From a virus: a stretch of 26,361 nucleotides of DNA. The notes under the pieces were generated by a model that saw nothing but the letters and a program-made list of their open reading frames with translations, was not told where the DNA came from and ran no database searches. Positions 1 through 26,361 of this stretch are shown piece by piece; the stretch's first letter is position 1; the number at the start of each line of letters is the position of its first letter. The position numbers and the translations under genes are program-made. The DNA lies in the IMG/VR virus record IMGVR_UViG_3300002036_000001, positions 72,506 through 98,866 of that record, one strand, 5' to 3'.

Positions 1-1
1 C

Positions 2-331
2 CTCTATAAATCCATGTGCAACCATTAAATCTGCAATTATCTGTACAGCATTGTGAAAGTCAAACTTACGCCTAGAATCTCTTACAAAATGAAATCCTAT
101 TTCAATTGGGTAAGTTTTTCCTTTCAATGCTTTATCAAAATTATCTCTAAGTTTTTCAAATTCATTAGGTCTAGTTACATAACCTTTAACAATTTTTTTA
201 CTTACAGAATATTTTTGTATACCTAATTTTTGCAAATACTTTTTTACAGTTTTAGAAGGAAATATACCTCGACTAGTTTTTATTTTACTATTTTTTAGAC
301 TAGGTACATTCCCTGGTATCCATATTAACAT
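2..331 (-). CDS. RusA-like Holliday junction resolvase (partial, runs off left edge)
   Basis: Hand translation from ATG 331: MLIWIPGNVPSLKNSK...HFVRDSRRKFDFHNAVQIIADLMVAHGFIE; PS.KN start and RR.FD..N...D....G.I pattern of the RusA family. Not in the ORF track. Confidence 0.75.
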   Translation of the reverse strand, partial: MLIWIPGNVPSLKNSKIKTSRGIFPSKTVKKYLQKLGIQKYSVSKKIVKGYVTRPNEFEKLRDNFDKALKGKTYPIEIGFHFVRDSRRKFDFHNAVQIIADLMVAHGFIE

Positions 332-381
332 ATATTAATTATTTAAATGTTGTTCATATTTAAATAATAATATATGAAATA

Positions 382-2013
382 TTAATCTTCTTCTTCAATT
401 ATATCGTCTACTACTATAGGTTGAGGAGGAATATTAGGATAATTATCTAACGTAAATCCACCTATACTTTTATTTACTTTTCTGATATAGTAGTCATAAG
501 GGTTAACCTTTTTATCTGATGAATACCTATTCCAATTAATATACACAGTAGGATTAAATTCTTCTTCGTTTCCTACTAAATCTCCTGAACATGTTTGATT
601 ATATATATATTTATTTCTAGAATCTATATAGTCCAAAACATTTTCTACTAATCTAGGATTTTTTATTTCCTTATATAGTATATTATTAAAATTTATTTTA
701 CTACAAAAGTTTGTACTTGATAATATACTATTTTGGTTATTCTTAATAAAATTAACAATACTAGTACATACAATAAAATAATTCATTATTTTATTAATGT
801 CATAAGTAGGAGTATGAATCCTAAACTCTATTGTTTGTTTATTTCCAAATAATAAAGGAATTAAATTAACCCAATAATATCTAGTTTTTATATTCCATTT
901 ACTTGTACCTTCTGGATCAGAGGGATGAGAATGTATATTACTTAGATCTCCTCCTTCATTTTGGTAACTTCGACCCATTGATAGAAAACTATAAAGAACT
1001 TCAAAGTTTTTCTTTATATTTTTATTATCAATAACCCCATCCATCTTTAAAATAGTAGAATTAATAGGTAAAGGTTTAGTATAATGCTTTCTTTTTACCC
1101 CATAATTATATTTTTTATATAAAGGAAAAAGTTCAAATATAGAATCTTGTATTACTGTTAGTACTCTAAAGGCAGCTATAAAAAACTCTTCTGTTCTAGG
1201 AATATTCCCTATATGAAGATGCAAAGCACATGTTTCATCATATAAAGTCCTCTTTTTCAGTTGCTTTACTGTATCTACAATAGTTTGTACTCCCTTTTTT
1301 CCTTCTAGAGGAATTGTTACATATTCTAATCCTTTTACACTACCATCTCTTAGAGGAATTAATCCTAGATTTTTAACAATTCTAGGAGGAACCATTCCTT
1401 TAACTGTTTCAAATTCTAACCCAAATGTAAGACCTTTTGCAACATCTCCATATTTTTTTACTGCCTCAGTATATTTAGGAGAGTAATTAGAATGATAATA
1501 TTCAGAAGCTGAATTAGTTTTTCCTTTAGAATCGTATGATAAAGTATTTTTATAATTTAAATCACAATGCTTTATATCTGTGAATTCTATAGTATCTAAA
1601 GAATATTTATTATAATAATTTCCTGATGAAAGTTGTTCTTTATAAATAGTTCCTTTAAAAATTTCATTATCAAAACATTGATAAGTATTTCCATCAATAT
1701 GTACTAGTACTAAATCCTCTTTTTCATATTTTTTAGAAAAACTTCCAAATATAGGATTATTCGATTTATCAAAACCAATTACTCCTTTAACAACCATTAA
1801 AGATTTATCTTTAATAATATATTTTTTTATTCTATTATCAAAATAAATATATCCAGTATGTTGTTTATAATACTTATCATTTATTTTATAACAATCTCCT
1901 GAATTTTCTATATTTACATCTCCAATTTTATAAAATTCTCCTCTTATTGTTCTACATTCTTTTTTTGGAAAAGTTTTTCCACTTACTGTAACTACAGTTT
2001 TTATATCTTCCAT
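382..2013 (-). CDS. putative amidoligase (COOH-NH2 ligase fold)
   Basis: Motifs TFGLEFET, DGSV..LEYVT.PL, CALHLHIG, RY.WVNL, TIEFRIH. Confidence 0.85.
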   Translation of the reverse strand: MEDIKTVVTVSGKTFPKKECRTIRGEFYKIGDVNIENSGDCYKINDKYYKQHTGYIYFDNRIKKYIIKDKSLMVVKGVIGFDKSNNPIFGSFSKKYEKEDLVLVHIDGNTYQCFDNEIFKGTIYKEQLSSGNYYNKYSLDTIEFTDIKHCDLNYKNTLSYDSKGKTNSASEYYHSNYSPKYTEAVKKYGDVAKGLTFGLEFETVKGMVPPRIVKNLGLIPLRDGSVKGLEYVTIPLEGKKGVQTIVDTVKQLKKRTLYDETCALHLHIGNIPRTEEFFIAAFRVLTVIQDSIFELFPLYKKYNYGVKRKHYTKPLPINSTILKMDGVIDNKNIKKNFEVLYSFLSMGRSYQNEGGDLSNIHSHPSDPEGTSKWNIKTRYYWVNLIPLLFGNKQTIEFRIHTPTYDINKIMNYFIVCTSIVNFIKNNQNSILSSTNFCSKINFNNILYKEIKNPRLVENVLDYIDSRNKYIYNQTCSGDLVGNEEEFNPTVYINWNRYSSDKKVNPYDYYIRKVNKSIGGFTLDNYPNIPPQPIVVDDIIEEED

Positions 2014-2026
2014 TTTTAAGAATTAT

Positions 2027-3892
2027 TTAGTTTGTTTTTTTCTCAATTTCTATTATTTTACTTGTACTTTCTATAAAATTAGATAATAGTTTCATAACAG
2101 AATCTCTTTTTTCATTAGATTTAAAATTAGATAATCTTTTTATTACAATAGGAAACAATTGATAAGGCTCTAATAAAGTTTCTTCTATTAATTTTTCTAA
2201 TCTATCATTCTCTATATTATCTTTTTTAGTATTTTCTTCTTTTTCTAAATCATCCACTACTGTGTCTAAATTTTTACTAGCAGGGAGTTCTATTACTTTT
2301 ACATCATCTATTTTTGCTATATTTGTTATTCTAGTACAATTACCTTTATCTATTTCATATATTTTTTCAGCATTTAATGGACTAATAATTCCTGTAAATA
2401 ATTCTCCTCCATAGTATATACTTTGTCTATTAGAATCCTTATACTTATAAGACATGTCTATAATAGGATGAACCGTACATAAAGATAAAGAACTAACATC
2501 AAAAGGCATTCTCTCTTTTTTTAAACTTATACAAGCATCAAAATCTAACTGAGTTGATATTCTTGCTCCTTCAAATATATAAAAGAAATATCTTGATATG
2601 TCTGTTATTTCTTGATTCTTATTATGAACAAAGGGTATAAATCCTTTTTTAGAATTTTTTTTATTTTTTTGAAAACAATTATTCTTAAAAGGAATATTAA
2701 CTAAAGACCAAAATGTATTTTCTGCTTCTTTAGTATTATCTCCTAATTTATAAAATCCATAATTAGTTATCCAAGCATATACTCCTGTAATAGTATGTCC
2801 ATTTCTCCAATATCTTAATTTATTAAAATAAACTTTACCTTTATAATCTTTTAGATCTTTTAAAGTCTTTTCGTTATAAATATTCTTCTTATCAGATAAA
2901 CTTGAAGAAGATATATTGGTAGAAGTACCTTTACTCTTATCAAAATTTATAGTATCATACCCACTACATGCATCATAATTAGGATATGTTCTACCATAAT
3001 TTTGATGATAATTTTGGTATCTATAAGTTTTTAAATGATGACAGTTTTTTCTACTTATACTAAACTTAGTAGCTTTTTCTACATTACCATCTACTATCCT
3101 ATAGACTACATTATGTGAAAACTCACCTATAGTATCTGGATTTCCTCCTATAGCTATTAAACTATCTTCTATAGAAGAAATATATAAACTATTTCTTGTT
3201 TCCTTATAATAAAATAAAGGTCTTTCTTGATATATCACATCTCCTTTATCAGTATTATATTTTTTAGAAGCACCATGGTAACAGTAAATTACATTAGGTT
3301 CTCTAGTATCTGTAAAAACTAATGCAGCAGCTCCGTTATATTTACTAAGAACCTTATAATTACTATTTTTATAAATACATTCTAATAGTATTTCACTATC
3401 TATTTTGTTCCTAGTATTACCTTTTGATAAAGTTTGAACTTCATCTACATTAAAATCTTTTGCAAGATCTTTATAATTTAAAAGAGATCCATTATGCACT
3501 CCTATAAAAGAAAAACCATCATTATTAAACCCGAATCCAAATGGATGTGCATTATCCATTGTATTTGCTCCCACTGTACTTTTTCTAGTATGACCAATAA
3601 CTACAGGAAAATTAATAGGTTTATCATAGTCAATATTAGATAAGAAATCTCTATATGCTTTTTCTTTATCTACTCCTAAATATATGTCACCATCTACAGT
3701 AATTCCACAAGAATCTGTTCCTCTAGTTTCATTCATTATTCCTAGAATATCCAATTTTTGTTTATTGAATTTTTTAGTAGATTTACCTGCCCATGCAAAT
3801 ATTCCACAATTTAATTGATTTTCTTTAACTCCAAAAATAATTTTTCCTAAAGTATCAATTGCTAATAATATTAATATTATGCTAATTATCAT
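2027..3892 (-). CDS. class II (Ntn) glutamine amidotransferase with N-terminal hydrophobic extension
   Basis: CGIFA, RGTDSCG, GHTRKST, NAHPF, HNG, DSE, RPL motifs. Confidence 0.88.
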   Translation of the reverse strand: MIISIILILLAIDTLGKIIFGVKENQLNCGIFAWAGKSTKKFNKQKLDILGIMNETRGTDSCGITVDGDIYLGVDKEKAYRDFLSNIDYDKPINFPVVIGHTRKSTVGANTMDNAHPFGFGFNNDGFSFIGVHNGSLLNYKDLAKDFNVDEVQTLSKGNTRNKIDSEILLECIYKNSNYKVLSKYNGAAALVFTDTREPNVIYCYHGASKKYNTDKGDVIYQERPLFYYKETRNSLYISSIEDSLIAIGGNPDTIGEFSHNVVYRIVDGNVEKATKFSISRKNCHHLKTYRYQNYHQNYGRTYPNYDACSGYDTINFDKSKGTSTNISSSSLSDKKNIYNEKTLKDLKDYKGKVYFNKLRYWRNGHTITGVYAWITNYGFYKLGDNTKEAENTFWSLVNIPFKNNCFQKNKKNSKKGFIPFVHNKNQEITDISRYFFYIFEGARISTQLDFDACISLKKERMPFDVSSLSLCTVHPIIDMSYKYKDSNRQSIYYGGELFTGIISPLNAEKIYEIDKGNCTRITNIAKIDDVKVIELPASKNLDTVVDDLEKEENTKKDNIENDRLEKLIEETLLEPYQLFPIVIKRLSNFKSNEKRDSVMKLLSNFIESTSKIIEIEKKTN

Positions 3893-3895
3893 TTT

Positions 3896-4696
3896 TTATA
3901 AATTTATTAATTCTTTTTTTAATTTTTCAATTTTTGCTATTAGTACAATTGCTTTTTCTTTATTATTTAAATTAATACATTCTTCTATATCATCAGAATA
4001 ATTATTAATTATATAATTTATAACACCTGTATTTACTAATTCAATAGCTTCCATGGTTTTATTAAAAGCCCATTTCATAAGTTTATCATTTACTATCCAA
4101 AAATTTGATAAACTTCTATATTCTACTCCATAGTTTTTAAATCTAAAACTACCAGCTTTACCATACATTTCTTTTCTTCTATCATCTTTGTCCAAATTAA
4201 TAGATTCTAATCCAAGTACAGCATCCATAGCATATATAATCTTTTCACTTACTTCTTGAGAAGGATTATCATACCCTATATGAATATGTCCTCCACAAGT
4301 CCTTAATCTAGTATCACTACTAGGGGCAGAGTTTATAGATTTTGAATAAACATTAAAATCAGGCTCACATCCAAATTGCTTTGCTTGAGGAGTTTCTAAA
4401 AATCTTTGATCTAATTCTGCTGATGCACTATAATTTAAAGAACATCCTTGTAATTTAGAAAGAATTTCTAAATGATTTTTTACAAAATTCATATTGGTTA
4501 CAAAAGATTTTACATCAACACAAGCAGGAATATTAAATTCTACCATAACATTATCTTCTTGTATAGCATGTCCTTCTTCACTAATTTTTTTAGGTTCTAA
4601 TTTTGTACCTCCAATTAATCCTTCTGCTGAAATTATTTCTCCATTTTTTTCAAGAAACAATTCAGGATCGCTTCCTATTTTTATATTTTTTAACAT
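3896..4696 (-). CDS. phiEco32-like COOH-NH2 ligase type 2
   Basis: IGSDPELFL, QEDNV..EFNIP, FGCEPDFN, RTCGGHIHIG, RR..YGKAG.FR...YGVEYR.LSNFW. Confidence 0.9.
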   Translation of the reverse strand: MLKNIKIGSDPELFLEKNGEIISAEGLIGGTKLEPKKISEEGHAIQEDNVMVEFNIPACVDVKSFVTNMNFVKNHLEILSKLQGCSLNYSASAELDQRFLETPQAKQFGCEPDFNVYSKSINSAPSSDTRLRTCGGHIHIGYDNPSQEVSEKIIYAMDAVLGLESINLDKDDRRKEMYGKAGSFRFKNYGVEYRSLSNFWIVNDKLMKWAFNKTMEAIELVNTGVINYIINNYSDDIEECINLNNKEKAIVLIAKIEKLKKELINL

Positions 4697-4721
4697 TTTA
4701 TTATTTTTAAATTTATAATTT

Positions 4722-5408
4722 TTAATTTAGTATATTGTAAAGTAAATCTGTACATACTTGTTTATAAGGAGTACATGCGTCTGTATATTCAGGATGACCT
4801 TGTATACATAATTCCTTTTCCTTATATATAATTATTTCAGGTTCCTTAAACTTATCTTTTAATTCTATTTCTGAATTATCTCCGTTTAAATAAGTAGTGC
4901 TTAAATATCTTTTACTCCATCCTACGATTTTATAAGGAGAACTTCTTTTTGTAGGAAGCATCATTTGATGATGACTTGAAGTAGCTTTACAAGTATATAT
5001 ACGATCAATTTCATGTAATCTTACATGTATATCATGTTCTGTATTATGTCCATTTACATGTTGAATTAATTTTCCTCTATTTAATACAGTAAGAAGTTGT
5101 GCACCTCTACATATACCTAACTTAGGAGTATGTCTAAACATTTGATATATACTTCTCTCTAAAGTATCTCTATCAGTATCTATAAGAGTATGTTTTCCAG
5201 TTTTTTCTCCATAAAGAGCTGGAGAAACATCAGAACCTCCTGTAAAAACTAATAAATCTATACTAGAGGCTTTTTTATATGTCTCAGACTTATTATCTAT
5301 CATGTCTTTCATATAATAAACATTTATATCTCTTTTAAGTCTATTTAAAAATATTAAATAATCATTATTAAAGTAAGAATCTACTAATATATTTAACTTT
5401 TTATTCAT
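4722..5408 (-). CDS. class I glutamine amidotransferase / peptidase C26 family
   Basis: FTGGSDVSP..YG, LGICRGAQ (catalytic Cys), SSHHQ, QGHPE. Confidence 0.9.
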   Translation of the reverse strand: MNKKLNILVDSYFNNDYLIFLNRLKRDINVYYMKDMIDNKSETYKKASSIDLLVFTGGSDVSPALYGEKTGKHTLIDTDRDTLERSIYQMFRHTPKLGICRGAQLLTVLNRGKLIQHVNGHNTEHDIHVRLHEIDRIYTCKATSSHHQMMLPTKRSSPYKIVGWSKRYLSTTYLNGDNSEIELKDKFKEPEIIIYKEKELCIQGHPEYTDACTPYKQVCTDLLYNILN

Positions 5409-6282
5409 TTTTTTTATATTTATTTATTAATAATTTAGGAATTATTTCTATATATTTAATAAGAGTCTTTTCTCCAAAAGAAGGTGCAGAATTTATTTCT
5501 ACTATTATAAATTTAGGATCTTCCCTAATTATTCCTTCTTTATTTTTAGAAGATTGTATTCTTAAATCTATTGCACCAAAATCTAACCCCACAGCTTTTA
5601 AAGCTTCTACGCTTTCTTTTACTATAATATCCCAATTTTTAGGTTTATCAAATTTTTCATTATCTTCCATAAACCATACACAATGGTCATTATTTCTGTA
5701 CCATCTTTTTTCTTCTGGAGTATCCTGCTTTAACATCTTTCTACAAGTGTAAAAACAACCTTCTTCTGTAACATGTAATCTATACTCTCTATTATAATTA
5801 TAGAACTTTTCAAATATATAATCTTTTAATTTATCTCCTTTTTGTTCTATAAATTTTAGTAAAGAATCTATATTATCATGCTTTATATTTCCTTTACCTC
5901 TACTTCCAAATATATTTTTAGAAATAATTGGAAAAGGTAAATCAGATAACTCATAAGGAGCTTCCTCTGAATTATTTTCTAAGAAAAAAGCATGACTGCC
6001 ATCCCATTCTCCTCCATATGACCACCAATCTGCTGTAATAATATTATTATTACTAAAGCAAGTCTTCATTAAACCTTTGTTTGCACTATTTTTAATAGCC
6101 TGAATAGTATTTAGTTCTATTCTATTTCCACCATTTGTAACAGAATCTTTCATATCTGTAAAAGATCCCAACCTAACAACAGATTTAAAAGGTAAAAAAG
6201 GAAAAATACCCTTTTCTCTTAATGTATTATGAGAAGGGTGTCTACTTCGTATTCTAGGTAGAAATTTAGTGTATTTAGACAT
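5401..6282 (-). CDS. ATP-grasp ligase
   Basis: EYRLHV, GLDFGAIDL, IIVEINSAP motifs. Confidence 0.88.
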   Translation of the reverse strand: MSKYTKFLPRIRSRHPSHNTLREKGIFPFLPFKSVVRLGSFTDMKDSVTNGGNRIELNTIQAIKNSANKGLMKTCFSNNNIITADWWSYGGEWDGSHAFFLENNSEEAPYELSDLPFPIISKNIFGSRGKGNIKHDNIDSLLKFIEQKGDKLKDYIFEKFYNYNREYRLHVTEEGCFYTCRKMLKQDTPEEKRWYRNNDHCVWFMEDNEKFDKPKNWDIIVKESVEALKAVGLDFGAIDLRIQSSKNKEGIIREDPKFIIVEINSAPSFGEKTLIKYIEIIPKLLINKYKKNE

Positions 6283-6694
6283 AATTTTTTATTTTAGATA
6301 ATTTTTTAAATTCTTTCCAATCTCCATTTTTTACTAATGAAGAATTACCTAAACTATTAGAAGAACCTGTATTATAAAAATAAGTATAAGCTTTTCCATA
6401 AGGTGTAATTATTTCCTCTCTTTCATAGTAATTATTAGAACAAGAACTTTCACTATACCCTTCTAAAGAATCTATTTTAGATAAACATAATTGATTTACT
6501 TTATATACCTCCATTACTACAGAAGTAACTCCATTCTTTAATAATCCTGGAAAAGATCCTAAAGAATGCATAGAATAAATAGGTAAAGTATCAAATTGTC
6601 CTACAAATTCTTGATCTTTTAAGTAATGGCTGTTTCCTAAATCTTTTCTAAGACTACCATATACTGCTACTAATATTTCTTTTTTAACTGTCAT
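6275..6694 (-). CDS. gamma-glutamylcyclotransferase (AIG2-like)
   Basis: VAVYGSLRK..GN, FPGL, EVY.V, D.LEGY, Y.R, GDW. Start placed at ATG 6694 (MTVKKE) because the 6721 start overlaps the primase end. Confidence 0.88.
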   Translation of the reverse strand: MTVKKEILVAVYGSLRKDLGNSHYLKDQEFVGQFDTLPIYSMHSLGSFPGLLKNGVTSVVMEVYKVNQLCLSKIDSLEGYSESSCSNNYYEREEIITPYGKAYTYFYNTGSSNSLGNSSLVKNGDWKEFKKLSKIKNYV

Positions 6695-6704
6695 TTTATT
6701 TTTT

Positions 6705-7730
6705 TTAAAAGGGAATATCAATACATGTTTCCCAAATTTCTTTTATTTCTTCTCTTCCATAGTTTTTAACTAAATCACTAAAATCCTTTGATTCAAATTT
6801 ATCAGGAATTTCTAATCTTATTAAATCAAATTTAGAACATAATTTAGTACTAAATTTTCTACCCCAATTCTCTTTTTTGTCAAAATCATTATCATAAAGA
6901 AGAGATACTCTTTTAAATCTACTTTTTAATTGTTGAATAATATGAGTTTTAGGAGTAATTGCTTCTGTTTGTAATGATAATGTAGGCATGTTTAATAAAT
7001 TATCTATAGCCATTACATCTTTTAAAGATTTAGTAATTATCAAATTATCTCCTTTTTCAGGTAATTGACTCCATCCTTGCCATACTGAATCATCGTGATT
7101 ATTTAACCATTTGTATTTTGTACTAAACGGTTGATATATTTTATAAGTTTCTTTTTTATCTTTATATTCTGTAAAACAATAGGCATATTTTTCCGCTAAA
7201 ATGGGTTGACCATTTATAAAGACATAAGAAATAGGAGTTACGTTATATTTTTTTAATGTATCCATATCTATTCCAAAATCAGACCAAAATTTAACATCTA
7301 ATAATGTCCATTTTCTAAATTTTTTACCTAGTCTAAAGTTATTGGCTTTATTTAAAACACTTTTTCTATCTGTATAAGCAGTAGGATTATATTCTTTTGA
7401 AGTTTTTTCTGATTTTTTATAATGAAATTTATCTGTTAAGTTAAAATCAACTACTATTTTACTAAGAGCTTCAAAAAAATTTAAACCAAATCTTAATTGT
7501 ACAAATTTTACAAAATCACCTCCTCCTAATACAAAATCGTTAAAACATATTTCATTATTTTCTCCTATAAAATACCCAAAAGATTCTTTATTATCTTCTC
7601 TTAATGGAGATTTCATTACGCCATTTAAAGATACTTCTTTTCCTGTATAAAATCTATATATATCAATGTCTTGTAAGTGGATTAATAGTAATGATTTTGT
7701 TACTAATTTTTTATTTAAATTTATAATCAT
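6705..7730 (-). CDS. DNA primase (TOPRIM, crAss-like type)
   Basis: SPLRED...SF degenerate Zn-finger region, KIYQP, IITKSLKD and LYDND TOPRIM motifs, SKDFSD. Confidence 0.82.
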   Translation of the reverse strand: MIINLNKKLVTKSLLLIHLQDIDIYRFYTGKEVSLNGVMKSPLREDNKESFGYFIGENNEICFNDFVLGGGDFVKFVQLRFGLNFFEALSKIVVDFNLTDKFHYKKSEKTSKEYNPTAYTDRKSVLNKANNFRLGKKFRKWTLLDVKFWSDFGIDMDTLKKYNVTPISYVFINGQPILAEKYAYCFTEYKDKKETYKIYQPFSTKYKWLNNHDDSVWQGWSQLPEKGDNLIITKSLKDVMAIDNLLNMPTLSLQTEAITPKTHIIQQLKSRFKRVSLLYDNDFDKKENWGRKFSTKLCSKFDLIRLEIPDKFESKDFSDLVKNYGREEIKEIWETCIDIPF

Positions 7731-7743
7731 TTTTATACATTTT

Positions 7744-7775
7744 AAAAGAAAAGGGAGAAAATAAATTCTCCCCTT
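7744..7775 (-). terminator. intrinsic terminator downstream of SSB gene
   Basis: Minus strand GGGAGAA-UUUAUU-UUCUCCC followed by UUUUCUUUU. Confidence 0.75.
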
Positions 7776-7791
7776 AATTATTTATTATATT

Positions 7792-8382
7792 CTAAATAGA
7801 CTCTGTCCAATCTTCTGTAGCTCCAATAATAGTATCTGAACCTGATATACCATCATTAGATGGTGCATCTTCTGTTATTTTAGTTAACAGATCCATATTA
7901 TTAGGAATAAGTCTAGTATTTTCAACAGCTCTTTCAATAAAATTGAAATAACGTAAACCTAAAAATCTACCAGGTCTATTCTTAGTTCCATAAGTTACAT
8001 ATACATTGAAAACTTTTCCTTCTACATTGTCCTTAATAAGACCAAATAAGACATCTACAGCTTCTTTAGTTGTTTTTACTTCTGGAAATACATAGTCAGC
8101 TCCTAAAACTGCTTTAGCAATATGAAGAACTCTAGACAATTCTTGTCTTTCCCTTTTTTGGTTATACTCATCAGGGGATGATGGATTAGGTTTAAAGTAA
8201 TAAAAACCTTGATTAACTGAACCACCAGCATCACTAGTAGCAATTAATTTATATTCAGGATAAGTATCTGGAGATCCAGCTTGTTTTTTTTCAACAGAAA
8301 TTTTAACATTTCTTACTAATCCTGCATTCCCACCATTAAAAATGGTATTTCCTTCAAATTCTTTTCCGTTTAAATTTATCAT
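7792..8382 (-). CDS. putative single-stranded DNA-binding protein
   Basis: Lies between recombinase-like ATPase and primase, acidic tail ending TEDWTESI, followed by a terminator. Confidence 0.55.
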   Translation of the reverse strand: MINLNGKEFEGNTIFNGGNAGLVRNVKISVEKKQAGSPDTYPEYKLIATSDAGGSVNQGFYYFKPNPSSPDEYNQKRERQELSRVLHIAKAVLGADYVFPEVKTTKEAVDVLFGLIKDNVEGKVFNVYVTYGTKNRPGRFLGLRYFNFIERAVENTRLIPNNMDLLTKITEDAPSNDGISGSDTIIGATEDWTESI

Positions 8383-8393
8383 TTTATATTATA

Positions 8394-9167
8394 TTATTTT
8401 TTATTAATAAAAATTTTAGACCAATCTACTTTTACATTATTAGATTCGTCTGATTCTGCAACTACAATTTCTTGACCTTTTAAGTGATTACTTCTAGCTC
8501 CACATATTAAAGTATCAGAGGAAGCAAAATTAATTATTGTTTTGTTCTTCTCTCTATATAAATACCCTATTGCATCCACTTGTGAACATAATATTGCAGC
8601 ACTTTTACCAGTAAGGTCTAACCCTCTCTCATTCATTTCTTTACCTTCTTTTTCAACCAATTTATCTTTGACATGTCCTAATATAATTAAGGTGTCACAA
8701 ATTGATTCTAGCTCTCCTAAAACCATTGATAATGCCATTCTTGTAAATCTATATCCAGCTCCATTTGGAAGGGTTGTAACATCTGTTCCAATCCAATTTC
8801 TTCCCATAGGAGTATCTTTATATAGTTTTTTAGCTAAAGGAAGTACAACATCTTCTAGTGCTGTTACAGTATCTAAAGAGATGTATTTATATACATACTT
8901 TCCCCTTTTTTTATTTTCTTCCTTTATTTTATTTATCAAAGCCTTTAAAATAACTATAGGTAATTTATCTTGCTTTTCTGCTTCTGTTAGTACATCATAC
9001 TTTAAAGCATTTACAAAATGAGAACCTTTTTCTAAATCAATTGTTAAACAATTATCTAATTCAGAAATTATAGTAGTTTTTCCCATCTTAGGTAAACTAA
9101 ATATTACCATAGATTTAGGATTTATTCTACTTGCTTTTTCTTTTTCTTTCGGTAACTCTATATTCAT
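8394..9167 (-). CDS. AAA_24 / Sak4-like P-loop ATPase
   Basis: Walker A SLPKMGKTT, IDLEKGS, Walker B ISLDTVT, GAGY, ILGH, DAIGY. Confidence 0.85.
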   Translation of the reverse strand: MNIELPKEKEKASRINPKSMVIFSLPKMGKTTIISELDNCLTIDLEKGSHFVNALKYDVLTEAEKQDKLPIVILKALINKIKEENKKRGKYVYKYISLDTVTALEDVVLPLAKKLYKDTPMGRNWIGTDVTTLPNGAGYRFTRMALSMVLGELESICDTLIILGHVKDKLVEKEGKEMNERGLDLTGKSAAILCSQVDAIGYLYREKNKTIINFASSDTLICGARSNHLKGQEIVVAESDESNNVKVDWSKIFINKK

Positions 9168-9204
9168 TCTATCATCTTCTCCGACCTTTCCTACCTCTGT
9201 TAAT

Positions 9205-9720
9205 TTATAAAAATTTCTTTACCTCACTTAAATGAGTAATAATTTTACTTCTATCATTAGAATCTTTACTCATATAGCCAGGTTTAAATTGAATACCTAA
9301 TTTTCCTTTACCATTTTTATTTATATTATTAATAGTGTCTGGTTTGTCATCTATTAAAATATCTATGTTTAATCTGTTCATTATTTCTAATTTGTTTGAA
9401 CTATGATAAACAGGTCTTTTAGGAAATCCATTTATTTCTAACCATAATTTTCTATATTTTATCATACTAGCAGGAGATGCAGTAATGTAGCATTCTACAT
9501 CAAAGTCTATACTTTCTGGATTTGATAAAGTATTTAACTGTGTCCAAAATACTTTGTTATTTTCTACAAGTTTAAAATTATCTTTAATCCATTTTGCATC
9601 TTTTTCTCCATCCCATATATTAATTCTATCTTCTTTTCTGTTCAAATACTTACAGAAATCTTGATAAAAACATGCTAATACATCGTCAATATCTAATGCT
9701 ATTTTCTTATTAGTCTTCAT
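9205..9720 (-). CDS. HAD-superfamily 5'(3')-deoxyribonucleotidase-like phosphatase
   Basis: IALDIDDVLA (DxD), YITA, LIDDKP. Confidence 0.82.
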   Translation of the reverse strand: MKTNKKIALDIDDVLACFYQDFCKYLNRKEDRINIWDGEKDAKWIKDNFKLVENNKVFWTQLNTLSNPESIDFDVECYITASPASMIKYRKLWLEINGFPKRPVYHSSNKLEIMNRLNIDILIDDKPDTINNINKNGKGKLGIQFKPGYMSKDSNDRSKIITHLSEVKKFL

Positions 9721-10042
9721 TATTTTTTAGGTTTTTATCAATAAATCTATCATCCATGTCTTTTCTAAATAAAAACATATATGACAGAAACATTGCATTA
9801 CATAATATATGTCCTACATGAGCTAATTTACTTTCTTTATCTTTGTTTTCTCCATCTATAAAAGATATGAGATGTCTCATAAGGCTCTCACATATTTCTG
9901 AATATTTTAGTCCTTTTTTCCAATTATGTGAATCATATTTCTTTGCTCCAAACATTAGAACCTTAACCATAGGCTCTAATGCTCTGAAACTTGTTAAGGA
10001 CCAATTTAATTTATTTTTATTATCTCTAGTTCCTATCTCCAT
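9710..10042 (-). CDS. dATP/dGTP diphosphohydrolase domain protein (DUF5664-like)
   Basis: KL.W.L, VLMFGAKKY..HNWKKG, SLMRH, GE..D.ES.LAH.GH..CN.MFL. Confidence 0.85.
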   Translation of the reverse strand: MEIGTRDNKNKLNWSLTSFRALEPMVKVLMFGAKKYDSHNWKKGLKYSEICESLMRHLISFIDGENKDKESKLAHVGHILCNAMFLSYMFLFRKDMDDRFIDKNLKNNED

Positions 10043-10997
10043 TTATTCTCTTTCTAATACTATTAATAAAATTTTTAACCTTGTTTATTCCTATTAGGTC
10101 ATTAGATAATGGAAGTTCTTTGAAAAAATTAACAGCTCCATCAAAATATAAAGGACATATTGTTCCTCCTCCACCTTGTCTACTTGCTAAAATTTCTAAA
10201 AATCTTATATTATCTCGAAAAAAAGTAACATCATAACCTTGATATTCTTTAATTTCATGTCTAAAAGGACTAAAAAGCCCTAAAATAGTATCTGCATCTC
10301 TATGAGTTAATTTACAATCACCTAGTCCATCCATTGATGGTTTTAATTTGTTTGATCTGAAATTATCTAAACTCTCTTGAGAAGCTGCTTGTTGTTGAAT
10401 AACTACTGGTATATAGTTAAATTTATTTCTTAACCTAATTAAATAATTAGAAGATAATTCTACTATAGAAGCATGTAGACCTAGTTGAACTCCTCCTCTT
10501 CTTTCAGGAGAAATTAAACTAATATGATCTATGATAACCATGACATATTCTTCCTTATTATCAGGTTCATACCAATCATCTATTTCCTTTTCTACTACTT
10601 CACCAGTTTTATTATTAACAAAAGGTACTATTTTTTTATGTTGTGTACCATTATTTAAAGCATATTCATTTACAAATTTAAAAATTCCTGTTGGATTTCT
10701 TATATCATCTATGAATTCTACAATCTCTTCTATTTTATCAAAATATGGTTGATATTTTTCAATTAAAGTTATTGTTTTTTCATCTAATACTCCGCTTTCT
10801 CTAGTACTAGTTAAATCTTTAGGAGAAATTCGTACACCTTCCTTCTCATAAAGAATATTAGAAAATGCTGATAACATTTTCTGCTCCTTAGACATTTCTA
10901 AGGAAAAATAAAATATTTTTAATTTAATATTTAGTTTCAAATCTATAACCCTTTTTATAGCGTTATATACAAATAACGAATCTGTTATTTGAGTTTT
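10026..10997 (-). CDS. dnaB: DnaB-like replicative helicase, exon 3 (KTQITD... to stop)
   Basis: Starts with the KT of Walker A; YFSLEM, VIIDHISL, QQ, GLGDCK..HRDAD, SRQG. Immediately preceded by the intron terminal G at 10998. Confidence 0.92.
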   Translation of the reverse strand, partial: KTQITDSLFVYNAIKRVIDLKLNIKLKIFYFSLEMSKEQKMLSAFSNILYEKEGVRISPKDLTSTRESGVLDEKTITLIEKYQPYFDKIEEIVEFIDDIRNPTGIFKFVNEYALNNGTQHKKIVPFVNNKTGEVVEKEIDDWYEPDNKEEYVMVIIDHISLISPERRGGVQLGLHASIVELSSNYLIRLRNKFNYIPVVIQQQAASQESLDNFRSNKLKPSMDGLGDCKLTHRDADTILGLFSPFRHEIKEYQGYDVTFFRDNIRFLEILASRQGGGGTICPLYFDGAVNFFKELPLSNDLIGINKVKNFINSIRKRINGDRN

Positions 10998-11010
10998 CAA
11001 TTTTGTTACT

Positions 11011-11565
11011 TTAAAATCTTTTTACACCTTCTTTAATTTCTTTAGATAAATATCCCATACCTTTCAATATATTATATAGAGAATATTCTCCAACTCCTTT
11101 GTTATTCCATTCTTTAATAGAATCGCTATAATTATTTACTAATACTCCAAATCTATATTGAGACTTTAGAAGAATTATAAGAGTTGTAATAGATATTTCT
11201 TTTTTCTGAAATTTATCTATTGTTTTATTATCCCAAGTATGTACTACCCATTTTTTAATATCTGGACAAAATATTATAGCAAGTCTTGTCTTTGTTATAT
11301 TTAATTCTATTAATACTTTAATAGCTTTACAAAGTTCTGAAAAACTTATTTTTATACCTTGTGTTAGTAATACTGAATAAATATCTCCAAATGATCTAGC
11401 TTTTCCACTTGAACAAGTTCTTTCTGATACGTTTGTTCCAGATTCGTTAGACTTGCTAAAAGTGGCTGGAAATCCATAAAAATCATTGTAAAGCCTTTGA
11501 AGATATAATAATAAAGGTTCACTTTTTTCTTTTCTATATTGTTTTCTTAAATATAATTTTTTCAT
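11011..11565 (-). CDS. hypothetical protein in loop L9.2 of intron 2
   Basis: 184-aa ORF closed by perfect 10-bp stem UUAAAAUCUU (11572-11581) / AAGAUUUUAA (11011-11020). Confidence 0.8.
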   Translation of the reverse strand: MKKLYLRKQYRKEKSEPLLLYLQRLYNDFYGFPATFSKSNESGTNVSERTCSSGKARSFGDIYSVLLTQGIKISFSELCKAIKVLIELNITKTRLAIIFCPDIKKWVVHTWDNKTIDKFQKKEISITTLIILLKSQYRFGVLVNNYSDSIKEWNNKGVGEYSLYNILKGMGYLSKEIKEGVKRF

Positions 11566-11583
11566 TTTTTTAAGATTTTAAGA

Positions 11584-11994
11584 TCAAGTTATTTCTACTT
11601 GATTCTGAAATTTATTATAATATGATTTTTCTAATATCTCTATTATTTCTTTTTCTTTATTATACTCGTCTGTATTATATTCATTAGGATTAAATTTGTA
11701 AACATTATCTATTTTATCTATTACAAATTTCCAATGTCCTGTACCTGGAGTAGCATTTTCAAATACTAAAGTATCTACATTACCACAATACAGACAATTT
11801 AAGTAATTTTCCCCTAATAAAGTCATTATTTCTGCATTTATTTTATCAGAATTTACTTTATCTTCAAATAAGTATTCATGTATGTAATCTAAAGTAACTC
11901 CTGTATATAAGTCTTCGCAAACTGTATCCAATACTTCTAAATATTTTTCAGAGAAATATTCTTTTAATTTTTTATTTATTTCTTTACTGTTCAT
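11584..11994 (-). CDS. hypothetical acidic protein in loop L9 of intron 2
   Basis: 136-aa ORF within stem CUGAAA (12007-12012) / UUUCAG (11605-11610); last codons form hairpin P9.1 (11583-11603). Confidence 0.78.
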   Translation of the reverse strand: MNSKEINKKLKEYFSEKYLEVLDTVCEDLYTGVTLDYIHEYLFEDKVNSDKINAEIMTLLGENYLNCLYCGNVDTLVFENATPGTGHWKFVIDKIDNVYKFNPNEYNTDEYNKEKEIIEILEKSYYNKFQNQVEIT

Positions 11995-12031
11995 ATTAAT
12001 TTATTTTTTCAGTTCGGACTGTTTCATTAAC

Positions 12032-12373
12032 CTAATAATTACTATAAGGAAATAATACTCCATATACATCACATTTCTTTCTAGAGAGTGTGTCTCCAGA
12101 TCCTGTTTTGTGATAATGTGAAATTAGATCTACTATTTCTTCATATTTTAAATTTAAATAATTACCTTCATAATATATTCCATTTTTAGGTCTTTCCTTG
12201 TCAGTCTCTACACCGTTTTGTAGTAAATTTTTAGCATATTCTTTTTCAGATTTCCAATGTGAAGGATATTTTTTATTATAAGCTTCACTAAGTTTATCTA
12301 AAAAATAATTTAATATGTTAATCAATTCACTATCAAGTGACGGCACGAGATTATCTTTTATATTTTTTTCCAT
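12032..12373 (-). CDS. hypothetical protein overlapping the catalytic core of intron 2
   Basis: 113-aa ORF; DNLVPS encodes the P4'/P6 strand, GVETDKERP encodes P6'/P7/P3'/P8, stop lies in P8'. Confidence 0.6.
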   Translation of the reverse strand: MEKNIKDNLVPSLDSELINILNYFLDKLSEAYNKKYPSHWKSEKEYAKNLLQNGVETDKERPKNGIYYEGNYLNLKYEEIVDLISHYHKTGSGDTLSRKKCDVYGVLFPYSNY

Positions 12374-12777
12374 AAGTATAAATGTTGTAGTTTATTATTA
12401 TGTCTAGGATTTTTATAACTAATTATATCTTTAAAACCAACTTCTAATAAAGCCTTAGAAAAAGGATTATCCACATAAGTACTTCCTACAACTGTTTGAA
12501 TCATTCCTATATCACTAGTGAAATAAGAATGATTGGCATTATCAGGCTTTAATTGCCTTTTTTTTAATTTTTCTTTAAATTTTTCTAGTGTTTTTACTAT
12601 ATTTTCTATTTCTTGGCATGTAGTAGATTTCCAATCATGTAGTATGTATGATCCACATCCTGATGGATTTTCTTTTAGTTTAAAACTTACTAAAAGATTT
12701 TCTCCATTTATTTTATGTAATTCACTTACTTGTAAATAATTATGCCATTTTCCTTTTTCTATTAAACTTACTTTCAT
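12358..12777 (-). CDS. putative GNAT-like protein in loop L5 of intron 2
   Basis: 139 aa; P.GCG..IL and ALLEVGF...SYKN; enclosed by P5 AUCUU (12785-12789) / AAGAU (12353-12357). Function inferred. Confidence 0.7.
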   Translation of the reverse strand: MKVSLIEKGKWHNYLQVSELHKINGENLLVSFKLKENPSGCGSYILHDWKSTTCQEIENIVKTLEKFKEKLKKRQLKPDNANHSYFTSDIGMIQTVVGSTYVDNPFSKALLEVGFKDIISYKNPRHNNKLQHLYLWKKI

Positions 12778-12854
12778 TTTATATAAGATTTTCCTCGTTA
12801 GCTAATATTTCTATTAACCCTCCTGTAAGGAGATTCGGATTTTTAGTTATTTTT

Positions 12855-13496
12855 TTATAAACGGTGATATACTTTTATCATATTTCCAGAATTAACATTT
12901 TTATAAGAAAATTGAAGACTAAACCCTAATCTTTCTACAAAATTTATCGCAGATCTCTGCTTATGAGATAAGTGAGCAAGTTTTGCACAACCAATTTCTT
13001 TTAAACATTCTTTTATATAATTTATTTCCTCTTCTGTAAGAGTTATTAATACAGAATGTATTTTAGGAACCTCTTCAAAACCATATAATATCATACATCC
13101 ACAACAATCTGGATGTGGTTTAGTAGAAAATAATCTAATAGGTTTATTATTAACACTTACAAAAGATTGTACTCCATATTCTTTAATATATTTTGTATTA
13201 ACTTTAGTTAAAAAATAATCATGAGAGCTGATATGTGAATTATTTATTTTTTTAATAAAAAGTTTTTCTTTTTTTTGTATTTGTGTATTTCCCTTTACTA
13301 TTTCTAAAAGAGTTATTTTTCCTTTTTCTAAATCATAAGAATTGAATCCATATATTTTAGAATATAGAATACTTCCATTAAAATTAGGAGGTCCTATCTT
13401 ATCTTGAAAAAAACTATAATAATTTCCTCTTTTTCTTATTACTCCTTGATATTTTTTACCTTTTATTTTTAATGTTACAAAATCACCTGTTTTCAT
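12855..13496 (-). CDS. putative GNAT-like protein in the loop of a P2.1 stem of intron 2
   Basis: 213 aa; PDCCGCMIL and AINFVERLGF...SYKN; enclosed by AGUUAUU (13521-13527) / AAUAACU (12845-12851). Function inferred. Confidence 0.7.
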   Translation of the reverse strand: MKTGDFVTLKIKGKKYQGVIRKRGNYYSFFQDKIGPPNFNGSILYSKIYGFNSYDLEKGKITLLEIVKGNTQIQKKEKLFIKKINNSHISSHDYFLTKVNTKYIKEYGVQSFVSVNNKPIRLFSTKPHPDCCGCMILYGFEEVPKIHSVLITLTEEEINYIKECLKEIGCAKLAHLSHKQRSAINFVERLGFSLQFSYKNVNSGNMIKVYHRL

Positions 13497-13564
13497 TTTT
13501 TATATTTTTATATTTTTTATAATAACTTTACCATAATTGTTACCAATTACAGGGGCAAAAATCT

Positions 13565-13573
13565 ACCCACTTT
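13565..13573 (-). CDS. dnaB: DnaB-like helicase exon 2: 9-nt micro-exon AAA GTG GGT (KVG)
   Basis: Preceded by G, ends in U, and restores Walker A TANS-KVG-KT in frame. Confidence 0.9.
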
Positions 13574-13611
13574 CGTTTATATTCCATAAAGTTCGTAACT
13601 ACTTTATGCGT

Positions 13612-13740
13612 TTAATCAATTTTAATTTCTGTTAAATTATCAACAGTTATAGATGCTCCATTTATAAACTCTATTATAAATTTATCACCATCTTCGTAAA
13701 TTTTTACTTTATGTTTATTTTTGTAAATCCCCACTTTCAT
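13612..13740 (-). CDS. 42-aa ORF in loop L9.1 of intron 1
   Basis: MKVGIYKNKHKVKIYEDGDKFIIEFINGASITVDNLTEIKID; A-rich leader; enclosed by 11-bp stem 13754-13764 / 13610-13620. Confidence 0.55.
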   Translation of the reverse strand: MKVGIYKNKHKVKIYEDGDKFIIEFINGASITVDNLTEIKID

Positions 13741-13909
13741 AATTTTATTTTTTATTAATTAAACTGCTATATATTTCTATATAGACTGGACTATATCTTC
13801 ATCTCACTGAGATGCCCTCCGCTTCCAATACCATTAACTTGTATTGTACGTGCTTTATTGCACTAGTCTCTGAACCTTAATTTAATCTTGGCTGCTGATT
13901 GTCATATAT

Positions 13910-13935
13910 AAAAAAAGACACTATTAAAGTGTCTT
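13910..13935 (-). terminator. terminator-like hairpin within the P5 extension of intron 1
   Basis: AAGACAC-UUUAAUA-GUGUCUU then UUUUU, about 40 nt after the endonuclease stop. Confidence 0.4.
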
Positions 13936-13976
13936 AAATTATACTTAGATTTTCCAGCAATTCAAAGGGTAATCAT

Positions 13977-14687
13977 CTAGATGTCACCATCTAGCGTAGC
14001 TTTTATTATTAAATATTTCTTTTTAAATTTCCTTTCAGTTTTAATACCTTTTGATATTTCACTTGGAAAGTAACCAAAATATTTTGCACAATCTTGTAAT
14101 GAATTAAAAACTTTATATACTTCATTTGTATTAATATTTTTAACTATAACTTTTTTGCACATATAAGAATTATCTTTTTTAGATTTAACATAAGGATTTA
14201 ACGATTTTTTATAATCTAATGACCATAAATACCCTCCTCCTTTATTATAAGTTCCATTTAAAAATCTACAAATTGTAGATTGACTTATATTATTATCAAG
14301 ACAAGCTTGTTTTATATAATCATATTTTTTAATAAATGTACCATCTAAACTATATTGATATATTTCTTTACCTGTAATTATATTATTAACCACATCTTTT
14401 ATGAAGTTAAATTCAGGTTTTAAATTATTAATATAAAATTGTTCTCTTTTTATAAGAATATTTTTATCACAAAATTCTAATATAATATATATAAAATTTT
14501 TAGATTTATTTTTATTCCAAGAATTCTGTAAATAATCATTATGATGTTTATTATTTCTTAACATCATTTTATGATTAATAATTCTATCATAAATATTTTT
14601 TGAACTTCCTATATATTTTTTTTGGTTTTTTAAATTTAAAATACAATAAATACCTGATTTTTTACACTGTTTATTTAATTTTTGCAT
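13977..14687 (-). CDS. GIY-YIG homing endonuclease with NUMOD1-like repeats, in L1 of intron 1
   Basis: SGIYCI..L.N.K.YIGSS.N...R...H, REQFYI, PEFN; C-terminal IYQYSLDG.FIK.Y...A..GGY.W and FNSL..CA repeats. ATG 14687 preferred over TTG 14708, which is part of the promoter. Confidence 0.92.
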   Translation of the reverse strand: MQKLNKQCKKSGIYCILNLKNQKKYIGSSKNIYDRIINHKMMLRNNKHHNDYLQNSWNKNKSKNFIYIILEFCDKNILIKREQFYINNLKPEFNFIKDVVNNIITGKEIYQYSLDGTFIKKYDYIKQACLDNNISQSTICRFLNGTYNKGGGYLWSLDYKKSLNPYVKSKKDNSYMCKKVIVKNINTNEVYKVFNSLQDCAKYFGYFPSEISKGIKTERKFKKKYLIIKATLDGDI

Positions 14688-14705
14688 AAATTTTTTAATT
14701 TTATA

Positions 14706-14736
14706 CAAAAATACGAAATTTTTATGTAAATGTCAA
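14706..14736 (-). promoter_or_regulatory. Bacteroidota sigma-A-type promoter for the homing endonuclease
   Basis: TTG (14734-14736), 20-nt spacer, TATTTTTG (14706-14713) matching -33 TTG / -7 TAnnTTTG. Confidence 0.7.
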
Positions 14737-14771
14737 GTAATTAACGCATTATTTTTTGATTATTTAAAAAA

Positions 14772-14927
14772 ACTATTTGCTGTAACTAAATAATATTTAC
14801 CTTGTTCTATTCCTGGATTTTCATTTTCAAATCTAGGTAATCCCCAAGGTATACAATTAATTTTACCAGAAAGAATTCTATTCCTTCTTTTTTTTATGCT
14901 AGTTAGCACTCTATTAAATAAACTCAT
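14772..14927 (-). CDS. dnaB: DnaB-like helicase exon 1 (52 codons)
   Basis: MSLFNRVLTSIKKRRNRILSGKINCIPWGLPRFENENPGIEQGKYYLVTANS; typical pre-Walker A segment; ends in U. Confidence 0.92.
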
Positions 14928-14934
14928 TTTTAAT

Positions 14935-15543
14935 TTAATTTAATTTACTAGTCCAATCTTGGACTTCATTTTCTTCTATTTCATCTATAAATGCAGATAA
15001 TCTAGAAGATTCTTCTTTATTTCTATCTTGTTTGAATATAAAATAATCAGCTCTTTGTAAATAATGAAGATTTCTACCTTCTGTACTTAAATAAATATCT
15101 GCTGCTTTTAAAATATCTTCAAAAGTATATTCTGGATTTTCTTCCATCCATCTAGTTAACTTTTCTTTACAAGATTTCAATCCACCTCTTGCTCCTGCTT
15201 TTAATCCTTTCCATTTATCTCTAAATTCAGAAGCTCTTTTTTCTACCTCTTCACTTACTTTAGAAATAGATTTCTTTTTTACTTTCTTATTAGAGTATAC
15301 TAATGTAGAAAGATCTACTAAAGAATTTTTTATTAAATTTAATGATTTCTGTCTTAGTATTATTTCTTTTCCTATTTTTAATTGTCTTATTTTTATTAAT
15401 CTTTTCTTTTGTAAAATCTCTAAATCAATACTAGTATCTATGTAATCTTTATCAAGATACATAAAACTAATATATAAAAATTCATTAATAGTTACGTCAT
15501 TTTCTTCTAATTCCTTAAAATTTACTATTAACGATTTATTCAT
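14935..15543 (-). CDS. hypothetical protein, possibly replication initiator or helicase loader
   Basis: 202 aa between polymerase and helicase; function inferred from position only. Confidence 0.5.
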   Translation of the reverse strand: MNKSLIVNFKELEENDVTINEFLYISFMYLDKDYIDTSIDLEILQKKRLIKIRQLKIGKEIILRQKSLNLIKNSLVDLSTLVYSNKKVKKKSISKVSEEVEKRASEFRDKWKGLKAGARGGLKSCKEKLTRWMEENPEYTFEDILKAADIYLSTEGRNLHYLQRADYFIFKQDRNKEESSRLSAFIDEIEENEVQDWTSKLN

Positions 15544-15759
15544 TTATATTTTTTTAAAAATTTCATCCATACTTATAGAAAATTTATTAGGGTTTATTTT
15601 TAAATTTAAACTTGTTTTATAATTTTCAATTTCTATAATTGGAATAATTGTATTAAACTCTTCTTTTACTTTATTTTGAATATCTGAATTATCCTCTAAA
15701 TTATATGCACTTATTATTAAATCTATTATGAAAATATTTTCATTAAATTTTTTTATCAT
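15544..15759 (-). CDS. hypothetical protein
   Basis: 71-aa ORF abutting neighbours. Confidence 0.65.
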   Translation of the reverse strand: MIKKFNENIFIIDLIISAYNLEDNSDIQNKVKEEFNTIIPIIEIENYKTSLNLKINPNKFSISMDEIFKKI

Positions 15760-15778
15760 GTTTTTAAAATTTTAGTTA

Positions 15779-17749
15779 TTAGTGATTCCAATAAGTAGTA
15801 ATTACTGCATCCGCTTTTAAAGGTATAGTAGTACACCATACTCCTCCTGCTTTTTCCATACATTTTTCTAGATACTCAGCAGCTAATTTTGTATATGAAT
15901 TATGAACCTCTAAGTTTATTTCATCATGTACTAAATTAGTGATAGATACATAGTTTTGAAGATTATTTTCTAATATCCATCTTCTAAATAATATTGCAGC
16001 AAATTTTGTGATACTTCCTGCTGCTCCTTGTATAATATAATTAAGACAAGCTCTTTCATATTTTCCTTTTAAAGTATAATAACTTCTCCAATCTCCTATG
16101 TTTTTAAATTCTTTAAGCTTATCAAAGTCTTTAAAATAAAACTTTCTCTTAGTAATAGGATCTATTTCTATAAATCCTCTCTTCATAGATATTCTAATTG
16201 TTTCATCAAAAAACTCTCTTAATCTAGGAAATGCTTCAAAATAAGAATTATATATTTTTTCTCCTTCTTCTTTGGATACTCCTAAATTATTAGAAATAGT
16301 ATATGCATTACCTCCATAAGCTAAAGCAAATACAACTGTTTTAGTTATTTGTCTTTTATCAGAGTGATTAGATTTTATTTCTTCTAAGGTTAATCCTTCT
16401 AATTCTTTAAAGATTTTTCTAGCATTAAAACTATGCATATCTGTAAAACCCTTATGATAAAACTCTAACAGATCTGGATCTAAGGAAGTGTTTACTAAAC
16501 AAATATTTTCTTGACCACTATAATCTGCATTAACAATTTTATAATTATCAGGAGAATTAAAAGCTGATCTAAATTCTTTAGTAGCAGGAATATTTTGTAA
16601 ATTAGGATTTCTACTAGATATTCTACCTGTATTTAATATTTGCCTATAATTACTATGTAATCTATTTGTTATAGGATTAACGTGCTTAAAGAAATCTATA
16701 CCAAAAGTAGAACATGATTGATCTTTTTCTCTAAATTTAATATACTTCTTTAAAAATACTAATTTATCTTCTTCTATATTCTTATTCTTAGTGTTTAAAG
16801 AACTTATTAAAACTTTTGATTCTACAGTATACGTTAATTTTTTAGTTGTCTTAGATACTTCCATAGGACATATATCTAAAAACTTAAAAAACTCTATAAC
16901 TTGTTTAGATGATGTCCATTTTATATTACATTTTATTTCATTACTAAACAAATCTAATTGTCTTTCTATGAAATTAGAATCCATATAATTATCTAATACA
17001 AATTTATTTAATTCTTTTTCTAAATTTACTTTTTCTATAAGATTATTTTTATAAGTATTTTTCCAAATATCTTTATCAAAATGTATCCCTTTATACTCTA
17101 TTTCCCCTAATACAAGAAGAAATTGCATCTCTAATGATACACATTTTCCTAGTTGTTTAGTTTCTATATCTATTTCTTGTTGTTCTTTAACTAAAATAGG
17201 ATATAAAATATCTTCTGCACCATATTTTATTTGAGAAACTGTAAATTTTTTATCTTTTATTTCTAAAAATTCTAATGCAGTAGTCTTATCTACTTCTACT
17301 CCTAGATACCTTTTATTTAATTCCTTTAAAGAATTGCTTAAATTATATCCATTAAATAGTATCTGTTCTACAATCATTGTATCATAAACTTTATTTAGTC
17401 TAGTTTTGCAATTATGTAATATATGTAGATATTCAAATTTTAAATTTTGACCTATAATAATAATAGAAGGGGAACTAAGTAAAGGATATAACATAGATAT
17501 ATCTGTACATCTAAAGTCTATTATATATTGTCTATTTTTAGTACCTAATTGAACCATTACTATACTAGAAAGATATGGATCTAACCCTTCTTTTTCATAC
17601 TCTCCTCCAAATTTTCTTGTAGTTTCTATATCTAATGATATTTCTTTTTCATCTTTTAGATAATTATAACATTCTAGAACAGTTGAAGATTTAAATTCTT
17701 CATATTTTATATCTCCTATAAAATATATATTAAATTTTTCTTTCATCAT
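15779..17749 (-). CDS. polA: family A DNA polymerase with 3'-5' exonuclease domain
   Basis: LDIET exo I, TGRISSRNPNLQNIP, motif A ADYSGQE, motif B RQITKTVVFALAYG (Phe at the 762-equivalent), NYIIQG, motif C VHDE. Confidence 0.96.
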   Translation of the reverse strand: MMKEKFNIYFIGDIKYEEFKSSTVLECYNYLKDEKEISLDIETTRKFGGEYEKEGLDPYLSSIVMVQLGTKNRQYIIDFRCTDISMLYPLLSSPSIIIIGQNLKFEYLHILHNCKTRLNKVYDTMIVEQILFNGYNLSNSLKELNKRYLGVEVDKTTALEFLEIKDKKFTVSQIKYGAEDILYPILVKEQQEIDIETKQLGKCVSLEMQFLLVLGEIEYKGIHFDKDIWKNTYKNNLIEKVNLEKELNKFVLDNYMDSNFIERQLDLFSNEIKCNIKWTSSKQVIEFFKFLDICPMEVSKTTKKLTYTVESKVLISSLNTKNKNIEEDKLVFLKKYIKFREKDQSCSTFGIDFFKHVNPITNRLHSNYRQILNTGRISSRNPNLQNIPATKEFRSAFNSPDNYKIVNADYSGQENICLVNTSLDPDLLEFYHKGFTDMHSFNARKIFKELEGLTLEEIKSNHSDKRQITKTVVFALAYGGNAYTISNNLGVSKEEGEKIYNSYFEAFPRLREFFDETIRISMKRGFIEIDPITKRKFYFKDFDKLKEFKNIGDWRSYYTLKGKYERACLNYIIQGAAGSITKFAAILFRRWILENNLQNYVSITNLVHDEINLEVHNSYTKLAAEYLEKCMEKAGGVWCTTIPLKADAVITTYWNH

Positions 17750-17944
17750 TTATTCATTTTCATTCTTTTAGTTTAATTCTATAAAAGTCTTTTTCCTTTA
17801 GATGTTTCAATTGTAAAAGTAGTTACAGAAAATGTCATTATTTCTATTACCTTCTGCAAGAACCATAGAAGCATTCCACACAGTTTTTGAATAAAATGTC
17901 TTCCTTATTAAAGTTTTTATATTTTTATATCCTAAATTTAAGTC

Positions 17945-18226
17945 TTACACTTGATTCGATAAGAATTTGAGATGCGATTCTCTTATTTTGGCTTGTTTTC
18001 TTTCATTTAAAACTCTTTCTATATTTTTTAATGAAATATAATATGCATAATCTTCTTTAGATATTTCTTTATCCTCGGGCATGCCTATACTTTCTTTAAC
18101 TATAAAGTATTTATTGTTAATGTGTTTAATCCTTCCATCAATACCAGTAAACTCGATAATTAGTTTTTTTATTACTGTTAAAGGGTCAATATAAACCTCT
18201 TTTTCAATTGTTCCATATATTTTCAT
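17945..18226 (-). CDS. hypothetical protein
   Basis: 93-aa ORF on the coding strand. Confidence 0.65.
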   Translation of the reverse strand: MKIYGTIEKEVYIDPLTVIKKLIIEFTGIDGRIKHINNKYFIVKESIGMPEDKEISKEDYAYYISLKNIERVLNERKQAKIRESHLKFLSNQV

Positions 18227-18457
18227 AATATTATTTAAATTTATTAATTTAGTAAAGAGAGTGAGATTTAAACTTGCACAATAAGTAAGATCTTCTCTTT
18301 TTCTTGTTTTATCATATCCTTATATTATATAAGCCTTTTTTATCCCTTCTATCCACAATGGTAGTATATGCTCTTAGTGCAAATTACATATCATTGCTCA
18401 GTAGTTCTGGAATAAGCTTAGTTCATCTTCCAGATTTAATGATGAATACTTATATTA

Positions 18458-19219
18458 TTAATTTAATTCTTCTTTTAGTTTTTTTATAGTATCTAAAATA
18501 CCTTCTTCTTTTAAATCATTAAGTGAAAATCTTTTTGTATTATTAAAAATATATTTTTCAGCTAATTCTTTTTTAGAAAATTTAATAATATTTGAATTAT
18601 TATATTTAAGTAAATTATTCCAACTTTTTAAAGAACATTTATTTTTAAAAGGAAGGGTTTCTTTATTATATGTAAATATACCATCTACATTTATTATATA
18701 ATAATAAGTATCTCCTTCAAATAATTTTACATTATCTCGTGTAATAAATAAAGCTTCATTAACCCTTTTAGAGCCTTTTAAAGAGTATACAAAAGAATAA
18801 CTATCTCTTCCTGTTATTATTAAAATCCCTCCATGAATATATTCATCTATCTCCATTTTTTTAATAGGAGGGCTTTTCACATTATCAATTCCTCTTATTA
18901 CATCTCCTATTGTAAATATTTCATTATCTGAAAGTCTTTGTATAGAATGAATTTTCCAATATTTCCTTAAAGGAGAATCTTTACAATAATGATCTCTAAG
19001 ATTGTTTGAAAATTCTATTACTCTACCTTGATTAAAGTCAGGATTTTCTTTTGTAGCAGATAAAGCCAGTATCTTATAATTTCTTTCTACAAAAAGAATT
19101 TTCTGCCAAAAATCTGGATAATTTTTTAAACTTTTTTTTGTATTTTCCCAAGAATCATACAGCTCTGATCCTAAAGGAAGACTTCCAGGATATTCTTTAA
19201 TTAACTTGTATTTTTTCAT
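18458..19219 (-). CDS. hypothetical protein
   Basis: 253-aa ORF, start overlaps upstream stop. Confidence 0.8.
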   Translation of the reverse strand: MKKYKLIKEYPGSLPLGSELYDSWENTKKSLKNYPDFWQKILFVERNYKILALSATKENPDFNQGRVIEFSNNLRDHYCKDSPLRKYWKIHSIQRLSDNEIFTIGDVIRGIDNVKSPPIKKMEIDEYIHGGILIITGRDSYSFVYSLKGSKRVNEALFITRDNVKLFEGDTYYYIINVDGIFTYNKETLPFKNKCSLKSWNNLLKYNNSNIIKFSKKELAEKYIFNNTKRFSLNDLKEEGILDTIKKLKEELN

Positions 19220-19440
19220 ATATTTTCTTTCTTTCTAATTAATAAATGAATAGTTAAATTTAACATATCTTCCATATGTTTTTTACCTACTTCTGTTTCT
19301 TCTTGAATTTCTTGGGCAAGTTCTCTTCTTGTAAAAGATCCTTGAGAAGTTGTTAATAAATGTTTATCTAACTCTTCTTTTTTGACATTTAATAATCTTC
19401 TAACTATATGTTCCTTTAATCTTTTTACTAAATCTTCCAT
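19216..19440 (-). CDS. hypothetical protein
   Basis: 74-aa coupled ORF. Confidence 0.7.
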   Translation of the reverse strand: MEDLVKRLKEHIVRRLLNVKKEELDKHLLTTSQGSFTRRELAQEIQEETEVGKKHMEDMLNLTIHLLIRKKENI

Positions 19441-19635
19441 TTATTTATTTTTAGATATTATATAAACTTGTTCTATTATTCTTAATTTAATTACTTTAAT
19501 AGTAAAAGCTGAAAATAGATGAGATTCATATTTGAAAATTGCTTCAATTGAATTCTTAAAGAGTTTAATATCTTTTAAATTATCTAATTGCTCTATTAAT
19601 TTTAATAATTCTATTAAGCTATATGTTACTCTCAT
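19441..19635 (-). CDS. hypothetical protein
   Basis: 64-aa coupled ORF. Confidence 0.6.
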   Translation of the reverse strand: MRVTYSLIELLKLIEQLDNLKDIKLFKNSIEAIFKYESHLFSAFTIKVIKLRIIEQVYIISKNK

Positions 19636-19765
19636 TTGTTATAATATTATGAGAGAAAAAAGATTTCTTATAATAAGAATTTTGAGATCTTCTTTGTATG
19701 TAGTCTTTAGTAGATATTCCTTGACTACTTCTTTCAAAAGTTACTTTTTGTATTCTTGTTCTCAT
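19619..19765 (-). CDS. small hypothetical protein (48 aa, MRTRIQK...)
   Basis: ATG 19765 follows the upstream stop; the longer start overlaps the upstream gene. Confidence 0.45.
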   Translation of the reverse strand: MRTRIQKVTFERSSQGISTKDYIQRRSQNSYYKKSFFSHNIITNESNI

Positions 19766-19772
19766 GAATTTA

Positions 19773-20234
19773 TTAATTATAAGGCTTTCCATTAGGACGT
19801 AAATTATTCTTCCTATATTCAGCTCTTGATTGTACATTTACTCTGTTCCTACTATTTAAATTATAGGGAGTTCTCTTCTTTTTTATTTTTATATCTTTTT
19901 CAAAAATTATTCTTTCTTTTTGTTCTTTTTTATACAATAATAATCTTACTAAAGTAAATACTATTATTTTATTATCTTTGTAGACCATTACAGTATGATT
20001 TCCTAAATTAAAATTAAATAAAGGTATATCAGTATTTCTAAAATGAGATACTTCTTTAGAAGGTCTTATTATAGATATTAAATGAATATTAGTTCCCTTT
20101 ATAATTAAAGAGTCTTTTGTTGTATTTAAATCATGATATAAATCTTTAGCTTCTATATTTATATTTTTAACTAATTTACTATATTCTTGACTAAAAGCAT
20201 TTATAGATATAAAAAATATTAATAAATATTTCAT
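19773..20234 (-). CDS. secreted hypothetical protein
   Basis: Signal peptide MKYLLIFFISINAFS-Q. Confidence 0.7.
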   Translation of the reverse strand: MKYLLIFFISINAFSQEYSKLVKNINIEAKDLYHDLNTTKDSLIIKGTNIHLISIIRPSKEVSHFRNTDIPLFNFNLGNHTVMVYKDNKIIVFTLVRLLLYKKEQKERIIFEKDIKIKKKRTPYNLNSRNRVNVQSRAEYRKNNLRPNGKPYN

Positions 20235-20263
20235 ATTTTTTTAACTGTGCTAGATTTTTTATT

Positions 20264-20527
20264 TTAATTACTAATTAATTTATTTAATTCTTTTAATTCT
20301 ATATTTAACTTTTTTATTTTATCTTTAGTTTCTACTATAACTTCTTTAATAGTTTGACCACTTGGATTTTTAGTACATAATAATTCTATTAAAGATTTTT
20401 TAGTCATTATCATACATGTTCTTAAAGATTTTTCTATAGTCTCTAACCATCTTTCTTGCTTCTTAATTTTTAATTCTACTTCACACTTATTAACAAAGTT
20501 CATATTTATTTTTATATTCTTTTCCAT
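20264..20527 (-). CDS. hypothetical coiled-coil protein
   Basis: 87-aa ORF. Confidence 0.6.
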   Translation of the reverse strand: MEKNIKINMNFVNKCEVELKIKKQERWLETIEKSLRTCMIMTKKSLIELLCTKNPSGQTIKEVIVETKDKIKKLNIELKELNKLISN

Positions 20528-20975
20528 TTTTTATTATTTTTAGTGATTCTTGTAACCCTTTTTCTAGAGCTTCTTCGTACGTTTTAAAATCCCTTTCTAA
20601 GTCAGAATTAGAATAAGATATAAGAGGTATATACTTTCCTTTAGTATCAATATCTGTACCTACTTTAGATATTTCATAATCCCACACTACTAAATCTTGA
20701 TAAGTTAAAAAATCAGATATACTTATTGTAATTTTATATTCTTCCCTTAACCATTTTTGTAATAACGATTGAGTAGGTGCTCTAAATTCATTTATATTAT
20801 AAAAAGTATCTTCATACCCTTTCATATTTTTAAACTGACTTAACCAATTTCTATTATCTTTTTTTATGTCTTGATATTTTGGCGTATTGTAATAAAATAC
20901 ACAATTTTCATTAAACCCTAATTCTTTAGCTAACTTAGCTGTTTCAAAACTTACTAATTGTAAGGTAGATCTCAC
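20490..20975 (-). CDS. hypothetical protein, SFETAKLAKELGF/APTQSLLQKW family copy 1
   Basis: Motifs shared with two paralogs in the window; GTG start uncertain. Confidence 0.7.
   Translation of the reverse strand: MRSTLQLVSFETAKLAKELGFNENCVFYYNTPKYQDIKKDNRNWLSQFKNMKGYEDTFYNINEFRAPTQSLLQKWLREEYKITISISDFLTYQDLVVWDYEISKVGTDIDTKGKYIPLISYSNSDLERDFKTYEEALEKGLQESLKIIKNGKEYKNKYELC
20913..20956. repeat. 44-nt exact repeat, copy 1
   Basis: aaaccctaattctttagctaacttagctgtttcaaaacttacta, also at 25021-25064 and 26318-26361. Confidence 0.95.
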
Positions 20976-21162
20976 CTTTTATAATTTACCCCAAATGTAT
21001 TTTATAACTGTAGATTTAAATTCAACGTTTTGATTTTTTAAAACTACCGTTTAACCAGTTACTCATACTATCTAATAAAAGGTATGGATCGTCACAATGG
21101 GTTTGTAGTTTTTATTTTTATATAATATAATTATATATATTATATATTATACTTTTATTTAT

Positions 21163-21384
21163 TTATATAAATAATTTTTTCTTTAAAGCTTCTTTTGTTT
21201 TTCCTATAAGAGATTCTCTCATTGTTATTCTATTATCTCCTAAAAAGGATAATTTATACTCTACTAAAGTTCTTTTATTATAAATATCTTTTCTTATTTC
21301 AATTGATTTAACAATTGCTTTTATAGGTAATTTCATTGGAGGAATTACCCATACTTCTTCATCTATATTAAACTCTGTACTCAT
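21163..21384 (-). CDS. hypothetical protein
   Basis: 73-aa ORF. Confidence 0.7.
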   Translation of the reverse strand: MSTEFNIDEEVWVIPPMKLPIKAIVKSIEIRKDIYNKRTLVEYKLSFLGDNRITMRESLIGKTKEALKKKLFI

Positions 21385-21406
21385 ATTGTTATTTTTTAGC
21401 TATATA

Positions 21407-21454
21407 AATAAACTATAGTATATATAGTATATATAGTATACACTATAGTTTATT
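21407..21454. repeat. inverted repeat enclosing tandem TATAGTATA units
   Basis: aataaactatagt (21407-21419) / actatagtttatt (21442-21454). Confidence 0.8.
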
Positions 21455-21496
21455 ATATTTCTTTTTTGCTACTTTTTTCTTTGTTAAATGTTATTT

Positions 21497-21712
21497 TTAA
21501 ACTATTAATTTCTTCTTATCGTACTTACCTCTTTTAAAAACTTGTTTTAAATATTGATTCTTGTGATAGCTTAAAGGCTTTATATCTTCAATCTTTTTAA
21601 TTCCCTTTACAGAAATAGTTAATTTTTCTTTTTTTATATTATCTTGTTTTTTTTGTGCATTTATGTTATTTATTCCAAATAACATAATTAAAAGTATAAT
21701 AAAATGTTTCAT
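21497..21712 (-). CDS. small secreted protein
   Basis: Signal peptide ending NINA-Q. Confidence 0.65.
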   Translation of the reverse strand: MKHFIILLIMLFGINNINAQKKQDNIKKEKLTISVKGIKKIEDIKPLSYHKNQYLKQVFKRGKYDKKKLIV

Positions 21713-21722
21713 AATATTCTAT

Positions 21723-21909
21723 ATTAATTTATAATGTGTTGTTACACCAAAAGGCTTCATTTTTCAATGCTGAGTATTTAACTCAGTTTCCTCTATTTAT
21801 CTACCGTAATACTAGCAATCAATCTTTTACCAATTGCGCCTTCTTACCTGTAGTAGTGACCTACTCTTTAAAAGATGGCTACTTTCAAGCCTACTTTTTA
21901 GAAACTAAT
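21723..21909 (-). ncRNA. putative structured RNA resembling 23S rRNA H43-H44 (uL11-binding site)
   Basis: GUAGGCUUGAAAGUAGCCAUCUUUUAAAGAGU...GGUGUAACAACAC, closed by AUUAGUUU/AAAUUAAU; intergenic. Confidence 0.65.
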
Positions 21910-21919
21910 TTAATAAATA

Positions 21920-22075
21920 TTAATCTTTGCCATCGTCTATAGTACCAGCATCTGCACCTCCTGTTAAAGAGTTTAAATCCTCTTGTTCTTCTTCTACTAC
22001 TGTATCATTAGTAGGTGTACAAGATGTTGCAAAAAATACTACAGTTAATAATAATATATATTTTAATAATTTCAT
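21920..22075 (-). CDS. 51-aa acidic lipoprotein
   Basis: MKLLKYILLLTVVFFATS-CTPTNDTVVEEEQEDLNSLTGGADAGTIDDGKD; lipobox; not in the ORF track. Confidence 0.75.
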   Translation of the reverse strand: MKLLKYILLLTVVFFATSCTPTNDTVVEEEQEDLNSLTGGADAGTIDDGKD

Positions 22076-22134
22076 AAGGGTTAATTTAATTTGTTAATAA
22101 TTTGTTTGTTTACTTTTAATTTATTTATATTTTA

Positions 22135-22395
22135 TTATTTACAATTAATACTAAAATATAAATTATCTTCAATATGTTCTTTTTCTACCTCATCTTCACA
22201 ACCGACTTCTTCTTCTCCTAGTATTACTTCTGTAATTACAGGTGGTTTATGTTGTTGAACTGTTCCAGCAGGTTCAATTTTTACAGTTATTTCATATAAT
22301 GTTCTTGTACATTCACAATCTGTAGTATTATCATCATTTTGACAACTTGTTAATGTGATAATTGAAAGTACTAATAATATTAATAAATTTTTCAT
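22135..22395 (-). CDS. Cys-rich lipoprotein, paralog A
   Basis: LTS-CQNDD lipobox; CECT, GC.DE, terminal C. Confidence 0.8.
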   Translation of the reverse strand: MKNLLILLVLSIITLTSCQNDDNTTDCECTRTLYEITVKIEPAGTVQQHKPPVITEVILGEEEVGCEDEVEKEHIEDNLYFSINCK

Positions 22396-22408
22396 TTTTT
22401 TACTATTT

Positions 22409-22552
22409 TTATTTTATTGTTTTTAAGGTATCTGATCTATAAGACATTATATCAAAAGTTACTCCTGACATAGGTTTGTTTATATATGTTTTATGTATTA
22501 ATTCACCTCTAAAGTAGATATAACACTCGTTTCCTATAACTATACTTTTCAT
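22409..22552 (-). CDS. small hypothetical protein (47 aa, MKSIVIGNEC...)
   Basis: Fills the gap between the two lipoprotein genes; not in the ORF track. Confidence 0.55.
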   Translation of the reverse strand: MKSIVIGNECYIYFRGELIHKTYINKPMSGVTFDIMSYRSDTLKTIK

Positions 22553-22553
22553 T

Positions 22554-22793
22554 TTACTTATTACATTTTATATTGTAAAATACTTGTTCATTTATAAATA
22601 TCTCATATTCTTCATCTGTACATCCTATTTGCCATTCTCCAACTGTATGTATAGAGCTTGTTTGAGAATCTGTGTCAGAATTAGTTATTATTTCATAATA
22701 TGTTTTAGTACACTCACAATTAAATAATTCTTCTTCTTCTTGACAACTTAATAAAGATAAAGTTATTATTAAAGTTAAAACTATTCTTTCCAT
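22554..22793 (-). CDS. Cys-rich lipoprotein, paralog B
   Basis: LLS-CQEEEE lipobox; CECT, GC.DE, terminal C. Confidence 0.8.
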   Translation of the reverse strand: MERIVLTLIITLSLLSCQEEEELFNCECTKTYYEIITNSDTDSQTSSIHTVGEWQIGCTDEEYEIFINEQVFYNIKCNK

Positions 22794-23053
22794 TTTTTAA
22801 AATTGTTTTGAATTACTTTACATTTTTTATCTATACATTCTTTTATATAAATAATAGAGATATAATCTTCCTTTTTGATCTGTATTTTTTTAAATACATT
22901 GCAAATTTTAATACTATCTACTTTTATAGCTAGTACTTTTCCGTTTCTTTTTTTCCAAATTTTAGTAATATTCCCTGATACTATAAACTCTTCATTTTGT
23001 GAATTTATATCTATTGAAAATAATACTATTAATATTATTATTAATGTTTTCAT
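22781..23053 (-). CDS. secreted hypothetical protein
   Basis: Signal peptide ending DINS-Q. Confidence 0.65.
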   Translation of the reverse strand: MKTLIIILIVLFSIDINSQNEEFIVSGNITKIWKKRNGKVLAIKVDSIKICNVFKKIQIKKEDYISIIYIKECIDKKCKVIQNNFKKWKE

Positions 23054-23484
23054 AGTAATTGAATAAACTTTTCTACTAAATATAATTTTGGAAAAAAAGT
23101 AACTTTTATTGTATTAAATATATTCCAAAAAAATGTTATAATTACAAATATATTAGTTATTGAAATTATCATACCTCCATAAAAACTCCCACCTCCATCC
23201 CAATCTTCTTCTATAGCTTTTTTTCCTATTTTAACAGAAACAACAGATATTATTATACAAACTATAATCATAAACCATCCTTGTACTGCTTCAAAAATTA
23301 AATATTGCTGAATTACTTCGGGAATTTGTTCTAATGTCCAATCAACTCCTTTTTCAATTCCATCTAATAGTTTTTCAATATAAGGTTTTATAAGTTCTTC
23401 AAAAGATTTTTCAACTTTCTTTTCTCCTTGAGAAAAAGTTAAATTAGTTATTAACATTAGTAGTACTATTATTATTTTTTTCAT
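23050..23484 (-). CDS. membrane protein
   Basis: Signal peptide plus two transmembrane segments. Confidence 0.75.
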   Translation of the reverse strand: MKKIIIVLLMLITNLTFSQGEKKVEKSFEELIKPYIEKLLDGIEKGVDWTLEQIPEVIQQYLIFEAVQGWFMIIVCIIISVVSVKIGKKAIEEDWDGGGSFYGGMIISITNIFVIITFFWNIFNTIKVTFFPKLYLVEKFIQLL

Positions 23485-23705
23485 TTTGCTATGTTTTTAA
23501 TTATAAACCTATTATAACTAGGATTACTTAAATGTTGTATATACCACAATTTTTGATTTATATCTAAAAAATCATATTTTTTATTACAAAAAATGTGTTT
23601 CCATTTCTTTTTAAACTTTCTTGGAACTCTTTTAAAATTAAAATGAGGTGTTTTTCCAAAGTTTTTAGGAATTGTAAAATGTTTATCTAAGTTTTTATAC
23701 TCCAT
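23481..23705 (-). CDS. basic hypothetical protein
   Basis: 74 aa, RVPRKFKKK. Confidence 0.65.
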   Translation of the reverse strand: MEYKNLDKHFTIPKNFGKTPHFNFKRVPRKFKKKWKHIFCNKKYDFLDINQKLWYIQHLSNPSYNRFIIKNIAK

Positions 23706-23944
23706 TATTTATTAATTTTTAGTGTATCTCCAACTTTTATATTACTTTTACAAGGAATTATAATTACTGTTTCTGAGTCTGAATATCTACTTTGAAAACT
23801 AACTTCGCATTCCATAATTTCTTTATCTATCACTTTTTTTATAACTACTCCTTTTTCCATTAATCTTACAGGAAAACTATATCCAAGGTATGCAACAAAA
23901 CACATTCCTATTAGGAATGATATTATTAATCTTAATATTTCCAT
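23705..23944 (-). CDS. membrane-anchored hypothetical protein
   Basis: N-terminal hydrophobic helix. Confidence 0.65.
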   Translation of the reverse strand: MEILRLIISFLIGMCFVAYLGYSFPVRLMEKGVVIKKVIDKEIMECEVSFQSRYSDSETVIIIPCKSNIKVGDTLKINK

Positions 23945-23948
23945 ATTT

Positions 23949-24212
23949 TTAATATTTTTTAGTATATTTAATAAGAAGAATTAACCAAATAAAATTAGCT
24001 ATACATAAAAATATAGAACCAACCAAACTAAGTGATAAATTATTACAAGAATAAAATATTAAGTTCCATACTCCCCAGATAGTGAAGAATCCAACAGTTA
24101 ACCAATTTACTCCTTTTACTTCCTTCTCTTTTATTATATTTTTTATACTAGGGATTATAAATAAAAAACCTAGAAATTCAAAAAATCCATTGATTAAATC
24201 TGTTATATTCAT
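23949..24212 (-). CDS. PQ-loop / SemiSWEET-like three-helix membrane protein
   Basis: IIPSIKNIIKEKEVKGVNW pattern and three hydrophobic helices in 87 aa. Confidence 0.65.
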   Translation of the reverse strand: MNITDLINGFFEFLGFLFIIPSIKNIIKEKEVKGVNWLTVGFFTIWGVWNLIFYSCNNLSLSLVGSIFLCIANFIWLILLIKYTKKY

Positions 24213-24218
24213 TTTATT

Positions 24219-24689
24219 CTATTTTTTAATTCGTATTAAATGTGGAGCTATTCCAACACCTTTACCATCAGAAATATCTTGTATGGTTAATTCTACAATT
24301 TCTTTTTTAGGTAGTTCTTTAGCATATTCCCATGGAACACAGATAAGACTATTCTTAGATTCTTTTAATGTTTCAGACCTATTCCAAGCAATATATTTAT
24401 TTTTCTTTTTAGCGAATACAACTCTTTTATACCAATCACTATTATTATTATTACTAACCAACATTACCCTTTCTTTAAAAGGTTCTTCTGGTAGTTCGAT
24501 TATATTAATATCTTTTGTAGATATTGATGGTAAATTGTACCAAAAATTAAATTTTCCTTTTATCACTCCATAATAGGAATTTATACTATGTCCTTTATAT
24601 CCAAGAGTATTCACACCTTTAGATTTAAAAAATTCTATTACTTTTTTACTATGTTCTGTATCAAGAACTTTAATTACTGTGTTATCCAT
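24219..24689 (-). CDS. hypothetical protein
   Basis: 156-aa ORF. Confidence 0.75.
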   Translation of the reverse strand: MDNTVIKVLDTEHSKKVIEFFKSKGVNTLGYKGHSINSYYGVIKGKFNFWYNLPSISTKDINIIELPEEPFKERVMLVSNNNNSDWYKRVVFAKKKNKYIAWNRSETLKESKNSLICVPWEYAKELPKKEIVELTIQDISDGKGVGIAPHLIRIKK

Positions 24690-25932
24690 TTTTTATTATT
24701 TTTAGTGCTTCTTGTAGTCCTTTTTCTAAGGCTTGTTCGTATTTAAGATAGTCATATGTTTTACCTTGATCTAATATCACATTCGTTCCATCTTTATAAC
24801 CTACGCAATAATTAAACTTCTGACTGGTATATAAAGCGATTGGAGCGTCTACATAAATACCATGTTTCTCCCTTAACCATCTTTGAAGTAATGATTGGGG
24901 TGGTGCAGACATACTCGTAGGATTATTACTATTTTTATGCTCCTCGTATCTCTCACATCTATATAAACCAAGCTCTTTTGTAATATCATTATATCCATAA
25001 AAATCCACACATTCGATATCAAACCCTAATTCTTTAGCTAACTTAGCTGTTTCAAAACTTACTATAATATGAGCTTTAGTAATATTAGTTTTCAACTGTT
25101 TAGTTCTCGACACGATAGAATTTAATACAACAAAAGCTTTCTCTTGTTCATCTTTATCCATACCTTTCAGTACACCAAGTAATTTACTCTTCTCGTCTTT
25201 ACCGTAAGGTTGTCCTTCCGCTAGTTTCTCGATCAATCCTTTCTCCTTTTCTTCTCCTAAGTTTTTCAAATGCTTAAATACTTCGTAAGTAGCTACTACA
25301 TCTCTTTCGCAATACTCAGATATCCTTTGAATATTATTCTCAGGGTCTTTCCAGAAGTACTTAGGTACGTCCTTTCCTTGCAAATCTTGTTTAGGAGAAG
25401 GTAATCCTAAAACCGTACTGATTCCTAATAAAGATGATCTGTTAAAACTTGTTCCTTGCCATAATTCTTTAGTGTCTAATATCCAATCCATTGTCCACGG
25501 TTTTTCTCCTGACGTATCCATCAAAGGATGGGGTCGGAGATTATGAACATATCCTCGCTGTGCGATATAAGGGATATCAAATTGTTTAATAGCGTGACCA
25601 CATAACTTAATAGTACTTTTAACACTTTCTAACATTGCGTAGAATTCACTTATTAATTTATCTTCTCTAAGGTTATTAAACGTCTTAGTTTGAAATCCTT
25701 TTTTAGATAACATACCTACAGATATACATACTATTCTACCGAATTCTGGATAGAGAGCAGCTTCTGTAGCGTACATATCGATTAGTTCTTTGTCTGTCTC
25801 ACCGTTTCTTCTCTTCTTATACTCCCAAGAATCGAACAAGGGAGTATCTAGTTGTAATTCACTAACTGTAGTAGAGGTTTCGATGTCTAAGAATAGAACA
25901 TTTTTTAAATCTATTTTATCTAGTACTTTCAT
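24682..25932 (-). CDS. DEDD 3'-5' exonuclease (PolB-exo-like) fused to SFETAKLAKELGF family copy 2
   Basis: FLDIET, GHAIKQFDIPY, LDT, YCERDV; C-terminal ~125 aa paralogous to 20490-20975. Confidence 0.85.
   Translation of the reverse strand: MKVLDKIDLKNVLFLDIETSTTVSELQLDTPLFDSWEYKKRRNGETDKELIDMYATEAALYPEFGRIVCISVGMLSKKGFQTKTFNNLREDKLISEFYAMLESVKSTIKLCGHAIKQFDIPYIAQRGYVHNLRPHPLMDTSGEKPWTMDWILDTKELWQGTSFNRSSLLGISTVLGLPSPKQDLQGKDVPKYFWKDPENNIQRISEYCERDVVATYEVFKHLKNLGEEKEKGLIEKLAEGQPYGKDEKSKLLGVLKGMDKDEQEKAFVVLNSIVSRTKQLKTNITKAHIIVSFETAKLAKELGFDIECVDFYGYNDITKELGLYRCERYEEHKNSNNPTSMSAPPQSLLQRWLREKHGIYVDAPIALYTSQKFNYCVGYKDGTNVILDQGKTYDYLKYEQALEKGLQEALKIIKNG
25021..25064. repeat. 44-nt exact repeat, copy 2
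   Basis: Identical to 20913-20956. Confidence 0.95.
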
Positions 25933-26359
25933 TATTTTTTATTATTTTTAGTGATCTTTTCAATAATTCTTCTACAATATCTTCATCTACTTCCCAATCT
26001 GATCTAATCACGTGTACGTCTAATCTTAATATCTCTTTACCGTCATGATTTCTATAGTCTACGATAACGGCTTCCATATTTATATAATCTATGTACGCAT
26101 ATATGCCAAATTTCATTCTCATCCACTTTTGAAGTAATGATTGAGTTGGTGCTAATGTATGTGCTTTAGATTGATAAAATCGTCTTACAGTTGACCAACT
26201 TCTTCCTTCATAGTTAAGCTCTTCTTCGGTTTGTATAGATTCCAATGCACTTTCTTCTGTATCAGTTTTTCTAATATTTTCTCGCCAAATATTATAAGCT
26301 TGTAAACAATCTATATCAAACCCTAATTCTTTAGCTAACTTAGCTGTTTCAAAACTTAC
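25916..26359 (-). CDS. SFETAKLAKELGF family copy 3 (5' partial)
   Basis: Frame is open from the window edge: VSFETAKLAKELGFDIDCLQAYNIW...APTQSLLQKW; the TTG at 26245 is internal. Confidence 0.8.
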   Translation of the reverse strand, partial: VSFETAKLAKELGFDIDCLQAYNIWRENIRKTDTEESALESIQTEEELNYEGRSWSTVRRFYQSKAHTLAPTQSLLQKWMRMKFGIYAYIDYINMEAVIVDYRNHDGKEILRLDVHVIRSDWEVDEDIVEELLKRSLKIIKNNESTR

Positions 26360-26361
26360 TA
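26318..26361. repeat. 44-nt exact repeat, copy 3
   Basis: Identical to the other copies, reaching the window edge. Confidence 0.9.

Follow-up and report, generated by a model that had tools for sequence, protein, structure and literature searches.

Two group I-type introns probably flank a nine-base exon in the ATP-binding loop of a marine crAss-like phage helicase

The window analysed here, 26,361 nucleotides of viral DNA (IMG/VR record IMGVR_UViG_3300002036_000001, positions 72,506 to 98,866), carries the phage's only DnaB-family replicative helicase gene on its minus strand, where every feature located below also lies. Very probably, this gene is interrupted inside its ATP-binding loop by two group I-type introns that leave an exon of 9 nt between them. 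Exon 1 (14772..14927; 156 nt, 52 aa, M...GKYYLVTANS) matches residues 1-52 of intron-free homologs in our alignment and ends on the T of AGT at 14772; if unspliced, its open reading frame (14927..14760) runs from GKYYLVTANS into FFK and a stop (TAA at 14762-14760), in agreement with the preliminary description, which had YYLVTANS followed by a stop three codons on. Exon 3 (10026..10997; 972 nt with stop, 323 aa) begins KTQITD, again as described, and opens with AAAACT (KT) at 10997 just behind a G at 10998. The K-V-G in the middle of Walker A (A-N-S-K-V-G-K-T) had been assigned to a 9-mer preceded by G and ending in U, and the micro-exon AAAGTGGGT (13565..13573, read from 13573 to 13565) indeed has a G at 13574 just before it and T as its last base. 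Joined in frame, the three exons (156+9+972 nt) give a coding sequence of 1137 nt and the 378-aa protein with TANSKVGKT that had been predicted, and the introns (1198 + 2567 nt) add up to 3765 nt, the ~3.77 kb proposed for this 4.9-kb locus.

The joined protein aligns without gaps to eight intron-free homologs at 69-72% identity. All eight read TANSK[VI]GKT at Walker A (an intron-free allele has AATAGTAAAGTAGGTAAAACA), and exactly three residues, K[VI]G, separate ANS from KT, the spacing on which the preliminary description had staked the micro-exon. In our gene, a match to the Walker A pattern [AG]xxxxGK[ST], namely ANSKVGKT, arises only once the three exons are joined. Annotated DnaB-family replicative helicases from crAss-like phages share 41-53% identity with exon 3, which, scored alone with Pfam DnaB_C, reaches 23.2 bits, under the cut-off of 27.

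By its predicted anatomy, intron 1 (13574..14771; 1198 nt, placed by alignment and pair counts) is a classic group I ribozyme. Its guide GCUA (14000-13997) pairs with UAGU of the exon and is followed by P2 (13994-13977), the 5' strand of P3 (13969-13964), P4 (13959-13954 with 13898-13893), P7 (GACUA 13868-13864 with UAGUC 13793-13789), P9 with a GAAA loop (13784-13767), a covarying closing hairpin (~13608-13585) and, after a conserved gaatataaac, the terminal G at 13574. The full P2-P9 fold, which takes in the P3/P7 pseudoknot, has 12 helices and 67 pairs, with 98.2% of cells paired and compensatory change at 16 pairs; none of 500 shuffles reached it and slid controls were 26-43% paired. The P, Q, R and S elements are all present (aattgctgg, aatcagcagc, gttcagagacta and aagatatagtcc), P7 and P3' are separated by extra hairpins in the manner of IA-type phage introns, and the core is similar by BLAST to Staphylococcus phage introns annotated Intron_gpI as well as to other phage introns. 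P1 (UAGU/GCUA) occurs in all 5 distinct lineages and shows no covariation because the pairing is invariant; no obvious P10 was seen in intron 1.

The P1 loop of intron 1 holds an ORF (13977..14708) for a putative GIY-YIG + NUMOD1 homing endonuclease (Pfam GIY-YIG PF01541, E 4.5e-10; NUMOD1 PF07453, 1.2e-6; PHROG 314 homing endonuclease, 7.7e-16). Its longest version starts from TTG at 14708, its likely start being the ATG at 14687, and its final codons also encode the guide sequence and P2. The ORF is found in intron 1 of L022, L023 and L025 and is missing in L009 and L024. In phage T4, the td, nrdB and nrdD genes have group I introns that carry homing endonucleases, of the GIY-YIG or another type. 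Intron 1 resembles them in its P, Q, R and S elements, its GIY-YIG + NUMOD endonuclease and a stop codon that follows in frame shortly past the 5' splice site, yet it differs in that its endonuclease ORF comes after the 5' splice site and ahead of the guide and in that RF00028 gives no score. A further ORF of 42 aa (13612..13740) in the 3' tail opens with ATGAAAGTGGGG, a near-copy of the terminal G plus micro-exon; at this spot relatives have unrelated small ORFs or none. A second GAAAGTGGG (13738-13730), 164 nt upstream, is beyond chance and could act as a competing 3' splice site.

That Rfam searches (RF00028 for intron 1) matched neither intron, whether with the gathering score or with E relaxed to 10, might be taken to mean that the gene is dead, with intron 1 having recently disrupted it as a non-splicing insertion and another helicase serving the phage. 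We consider this very unlikely. The reading frame is open through all three intact exons, and intron 1 not only keeps its complete covarying ribozyme fold but is also found in ~15 of 120 exon-1 clusters and in several divergent lineages. Moreover, no second helicase copy was found in the 98.9-kb genome, whose completeness is estimated at 100%, and DnaB is named a core gene of crAss-like phages in the sections of PMC7886860 drawn on here.

Intron 2 (10998..13564; 2567 nt) is assigned to the group I type from conserved blocks and covariation at 10 loci. Its predicted elements are the guide GCC (13556-13554), which pairs with GGU of the exon, P10 (U-run 13560-13557 with AAAA of exon 3), a P2 hairpin with a GUAA loop (~13551-13530), P4 (12798-12793 with 12350-12345; 6 bp), P6 (12344-12340 with 12216-12212), P7 (12208 and 12206-12202 with 12021-12016; 6 bp), P8 (12192-12188 with 12033-12029; 5 bp) and the terminal G at 10998. 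All 10 loci have P1 (GGU/GCC) as well as the intron-final G, and across these every cell of P4, P7 and P8 is paired. Covariation extends to P2 (strong), P4 (A-U vs G-C), P6 (GCC/GGU vs GUC/GAC), P7 (two positions), P8 and P10, the last with AAAAC/GUUUU in L019 as opposed to a compensatory AAAUC/GAUUU in phage phi14:2. P1, being invariant and only 3-4 bp long, has no covariation support, and P3 was not located: no covarying partner for it was found in the 10-locus comparison, the segment 5' of P4 making a local helix instead. The group I reading of the preliminary description thus gains support from a U-ended 5' exon with a G-initiated guide, an intron-final G and covarying P4/P6/P7/P8 in both introns. 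As cargo, intron 2 holds five ORFs (11011..13496) of 213 aa (13496-12855), 139 aa (12777-12358), 113 aa (12373-12032, reading through P4'-P8'), 136 aa (11994-11584) and 184 aa (11565-11011), in which Pfam and PHROG searches found no recognisable family or endonuclease domain.

The last bases of intron 2 make an in-frame TTG (11000-10998), at which gene callers begin exon 3; as the preliminary description had anticipated, the resulting calls are truncated, with helicases of 281-324 aa in the protein database and in the phi14:2 entry of RefSeq. Every relative has such a TTG or GTG directly before exon 3, and one could imagine a helicase in pieces, made unspliced as a 55-aa N-terminal peptide that associates with a 324-aa protein begun at this codon. 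We hold this to be highly improbable: the TTG or GTG belongs to a conserved intron end (...UUG) whose final base is the terminal G, Walker A would be left without KVG and its glycine, intron-free alleles are single ORFs and there is no intein or Hint domain for protein-level joining. Inteins and split inteins are known in the P-loop of phage and bacterial DnaB/gp41 helicases, where selfish elements target the same short, highly conserved ATP-binding motif as in our gene. Unlike these elements, which act at the protein level, the insertions described here have stop codons behind both 5' junctions and no Hint domain. An intein or split intein was rejected as an explanation, since stops occur 3 codons after ANS and 5 after KVG and since no Hint or intein family was found in any ORF.

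To our minds, it is the comparative evidence across relatives that, at the level of sequence, decides the micro-exon question. Four allelic states were found at the helicase site, always with identical junctions: no intron (L007, L046), intron 1 only (L025), intron 2 only (L001, L002, L004-6, L019 and the cultured Cellulophaga phage phi14:2) and both introns (the window, L008/9, L023 and L024). With intron 1 alone, as in L025, the junction leads from ...aaG directly into AAAGTGGGAAAGACT (KVGKTQ), and in the relatives with intron 2 alone exon 1 ends ...AGTAAAGTGGGT; both splice junctions are therefore fixed independently of each other. Among exon-1 mini-ORF clusters (n=120), ~95 stop just past K[VI]G and ~15 just past ANS, and at least three different introns are inserted in P-loop codons among the relatives.

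Taken by itself, the 10-base micro-exon motif (G-AAR-RTN-GGT) is no better than chance, with 1 match in the window vs 0.93 expected and at least one match in 57 of 100 shuffles. One might argue from this that the 9-mer is a chance match within one long insertion, an explanation to which we give next to no credence. What is beyond chance, as judged from the aligned relatives, is its position exactly between two independently conserved termini, the 3' one belonging to intron 1 and the 5' one to intron 2, and in single-intron relatives the 9-mer is contiguous with exon 1 or exon 3. Three other lineages show the same placement, their variants being synonymous or conservative (AAAATTGGT, AAAGTAGGT and AAAGTTGGT in L009, L023 and L024, respectively), and the flanking intron ends are conserved across the two-intron lineages, whose four micro-exons vary only where K[VI]G is kept (codons GTG, GTA, GTT and ATT). 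This pattern indicates that coding constraint acts on the micro-exon in four lineages, which in turn argues for its retention in the mRNA between two complete group I introns in one ORF. A search of contigs for this phage's spliced junction found none.

In the scenario we favour, two unrelated group I introns would have invaded the Walker A codons of a single DnaB-family gene, 9 nt apart, and the locus would be transcribed as one 4.9-kb pre-mRNA on which a ribosome entering either unspliced intron should halt within 3-6 codons. The 5' splice site of intron 1 would be set by pairing of UAGU in the exon with the guide GCUA, which lies ~770 nt downstream because the homing-endonuclease gene occupies the P1 loop, and two classical transesterifications would then ligate exon 1 to the first base beyond the intron-final G at 13574. 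For intron 2, the last 3-4 bases of the micro-exon (GGGU) would form P1 with the guide GCC(C), the adjacent U-run would form P10 with AAAA of exon 3, and the 3' end would be the terminal G at 10998. Since each intron needs only its own guide and 3-4 exon bases, the two reactions could probably occur in either order, and their product would be E1-AAAGUGGGU-E3, encoding the 378-aa helicase with an intact A-N-S-K-V-G-K-T loop. Alongside the observed junctions and folds, the 9-nt coding constraint and the independence of the two introns, we infer that splicing does take place, in free order and efficiently enough for replication.

It is conceivable that exon skipping or use of a cryptic 3' site dominates instead, and that the 9-nt exon is mostly lost, the products being TANS-KTQ without KVG or a join at the near-copy (13737) that would yield a ~94-aa protein ending in the 42-aa ORF. 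Skipping has been documented in Twort orf142, for its 23-nt exon, in Coxiella 23S rRNA, for an exon of 34 nt (PMC10136302), and in a Bastillevirinae polymerase gene (PMC11878797), and the second GAAAGTGGG is in frame with exon 1. However, a KVG-less helicase would be without the glycine of GK[ST], K[VI]G is kept in every homolog and the coding constraint in four lineages speaks against loss of the exon. In addition, the two introns, one with GCUA and the other with GCC as its guide, are not related to each other, in contrast to Twort, whose near-identical pair is proposed to cooperate (PMC10136302), and the near-copy is missing in relatives, all of which makes dominant skipping or cryptic splicing quite unlikely. 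Another option sees the micro-exon as a control point: as the exon is too short for both ribozymes at once, their reactions would be ordered or mutually exclusive and, with a decoy 3' site at 13738, would give full helicase, KVG-less helicase and a ~94-aa N-terminal fusion in a ratio that might time replication or cargo-gene expression. We think of such control as unlikely and keep to splicing in free order.

Among known systems, the closest likeness is to tail tube gene orf142 of Staphylococcus phage Twort, which, as relayed in the portions of PMC10136302 and PMC11878797 used here, has three group I introns, the second and third of them separated by an exon of 23 nt (Landthaler and Shub 1999). 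There, too, tandem introns of the self-splicing type surround a very short exon that must stay in a phage protein gene. In contrast to our case, however, the Twort exon has 23 rather than 9 nt and, going by the same portions, its introns 2 and 3 are near-identical IA2 elements, whereas the two introns described here are unrelated, one of them is 2.6 kb long and multi-gene, the exon encodes the centre of Walker A and splicing is predicted from sequence. Published phage and bacterial precedents for short exons between introns span 23-34 nt (PMC10136302), and mini-exons (< ~4 codons) between group I/II introns are routine in mitochondrial genes, cox1 for example, of fungi and other organisms; these resemble ours in being 3-12 nt long, encoding conserved residues, being found by homology only and being routinely missed by gene callers (PMC10352661). 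Unlike these organellar exons, which are often maturase-helped, ours lies in a virus of bacteria, where transcription and translation are coupled. Group I introns have been reported in core replication and structural genes of crAss-like phages, the same virus order, and were traced via endonuclease domains in MCP, PolB, primase, ATP_43b and other gut-group genes; the excerpts of that report available to us make no mention of DnaB P-loop introns in a marine lineage or of a micro-exon (Yutin et al. 2021, PMC7886860).

Seen against these precedents, what we describe is very probably a real 9-base exon in a marine crAss-like phage helicase, extreme in its kind but an instance of a known arrangement and no new mechanism, in which two autonomous group I ribozymes appear to share an exon far shorter than the documented 23-34-nt phage and bacterial cases. 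It means that a core helicase is systematically miscalled as truncated in an abundant marine crAss-like lineage, the cultured reference phi14:2 included, and that an exon of 9 nt is missed by any automated pipeline. The micro-exon and its pair of introns may offer a natural test bed for the minimal exon context of P1 and 3'-site choice, and for exon skipping by ribozymes. Finally, the ~15 nt that encode one P-loop emerge as a repeatedly hit target, in line with the rule that the best-conserved codons are where selfish elements settle.

The minus-strand helicase locus (14927-10026) lies in AT-rich DNA (~25% GC) whose genes are on the minus strand, the window being the final 26 kb of a 98,866-bp IMG/VR virus record with a CheckV completeness of 100%. 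That the gene is broken into three exons is confirmed, and all figures of the preliminary description are correct: a 55-codon ORF (14927-14760, minus strand) reads M...GKYYLVTANS and then FFK-stop, the last helicase base being the T of AGT (14772), a 324-codon ORF called from TTG 11000 to 10026 (minus strand) reads (M)KTQITD..., and the KVG between them is found as AAAGTGGGT at 13573-13565 (minus strand) with a G directly before it at 13574. Joined in frame, 14927-14772, 13573-13565 and 10997-10026 give 1137 nt and the proposed 378-aa product with ...TANSKVGKTQITD..., and the interruptions of 1198 nt and 2567 nt account for the claimed ~3.77 kb of intron. The spliced junction predicted for the window phage is ...AAUAGU-AAAGUGGGU-AAAACU...; a 45-mer across it had 0 matches among metagenome contigs, and our search for phage DNA near-identical to the window found none.

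Searching with exon 3 retrieved 1598 relatives, most of 311-324 aa starting (L/M)KTQI and a minority of 370-381 aa. GKYYLxTANSK[VI]GKTQ[IV] is present in all of the long homologs, and an alignment of the joined 378-aa protein with eight of them needs no gaps (69-72% identity), so that exactly three residues (K[VI]G) separate ANS from KT, the length on which the proposed micro-exon had been staked. Intron 2 ends, in the window (10998-11000) and in all relatives, with TTG or GTG in frame with exon 3, and for this reason gene callers give helicases of about 316-324 aa with the (L/M)KTQI start, which bears out the expectation that automated annotation would truncate the helicase. Among relatives with a name, the nearest are replicative helicases of the DnaB family from crAss-like phages; that of Cellulophaga phage phi14:2 (Crassvirales, Steigviridae) matches best (53% identity). 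In this cultured phage (L026, NC_021806.1), intron 2 occupies 1717-4500 of the locus (about 12982-15765 of the record); g024 corresponds to helicase exon 1 (...TANSKVG and then RQICPIIW-stop), and g025-g028 are genes within the intron. The annotated DnaB, g029 (281 aa), is a truncated exon 2, which in truth begins with AAATCACAA (KSQ) at record position 15766. The annotation joins PolB from two pieces and leaves DnaB unjoined; the join from g024 to g029 is predicted to be ...AGUAAAGUGGGU-AAAUCACAA.... Elsewhere in the family, two short contigs with a full-length helicase (L042, L043) may be transcripts, and a more distant lineage (L014-L018, L020; 43-45% identity, P-loop intact) is interrupted by ~1.2 kb after ...IDHIGL, adjoining Walker B (about 5806-7001 in L014), a further site in this gene family taken by an intron or intein.

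Taken alone, the micro-exon motif is no better than chance: 0.93 matches to G-AAR-RTN-GGT are expected per window, and 57/100 shuffles have the motif, so the case for a micro-exon rests on the relatives. Among these, four allelic states (intron-free, intron 1 only, intron 2 only, both) fix both junctions. Intron-free DNA reads AATAGTAAAGTAGGTAAAACACAA in contig L007 and AACAGTAAAGTTGGTAAAACACAA in L046. Loci with intron 2 only (L001, L002, L004-L006, L019, phi14:2) run through exon 1 to ...AGTAAAGTGGGT and then into agattttgcccc, the very sequence that follows the 9-mer of the window, and in L025, which has intron 1 only, the intron end ...gttacgttaattatagaatattaaG is directly followed by AAAGTGGGAAAGACTCAAATA (KVGKTQI). 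Where both introns are present (window, L008/L009, L023 (and L033), L024), 9 nt are flanked by ...gaatataaa[c/a]G and a[g/a]a[t/a]ttt(t)gcccc; they are AAAGTGGGT, AAAATTGGT, AAAGTAGGT and AAAGTTGGT in the window, L008/L009, L023 and L024, encoding KVG, KIG, KVG and KVG. The 9-mers vary only where K[VI]G is preserved - V and I both being seen in intron-free proteins - which is the signature of a translated exon. Comparison of these alleles supports interpretation of the 9-mer as a micro-exon between two group I introns.

One competing site had to be weighed. An exact second copy of GAAAGTGGG, resembling the terminal G plus micro-exon, lies at 13738-13730 (minus strand), 164 nt ahead of the genuine 3' junction of intron 1, and is beyond chance (0.07 expected per window; two copies in 0/100 shuffles). 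We rejected this copy (at 13737) as the true micro-exon: its last base is G and not U, ATT and not intron 2 comes next, and relatives lack it. In all lineages it is the 13573 copy that has a conserved hairpin and gaatataaacG before it. The near-copy begins a 42-aa ORF (13740-13612); in relatives the same loop is either without an ORF or encodes an unrelated small one (73 aa in L009, 55 aa in L025). Were 13738-13730 to serve as the 3' splice site, exon 1 would continue in frame as KVGIYKNK....

Of 120 exon-1 mini-ORF clusters in the protein database, ~95 stop a few codons past K[VI]G and ~15 directly past ANS; both insertions are therefore widespread, intron 2 being the commoner. A degenerate search for the two-intron junction pattern returned only the known lineages plus six chance matches without the GCCCC guide, and intron-1 core and junction patterns in IMG/VR matched the L008/L009 lineage only. 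A third, different group I intron is seen in contig L045 (gtagagactag ... gaagatatagtcc, ending ...acgaG before GTAAAACACAA, from comparison of L045 1-245 with L046 3160-3200); it ends inside the glycine codon of the same P-loop, and there is an allele free of it whose exon-3 protein is 100% identical. The tails of other exon-1 mini-ORFs (KVN-stop, KVLT.., KVKP and KKLY.., for instance) suggest further insertion points within the 15 nt of this P-loop.

By eye, intron 1 (14771-13574) has classical P, Q, R and S elements, and its core matches ~290 phage records, including features annotated as Intron_gpI in Staphylococcus phages. Our alignment of intron 1 copies from five distinct lineages (A1) supports P2 (GUGA loop), P3, P4, P5, P6, P8 and P9 (GAAA loop), a P7 with a bulge-flanked G-C pair that is A-U in L024, two additional hairpins separating P7 from P3', a feature of IA-type phage introns, and a strongly covarying hairpin shortly before the 3' end. 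The fold comprises 67 pairs, with 98.2% of cells paired and compensatory changes at 16 pairs; its values are reached by 0/500 shuffles, and pairing in slid controls is 26-43%. Exon UAGU base-pairs with the guide GCUA (14000-13997); no convincing pairing was found for P10. A GIY-YIG/NUMOD endonuclease ORF fills the P1 loop in the window, L022, L023 and L025, its last codons encoding the guide and P2; in L009 and L024 the guide sits 22 nt and 10 nt past the splice site. Ahead of the ORF lies a promoter-like TTGACA-17-TATTTT (14736-14708), and the P5 loop holds a terminator-like hairpin with U-run (AAGACAC...GTGTCTT TTTTT; 13915-13935, minus strand), seen in three aligned endonuclease-bearing copies (window, L023, L025) and missing from the aligned endonuclease-less ones (L008/L009, and also L024, which itself has an ORF there). 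Between lineages the ribozyme core is 84-91% identical and helicase exon 3 only 65-82% at the DNA level, which is compatible with horizontal spread, albeit with a contribution from structural constraint. A few kb upstream of relatives' helicase, the P element (aattgctggaaa) and the Q element (caatcagcagc) of intron 1 are matched again (L009 about 836-886; L021 about 2825 and 4503-4553; L005 about 778-820), suggesting that neighbouring replication genes contain group I introns related to it.

Intron 2 (13564-10998) is one element in ten loci, phi14:2 included, whose helices we read from conserved blocks scattered among the cargo ORFs. These are P1 (GGU/GCC; 3 bp, 4 in the window), P2 (a hairpin with GUAA loop and freely covarying stem), P4 (ACGRGG/UCYCGU; A-U in the window, G-C elsewhere), P6 (GCCGU/ACGGU; GCC/GGU only in L005, GUC/GAC in L023), P7 (G-GACUR/YAGUCC, with G-C/A-U swaps at two positions), P8 (RACCU/AGGUU) and P10, which pairs exon AAAA with a U-run beside the guide and shows compensatory change (AAAAC/GUUUU in L019 versus AAAUC/GAUUU in phi14:2); a conserved (G/A)UAACAAA motif precedes the terminal G. 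P3 was not located in the conserved blocks of the ten loci. Pairing of AUUAGCU with GGUURAU (upstream of P7') was rejected as it is broken in L005 and phi14:2, and AUUAGCU, its 5' strand, fits a local helix better: the segment directly 5' of P4 pairs with GGUUAAU and so closes ORF insertions in several relatives. Membership of intron 2 in group I is thus well supported but not complete. For both introns, Rfam (gathering score and E up to 10) gave no group I match, which we judge a failure of sensitivity owing to the ORF-filled loops rather than evidence against introns. The five cargo ORFs of intron 2 matched no Pfam or PHROG family. A 113-codon ORF (12032-12373, minus strand) reads through P4', P6, P7 and P8 and stops in the P8 3' strand (TAG 12034-12032), an overlap kept in L001, L009 and others, and L023 carries (8380-8535) a degenerate tandem duplicate of P5'-P4'-P6-P7 (aatcctatgctatcacttga ... 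aacggtgtagaaactgaaa) directly before the intact segment.

As to splicing, each intron would find its own 5' splice site through its own guide and 3-4 exon bases and would end in a G whose position is fixed by single-intron relatives. Stop codons follow the 5' junctions within 3 codons (intron 1) and 5 codons (intron 2), as is usual for phage introns. A split-intein ("fractured gene") reading was rejected: no Hint domain is present, and stop codons stand directly past the junctions. For Twort, a cooperative "one large ribozyme" route to exon skipping has been proposed (PMC10136302). Since the guides differ (GCUA versus GCC) and the two introns are unrelated to each other, such a route seems unlikely in the window helicase, and exon inclusion should dominate.

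Small exons between two group I introns are known from Twort orf142 (23 nt) and Coxiella 23S rRNA (34 nt), both with exon skipping, an outcome described as rare among group I introns (PMC10136302). The 9-nt exon is an extreme form of this arrangement; to our knowledge, all published cases checked from phages and bacteria have a longer one between their two group I introns. By organelle standards, however, it is ordinary, as mitochondrial mini-exons of < ~4 codons "occur regularly", their detection calling for dedicated software (PMC10352661). A literature text search combining group I intron, phage and micro-exon found nothing relevant; crAss-like phages are intron-rich, and the available part of the source describing this makes no mention of the DnaB P-loop site (PMC7886860). 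A six-frame Pfam DnaB_C search of the window phage's genome gave no match, missing even the known gene; being uninformative, it was replaced by a protein search, which found no second helicase copy. Given this, and with DnaB being a core gene of crAss-like phages (PMC7886860), replication of the phage plausibly depends on both splicing events.

Follow-up and report, generated by a model that had tools for sequence, protein, structure and literature searches.

A putative td-like group I intron with a ribozyme interspersed among five genes in the replicative helicase gene of a marine crAss-like phage

The DNA analysed here, a window of 26,361 nucleotides, belongs to a marine crAss-like phage, whose 98.9-kb complete genome encodes a DnaB-type replicative helicase and only one helicase of this type. 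The helicase gene lies on the minus strand and is interrupted by two inserts, intron 1 and intron 2. Intron 2 (window 13564..10998, minus strand, 2,567 nt) splits the Walker A motif, i.e. the ATP-binding loop, between its G and K codons (ANSKVG↓KTQ, where the arrow marks a predicted splice site, here and below). The genes and inserts, read in the direction of the helicase, are as follows.

14772..14927, minus strand: helicase exon 1 (MSLF...YYLVTANS), which ends at 14772 (..GCA AAT AGT)
13574..14771, minus strand: intron 1, an ordinary mobile group I intron
14708-13977, minus strand: GIY-YIG/NUMOD endonuclease ORF of intron 1 (Pfam GIY-YIG, 4.5e-10)
13999-13767, minus strand: core of intron 1 (RF00028, 91.2 bits)
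13740-13612, minus strand: mini-ORF o42 of intron 1
13565..13573, minus strand: micro-exon AAAGTGGGT, 9 nt, which encodes KVG of Walker A
12855..13496, minus strand: ORF213, family X, a small N-terminal domain and a predicted C-terminal GNAT-fold domain
12358..12777, minus strand: ORF139, family X, a predicted GNAT fold alone
12032..12373, minus strand: ORF113, the core ORF, which runs through P4'-L6-P6'-P7-P3'-P8-L8 and has its stop codon in the P8 3' strand
11584..11994, minus strand: ORF136, a divergent member of family Y
11011..11565, minus strand: ORF184, family Y, winged-helix-like
10026..10997, minus strand: helicase exon 3 (KTQITD... to the stop codon), with a DnaB_C match

Exon 1 shows 75% identity to g024 of Cellulophaga phage phi14:2, and exon 3 shows 42–74% identity to crAss-like replicative helicases. 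An insert at the same codon is found in phi14:2 and in about 20 IMG/VR contigs, with a size of 1.2–3.6 kb. In phi14:2, a four-gene intron (g025–g028) lies between g024 and g029, which RefSeq annotates as separate genes (a ‘hypothetical protein’ and a truncated ‘DnaB’). These two genes, and likewise their counterparts in the relatives, are most probably two exons of one helicase. In the intron-less relatives L007, L002 and L012, exon 1 continues directly into the remainder of the helicase, which is contiguous in L013 too. The close relative L007 reads AGT AAA GTA GGT AAA ACA CAA, which is the exact ANSKVG↓KTQ junction. In the helicase tree L007 is nested within the intron-bearing helicases (support 99/97), a topology that fits mainly vertical descent, with L007 representing either one precise loss or a surviving intron-minus allele. 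As part of the explanation that we consider highly probable (see below), intron 2 would be old in the phage lineage and mostly inherited vertically.

The 5' splice site follows a U that forms a U.G pair with the guide sequence, and the arrangement GGGU↓A...UUUGCCCC is present in the window and in all helicase-site relatives, where AAAGTGGGT↓AGA..TTTGCCCC is kept throughout. Members of the intron family at the SNF2 site have GCGU↓...GCGCC at this place. The terminal G of intron 2 is nucleotide 10998, directly 5' of AAA ACT CAA, and a terminal G occupies the 3' splice site in all 15 complete introns; AGTAACAAAnTTG↓AAAAC is kept in nearly all helicase-site members. P10, formed by the intron 5' end with exon 3, varies on both sides (GUUUU with AAAAC, UGAUUU with AAAUCA). 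The predicted spliced junction is AAAGTGGGT-AAAACTCAA in the window and AAAGTGGGT-AAATCACAA in phi14:2.

By blastn, intron 1 matches group I introns from Bacillus, Clostridioides and Vibrio phages. The same two-intron layout occurs in two relatives (L008 and L031); phi14:2 and most relatives carry intron 2 without intron 1, so that spread by co-conversion with the adjacent mobile intron, as suggested in the initial annotation, need not be invoked.

The RNA elements assigned to intron 2, all on the minus strand, are listed from 5' to 3'.

13568-13565 with 13556-13553: P1, exon GGGU with guide GCCC, U.G at the splice site
13552-13531: P2 hairpin, GUAA loop
12845..13527: 7-bp stem AGUUAUU/AAUAACU (13527-13521 / 12851-12845) around ORF213, inserted in J2/3
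12840-12837: P3 5' strand, AUCC
12832-12820: P2.1 hairpin
12819-12800: hairpin H, GAAA loop, which covaries (GGUUAA../..UUAGCU vs CUUUAU../..AUAGGG)
12798-12794: P4 5' strand ACGAG, which with J3/4 ends the segment 12794..12840
12788-12781 with 12363-12354: P5, which loops out ORF139
12016..12349: catalytic core, with blocks identical or nearly identical in 22 loci
12349-12345: P4', followed by P6 (12344-12340 / 12216-12212), inside ORF113
12208-12202 / 12021-12016: P7, bulged A12207
12197-12194: P3', followed by P8 (12192-12187 / 12034-12029) and J8/7 (AUGAAA)
11605..12012: P9, CUGAAA (12012-12007) with UUUCAG (11610-11605), which loops out ORF136
about 11603-11584: P9.1 hairpin, 3' of P9
11581-11572 with 11020-11011: P9.2, a perfect 10-bp UUAAAAUCUU/AAGAUUUUAA, which loops out ORF184
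10998..11010: 3' tail AGUAACAAAAUUG, terminal G at 10998

Every group I helix named in the initial annotation is present, in pieces that lie between and inside the five ORFs, and its positions were exact, including those of P1/P2 (13531-13568) and of the terminal G before AAA ACT. Intron 2 contains one set of P, Q, R and S elements, and the genome has no other, in agreement with the earlier view of one group I intron whose ribozyme lies in pieces among five genes. ORF213 is placed in the J2/3 stem, ORF139 in L5, ORF136 in L9 and ORF184 in L9.2, and the frame of ORF113 continues unbroken across L6, the core strands and L8. The 7-bp stem proposed to loop out ORF213 is there, read from the sequence and recovered in a condensed fold (see below), but it lacks comparative support and is not exceptional on its own; most relatives have nothing inserted at this J2/3 site. 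The P9.2 stem was read directly from the flanks, an unconstrained partner scan having chosen an internal ORF segment in the window. The first guesses for P3 (UUAGCU 5' of P4 pairing downstream, and GGGUU with AACCU) were dropped because they show no covariation, and UUAGCU proved to belong to a local hairpin, as its 3' arm. The presence of two hairpins between P3 and J3/4 is unusual for group I introns.

In the window sequence alone, the stems are partly above chance. In a single-sequence test of the flank duplexes of 41 minus-strand ORFs, ORF139 ranks second (−15.9 kcal) and ORF184 third (−15.0 kcal), and the duplexes of ORF213, ORF136 and ORF113 are unremarkable. Comparison with the relatives puts the structure on firm ground. 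P3, P4, P5, P6, P7, P8, P9, P9.2 and P10 are kept, with compensatory changes in all except P6, which is invariant and so uninformative on covariation. P6, P7 and P8 are 99.7% paired over 22 loci and include five doubly changed pairs; none of 500 shuffles matches this, and slid controls are 24–38% paired. P3 is paired in 81 of 84 cells and has 3–4 pair types at three of its four positions (YUCM/KGRR, with the versions CUCA/UGAG, UUCC/GGAA, CUCU/AGAG and CACC/GGUG). P4 of the window (ACGAG/CUCGU) is a compensated variant of ACGGG/CCCGU, and P4 and P5 covary in relatives over loops of 33–1052 nt. P9 is CUAUAA/UUAUAG in relatives, with two positions changed on both sides, and where it holds no ORF it is a td-like hairpin with a AUGGUGACAU loop. 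The P9.2 site is occupied in relatives by stems of other sequence and in L019 by a plain hairpin without an ORF; P9, P9.2 and P10 all covary. The sequence of P2 differs at every locus and its pairing is always kept. As the initial annotation had anticipated, the dnaB loci of related phages thus combine variable loop content (1–6 ORFs, six positions) with covarying stems.

The compact member L033 matches the Rfam family Intron_gpI (RF00028) with 47.3 bits (E 2.8e-11, model positions 1–253), just under the 50-bit gathering score, and the same core blocks align to the model. An Rfam cmscan of the window (gathering; E <= 10) gave no group I match for intron 2 because its core is interrupted; it showed none for intron 1 either, which scored its 91.2 bits in a later genome search. 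When the window ribozyme was condensed, with cut points hand-chosen by the analyst, all non-pseudoknotted helices formed in ViennaRNA (z = −7.4). The core blocks are td-like (AACGGGGAAA..., GACAAUCCCGUGCC, GAGACUR... and GAGAYAGUCC) when set against what we take to be the T4 td sequence. At the sequence level, intron 2 appears to be a genuine group I intron with one ribozyme of the T4 td-like subgroup IA2 type. The window intron departs from the family consensus at three places, and its activity could be reduced: P3 has three of its four pairs, the outermost P8 pair is A.A, and J8/7 is AUGAAA compared with AUGAGA in 21 of 22 loci. No intrinsic terminator was found inside intron 2. A sigma-70 promoter scan was no better than in shuffles (40 vs 34); Bacteroidota-type and phage RNAP promoters lie outside its model.

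Judged by their sequences, the five ORFs are real genes because sense-strand ORFs cover 91.7% of intron 2 (213 nt lie outside ORFs) and none of 1,000 shuffles of the intron contains any ORF of at least 100 aa, because homologues are present in other introns, and because the frame of the core ORF is maintained: the distance from Q to R is a multiple of three in all 25 loci, with the frame open in 24. They would be expressed from the helicase pre-mRNA, as the term ‘operon’ applied to them earlier implies. The absence of GIY-YIG, HNH and LAGLIDADG motifs noted in the initial annotation is borne out by Pfam and PHROG searches (E <= 0.01), in which GIY-YIG, HNH, LAGLIDADG, His-Cys, PD-(D/E)xK and EDxHD families match neither the five window ORFs nor the 51 ORFs of 14 family introns. 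The sole family member with a LAGLIDADG_2 ORF is L057, where this gene sits within the P7 3' strand and would either need its own removal or kill the ribozyme. A homing endonuclease is not recognisable among the ORFs; an endonuclease of a new type is possible.

The five ORFs make up three families: two GNAT-fold proteins (family X), two winged-helix-like proteins (family Y) and the core ORF. ORF213 is 34% identical to ORF301 of L004 (E 6.5e-24) and matches the family HMM with an E of 6e-53; a word-index protein search with it found only itself. The AlphaFold2 model of ORF139 is of moderate confidence (pLDDT 68, pTM 0.60), its top PDB matches are all GNAT acetyltransferases (Foldseek E 4e-4), and VIA aligns it with GNATs at Z scores of up to 9.2 (114 of 139 residues, rmsd 3.1). 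ORF139 and the C-terminal half of ORF213 are thus predicted to have the GNAT alpha/beta fold. Judged by eye, the family X consensus HLSxxQxxxxxxLxxLG has no G-x-G/A of the motif Q/R-x-x-G-x-G/A, which in GNATs follows strand 4 and binds the acetyl-CoA pyrophosphate. Pfam GNAT models have no match in family X, and DUF6501 matches 10 of its 63 members.

In family Y, ORF184 is 33% identical to ORF171 of L005 (E 6e-19). The PDB entries closest to its AlphaFold2 model (pLDDT 74, pTM 0.76) are DNA-binding domains of the winged-helix class; residues 13–116 align with domains of the MarR, Fur and PadR type at Z scores of 5–5.9, a range that can reflect a common arrangement, and a Foldseek search of the PDB gave no match at E <= 0.001. 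ORF136 clusters with ORF156 of L021 and aligns with the family Y motifs; L057 has a 134-aa ORF at the same place with an N-terminus that is similar by eye. The core ORF contains the conserved peptides DNPVPSLD and NGVETDKEQP. In a profile search with family X over 1.84 billion proteins, the two non-self matches whose contigs were read both lie inside the same helicase intron, and a family Y profile search found six proteins. These data fit families that have to date been met exclusively within introns of this family or beside them (for X, in the contigs read). All three are rare in the databases searched and look like residents of the intron, which may act in mobility, as maturases or in regulation, or may be selfish cargo. 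The earlier proposal that the intron is a landing pad or vehicle for accessory genes holds in part: ORF number (1–6) and loop positions vary among relatives, in keeping with an intron that carries genes, but three recurrent families account for these genes, which are not general accessory genes.

Together, we consider it highly probable that Walker A is interrupted by a single td-like (IA2-type) group I intron, whose ribozyme is segmented by five looped-out genes and which is spliced out. Upon transcription of the replication module, long-range helices would close each gene-bearing loop and bring the core (P3–P8) together. Guanosine-initiated splicing would join ...AAAGTGGGT to AAAACTCAA, restoring ANSKVGKTQ, and separate removal of the GIY-YIG intron would leave the 9-nt micro-exon between the two introns. 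The passenger genes would be replaced over time and shift from one loop to another. Ribosomes translating the five ORFs, one of which crosses the core, should be in competition with RNA folding, which we count against this explanation.

Such an intron might not be self-sufficient and might depend for its removal on intron-encoded maturases (the core ORF, family Y) or on host factors, in which case the passengers would be splicing or mobility factors and not cargo. The core ORF is nearly universal (24 of 25 loci), family X is found in 12 of the 13 complete helicase-site introns, and the predicted fold of family Y is of a nucleic-acid-binding type. P1 and P3 are weak (3–4 bp each), the loops to be closed are very long, and the rarity of the families, with the X matches in the contigs read lying in this intron family, points the same way. 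However, the window intron has no likeness to known (LAGLIDADG type) maturases, L042 is without family X, blastp clustering places no ORF of L019, L059 or L067 in family Y, and in the compact L033 the core ORF is a 26-codon remnant, yet the full core is kept. We would put forward this dependence tentatively.

It is very improbable that the helicase is truly split or dead, with a 2.5-kb block of small genes between fragments that are separate polypeptides or relics, and with a host helicase in charge of replication. The separate RefSeq entries of phi14:2, the TTG at 11000 that opens a 324-codon frame, and the fact that spliced RNA has not been seen so far would agree with this, but the break lies inside the P-loop (ANSKVG↓KT) and leaves neither fragment with a Walker A motif, and both fragments are conserved (53–80% identity across phages). 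Moreover, both boundaries of the insert are constant to the nucleotide, P1 has its U.G pair and the last nucleotide is a G; the insert also has a covarying group I core, a compact homologue that matches RF00028 and an exact intron-less allele. Nested introns (a twintron), in which each ORF would have its own small intron, have slightly less chance still and were rejected: intron 1 is merely 9 nt away and L057 carries its LAGLIDADG gene within the P7 3' strand, but there is one core set, the ORF-flanking stems are plain helices with sequences that vary by locus, and a second guide sequence or terminal-G context is not conserved. Excision at the DNA level was also rejected, with no recombinase family match in any ORF and no flanking direct repeats noticed (without a dedicated repeat search).

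The T4 td intron is about 1 kb long, and its single gene, for a GIY-YIG homing endonuclease, occupies one loop. The cores of td (group IA2, I-TevI), nrdB and nrdD appear homologous to that of the window intron; for td, the comparison is made with what we presume to be its P4/P5/P4' (AACGGGGAA...GACAAUCCCGUGC), P7 bulged base, P8-J8/7-P7' and P9 AUGGUGACAU loop. Both td and the window intron reside at a conserved catalytic motif of an essential phage gene of nucleotide or DNA metabolism and have an ORF in L6 that overlaps the core. Unlike td, the window intron carries five genes (1–6 in relatives), distributed over up to six positions and without a recognisable endonuclease among them, is 92% coding, has two extra hairpins between P3 and P4, and has an ORF threaded through nearly the whole core. 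The hexacoral mitochondrial intron ND5-717 (PMC6545197) likewise hosts several unrelated protein genes, is stably inherited and is not actively homing, whereas the window intron, from a phage, has its genes dispersed among many loops, and they belong to intron-specific families. In the textbook picture, a group I intron of a bacterium or phage has either no gene or a single homing endonuclease gene, and overlap of an ORF with the core is known in mobile ones, where expression must be tightly controlled (PMC3984707, Fig. 2b). ORF113 similarly reaches into core ribozyme sequence, but the cases in PMC3984707 are endonuclease ORFs that cover part of the core, whereas ORF113 is a small non-endonuclease that extends from P4' to P8' and keeps its frame over variable L6 inserts (25 loci). 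Crassvirales core genes carry group I introns (Yutin et al. 2021, PMC7886860); in the sections of that article drawn on here, the introns were detected by their endonuclease domains in gut phages of the Delta and Zeta groups (MCP, PolB, primase, ATP_43b), and neither a helicase Walker A intron nor multi-ORF introns are mentioned. In a literature search, with subscription journals outside its scope, neither the helicase intron of phi14:2 nor any phage group I intron with several ORFs was found to be described. As far as we found, the five-gene arrangement, common to some twenty related phages, is apparently undescribed.

With the segmented-intron explanation, five or six genes, each in a loop of its own, can interrupt a phage ribozyme without abolishing it, even where the reading frame of one gene crosses the catalytic core and the host gene is one that the phage should need for replication. 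This would pose a folding problem, as loops of up to 1 kb have to be closed by helices during their translation by ribosomes, and a regulatory one, as helicase output would depend on the competition between translation and folding. It also raises the question of how proteins with a GNAT fold or a winged-helix-like fold serve an intron. Speculatively, a lineage of one-gene selfish introns may have turned into a heritable multi-gene module, in which a ribozyme of ~200 nt serves as the spacers among as many as six genes. These would belong to three families restricted to the intron, one of which is translated through the core, and at least one family may be a new mobility, maturase or splicing-control factor. 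If so, an essential replication gene would have its splicing mechanistically coupled to translation. Such introns will escape searches that rely on endonuclease domains or on Rfam thresholds. Since phi14:2 is cultured, carries a four-gene member and has RNA-seq data from infection, these predictions are directly testable; its replication module belongs to the early transcription class in that data set (bioRxiv 10.1101/2020.03.07.982082).

The DNA analysed here belongs to a complete 98.9-kb crAss-like phage genome. Of the phages in culture, Cellulophaga phage phi14:2 (Crassvirales, Steigviridae) is its nearest relative. The genes of the stretch are on the minus strand, and its G+C content is about 25%. 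The gene of a DnaB-type replicative helicase is split in three pieces:

14927..14772, minus strand, helicase exon 1 with the C-terminal end ...YYLVTANS
14771..13574, minus strand, intron 1, an ordinary mobile group I intron of 1,198 nt between exon 1 and the micro-exon
13573..13565, minus strand, micro-exon of 9 nt, AAAGTGGGT (KVG)
13564..10998, minus strand, intron 2, 2,567 nt, with its terminal G directly 5' of AAA ACT
10997..10026, minus strand, helicase exon 3 with the first residues KTQITD

The coordinates of intron 2 proposed in the initial annotation, including the G directly before AAA ACT, are exact. Intron 1 carries a GIY-YIG/NUMOD endonuclease gene (Pfam, 4.5e-10), and its core (13767-13999, minus strand) scores 91.2 bits on the Rfam group I intron model RF00028, whereas an Rfam cmscan of the window gave no group I match even at E <= 10, a discrepancy between the two tools. 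A mini-ORF of intron 1 (o42, 13612-13740, minus strand) starts with ATG AAA GTG GGG, a near-copy of the micro-exon, which lies 160 nt downstream. A longer Cys-rich ORF (CPKC) occupies the o42 position in the related locus L008. The micro-exon separates two unrelated group I introns in the window (AAAGTGGGT), in L008 (AAAATTGGT) and in L031; the two-intron layout is recurrent in at least three lineages, and the micro-exon must be both the 3' exon of one intron and the 5' exon (P1) of the other.

Most relatives, including phi14:2, possess intron 2 without intron 1, which makes the suggested spread by co-conversion with the GIY-YIG intron unnecessary. In the helicase locus of phi14:2 (L001, NC_021806, 12982-16707), the insert is 2,616 nt long, contains four ORFs (g025-g028) and occupies the identical codon boundary (KVG|KS), dividing g024 ('hypothetical protein') from g029 (a truncated 'DnaB'). 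A single helicase is encoded by g024 and g029 as its exons, with g025-g028 as ORFs of the intron. RefSeq lists g024 and g029 as separate genes; the segments of the neighbouring phi14:2 DNA polymerase gene already have a joined annotation. A protein-based scan and a pattern scan for the conserved R block of the ribozyme core identified about 25 non-redundant IMG/VR loci with the element, nearly all at the helicase site, and its length varies from 1,157 to 3,574 nt in loci containing both ends. The close relative L007 has an uninterrupted gene (AGT AAA GTA GGT AAA ACA CAA), so the predicted exon junction occurs naturally, as DNA. In the helicase tree, L007 is located inside a clade (support 99/97) in which all other members bear the intron, and this topology fits vertical descent of intron 2 with one precise loss. 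In a more distant helicase clade (L014-L018 and L020), the C-terminal part is interrupted near residue 162 by ~1.2 kb of extra sequence, presumably a further intron or else an intein.

The ribozyme is defined by the following conserved sequence elements:

5' end, GGGU|AGA..UUUGCCCC
P element, AACGGGGAAA
Q, GACAAUCCCGUGCCGUCA
R, ACGGUGUAGAGACURACAA
S with P8', AGGUUGAUGAGAYAGUCC
3' tail, AGUAACAAAnUUG|AAAAC

It is td-like: these blocks appear similar to their counterparts in the td intron of phage T4, including the P9 AUGGUGACAU loop. The entire genome contains a single R block; intron 2 is therefore one intron rather than several nested ones.

In an alignment of 22 loci, P6, P7 and P8 are 99.7% paired, and five pairs carry changes in both partners; 500 shuffles never reach any of these measures, and slid controls are 24-38% paired. 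P7 alternates between GACUG/CAGUC and GACUA/UAGUC, and the outer position of P8 displays five pair types. The 5' strand of P3 is YUCM inside the conserved AAAAYUCMGAAU just 3' of P2, its 3' strand is the four bases following GACUR-ACAA, and the two are paired in 81 of 84 cells (variants CUCA/UGAG, UUCC/GGAA, CUCU/AGAG and CACC/GGUG). P4 is generally ACGGG/CCCGU; the window and L057 have ACGAG/CUCGU instead. P5 changes in a coordinated manner (UCUUU/AAAGA, UCAUU/AAUGA, CCAUU/AAUGG, UCCUU/AAGGA) despite a loop that ranges from 33 to 1,052 nt. P9 is CUGAAA/UUUCAG in the window versus CUAUAA/UUAUAG in relatives, and the sequence of the P9.2 stem is different in every locus. P10 forms between the intron's initial bases and the beginning of exon 3, and the former track the latter (GUUUU/AAAAC, UGAUUU/AAAUCA). 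Two hairpins between P3 and J3/4 are unusual.

All pairings initially listed are possible in the single sequence; the comparison with relatives gives no support for the 7-bp stem around ORF213. When the 41 minus-strand ORFs are ranked by flank duplex, ORF139 (P5) comes second and ORF184 (P9.2) third, and the duplexes around ORF213, ORF136 and ORF113 do not stand out. With only two of the five ORF-closing stems standing out in the single sequence, the case for an intron rests on the relatives. A condensed window intron (340 nt), in which GAAA replaces the ORF interiors, has a minimum free energy of -77.3 kcal/mol versus -43.2 +/- 4.6 for shuffles, and its fold contains P1, P2, the 7-bp stem, P2.1, a further hairpin, P4-P8, P9, P9.1 and P9.2; the cut points were chosen by us, so this fold is supportive only. 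P3 of the window copy is 3 bp long and its P8 terminates in A.A; its J8/7 (12022, minus strand) is AUGAAA versus AUGAGA in 21 of 22 relatives, an A replacing a near-invariant G. Given these three features, the activity of the window ribozyme may be reduced.

Sense ORFs of at least 100 codons span 91.7% of intron 2; none of 1,000 shuffles produces any ORF of this size, and the antisense strand has none longer than 31 codons. Each of the five ORFs has relatives at the protein level in other introns of the family. The reading of a multi-gene group I intron is confirmed. As anticipated, the loop cargo of related dnaB loci varies, from one to six ORFs per intron, while the stems covary. One family can occupy different loops: family Y is found in the P3-P4 region in L004 versus P9.2 in the window.

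Family X consists of ORF139 and the C-terminal half of ORF213 (motifs CCG, TDNQ and NPNSGNxI). It is present in 12 of 13 complete helicase-site introns; when 1.84 billion representative proteins were searched exhaustively with its profile, only 105 members emerged. The ORF139 model (pLDDT 68) has structural matches only to GNAT acetyltransferases (VIA Z up to 9.2); inspection by eye did not reveal the acetyl-CoA motif. Family Y consists of ORF184 and ORF136 (motifs RSFGDL and CPDIxKxVF), is likewise rare in the profile search, and its model (pLDDT 74, pTM 0.76) displays a weak likeness to winged-helix DNA-binding domains (Z 5-5.9). The passengers are three recurrent families, rare in the databases searched, and not the 'accessory phage genes' originally envisaged, and the two non-self family X matches with contigs read (P0007 and P0013) both lie within this helicase intron. 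The initial statement that the five ORFs lack GIY-YIG, HNH and LAGLIDADG motifs holds: no known homing endonuclease family matches them or the 51 ORFs from 14 introns. The exception is L057, a helicase-site relative that is arranged like the window beyond the core (ORF136-like and ORF184-like genes). Its LAGLIDADG_2 gene (1.4e-18; 11220-11849, minus strand) is located between GAGAUAGU and the CC of the P7 3' strand. L057 is either disabled, or the LAGLIDADG_2 insert is taken out separately.

ORF113 (12032-12373, minus strand) belongs to the third family, small core ORFs found in 24 related loci. They typically start 15-21 nt 5' of Q, stop in the P8 3' strand, and encode DNPVPSLD across Q and NGVETDKEQP across R; many have Cys-rich, zinc-ribbon-like tails. 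Q and R are separated by a multiple of three nucleotides in every one of the 25 loci (13 different lengths), and 24 of the 25 have an open frame. Because the frame is kept, the core ORF appears to be truly translated and the ribozyme core to be dual-coded. The start codon is at or in the P5 3' arm and the stop in P8', so translation and ribozyme folding should exclude each other. ORF139, ORF136 and ORF184 should face the same conflict, with tails that overlap P5', P9'/P9.1 and P9.2', respectively. This suggests that splicing and expression of the intron genes would be separated, either between RNA molecules or in time. The phage T4 introns probably keep the two processes apart in this manner. 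Overlap of an ORF with the core is known for endonuclease genes, and ORFs extending into a group I core need tightly controlled expression (PMC3984707).

The phi14:2 replication module undergoes early-class transcription by the virion RNA polymerase (bioRxiv 10.1101/2020.03.07.982082), and no terminator-like site was found inside intron 2, so that one precursor RNA probably covers the whole 4.9 kb of the helicase with both introns. The stems closing the gene-bearing loops would assemble the ribozyme core, and standard group I chemistry would then rejoin the Walker A codons. The predicted spliced junction is AAAGTGGGT-AAAACTCAA in the window and ...AATAGTAAAGTGGGT to AAATCACAAATT in phi14:2.

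A precedent for a gene-hosting group I intron is the hexacoral ND5-717 intron, whose genes are ordinary mitochondrial ones, all located in P8 (PMC6545197). Our search of the open-access literature turned up no account of the phi14:2 helicase intron, and no group I intron of a phage or bacterium in which multiple loops hold multiple genes other than endonuclease genes.

In L033 (10140-11185) and L060, a second gene, which encodes an SF2/SNF2-type helicase, is interrupted at motif VI (QR|IGRVVR) by a ribozyme of this family whose Q, R and S blocks are identical. The family has therefore moved at least once. The element at this second site carries an unclassified 275-aa ORF as well as a compact core, which is free of inserts in L033 and contains one insert, an 80-codon ORF in L8, in L060. 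The compact L033 core retains a 26-codon version of the core ORF, and L033 matches the whole RF00028 model with 47.3 bits (E 2.8e-11; gathering score 50 bits).

A 73-codon ORF at 21163-21384 (minus strand) has flanks that form a duplex of -16.5 kcal/mol, stronger than that of any other ORF in the window; it might represent one more stem-closed insertion, or else a structured RNA.

Follow-up and report, generated by a model that had tools for sequence, protein, structure and literature searches.

ORF113, an open reading frame of 113 codons on the minus strand of a marine crAss-like phage, is quite probably a gene for a protein, set within a group I intron and traversing the 3' half of its catalytic core, with a protein that would be translated from, and an intron that would splice itself by, the same nucleotides, each activity excluding the other. 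A single stretch of RNA would then be both enzyme and message, and ~50 related introns keep the fold as well as the frame. Where reading frames are known to overlap intron cores, the overlap is mostly confined to a handful of codons at an end of a homing-endonuclease gene, and its consequences have been tested in one system, T4 td/I-TevI. The intron family described here forms a natural series, from a bare core with 26 codons to proteins of over 200 residues, that suits two questions: the joint constraints of RNA and protein on one sequence, and the possible control of splicing of an essential replication gene by ribosome traffic.

A helicase gene split within its Walker A motif

The window (the whole stretch of DNA analysed, 26,361 nt) is part of a 98.9-kb virus record with a G+C content of ~25% and genes on the minus strand; the nearest named relative of the phage is Cellulophaga phage phi14:2 (Crassvirales, Steigviridae). 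The neighbourhood of ORF113 is a replication module comprising a family A DNA polymerase, a replisome-organiser-like gene, a GIY-YIG endonuclease and a DnaB-like helicase, the last of which is in pieces: a 55-codon ORF (14760-14927, minus strand) ends in ..GKYYLVTANS and the main helicase ORF (10026-11000, minus strand) begins with ..KTQITD. Three related loci (L007, L012 and L013) have an uninterrupted helicase gene reading ..TANS KVG KTQ.., which is the Walker A loop, and the window helicase has two insertions within this motif. Removal of the insert restores ..TANS-KVG-KTQ.., an exact match to L007, and joined exons read TANS-KVG-K(T/S)Q, the Walker A sequence of the three uninterrupted genes. 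The motif of the window is built from three exons (14760-14927, 13565-13573 and 10026-10997, minus strand), the middle one a micro-exon (Table 1).

The insertion nearer the start of the gene, intron 1, is an undoubted, textbook group I intron that scores 91.4 bits against RF00028 (E 2.7e-24) when a 441-nt stretch is searched (window 13767-14000). It went unreported by cmscan of the whole window at the gathering threshold and of positions 9000-16000 (7 kb) at an E-value threshold, an artefact of the speed filters given the score of the short-stretch search; such filters can conceal genuine introns in DNA this rich in AT. Inside intron 1, downstream of its GIY-YIG gene, lies a terminator-like hairpin followed by a U-run (13915-13935, minus strand). 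L008 has both introns, with the micro-exon AAAAUUGGU (KIG) and an intron 1 devoid of an endonuclease ORF, and phi14:2 has intron 2 only. The gut crAss-like Bacteroides phage PhiCrAssBcn14 (L002) has a GIY-YIG-carrying insert in the same Walker A region (2742-6103), and its helicase is interrupted a second time further downstream, by an 876-nt ORF.

Intron 2, the host of ORF113, holds five complete ORFs, of which ORF113 is the third. An insert of 2.2-3.6 kb is found exactly at KVG^K(T/S)Q (the caret marks the junction) in phi14:2 and five other phage lineages, with differing sets of ORFs. The 5' end of the intron, GGGU^AGA..UUGCCCC followed by a hairpin, corresponds to the P1 guide and P2 and is kept in seven phages. 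All seven also keep ..GUGGGU^AGAuuUUUGCCCC.., in which the U of the 5' exon forms a U.G pair with the internal guide sequence; the intron-less allele of L007 has GUAGGU where the intron-bearing phages have GUGGGU. The 3' end, AGUAACAAAnUG^, has the terminal omega-G, reading AGUAACAAAnUG^AAAAC.. in six phages and ..GAUAG^AAAUC in phi14:2. Between these ends the seven inserts share short, near-invariant blocks (Table 1) separated by unalignable sequence.

The core of intron 2 and the reading frame across it

Scanning public viral and metagenome contigs with the R block recovered 78 loci with 49 distinct Q-to-R segments. Conserved P, Q, R and S blocks recur throughout these 49 distinct introns and the seven first relatives; the R block is 92-100% identical among relatives. 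RF00028 gives no match to window positions 11960-12420 even at E <= 10, and searches of wider stretches are also blank, so that assignment of the ribozyme relies on comparison with relatives. The blank result is explained by the separation of the core strands by 427 nt (L5, with ORF139), 123 nt (L6) and 150 nt (L8). The compact relative L027, which has almost no loop insertions, aligns to RF00028 over the whole model (positions 1-253) with 47.3 bits (E 4.9e-11; gathering score 50), and the alignment places P4/P5, P5'/P4'/P6, P6'/P7/P3', P8, J8/7-P7' and P9 in the expected order, with its copy of the Q block at P5'/P4'. The blocks of the window are near-identical to those of L027.

Compensatory change backs all of the core helices P3, P4, P5, P6, P7 and P8. 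P4 is paired at all six positions in 39/39 introns, position 4 being G-C in 37 and A-U in two, one of which is the window (ACGAGG/UCUCGU). Position 4 of P5 is likewise paired in 39/39 (U-A 30, A-U eight, C-G one), and another position of this helix is U-A or C-G. In P6 the pairing is kept by 48-49 of 49 relatives, and one copy shows two compensatory changes (GCCGU/ACGGU versus GGCGC/GCGCU); P7 is paired in 45/45, with a closing pair that is A-U in 24, G-C in 21 and never mismatched. Four positions of P8 show compensatory changes (AACCU/AGGUU versus AUCCU/AGGAU, ACCU../..AGGU, AACUC/GAGUU). P3' covaries with P3 (UUCC/GGAA, CUCA/UGAG, UUCA/UGAA, CUCU/GGAG, CUUA/UGAG), the helix being fully paired in 19/21 introns and forming three of four pairs in the window. 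Our starting guess that the region is not an intron was dropped on the strength of the conserved blocks and this covariation. By these sequence comparisons intron 2 is a genuine group I intron, and one that would be expected to splice itself.

Table 1. Positions of the introns, reading frames and core elements in the window, with the blocks shared by the inserts
Feature	Positions	Strand	Sequence or description
Intron 1 of helicase	14771 to 13574	-	group I intron; carries GIY-YIG gene
Micro-exon	13573-13565	-	AAAGUGGGU; 9 nt between introns 1 and 2; supplies KVG
Intron 2 (host of ORF113)	10998..13564	-	2,567 nt; between micro-exon AAAGUGGGU and exon 3 (AAAACUCAA...)
ORF139	12358..12777	-	fills L5; stop 12358-12360 in extended P5 3' strand; end overlaps ORF113 start
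ORF113	12032..12373	-	113 aa, ATG start (AUG 12373); read through 3' half of ribozyme core
Partner strands outside ORF113	12785..12840	-	P3 12837-12840, two small hairpins, P4 12793-12798, P5 12785-12789
Q block	12345..12357	-	P5', J5/4, P4'; ORF113 codons K-D-N-L-V
P5'	12357-12353	-	AAGAU; pairs with P5 12785-12789
P4'	12350-12345	-	UCUCGU; pairs with P4 12793-12798 (ACGAGG)
P6	12344-12340	-	GCCGU
L6	12339-12217	-	123 nt; codes helical peptide module
P6'	12216-12212	-	ACGGU; P6 stem + L6 span 12212..12344
R block	12194..12211	-	J6/7, P7 5' strand, J7/3, P3'; ORF113 codons G-V-E-T-D-K-E
P7 5' strand	12206-12202	-	GACUG
P3'	12197-12194	-	GGAA
P8	12191-12186	-	ACCUAA; P8 stem + L8 span 12030..12191
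L8	12185-12036	-	150 nt; codes C-terminal module
P8'	12035-12030	-	UUAGGU; contains stop UAG 12034-12032
S block	12017..12029	-	J8/7 + P7'; P7' CAGUC 12021-12017; immediately 3' of ORF113
P3 block of inserts			NUCMGAAU; shared by 7 inserts
P element (P4 and P5)			GCUAACGGGGAAAcuCUUU; shared by 7 inserts
Q element (P5', P4' and P6)			AAAGACAAUCCCGUGCCGUCACUUGAU; shared by 7 inserts
P6' + R element (P7, P3' and P8)			AAAACGGUGUAGAGACUGACAAgGAacAACCU; shared by 7 inserts
P8' + S element (J8/7, P7' and P9)			UAGGUUGAUGAGACAGUCCGAACUAUA; shared by 7 inserts

Two small hairpins, CUCCUUACAGGAG and GGUUAAUA-GAAA-UAUUAGCU, stand between P3/GAAU and P4 in the window (12800-12832, minus strand). In relatives a whole ORF is found in the loop of the second of these J3/4 hairpins, which is an unusual location for an insertion in a group I intron, and L087 has neither hairpin. 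The intron family also occurs outside the helicase Walker A site (L027, L043, L052, L056, L094, L028 and L047), including copies between the polymerase and the replisome organiser (L027 and L043) and beside an uninterrupted helicase (L094); L030 has two copies (1232-1447 and 2703-3074). As it is found at several sites, the family has moved between genes, although most of its copies are without a recognisable homing endonuclease.

A sequence-only reading of this DNA had described a frame that stays open across P5', P4', P6, L6, P7, P3', P8 and L8, stops in P8' and starts within the end of the upstream ORF. When the element coordinates were verified base by base on the minus strand, this description was borne out in full: P5', P4', P7 and P3', together with each strand of P6 and of P8, fall within 12030-12357, inside ORF113 or at its end, the AUG lies in L5, 16 nt before P5', and the overlap with ORF139 is 16 nt. 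The other two frames of the 342 nt contain 10 and 21 stops, and when L6 and L8 are shuffled, two of 100,000 versions remain open; the openness of the frame is therefore not due to chance.

That reading had further proposed that a frame of this length is under selection for a protein, to be judged by frame conservation and dN/dS in homologous introns, and comparison of the relatives upholds it. Between the Q and R blocks 22 different spacings occur, from 25 to 283 nt, and in 49/49 introns the spacing is 1 mod 3, although the introns are related to one another and such counts overstate the number of independent events; the control distance, from the P to the Q block, splits 18/14/7 among the residue classes. 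L6 lengths always differ from the minimal 25-nt form by a multiple of three. Stops in L6 number one in 1,688 codons of the ORF frame, against 193 in 1,735 and 275 in 1,688 (11-16%) in the other frames. In that frame 46/47 of the long L6 loops are free of stops; the exception, L049, indicates that the gene is open to loss. In 32/45 introns the R and S blocks are 2 mod 3 apart, which makes the ORF end at the conserved UAG of P8'. Among loop-coded peptides that are alignable between introns, dN/dS of individual pairs ranges from 0.17 to 1.07, and the pooled pN/pS values are 0.46 (L6) and 0.39 (L8). Together with protein homologues of the loop modules (see below), this pattern strongly supports, at the level of sequence, an open frame selected for its protein across the ORF113 family.

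The frame might otherwise be an unselected run-on, an accident of the core or debris of 'core creep' (overlap of an intron ORF with the core) that yields no functional product. Only the ORF frame is open through the core blocks, block E having stops in both other frames; the minimal relative L027 has a bare core with a frame of just 26 codons, so a frame through the bare core need not code for anything useful; and neither a function nor a confident fold was found for ORF113. A run-on fails to account for the uniform Q-to-R spacing, the near absence of L6 stops, pooled pN/pS values below 0.5, the shuffling result or the existence of homologues for both loop modules, and we regard it as extremely improbable.

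A second alternative concerns the product rather than its selection. Relative to ORF139, ORF113 is in the -1 frame, and seven A's stand in the stretch that the two share (12358-12373, AUGGAAAAAAAUAUAA), so a -1 frameshift on the run GGAAAAAAAU could yield an ORF139-ORF113 fusion protein, comparable to L025, in which an L5-coded GNAT domain is fused in frame to the core ORF. We consider this improbable: the A-run is broken in the relative L005, and ORF113 and most relatives have their own AUG, typically 15-21 nt before the Q block. ORF139 itself was tried as a homologue of the N-terminal GNAT domain of L025 and is unsupported as such, the match (E 0.23) not being significant. The L5-coded N-terminal extensions vary among relatives, and in L025 (883-1551) the GNAT acetyltransferase domain (PF00583, 28.4 bits) contributed by L5 is part of a 222-aa protein.

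The predicted ORF113 product and the division of constraint

A word-index protein search with ORF113 returned the protein itself and one marginal match. Exhaustive HMMER searching found homologues of the L8 module (P0006, P0007, P0009 and P0010) and of the L6 module (P0005), the best E-values for the former being 1.8e-12 (P0006, 48% identity) and 3.5e-8, with 43-48% identity to P0006/P0007. ORF113 matched nothing in Pfam, PHROGs, NCBIfam or the ESM Atlas, nor in a tblastn search of phage records; the homologues P0005-P0010 matched nothing in Pfam or PHROGs scans, and P0006 as a query for related loci found no viral contigs. AlphaFold2 modelled ORF113 with a pLDDT of 64 from the single sequence and 46 with a six-row alignment, which was too poor to use. 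In the pLDDT 64 model helices are predicted for the parts coded by L6 and L8, and confidence is low where the core does the coding, a pattern that would be compatible with linkers; a Foldseek search of the PDB gave nothing at E <= 0.001. No nuclease domain of the GIY-YIG, HNH, LAGLIDADG, PD-(D/E)XK or His-Cys box types was recognisable in ORF113 from protein families, structure or homologues. Cys-rich tails (CxC..CxxC) are coded in L8 of many relatives, ORF113 itself having no such tail, and a faint restriction-endonuclease-like match (PvuRts1I-like N, E 0.021) occurs in the N-terminal part of some core-spanning ORFs, as in L063 (7413-7916, minus strand). Such N-terminal parts or Cys tails might serve a mobility function of the intron family.

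About 26 codons of ORF113 are core RNA (KDN-VPSLD ... NGVETDKE-P), and in these the nucleotide pairing dictates the residue. The codon at the closing pair of P7 is GAC (Asp) where P7' has C and AAC (Asn) where it has U, in 45/45 cases, yet P7' sits beyond the ORF113 stop codon. Lys/Asn and Asp/Gly changes at the KD residues similarly track the P5 partner strand. From these comparisons the peptide of the core blocks appears as a by-product of the RNA. In loops L6 and L8 the nucleotides diverge past alignment, and the frame is kept, as are the amino acids where this is measurable.

The L6 and L8 groupings by similarity disagree among introns: L6 of L033 matches L040 and its L8 matches L084, L079 and L071, and L6 of L026 matches L084 and its L8 matches L052. 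The modules have therefore been exchanged independently, presumably via recombination at the conserved blocks. A broader reading takes the ribozyme core as a universal in-frame adaptor, through which modules arriving in L5, L6 or L8 would be joined into one protein and shuffled by block recombination; they would be expressed as a single protein because the Q, R and P8' blocks are near-invariant and open in one frame. We offer this tentatively, together with the suggestion that passage of the ribosome between the fixed AUG and the fixed UAG may additionally act as a timer that delays splicing of the helicase message. If true, the adaptor reading would amount to domain shuffling inside a catalytic RNA.

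Translation, splicing and known systems

As we picture it, translation of ORF113 would start at the AUG in L5 and end at the UAG built into P8'. The core codons would have their sequence set by the RNA, with the peptide following as a linker, and L6 and L8 would each code for a small peptide module under purifying selection. These modules would be swapped independently between introns, with the conserved core blocks as in-frame joints. A ribosome on ORF113 would unwind P5, P4, P6, P7, P3 and P8, so that one RNA molecule could not be ribozyme and message at once; folded ribozyme and translated message being incompatible, the two uses would therefore have to be separated in time or between molecules. 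Competition of translation with splicing is implied physically by this geometry.

Separation might be sequential, with the RNA splicing first and the mRNA then being supplied by the 2.6-kb intron once excised or by transcription from a promoter within it, in which case the overlap would be non-regulatory. The ribozyme need act only once, the excised intron has five complete ORFs, and T4 expresses I-TevI late from its own signals, which avoids interference (PMC3073962). Against this, sigma-70-like promoter matches in the intron are no more than shuffled sequence gives, and nothing matches a Bacteroidota-type pattern, these being the two promoter types scanned for; moreover, with transcription and translation coupled in bacteria, ribosomes can load onto an RNA whose 3' splice site has yet to be made. 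Sequential use is as simple an explanation as competition, and we give it a substantial chance, somewhat short of even.

The overlap might instead be a regulatory switch, the strong form of what the sequence-only reading suggested. Ribosomes translating ORF113 and ORF139 would then compete with core folding while the pre-mRNA is still being made, and the rate of initiation would set the spliced share of helicase mRNA and so tune helicase output. The position of the AUG close to P5' and of the ORF139 stop in the extended P5 3' strand fits a switch, as do transcription of the 3' splice site ~1 kb after the core and conservation of the L5 start and P8' stop across the intron family. There is also a precedent, since premature translation of I-TevI on td core sequences causes a splicing defect (PMC3073962). 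However, mere tolerance of the overlap would give rise to this layout as well, and the existence of L027, with its 26-codon core ORF, and of L049, with a broken ORF, means that translation through the core is dispensable to the intron. On balance we hold a regulatory switch to be possible but doubtful.

The closest known system is the T4 td intron with its I-TevI ORF (Gibb & Edgell 2010, reviewed in Edgell, Chalamcharla & Belfort 2011, PMC3073962), in which ribosomes on core sequences can impair splicing and expression of the ORF is timed by the phage (PMC3073962, PMC3984707). Like intron 2, td is of group I and interrupts a protein gene of a phage, and its ORF shares nucleotides with core helices (P6a and P7 in td). 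In td, however, the overlap is the last 20 nt of a one-loop ORF, whereas ORF113 crosses P5', P4', P6, P7, P3' and P8 with modules in two loops, is not a recognisable homing endonuclease, and belongs to a 2.6-kb intron with five ORFs. Overlap of this kind is established in group I introns as 'core creep', spanning 9-81 nt and involving endonuclease genes (PMC3073962 Table 1), with 81 nt over P6/P7/P3/P8/P9.0/P9 in the LAGLIDADG intron of Synechococcus lividus LSU rDNA and 56 nt in the GIY-YIG intron of B. thuringiensis nrdF (PMC3073962). These cases resemble ORF113 in that an intron ORF runs through several core helices, with its sequence under RNA and protein constraints, but they are single endonuclease genes reaching from one loop into the core. 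In the ORF113 family the core frame is kept in ~50 introns, with exchangeable modules in L5, L6 and L8 and with start and stop fixed in L5 and P8'. The layout of ORF113 thus differs from known core creep in crossing the whole 3' half, linking two or three loops, having a fixed start and stop, and having a product that is not a known endonuclease.

In gut phages of the crAss-like Delta and Zeta groups, Yutin et al. (2021, PMC7886860) detected group I introns by the endonuclease domains that these carry. Those introns are self-splicing and interrupt core genes of Crassvirales for replication and structure; intron 2, predicted to splice itself, likewise interrupts a replication gene, but it carries non-endonuclease cargo. 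In the literature searched, the helicase intron 2, its non-endonuclease cargo and the ORF threaded through its core are not described. For annotation, the consequence is that these helicase genes are recorded as fragments and that standard covariance-model scans miss the introns. In the public record of phi14:2 (L001), g024 (64 aa; 3446-3613) and g029 ('DnaB'; 6230-7171) are two exons of one helicase gene that are annotated as separate genes, the join being absent from the record, and g025-g028 sit within the intron.

Follow-up and report, generated by a model that had tools for sequence, protein, structure and literature searches.

A stand-alone phage RNA that resembles the GTPase-associated centre of 23S rRNA and carries a domain inserted into helix 44

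Introduction

Why should a phage genome carry, between two small open reading frames, a stretch of DNA that reads like part of a ribosomal RNA gene? The question was raised by a window of 26,361 nt (the whole stretch of DNA that was analysed; positions 72,506 to 98,866 of IMG/VR virus record IMGVR_UViG_3300002036_000001). An earlier reading of the letters by a model, hereafter the sequence-only reading, had proposed that the window encodes an rRNA mimic, in which the parts of 23S rRNA known as helices 43 and 44 (H43 and H44) are joined to an inserted domain, and which could act as a decoy for uL11, stringent-response factors or defence toxins that target rRNA. Positions below are those of the window, and four-digit base numbers are those of the equivalent positions in E. 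coli 23S rRNA.

A fragment of 58–60 nt covering E. coli positions 1051–1108 is used in studies of uL11 and thiostrepton. Binding by the C-terminal domain of uL11 is stabilised by thiostrepton and Mg2+, and uL11 is required for the activation of RelA. In the E. coli ribosome, C1072 forms a pair with C1092 as well as a hydrogen bond to G1099, and the contact of G1071 with the G1091-C1100 pair is of the same kind (PMC2952862). Another study, citing Blyn 2000, states that uL11 reads the folded domain and not the linear sequence (PMC6239185), and the factor-binding centre has been described as the H43/H44 region together with the sarcin-ricin loop (SRL) (PMC2330231).

Results and Discussion

The element and its parts

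The minus strand of the window encodes a self-closed RNA of 187 nt (21909–21723, in the direction of the strand), carried by a crAss-like phage. It occupies 187 of the 207 nt between two ORFs (21920–22075 and 21497–21712), both on the minus strand, and its G+C content is 32–37% compared with 10–25% in the flanks. The parts of the element and its two neighbours are as follows.

21723–21909, minus strand: whole RNA element, 187 nt, approximately equivalent to E. coli 23S positions 1044–1115 plus the insert; matched by covariance model R1 over 21725–21909
21898–21909, minus strand: 5′ strand of the outer stem, an H42-like closing helix (1044–1055), 11 of 12 positions paired with 21734–21723
21872–21896, minus strand: H43-like hairpin (1057–1081), with a stem, the U1060/U1078 mismatch and a 9-nt loop, UUGAAAGUA, containing G1067 and U1072
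21867–21871, minus strand: junction triloop UUAAA (1082–1086), closed by U1082-A1086, a pair that covaries in the family
21863–21866, minus strand: GAGU (1087–1090), 5′ strand of lower H44; G1087 is assigned to pair with C1102, and U1090 with A1101
21752–21862, minus strand: inserted domain, 111 nt, with no E. coli counterpart; closing helix AGGU (21862–21859) with GCCU (21755–21752)
21837–21815, minus strand: hairpin A of the insert, loop UGGUAAAAG
21800–21789, minus strand: conserved 12-mer of the insert, AUAAAUAGAGGA, common to locus L086
21786–21770, minus strand: hairpin B of the insert, CUGAGU-UAAAU-ACUCAG
21769–21758, minus strand: hairpin C of the insert, with a GAAA loop
21748–21751, minus strand: UUUG joiner between the insert and G1091, with no E. 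coli counterpart
21735–21747, minus strand: upper H44 hairpin and 3′ strand (1091–1103), GUGUAACAACACA, with the U1092-A1099 pair, loop ends G1093/A1098, and A1095
21723–21734, minus strand: 3′ strand of the outer stem (1104–1115), paired with 21909–21898
21920–22075, minus strand (context): 51-aa ORF on the upstream side, bearing a lipoprotein-like signal and ending in a stop codon 11 nt ahead of the RNA
21497–21712, minus strand (context): 71-aa ORF on the downstream side, starting with an ATG 11 nt beyond the RNA and having an N-terminus like a signal peptide

All of the strings quoted in the sequence-only reading were found on the minus strand, GUAGGCUUGAAAGUAGCCAUCUUUUAAAGAGU at 21894–21863 and GGUGUAACAACAC at 21748–21736, and the 23S H43-H44 sequence that it gave agrees with an actual E. 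coli 23S gene (L055). Its insert of about 110 nt with an AGGU/GCCU closure measures 111 nt (21862–21752) and retains the closure in a minimum free energy fold of the insert alone, and the hairpin CUGAGU-UAAAU-ACUCAG was located at 21786–21770. The closing stem, described there as 8 bp, is present but longer, with 11 standard pairs over 12 positions and a single C/U mismatch.

Resemblance to 23S rRNA

With the insert and joiner removed, 35 of the 47 positions equivalent to E. coli 1057–1103 are identical to E. coli 23S rRNA, and the consensus of the phage family described below equals E. coli at 41 of the 47 core positions. The resemblance to rRNA is far beyond chance. A blastn search of E. coli genomes with the window's own motif gave no seed, and the motif of a relative was needed instead; the 5′ half of this relative matches the 23S rRNA in all 5426 E. 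coli genomes at about 94% identity.

When compared with the bacterial GTPase-associated centre (the top of H42, H43 and H44; E. coli 1051–1108), the order of elements is identical. The U1060/U1078 mismatch, the 1082–1086 triloop, A1088 and the G1093/A1098 loop ends are all common to both, as are the 1071/(1091-1100) and 1072/(1092-1099) base triples, the latter covarying as in the solved structure (PMC2952862). The phage RNA differs in being a separate gene of 187 nt, with its own closing stem in place of the continuation into domain II, and in having H44 broken after U1090 by the 111-nt domain and UUUG. It also has A1101, where E. coli has U1101, and unlike E. coli rRNA it shows family-specific pairs, such as A1058-U1080 in the subgroup of the window, while A1067 is not conserved in the phage family.

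The element is not a fragment of an LSU rRNA gene: an insert breaks H44, the helix runs for 12 positions before it closes, phage ORFs lie on both flanks, and the virus record is complete. The sequence-only reading had suggested a check against Rfam and LSU rRNA, and neither gave a match. The bacterial LSU rRNA model (RF02541) found nothing at the Rfam gathering score on the window, or at E ≤ 10 on 21400–22200. The other models of Rfam 15 were equally silent on the window at gathering score, with only chance-level matches at E ≤ 10 on 21400–22200, and two relatives gave nothing beyond annotated tRNAs. The chance-level matches, in the window and the two relatives, were to miRNA and snoRNA models and to DUF805b (12 bits against a gathering score of 35.6).

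A family of phage RNAs

The window gave no match to phage records by megablast. A blastn search of GenBank phages with the element gave matches, in the H43-like stretch only, to large phages that are unrelated to one another (Acinetobacter phage ME3, Aeromonas phage 4_4572, Ralstonia phage RSP15, a Vibrio phage and Yersinia phage fHe-Yen9-04), in each case between genes and without annotation. Two of these were inspected; both are split in the same way, and their inserts measure about 220 and 260 nt. Further cultured carriers found by blastn, again at unannotated sites, are Pseudomonas phages pf16, Astolliot and UNO-G1W1, Serratia phage BF, several Erwinia jumbo phages, and the phages XbC2 and XacN1 of Xanthomonas, GAP32 of Cronobacter and CBB of Pectobacterium.

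The IMG/VR collection was searched by two independent pattern scans, one with an exact 17-mer from the 5′ half and the other with a degenerate pattern for the 3′ half. Each scan constrains a single half and so samples the opposite half without bias, with the proviso that both patterns demanded the trailing GAGU. The 17-mer was found at at least 51 loci, 47 of those listed having the full 5′ consensus, and nearly all of the listed loci also had the 3′ half, 62–291 nt downstream. The 3′ pattern was found at at least 120 loci, and a fuzzy search then placed the 5′ half upstream in 85 distinct cases. Together the scans located at least 132 elements with at least 113 distinct cores. Among the elements listed, the insert varies in length from 24 to 365 nt while the insertion point is fixed. 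A UUU(G/A) joiner is present in 34 of the 34 members found via the 5′ half, where the 3′ side was loosely constrained. In bacterial genomes the 3′ pattern gave mostly chance matches; both halves were present in just 14 of 120, mostly on MAG contigs, so the family is essentially phage-borne. Carriers include T4-like, jumbo and crAss-like phages, and their hosts extend from Proteobacteria to, probably, Bacteroidota.

Thirty-three short-insert phage members, with the window left out, were aligned (alignment A1), and a covariance model was built from this alignment and the assigned structure (model R1; 157 positions, 24 pairs). R1 matches the window at 21725–21909 on the minus strand over model positions 1–157 of 157, at 93 bits (E about 7.9e-27, from a shortened calibration), and this is its sole match in the genome of 98,866 bp. 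For comparison, it scores 74 bits on the ME3 copy, 90 bits on the 4_4572 copy and 48 bits on the genuine H43 region of E. coli. The window RNA has the family architecture throughout, with GAGU (21866–21863) followed by the insert (21862–21752), UUUG (21751–21748) and G1091 (21747), and an outer stem that closes the RNA on itself directly below the G/A1055-C/U1104 pair.

The window RNA is a well-formed but atypical member. It has G1067, A1068 and an outer stem rich in A-U pairs, lacks tRNA neighbours, and is carried by a crAss-like phage. Full-text searches of 8.1 million open papers and bioRxiv gave no description of such a phage RNA. The elements constitute a large RNA family that was found neither in Rfam 15 nor in this open literature, and we regard them as a new kind of phage RNA.

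Secondary and tertiary structure

In alignment A1, 93.9% of the cells at the 24 pairs are paired, compared with 67.0 ± 1.2% in shuffled alignments (0 of 500 reach the observed value) and 36–60% when the partners are slid. Changes on both sides were found in 19 of the 24 pairs, and the covariation score was 0.697 versus 0.177. Every helix of the model covaries across the relatives collected, which was the check on homologs proposed by the sequence-only reading. Four pairs illustrate the pattern among the 113 listed cores.

1058-1080: paired in 113 of 113; A-U 42, U-A 39, G-C 26, C-G 3, U-G 2
1064-1074: paired in 113 of 113; C-G 102, A-U 8, G-C 2
1082-1086 (triloop closure): paired in 110 of 113; U-A 80, C-G 21, A-U 9
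1092-1099: paired in 112 of 113; C-G 72, U-A 36, U.G 4

In the same cores, the nine innermost pairs of the outer stem are 77–100% paired; the number of pair types at each ranges from two to six and is usually five or six, and sliding the partners by one column reduces pairing to mostly 35–57%. Double changes are seen in A1 at each of the four insert-closing pairs, which adjoin GAGU on one side and UUUG on the other; this supports the AGGU/GCCU closure in the window. GAGU itself is invariant in the 113 listed cores, the scans having demanded it, so covariation is impossible there and its pairing is taken from rRNA.

Base 1072 is the same as base 1092 in all 113 listed cores. The triple occurs as C with C-G in 72 cores, U with U-A in 36, U with U.G in four and C with C.A in one; the window has U1072 (21881) with the U1092-A1099 pair (21746/21739). 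Both of the main states are present in four of the five insert subtypes, indicating that the 1072/(1092-1099) triple has switched repeatedly. The other triple, 1071/(1091-1100), is G with G-C in 111 of 113. The position 1060/1078 mismatch is U/U in 103 and U/C in 8 of the 113, and A1077, A1088 and G1093/A1098 are retained. As in rRNA, there is no constraint on position 1061 in the family (PMC6239185). Base 1067 is A in 82 and G in 29 of the 113, being G in the window, and positions 1096 and 1097 are variable. What the family preserves is therefore the fold, together with the groove of H43, and not the loop bases touched by factors and thiostrepton.

The covariation of the helices, of the 1082-1086 pair and of the 1072/(1092-1099) triple shows that the mimicry reaches the three-dimensional fold. 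The secondary structure and at least one tertiary contact of the uL11-binding domain are conserved in a self-closed RNA, and the proposal of a phage H43/H44 mimic with a domain inserted in H44 is backed by both the family covariation and the base triple. As a point against, a nearest-neighbour fold of the whole element, a calculation that ignores tertiary contacts and protein, gave an alternative pairing of AGGCUU with AAGCCU at −41.4 kcal/mol versus −20.3 kcal/mol for the rRNA-like fold.

The inserted domain

Folded alone, the window insert forms the AGGU/GCCU closure and a long arm with hairpin A at its tip, then hairpin B and the small hairpin C. Hairpin A has a 9-nt loop (N-G-K-U-A-A-N-A-G) and lies about 25 nt into the insert. 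The module is present in 13 of 112 distinct inserts, about 10 of which have 4–5 flanking pairs; the stems differ each time yet still pair, so hairpin A is a real module. Locus L086 shares the 12-mer AUAAAUAGAGGA with the window and has an equivalent, compensated hairpin B. Close relatives that might show covariation in this type of insert were sought in IMG/VR; the DNA polymerase query found none, and a neighbouring 161-aa protein led to one locus, without the RNA.

The recurrent types of insert include an SRL type, a type with GGGGAAGGAC..AGUAC, a type with CACCCC..GGUAAGG and a covarying hairpin, and the hairpin A type of the window. The smallest inserts are plain hairpins of 24–25 nt (L134, L066). 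Comparison of all inserts with E. coli 23S rRNA gave the SRL as the single outstanding site. The sequence UAGUACGAGAGGA, identical to the SRL, occurs in six loci, and an SRL-type hairpin (AGUAC-GNRA-GGA, within two mismatches) occurs in 12 of 112 inserts compared with one in the reversed inserts. Among these hairpins the stem takes six different forms, which covary, and the tetraloop is GAGA or GGGA. The window does not belong to this subclass, its insert having no SRL hairpin within three mismatches. Another candidate rRNA copy, CCGUAACU, is present in E. coli 23S near position 1686 but was rejected, as the surrounding hairpins differ.

As a separate observation, the loop of hairpin A resembles the H44 loop GUAAUA; this is a resemblance only.

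Genomic setting

The source record is given as 100% complete (98,866 bp, 26.2% G+C). The window carries a cluster of amidoligase, glutamine amidotransferase, COOH-NH2 ligase and ATP-grasp genes, and a set of replication genes (primase, DnaB-like helicase, homing endonuclease, DNA polymerase I and a separate 3′–5′ exonuclease). The DNA polymerase is about 30% identical to those of the crAss-like phages cr108_1, cr111_1 and IAS virus, which marks the carrier as a distant crAss-like phage, and its host is probably a member of the Bacteroidota. The RNA is absent from four reference crAss-like genomes (crAss001, cr108_1, IAS virus and phi14:2).

Most relatives lie in a different setting. At 78 of the 132 listed loci a gene for tRNA or tmRNA lies within 500 nt, without exception on the strand of the RNA. 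Many of these genes are separated from the core by just 10–20 nt, on one side or on both, a spacing that makes release by tRNA-processing enzymes likely at such loci. The window RNA lies instead in an operon of small ORFs, and ARAGORN found no tRNA or tmRNA in either the window or the whole genome. Neither neighbouring ORF (51 aa, 21920–22075; 71 aa, 21497–21712) has a PHROG match. Promoter-like sites (20) were not in excess of shuffles (15.3 ± 4.1), and no terminator-like site flanks the RNA; in DNA of 26% G+C both scans carry little information.

No protein gene recurs generally beside the RNA. The largest cluster of neighbours is TerD-like (11 of 132 listed loci), and the remainder are homing endonucleases and lineage-specific genes. 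A phage-encoded uL11 was not found in five carrier records, by a search that detected 14 of 14 controls. Taken together, the absence of uL11 from the five carriers and of a recurrent neighbour protein indicates that any protein partner is host-encoded.

Possible function of the RNA

The reading that we favour is that this is a stand-alone structured phage RNA that rebuilds the uL11-binding centre, is bound by host uL11 and imitates the site away from the ribosome, which on balance seems probable. The two ends of the RNA would meet to restore a GTPase-associated centre (the top of H42, H43 and H44), the rebuilt parts being the H43 stem with its U/U mismatch, the 1082–1086 triloop and the 1071 and 1072 base triples onto H44. 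The closed outer stem would stand in for the rest of the ribosome, and the variable domain would interrupt the 5′ strand of H44, after U1090 and before G1091. The RNA would presumably be transcribed with the surrounding early or replication-module genes and, folding like the ribosomal domain, would be bound by host uL11 through recognition of the fold. Isolated rRNA-domain oligonucleotides are able to bind their ribosomal ligands (PMC3496166). One consequence might be that the RNA soaks up uL11 and weakens the uL11-dependent activation of RelA, although such titration is conjecture; another might be that it occupies the proteins that dock on the uL11/H43-H44 site, such as factors, RelA or ribosome-directed toxins.

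A wider version of the proposal is tentative and, in our estimate, has the odds against it. In this version a free replica of the factor-docking site, with the uL11/H43-H44 domain in every case and the SRL added in some lineages, would capture both host uL11 and either translational GTPases or RelA, and so rewire translation or block the stringent response or a ribosome-directed defence; it would be a new class of viral counter-measure by rRNA mimicry. It is also unlikely that the RNA, either bare or coated with uL11, serves as a decoy for an attacker or sensor of the factor-binding site (a toxin, a stringent factor or a GTPase). We know of no defence toxin that targets H43/H44, the contact base A1067 is not conserved (the window has G), which argues against a pure factor or thiostrepton decoy, 1096 and 1097 vary, and the window RNA has no SRL hairpin. 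Yet some relatives join H43/H44 to a sarcin-ricin hairpin with a covarying stem (12 of 112), which fits imitation of the factor-binding site and keeps a factor decoy under consideration. Isolated SRL RNA binds EF-G and IF2 with micromolar Kd (PMC3496166), and the sporadic distribution of the family, including its absence from the four reference crAss-like genomes, is like that of an accessory gene. For the window copy, with A1067 variable in the family and no SRL present, uL11 capture is the best single guess.

The variable insert could itself be the working part, with the rRNA-like fold, perhaps bound by uL11, serving to protect and present it. Inserts of 24–365 nt in several conserved subtypes at one fixed point are what such a scaffold would show, but the core is far more conserved than any insert, some members have a mere 24–25-nt plain hairpin (L134, L066), and the rRNA features kept outside the helices, among them the U/U mismatch, A1088 and the triples, would be superfluous in a scaffold; this role is improbable. 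The RNA ends 11 nt from the ATG of the 71-aa ORF (21712–21497) on the same strand, as a cis-acting leader placing that ORF under the control of uL11 might do. However, 78 of the 132 listed relatives have genes for tRNA or tmRNA beside them instead of ORFs, often on both sides at about 10–20 nt; the 71-aa product, without a PHROG match, is not a ribosomal protein; and none of the r-protein leader families in Rfam was matched, so that a leader function is very improbable. Least credible, to the point of near dismissal, is that the locus is functionless, decaying host 23S rDNA or a protein-coding region (a 68-codon antisense ORF, 21736–21942 on the plus strand, overlaps the element). The high identity to rRNA would suit a remnant, but compensatory changes in all helices, the self-closing stem, the fixed insertion point, conservation over more than 100 unrelated phage contigs and the lack of an LSU rRNA match would not. 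The A1058-U1080 and U1090-A1101 pairs, unlike E. coli rRNA, are common to the ME3 and 4_4572 copies, and the variable length of the insert rules out a conserved reading frame. Both the cis-leader reading and that of dead rDNA or an antisense ORF are poorly compatible with the family data.

If capture of uL11 by the rebuilt centre holds, no natural mimic acting in trans and copying a folded rRNA domain would precede this one, which is present in very different phages. It would raise the question of what a virus gains from a second uL11/GTPase centre, and the answer could bear on the stringent response, the control of translation factors or anti-phage defence. The family also provides more than 100 natural variants of a classic model system for RNA folding and antibiotic binding, and culturable carriers (Acinetobacter phage ME3, Aeromonas phage 4_4572, Ralstonia phage RSP15, Pseudomonas phage pf16, Serratia phage BF and Cronobacter phage GAP32) make experiments feasible.

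Comparison with known RNAs

Leaders of r-protein operons, such as the L10 leader (RF00557) and the L1 site on the L11 operon mRNA, are likewise RNAs that imitate an rRNA site off the ribosome. They are short, partial mimics that act in cis before the cellular r-protein genes they regulate, whereas the phage RNA is a near-complete copy of a folded domain, is mostly found in tRNA arrays, does not precede r-protein genes and has no Rfam match. An autoregulatory leader of this kind (e.g., RF00557) was rejected as an identity for the window RNA, given the lack of an Rfam match and a downstream ORF (71 aa, signal-peptide-like) without a PHROG match.

Most family members are small RNAs inside phage tRNA arrays, and in this they are like rnaC and rnaD of T4 and the tRNA and tmRNA genes of phages; the window, without tRNA or tmRNA, is unlike these stable RNAs of tRNA clusters. 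T4 RNAs C and D were considered as relatives and rejected, there being neither the motif nor an R1 match in the tRNA/rnaC/rnaD region of T4.

A further parallel is synthetic. In the 'ribosome-in-pieces' work, oligoribonucleotides copying the thiostrepton (GTPase-associated centre) domain and the SRL bind EF-G or IF2 off the ribosome (Munishkin and Wool 1997, cited and measured anew in PMC3496166). The phage RNAs resemble these free-standing copies of the two sites, but appear to be their natural equivalent, and in some relatives both pieces are present in one molecule.

Insert features of related RNAs

In some members of the RNA family, the 23S rRNA sarcin-ricin loop (SRL, H95) is reproduced within the insert. 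These copies lie about 200–225 nt into inserts of 310–356 nt, and are distributed among the IMG/VR loci (L-numbers) as follows:

SRL copy UAGUACGAGAGGA: inserts of L057, L073, L083, L098, L109 and L146
SRL copy with 1–2 changes from UAGUACGAGAGGA: inserts of L094, L103, L113, L124, L141 and L160

The tetraloop is GAGA or GGGA, and the stem occurs in six different versions. Since these relatives hold the H43/H44 copy together with an SRL copy, they mimic the two halves that make up the factor-binding centre of the ribosome. The RNA of the window has no SRL copy.

Another conserved insert module, CAC-CCN-(UAAC or GAAA)-N'GG-UAAGG, is found about 30 nt before the UUUG joiner, and its middle pair covaries (G.U, U-A, G-C and A-U). 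It is absent from the window, and is carried by the following loci:

CAC-CCN...N'GG-UAAGG module: L002, L003, L011, L074-L078, L087, L090, L107, L115, L125, L131 and L149

Among the matches listed from the scan of IMG/VR with the degenerate 3'-half pattern (at least 120 loci), there were 19 in which the 5' half was not recognisable. L120 seems to have an additional hairpin (CCGGAGCAAUCCGG) that interrupts the H43-like stem on its 3' strand, some 80 nt before the 3' half of that RNA; this would make a second insertion point in the RNA family.

Genomic context

The commonest neighbour of the RNA is a TerD-like protein of about 200 aa, found at 11 of the 132 loci (e.g., L109:4230-4829, and likewise at 10 others). 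All are from related large phages, and the presence of the gene probably reflects their lineage and not a partnership with the RNA.

The window belongs to a complete crAss-like phage genome (98,866 bp, 26.2% G+C). In most carriers of the family the RNA sits inside tRNA arrays, whereas this entire genome has no tRNA genes. The RNA is missing from four reference crAss-like genomes (crAss001, cr108_1, IAS virus and phi14:2).

Other features of the window are:

21409-21452: near-perfect palindrome AAACTATAGTGTATACTATATATACTATATATACTATAGTTT, 44 nt, A+T only
15779-17749 (-): DNA polymerase I domain
24682-25932 (-): 3'-5' exonuclease
13977-14708 (-): homing endonuclease
382-6282 (-): modification gene cluster (amidoligase, two glutamine amidotransferase-like proteins, COOH-NH2 ligase, RimK/ATP-grasp-like protein)

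The palindrome lies about 45 nt past the stop of ORF 21497-21712 and might act as an operator or origin element, or form a terminator-like hairpin; Rfam returned only chance matches to miRNA models.

The polymerase domain and its exonuclease are encoded by two genes with about 7 kb between them, and the homing-endonuclease gene is near this split pair. The C-terminal domain of the exonuclease (residues 290-415, phrog_12005) is present again as a free-standing duplicate, ORF 20490-20975.

The modification cluster, the peptide/metabolite-modification gene set known from several phages, includes an amidoligase of 543 aa and a RimK/ATP-grasp-like protein with the PHROG label 'ribosomal protein S6 glutaminyl transferase'. 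Its COOH-NH2 ligase shows 40–44% identity to counterparts in N4-like and crAss-like phages.
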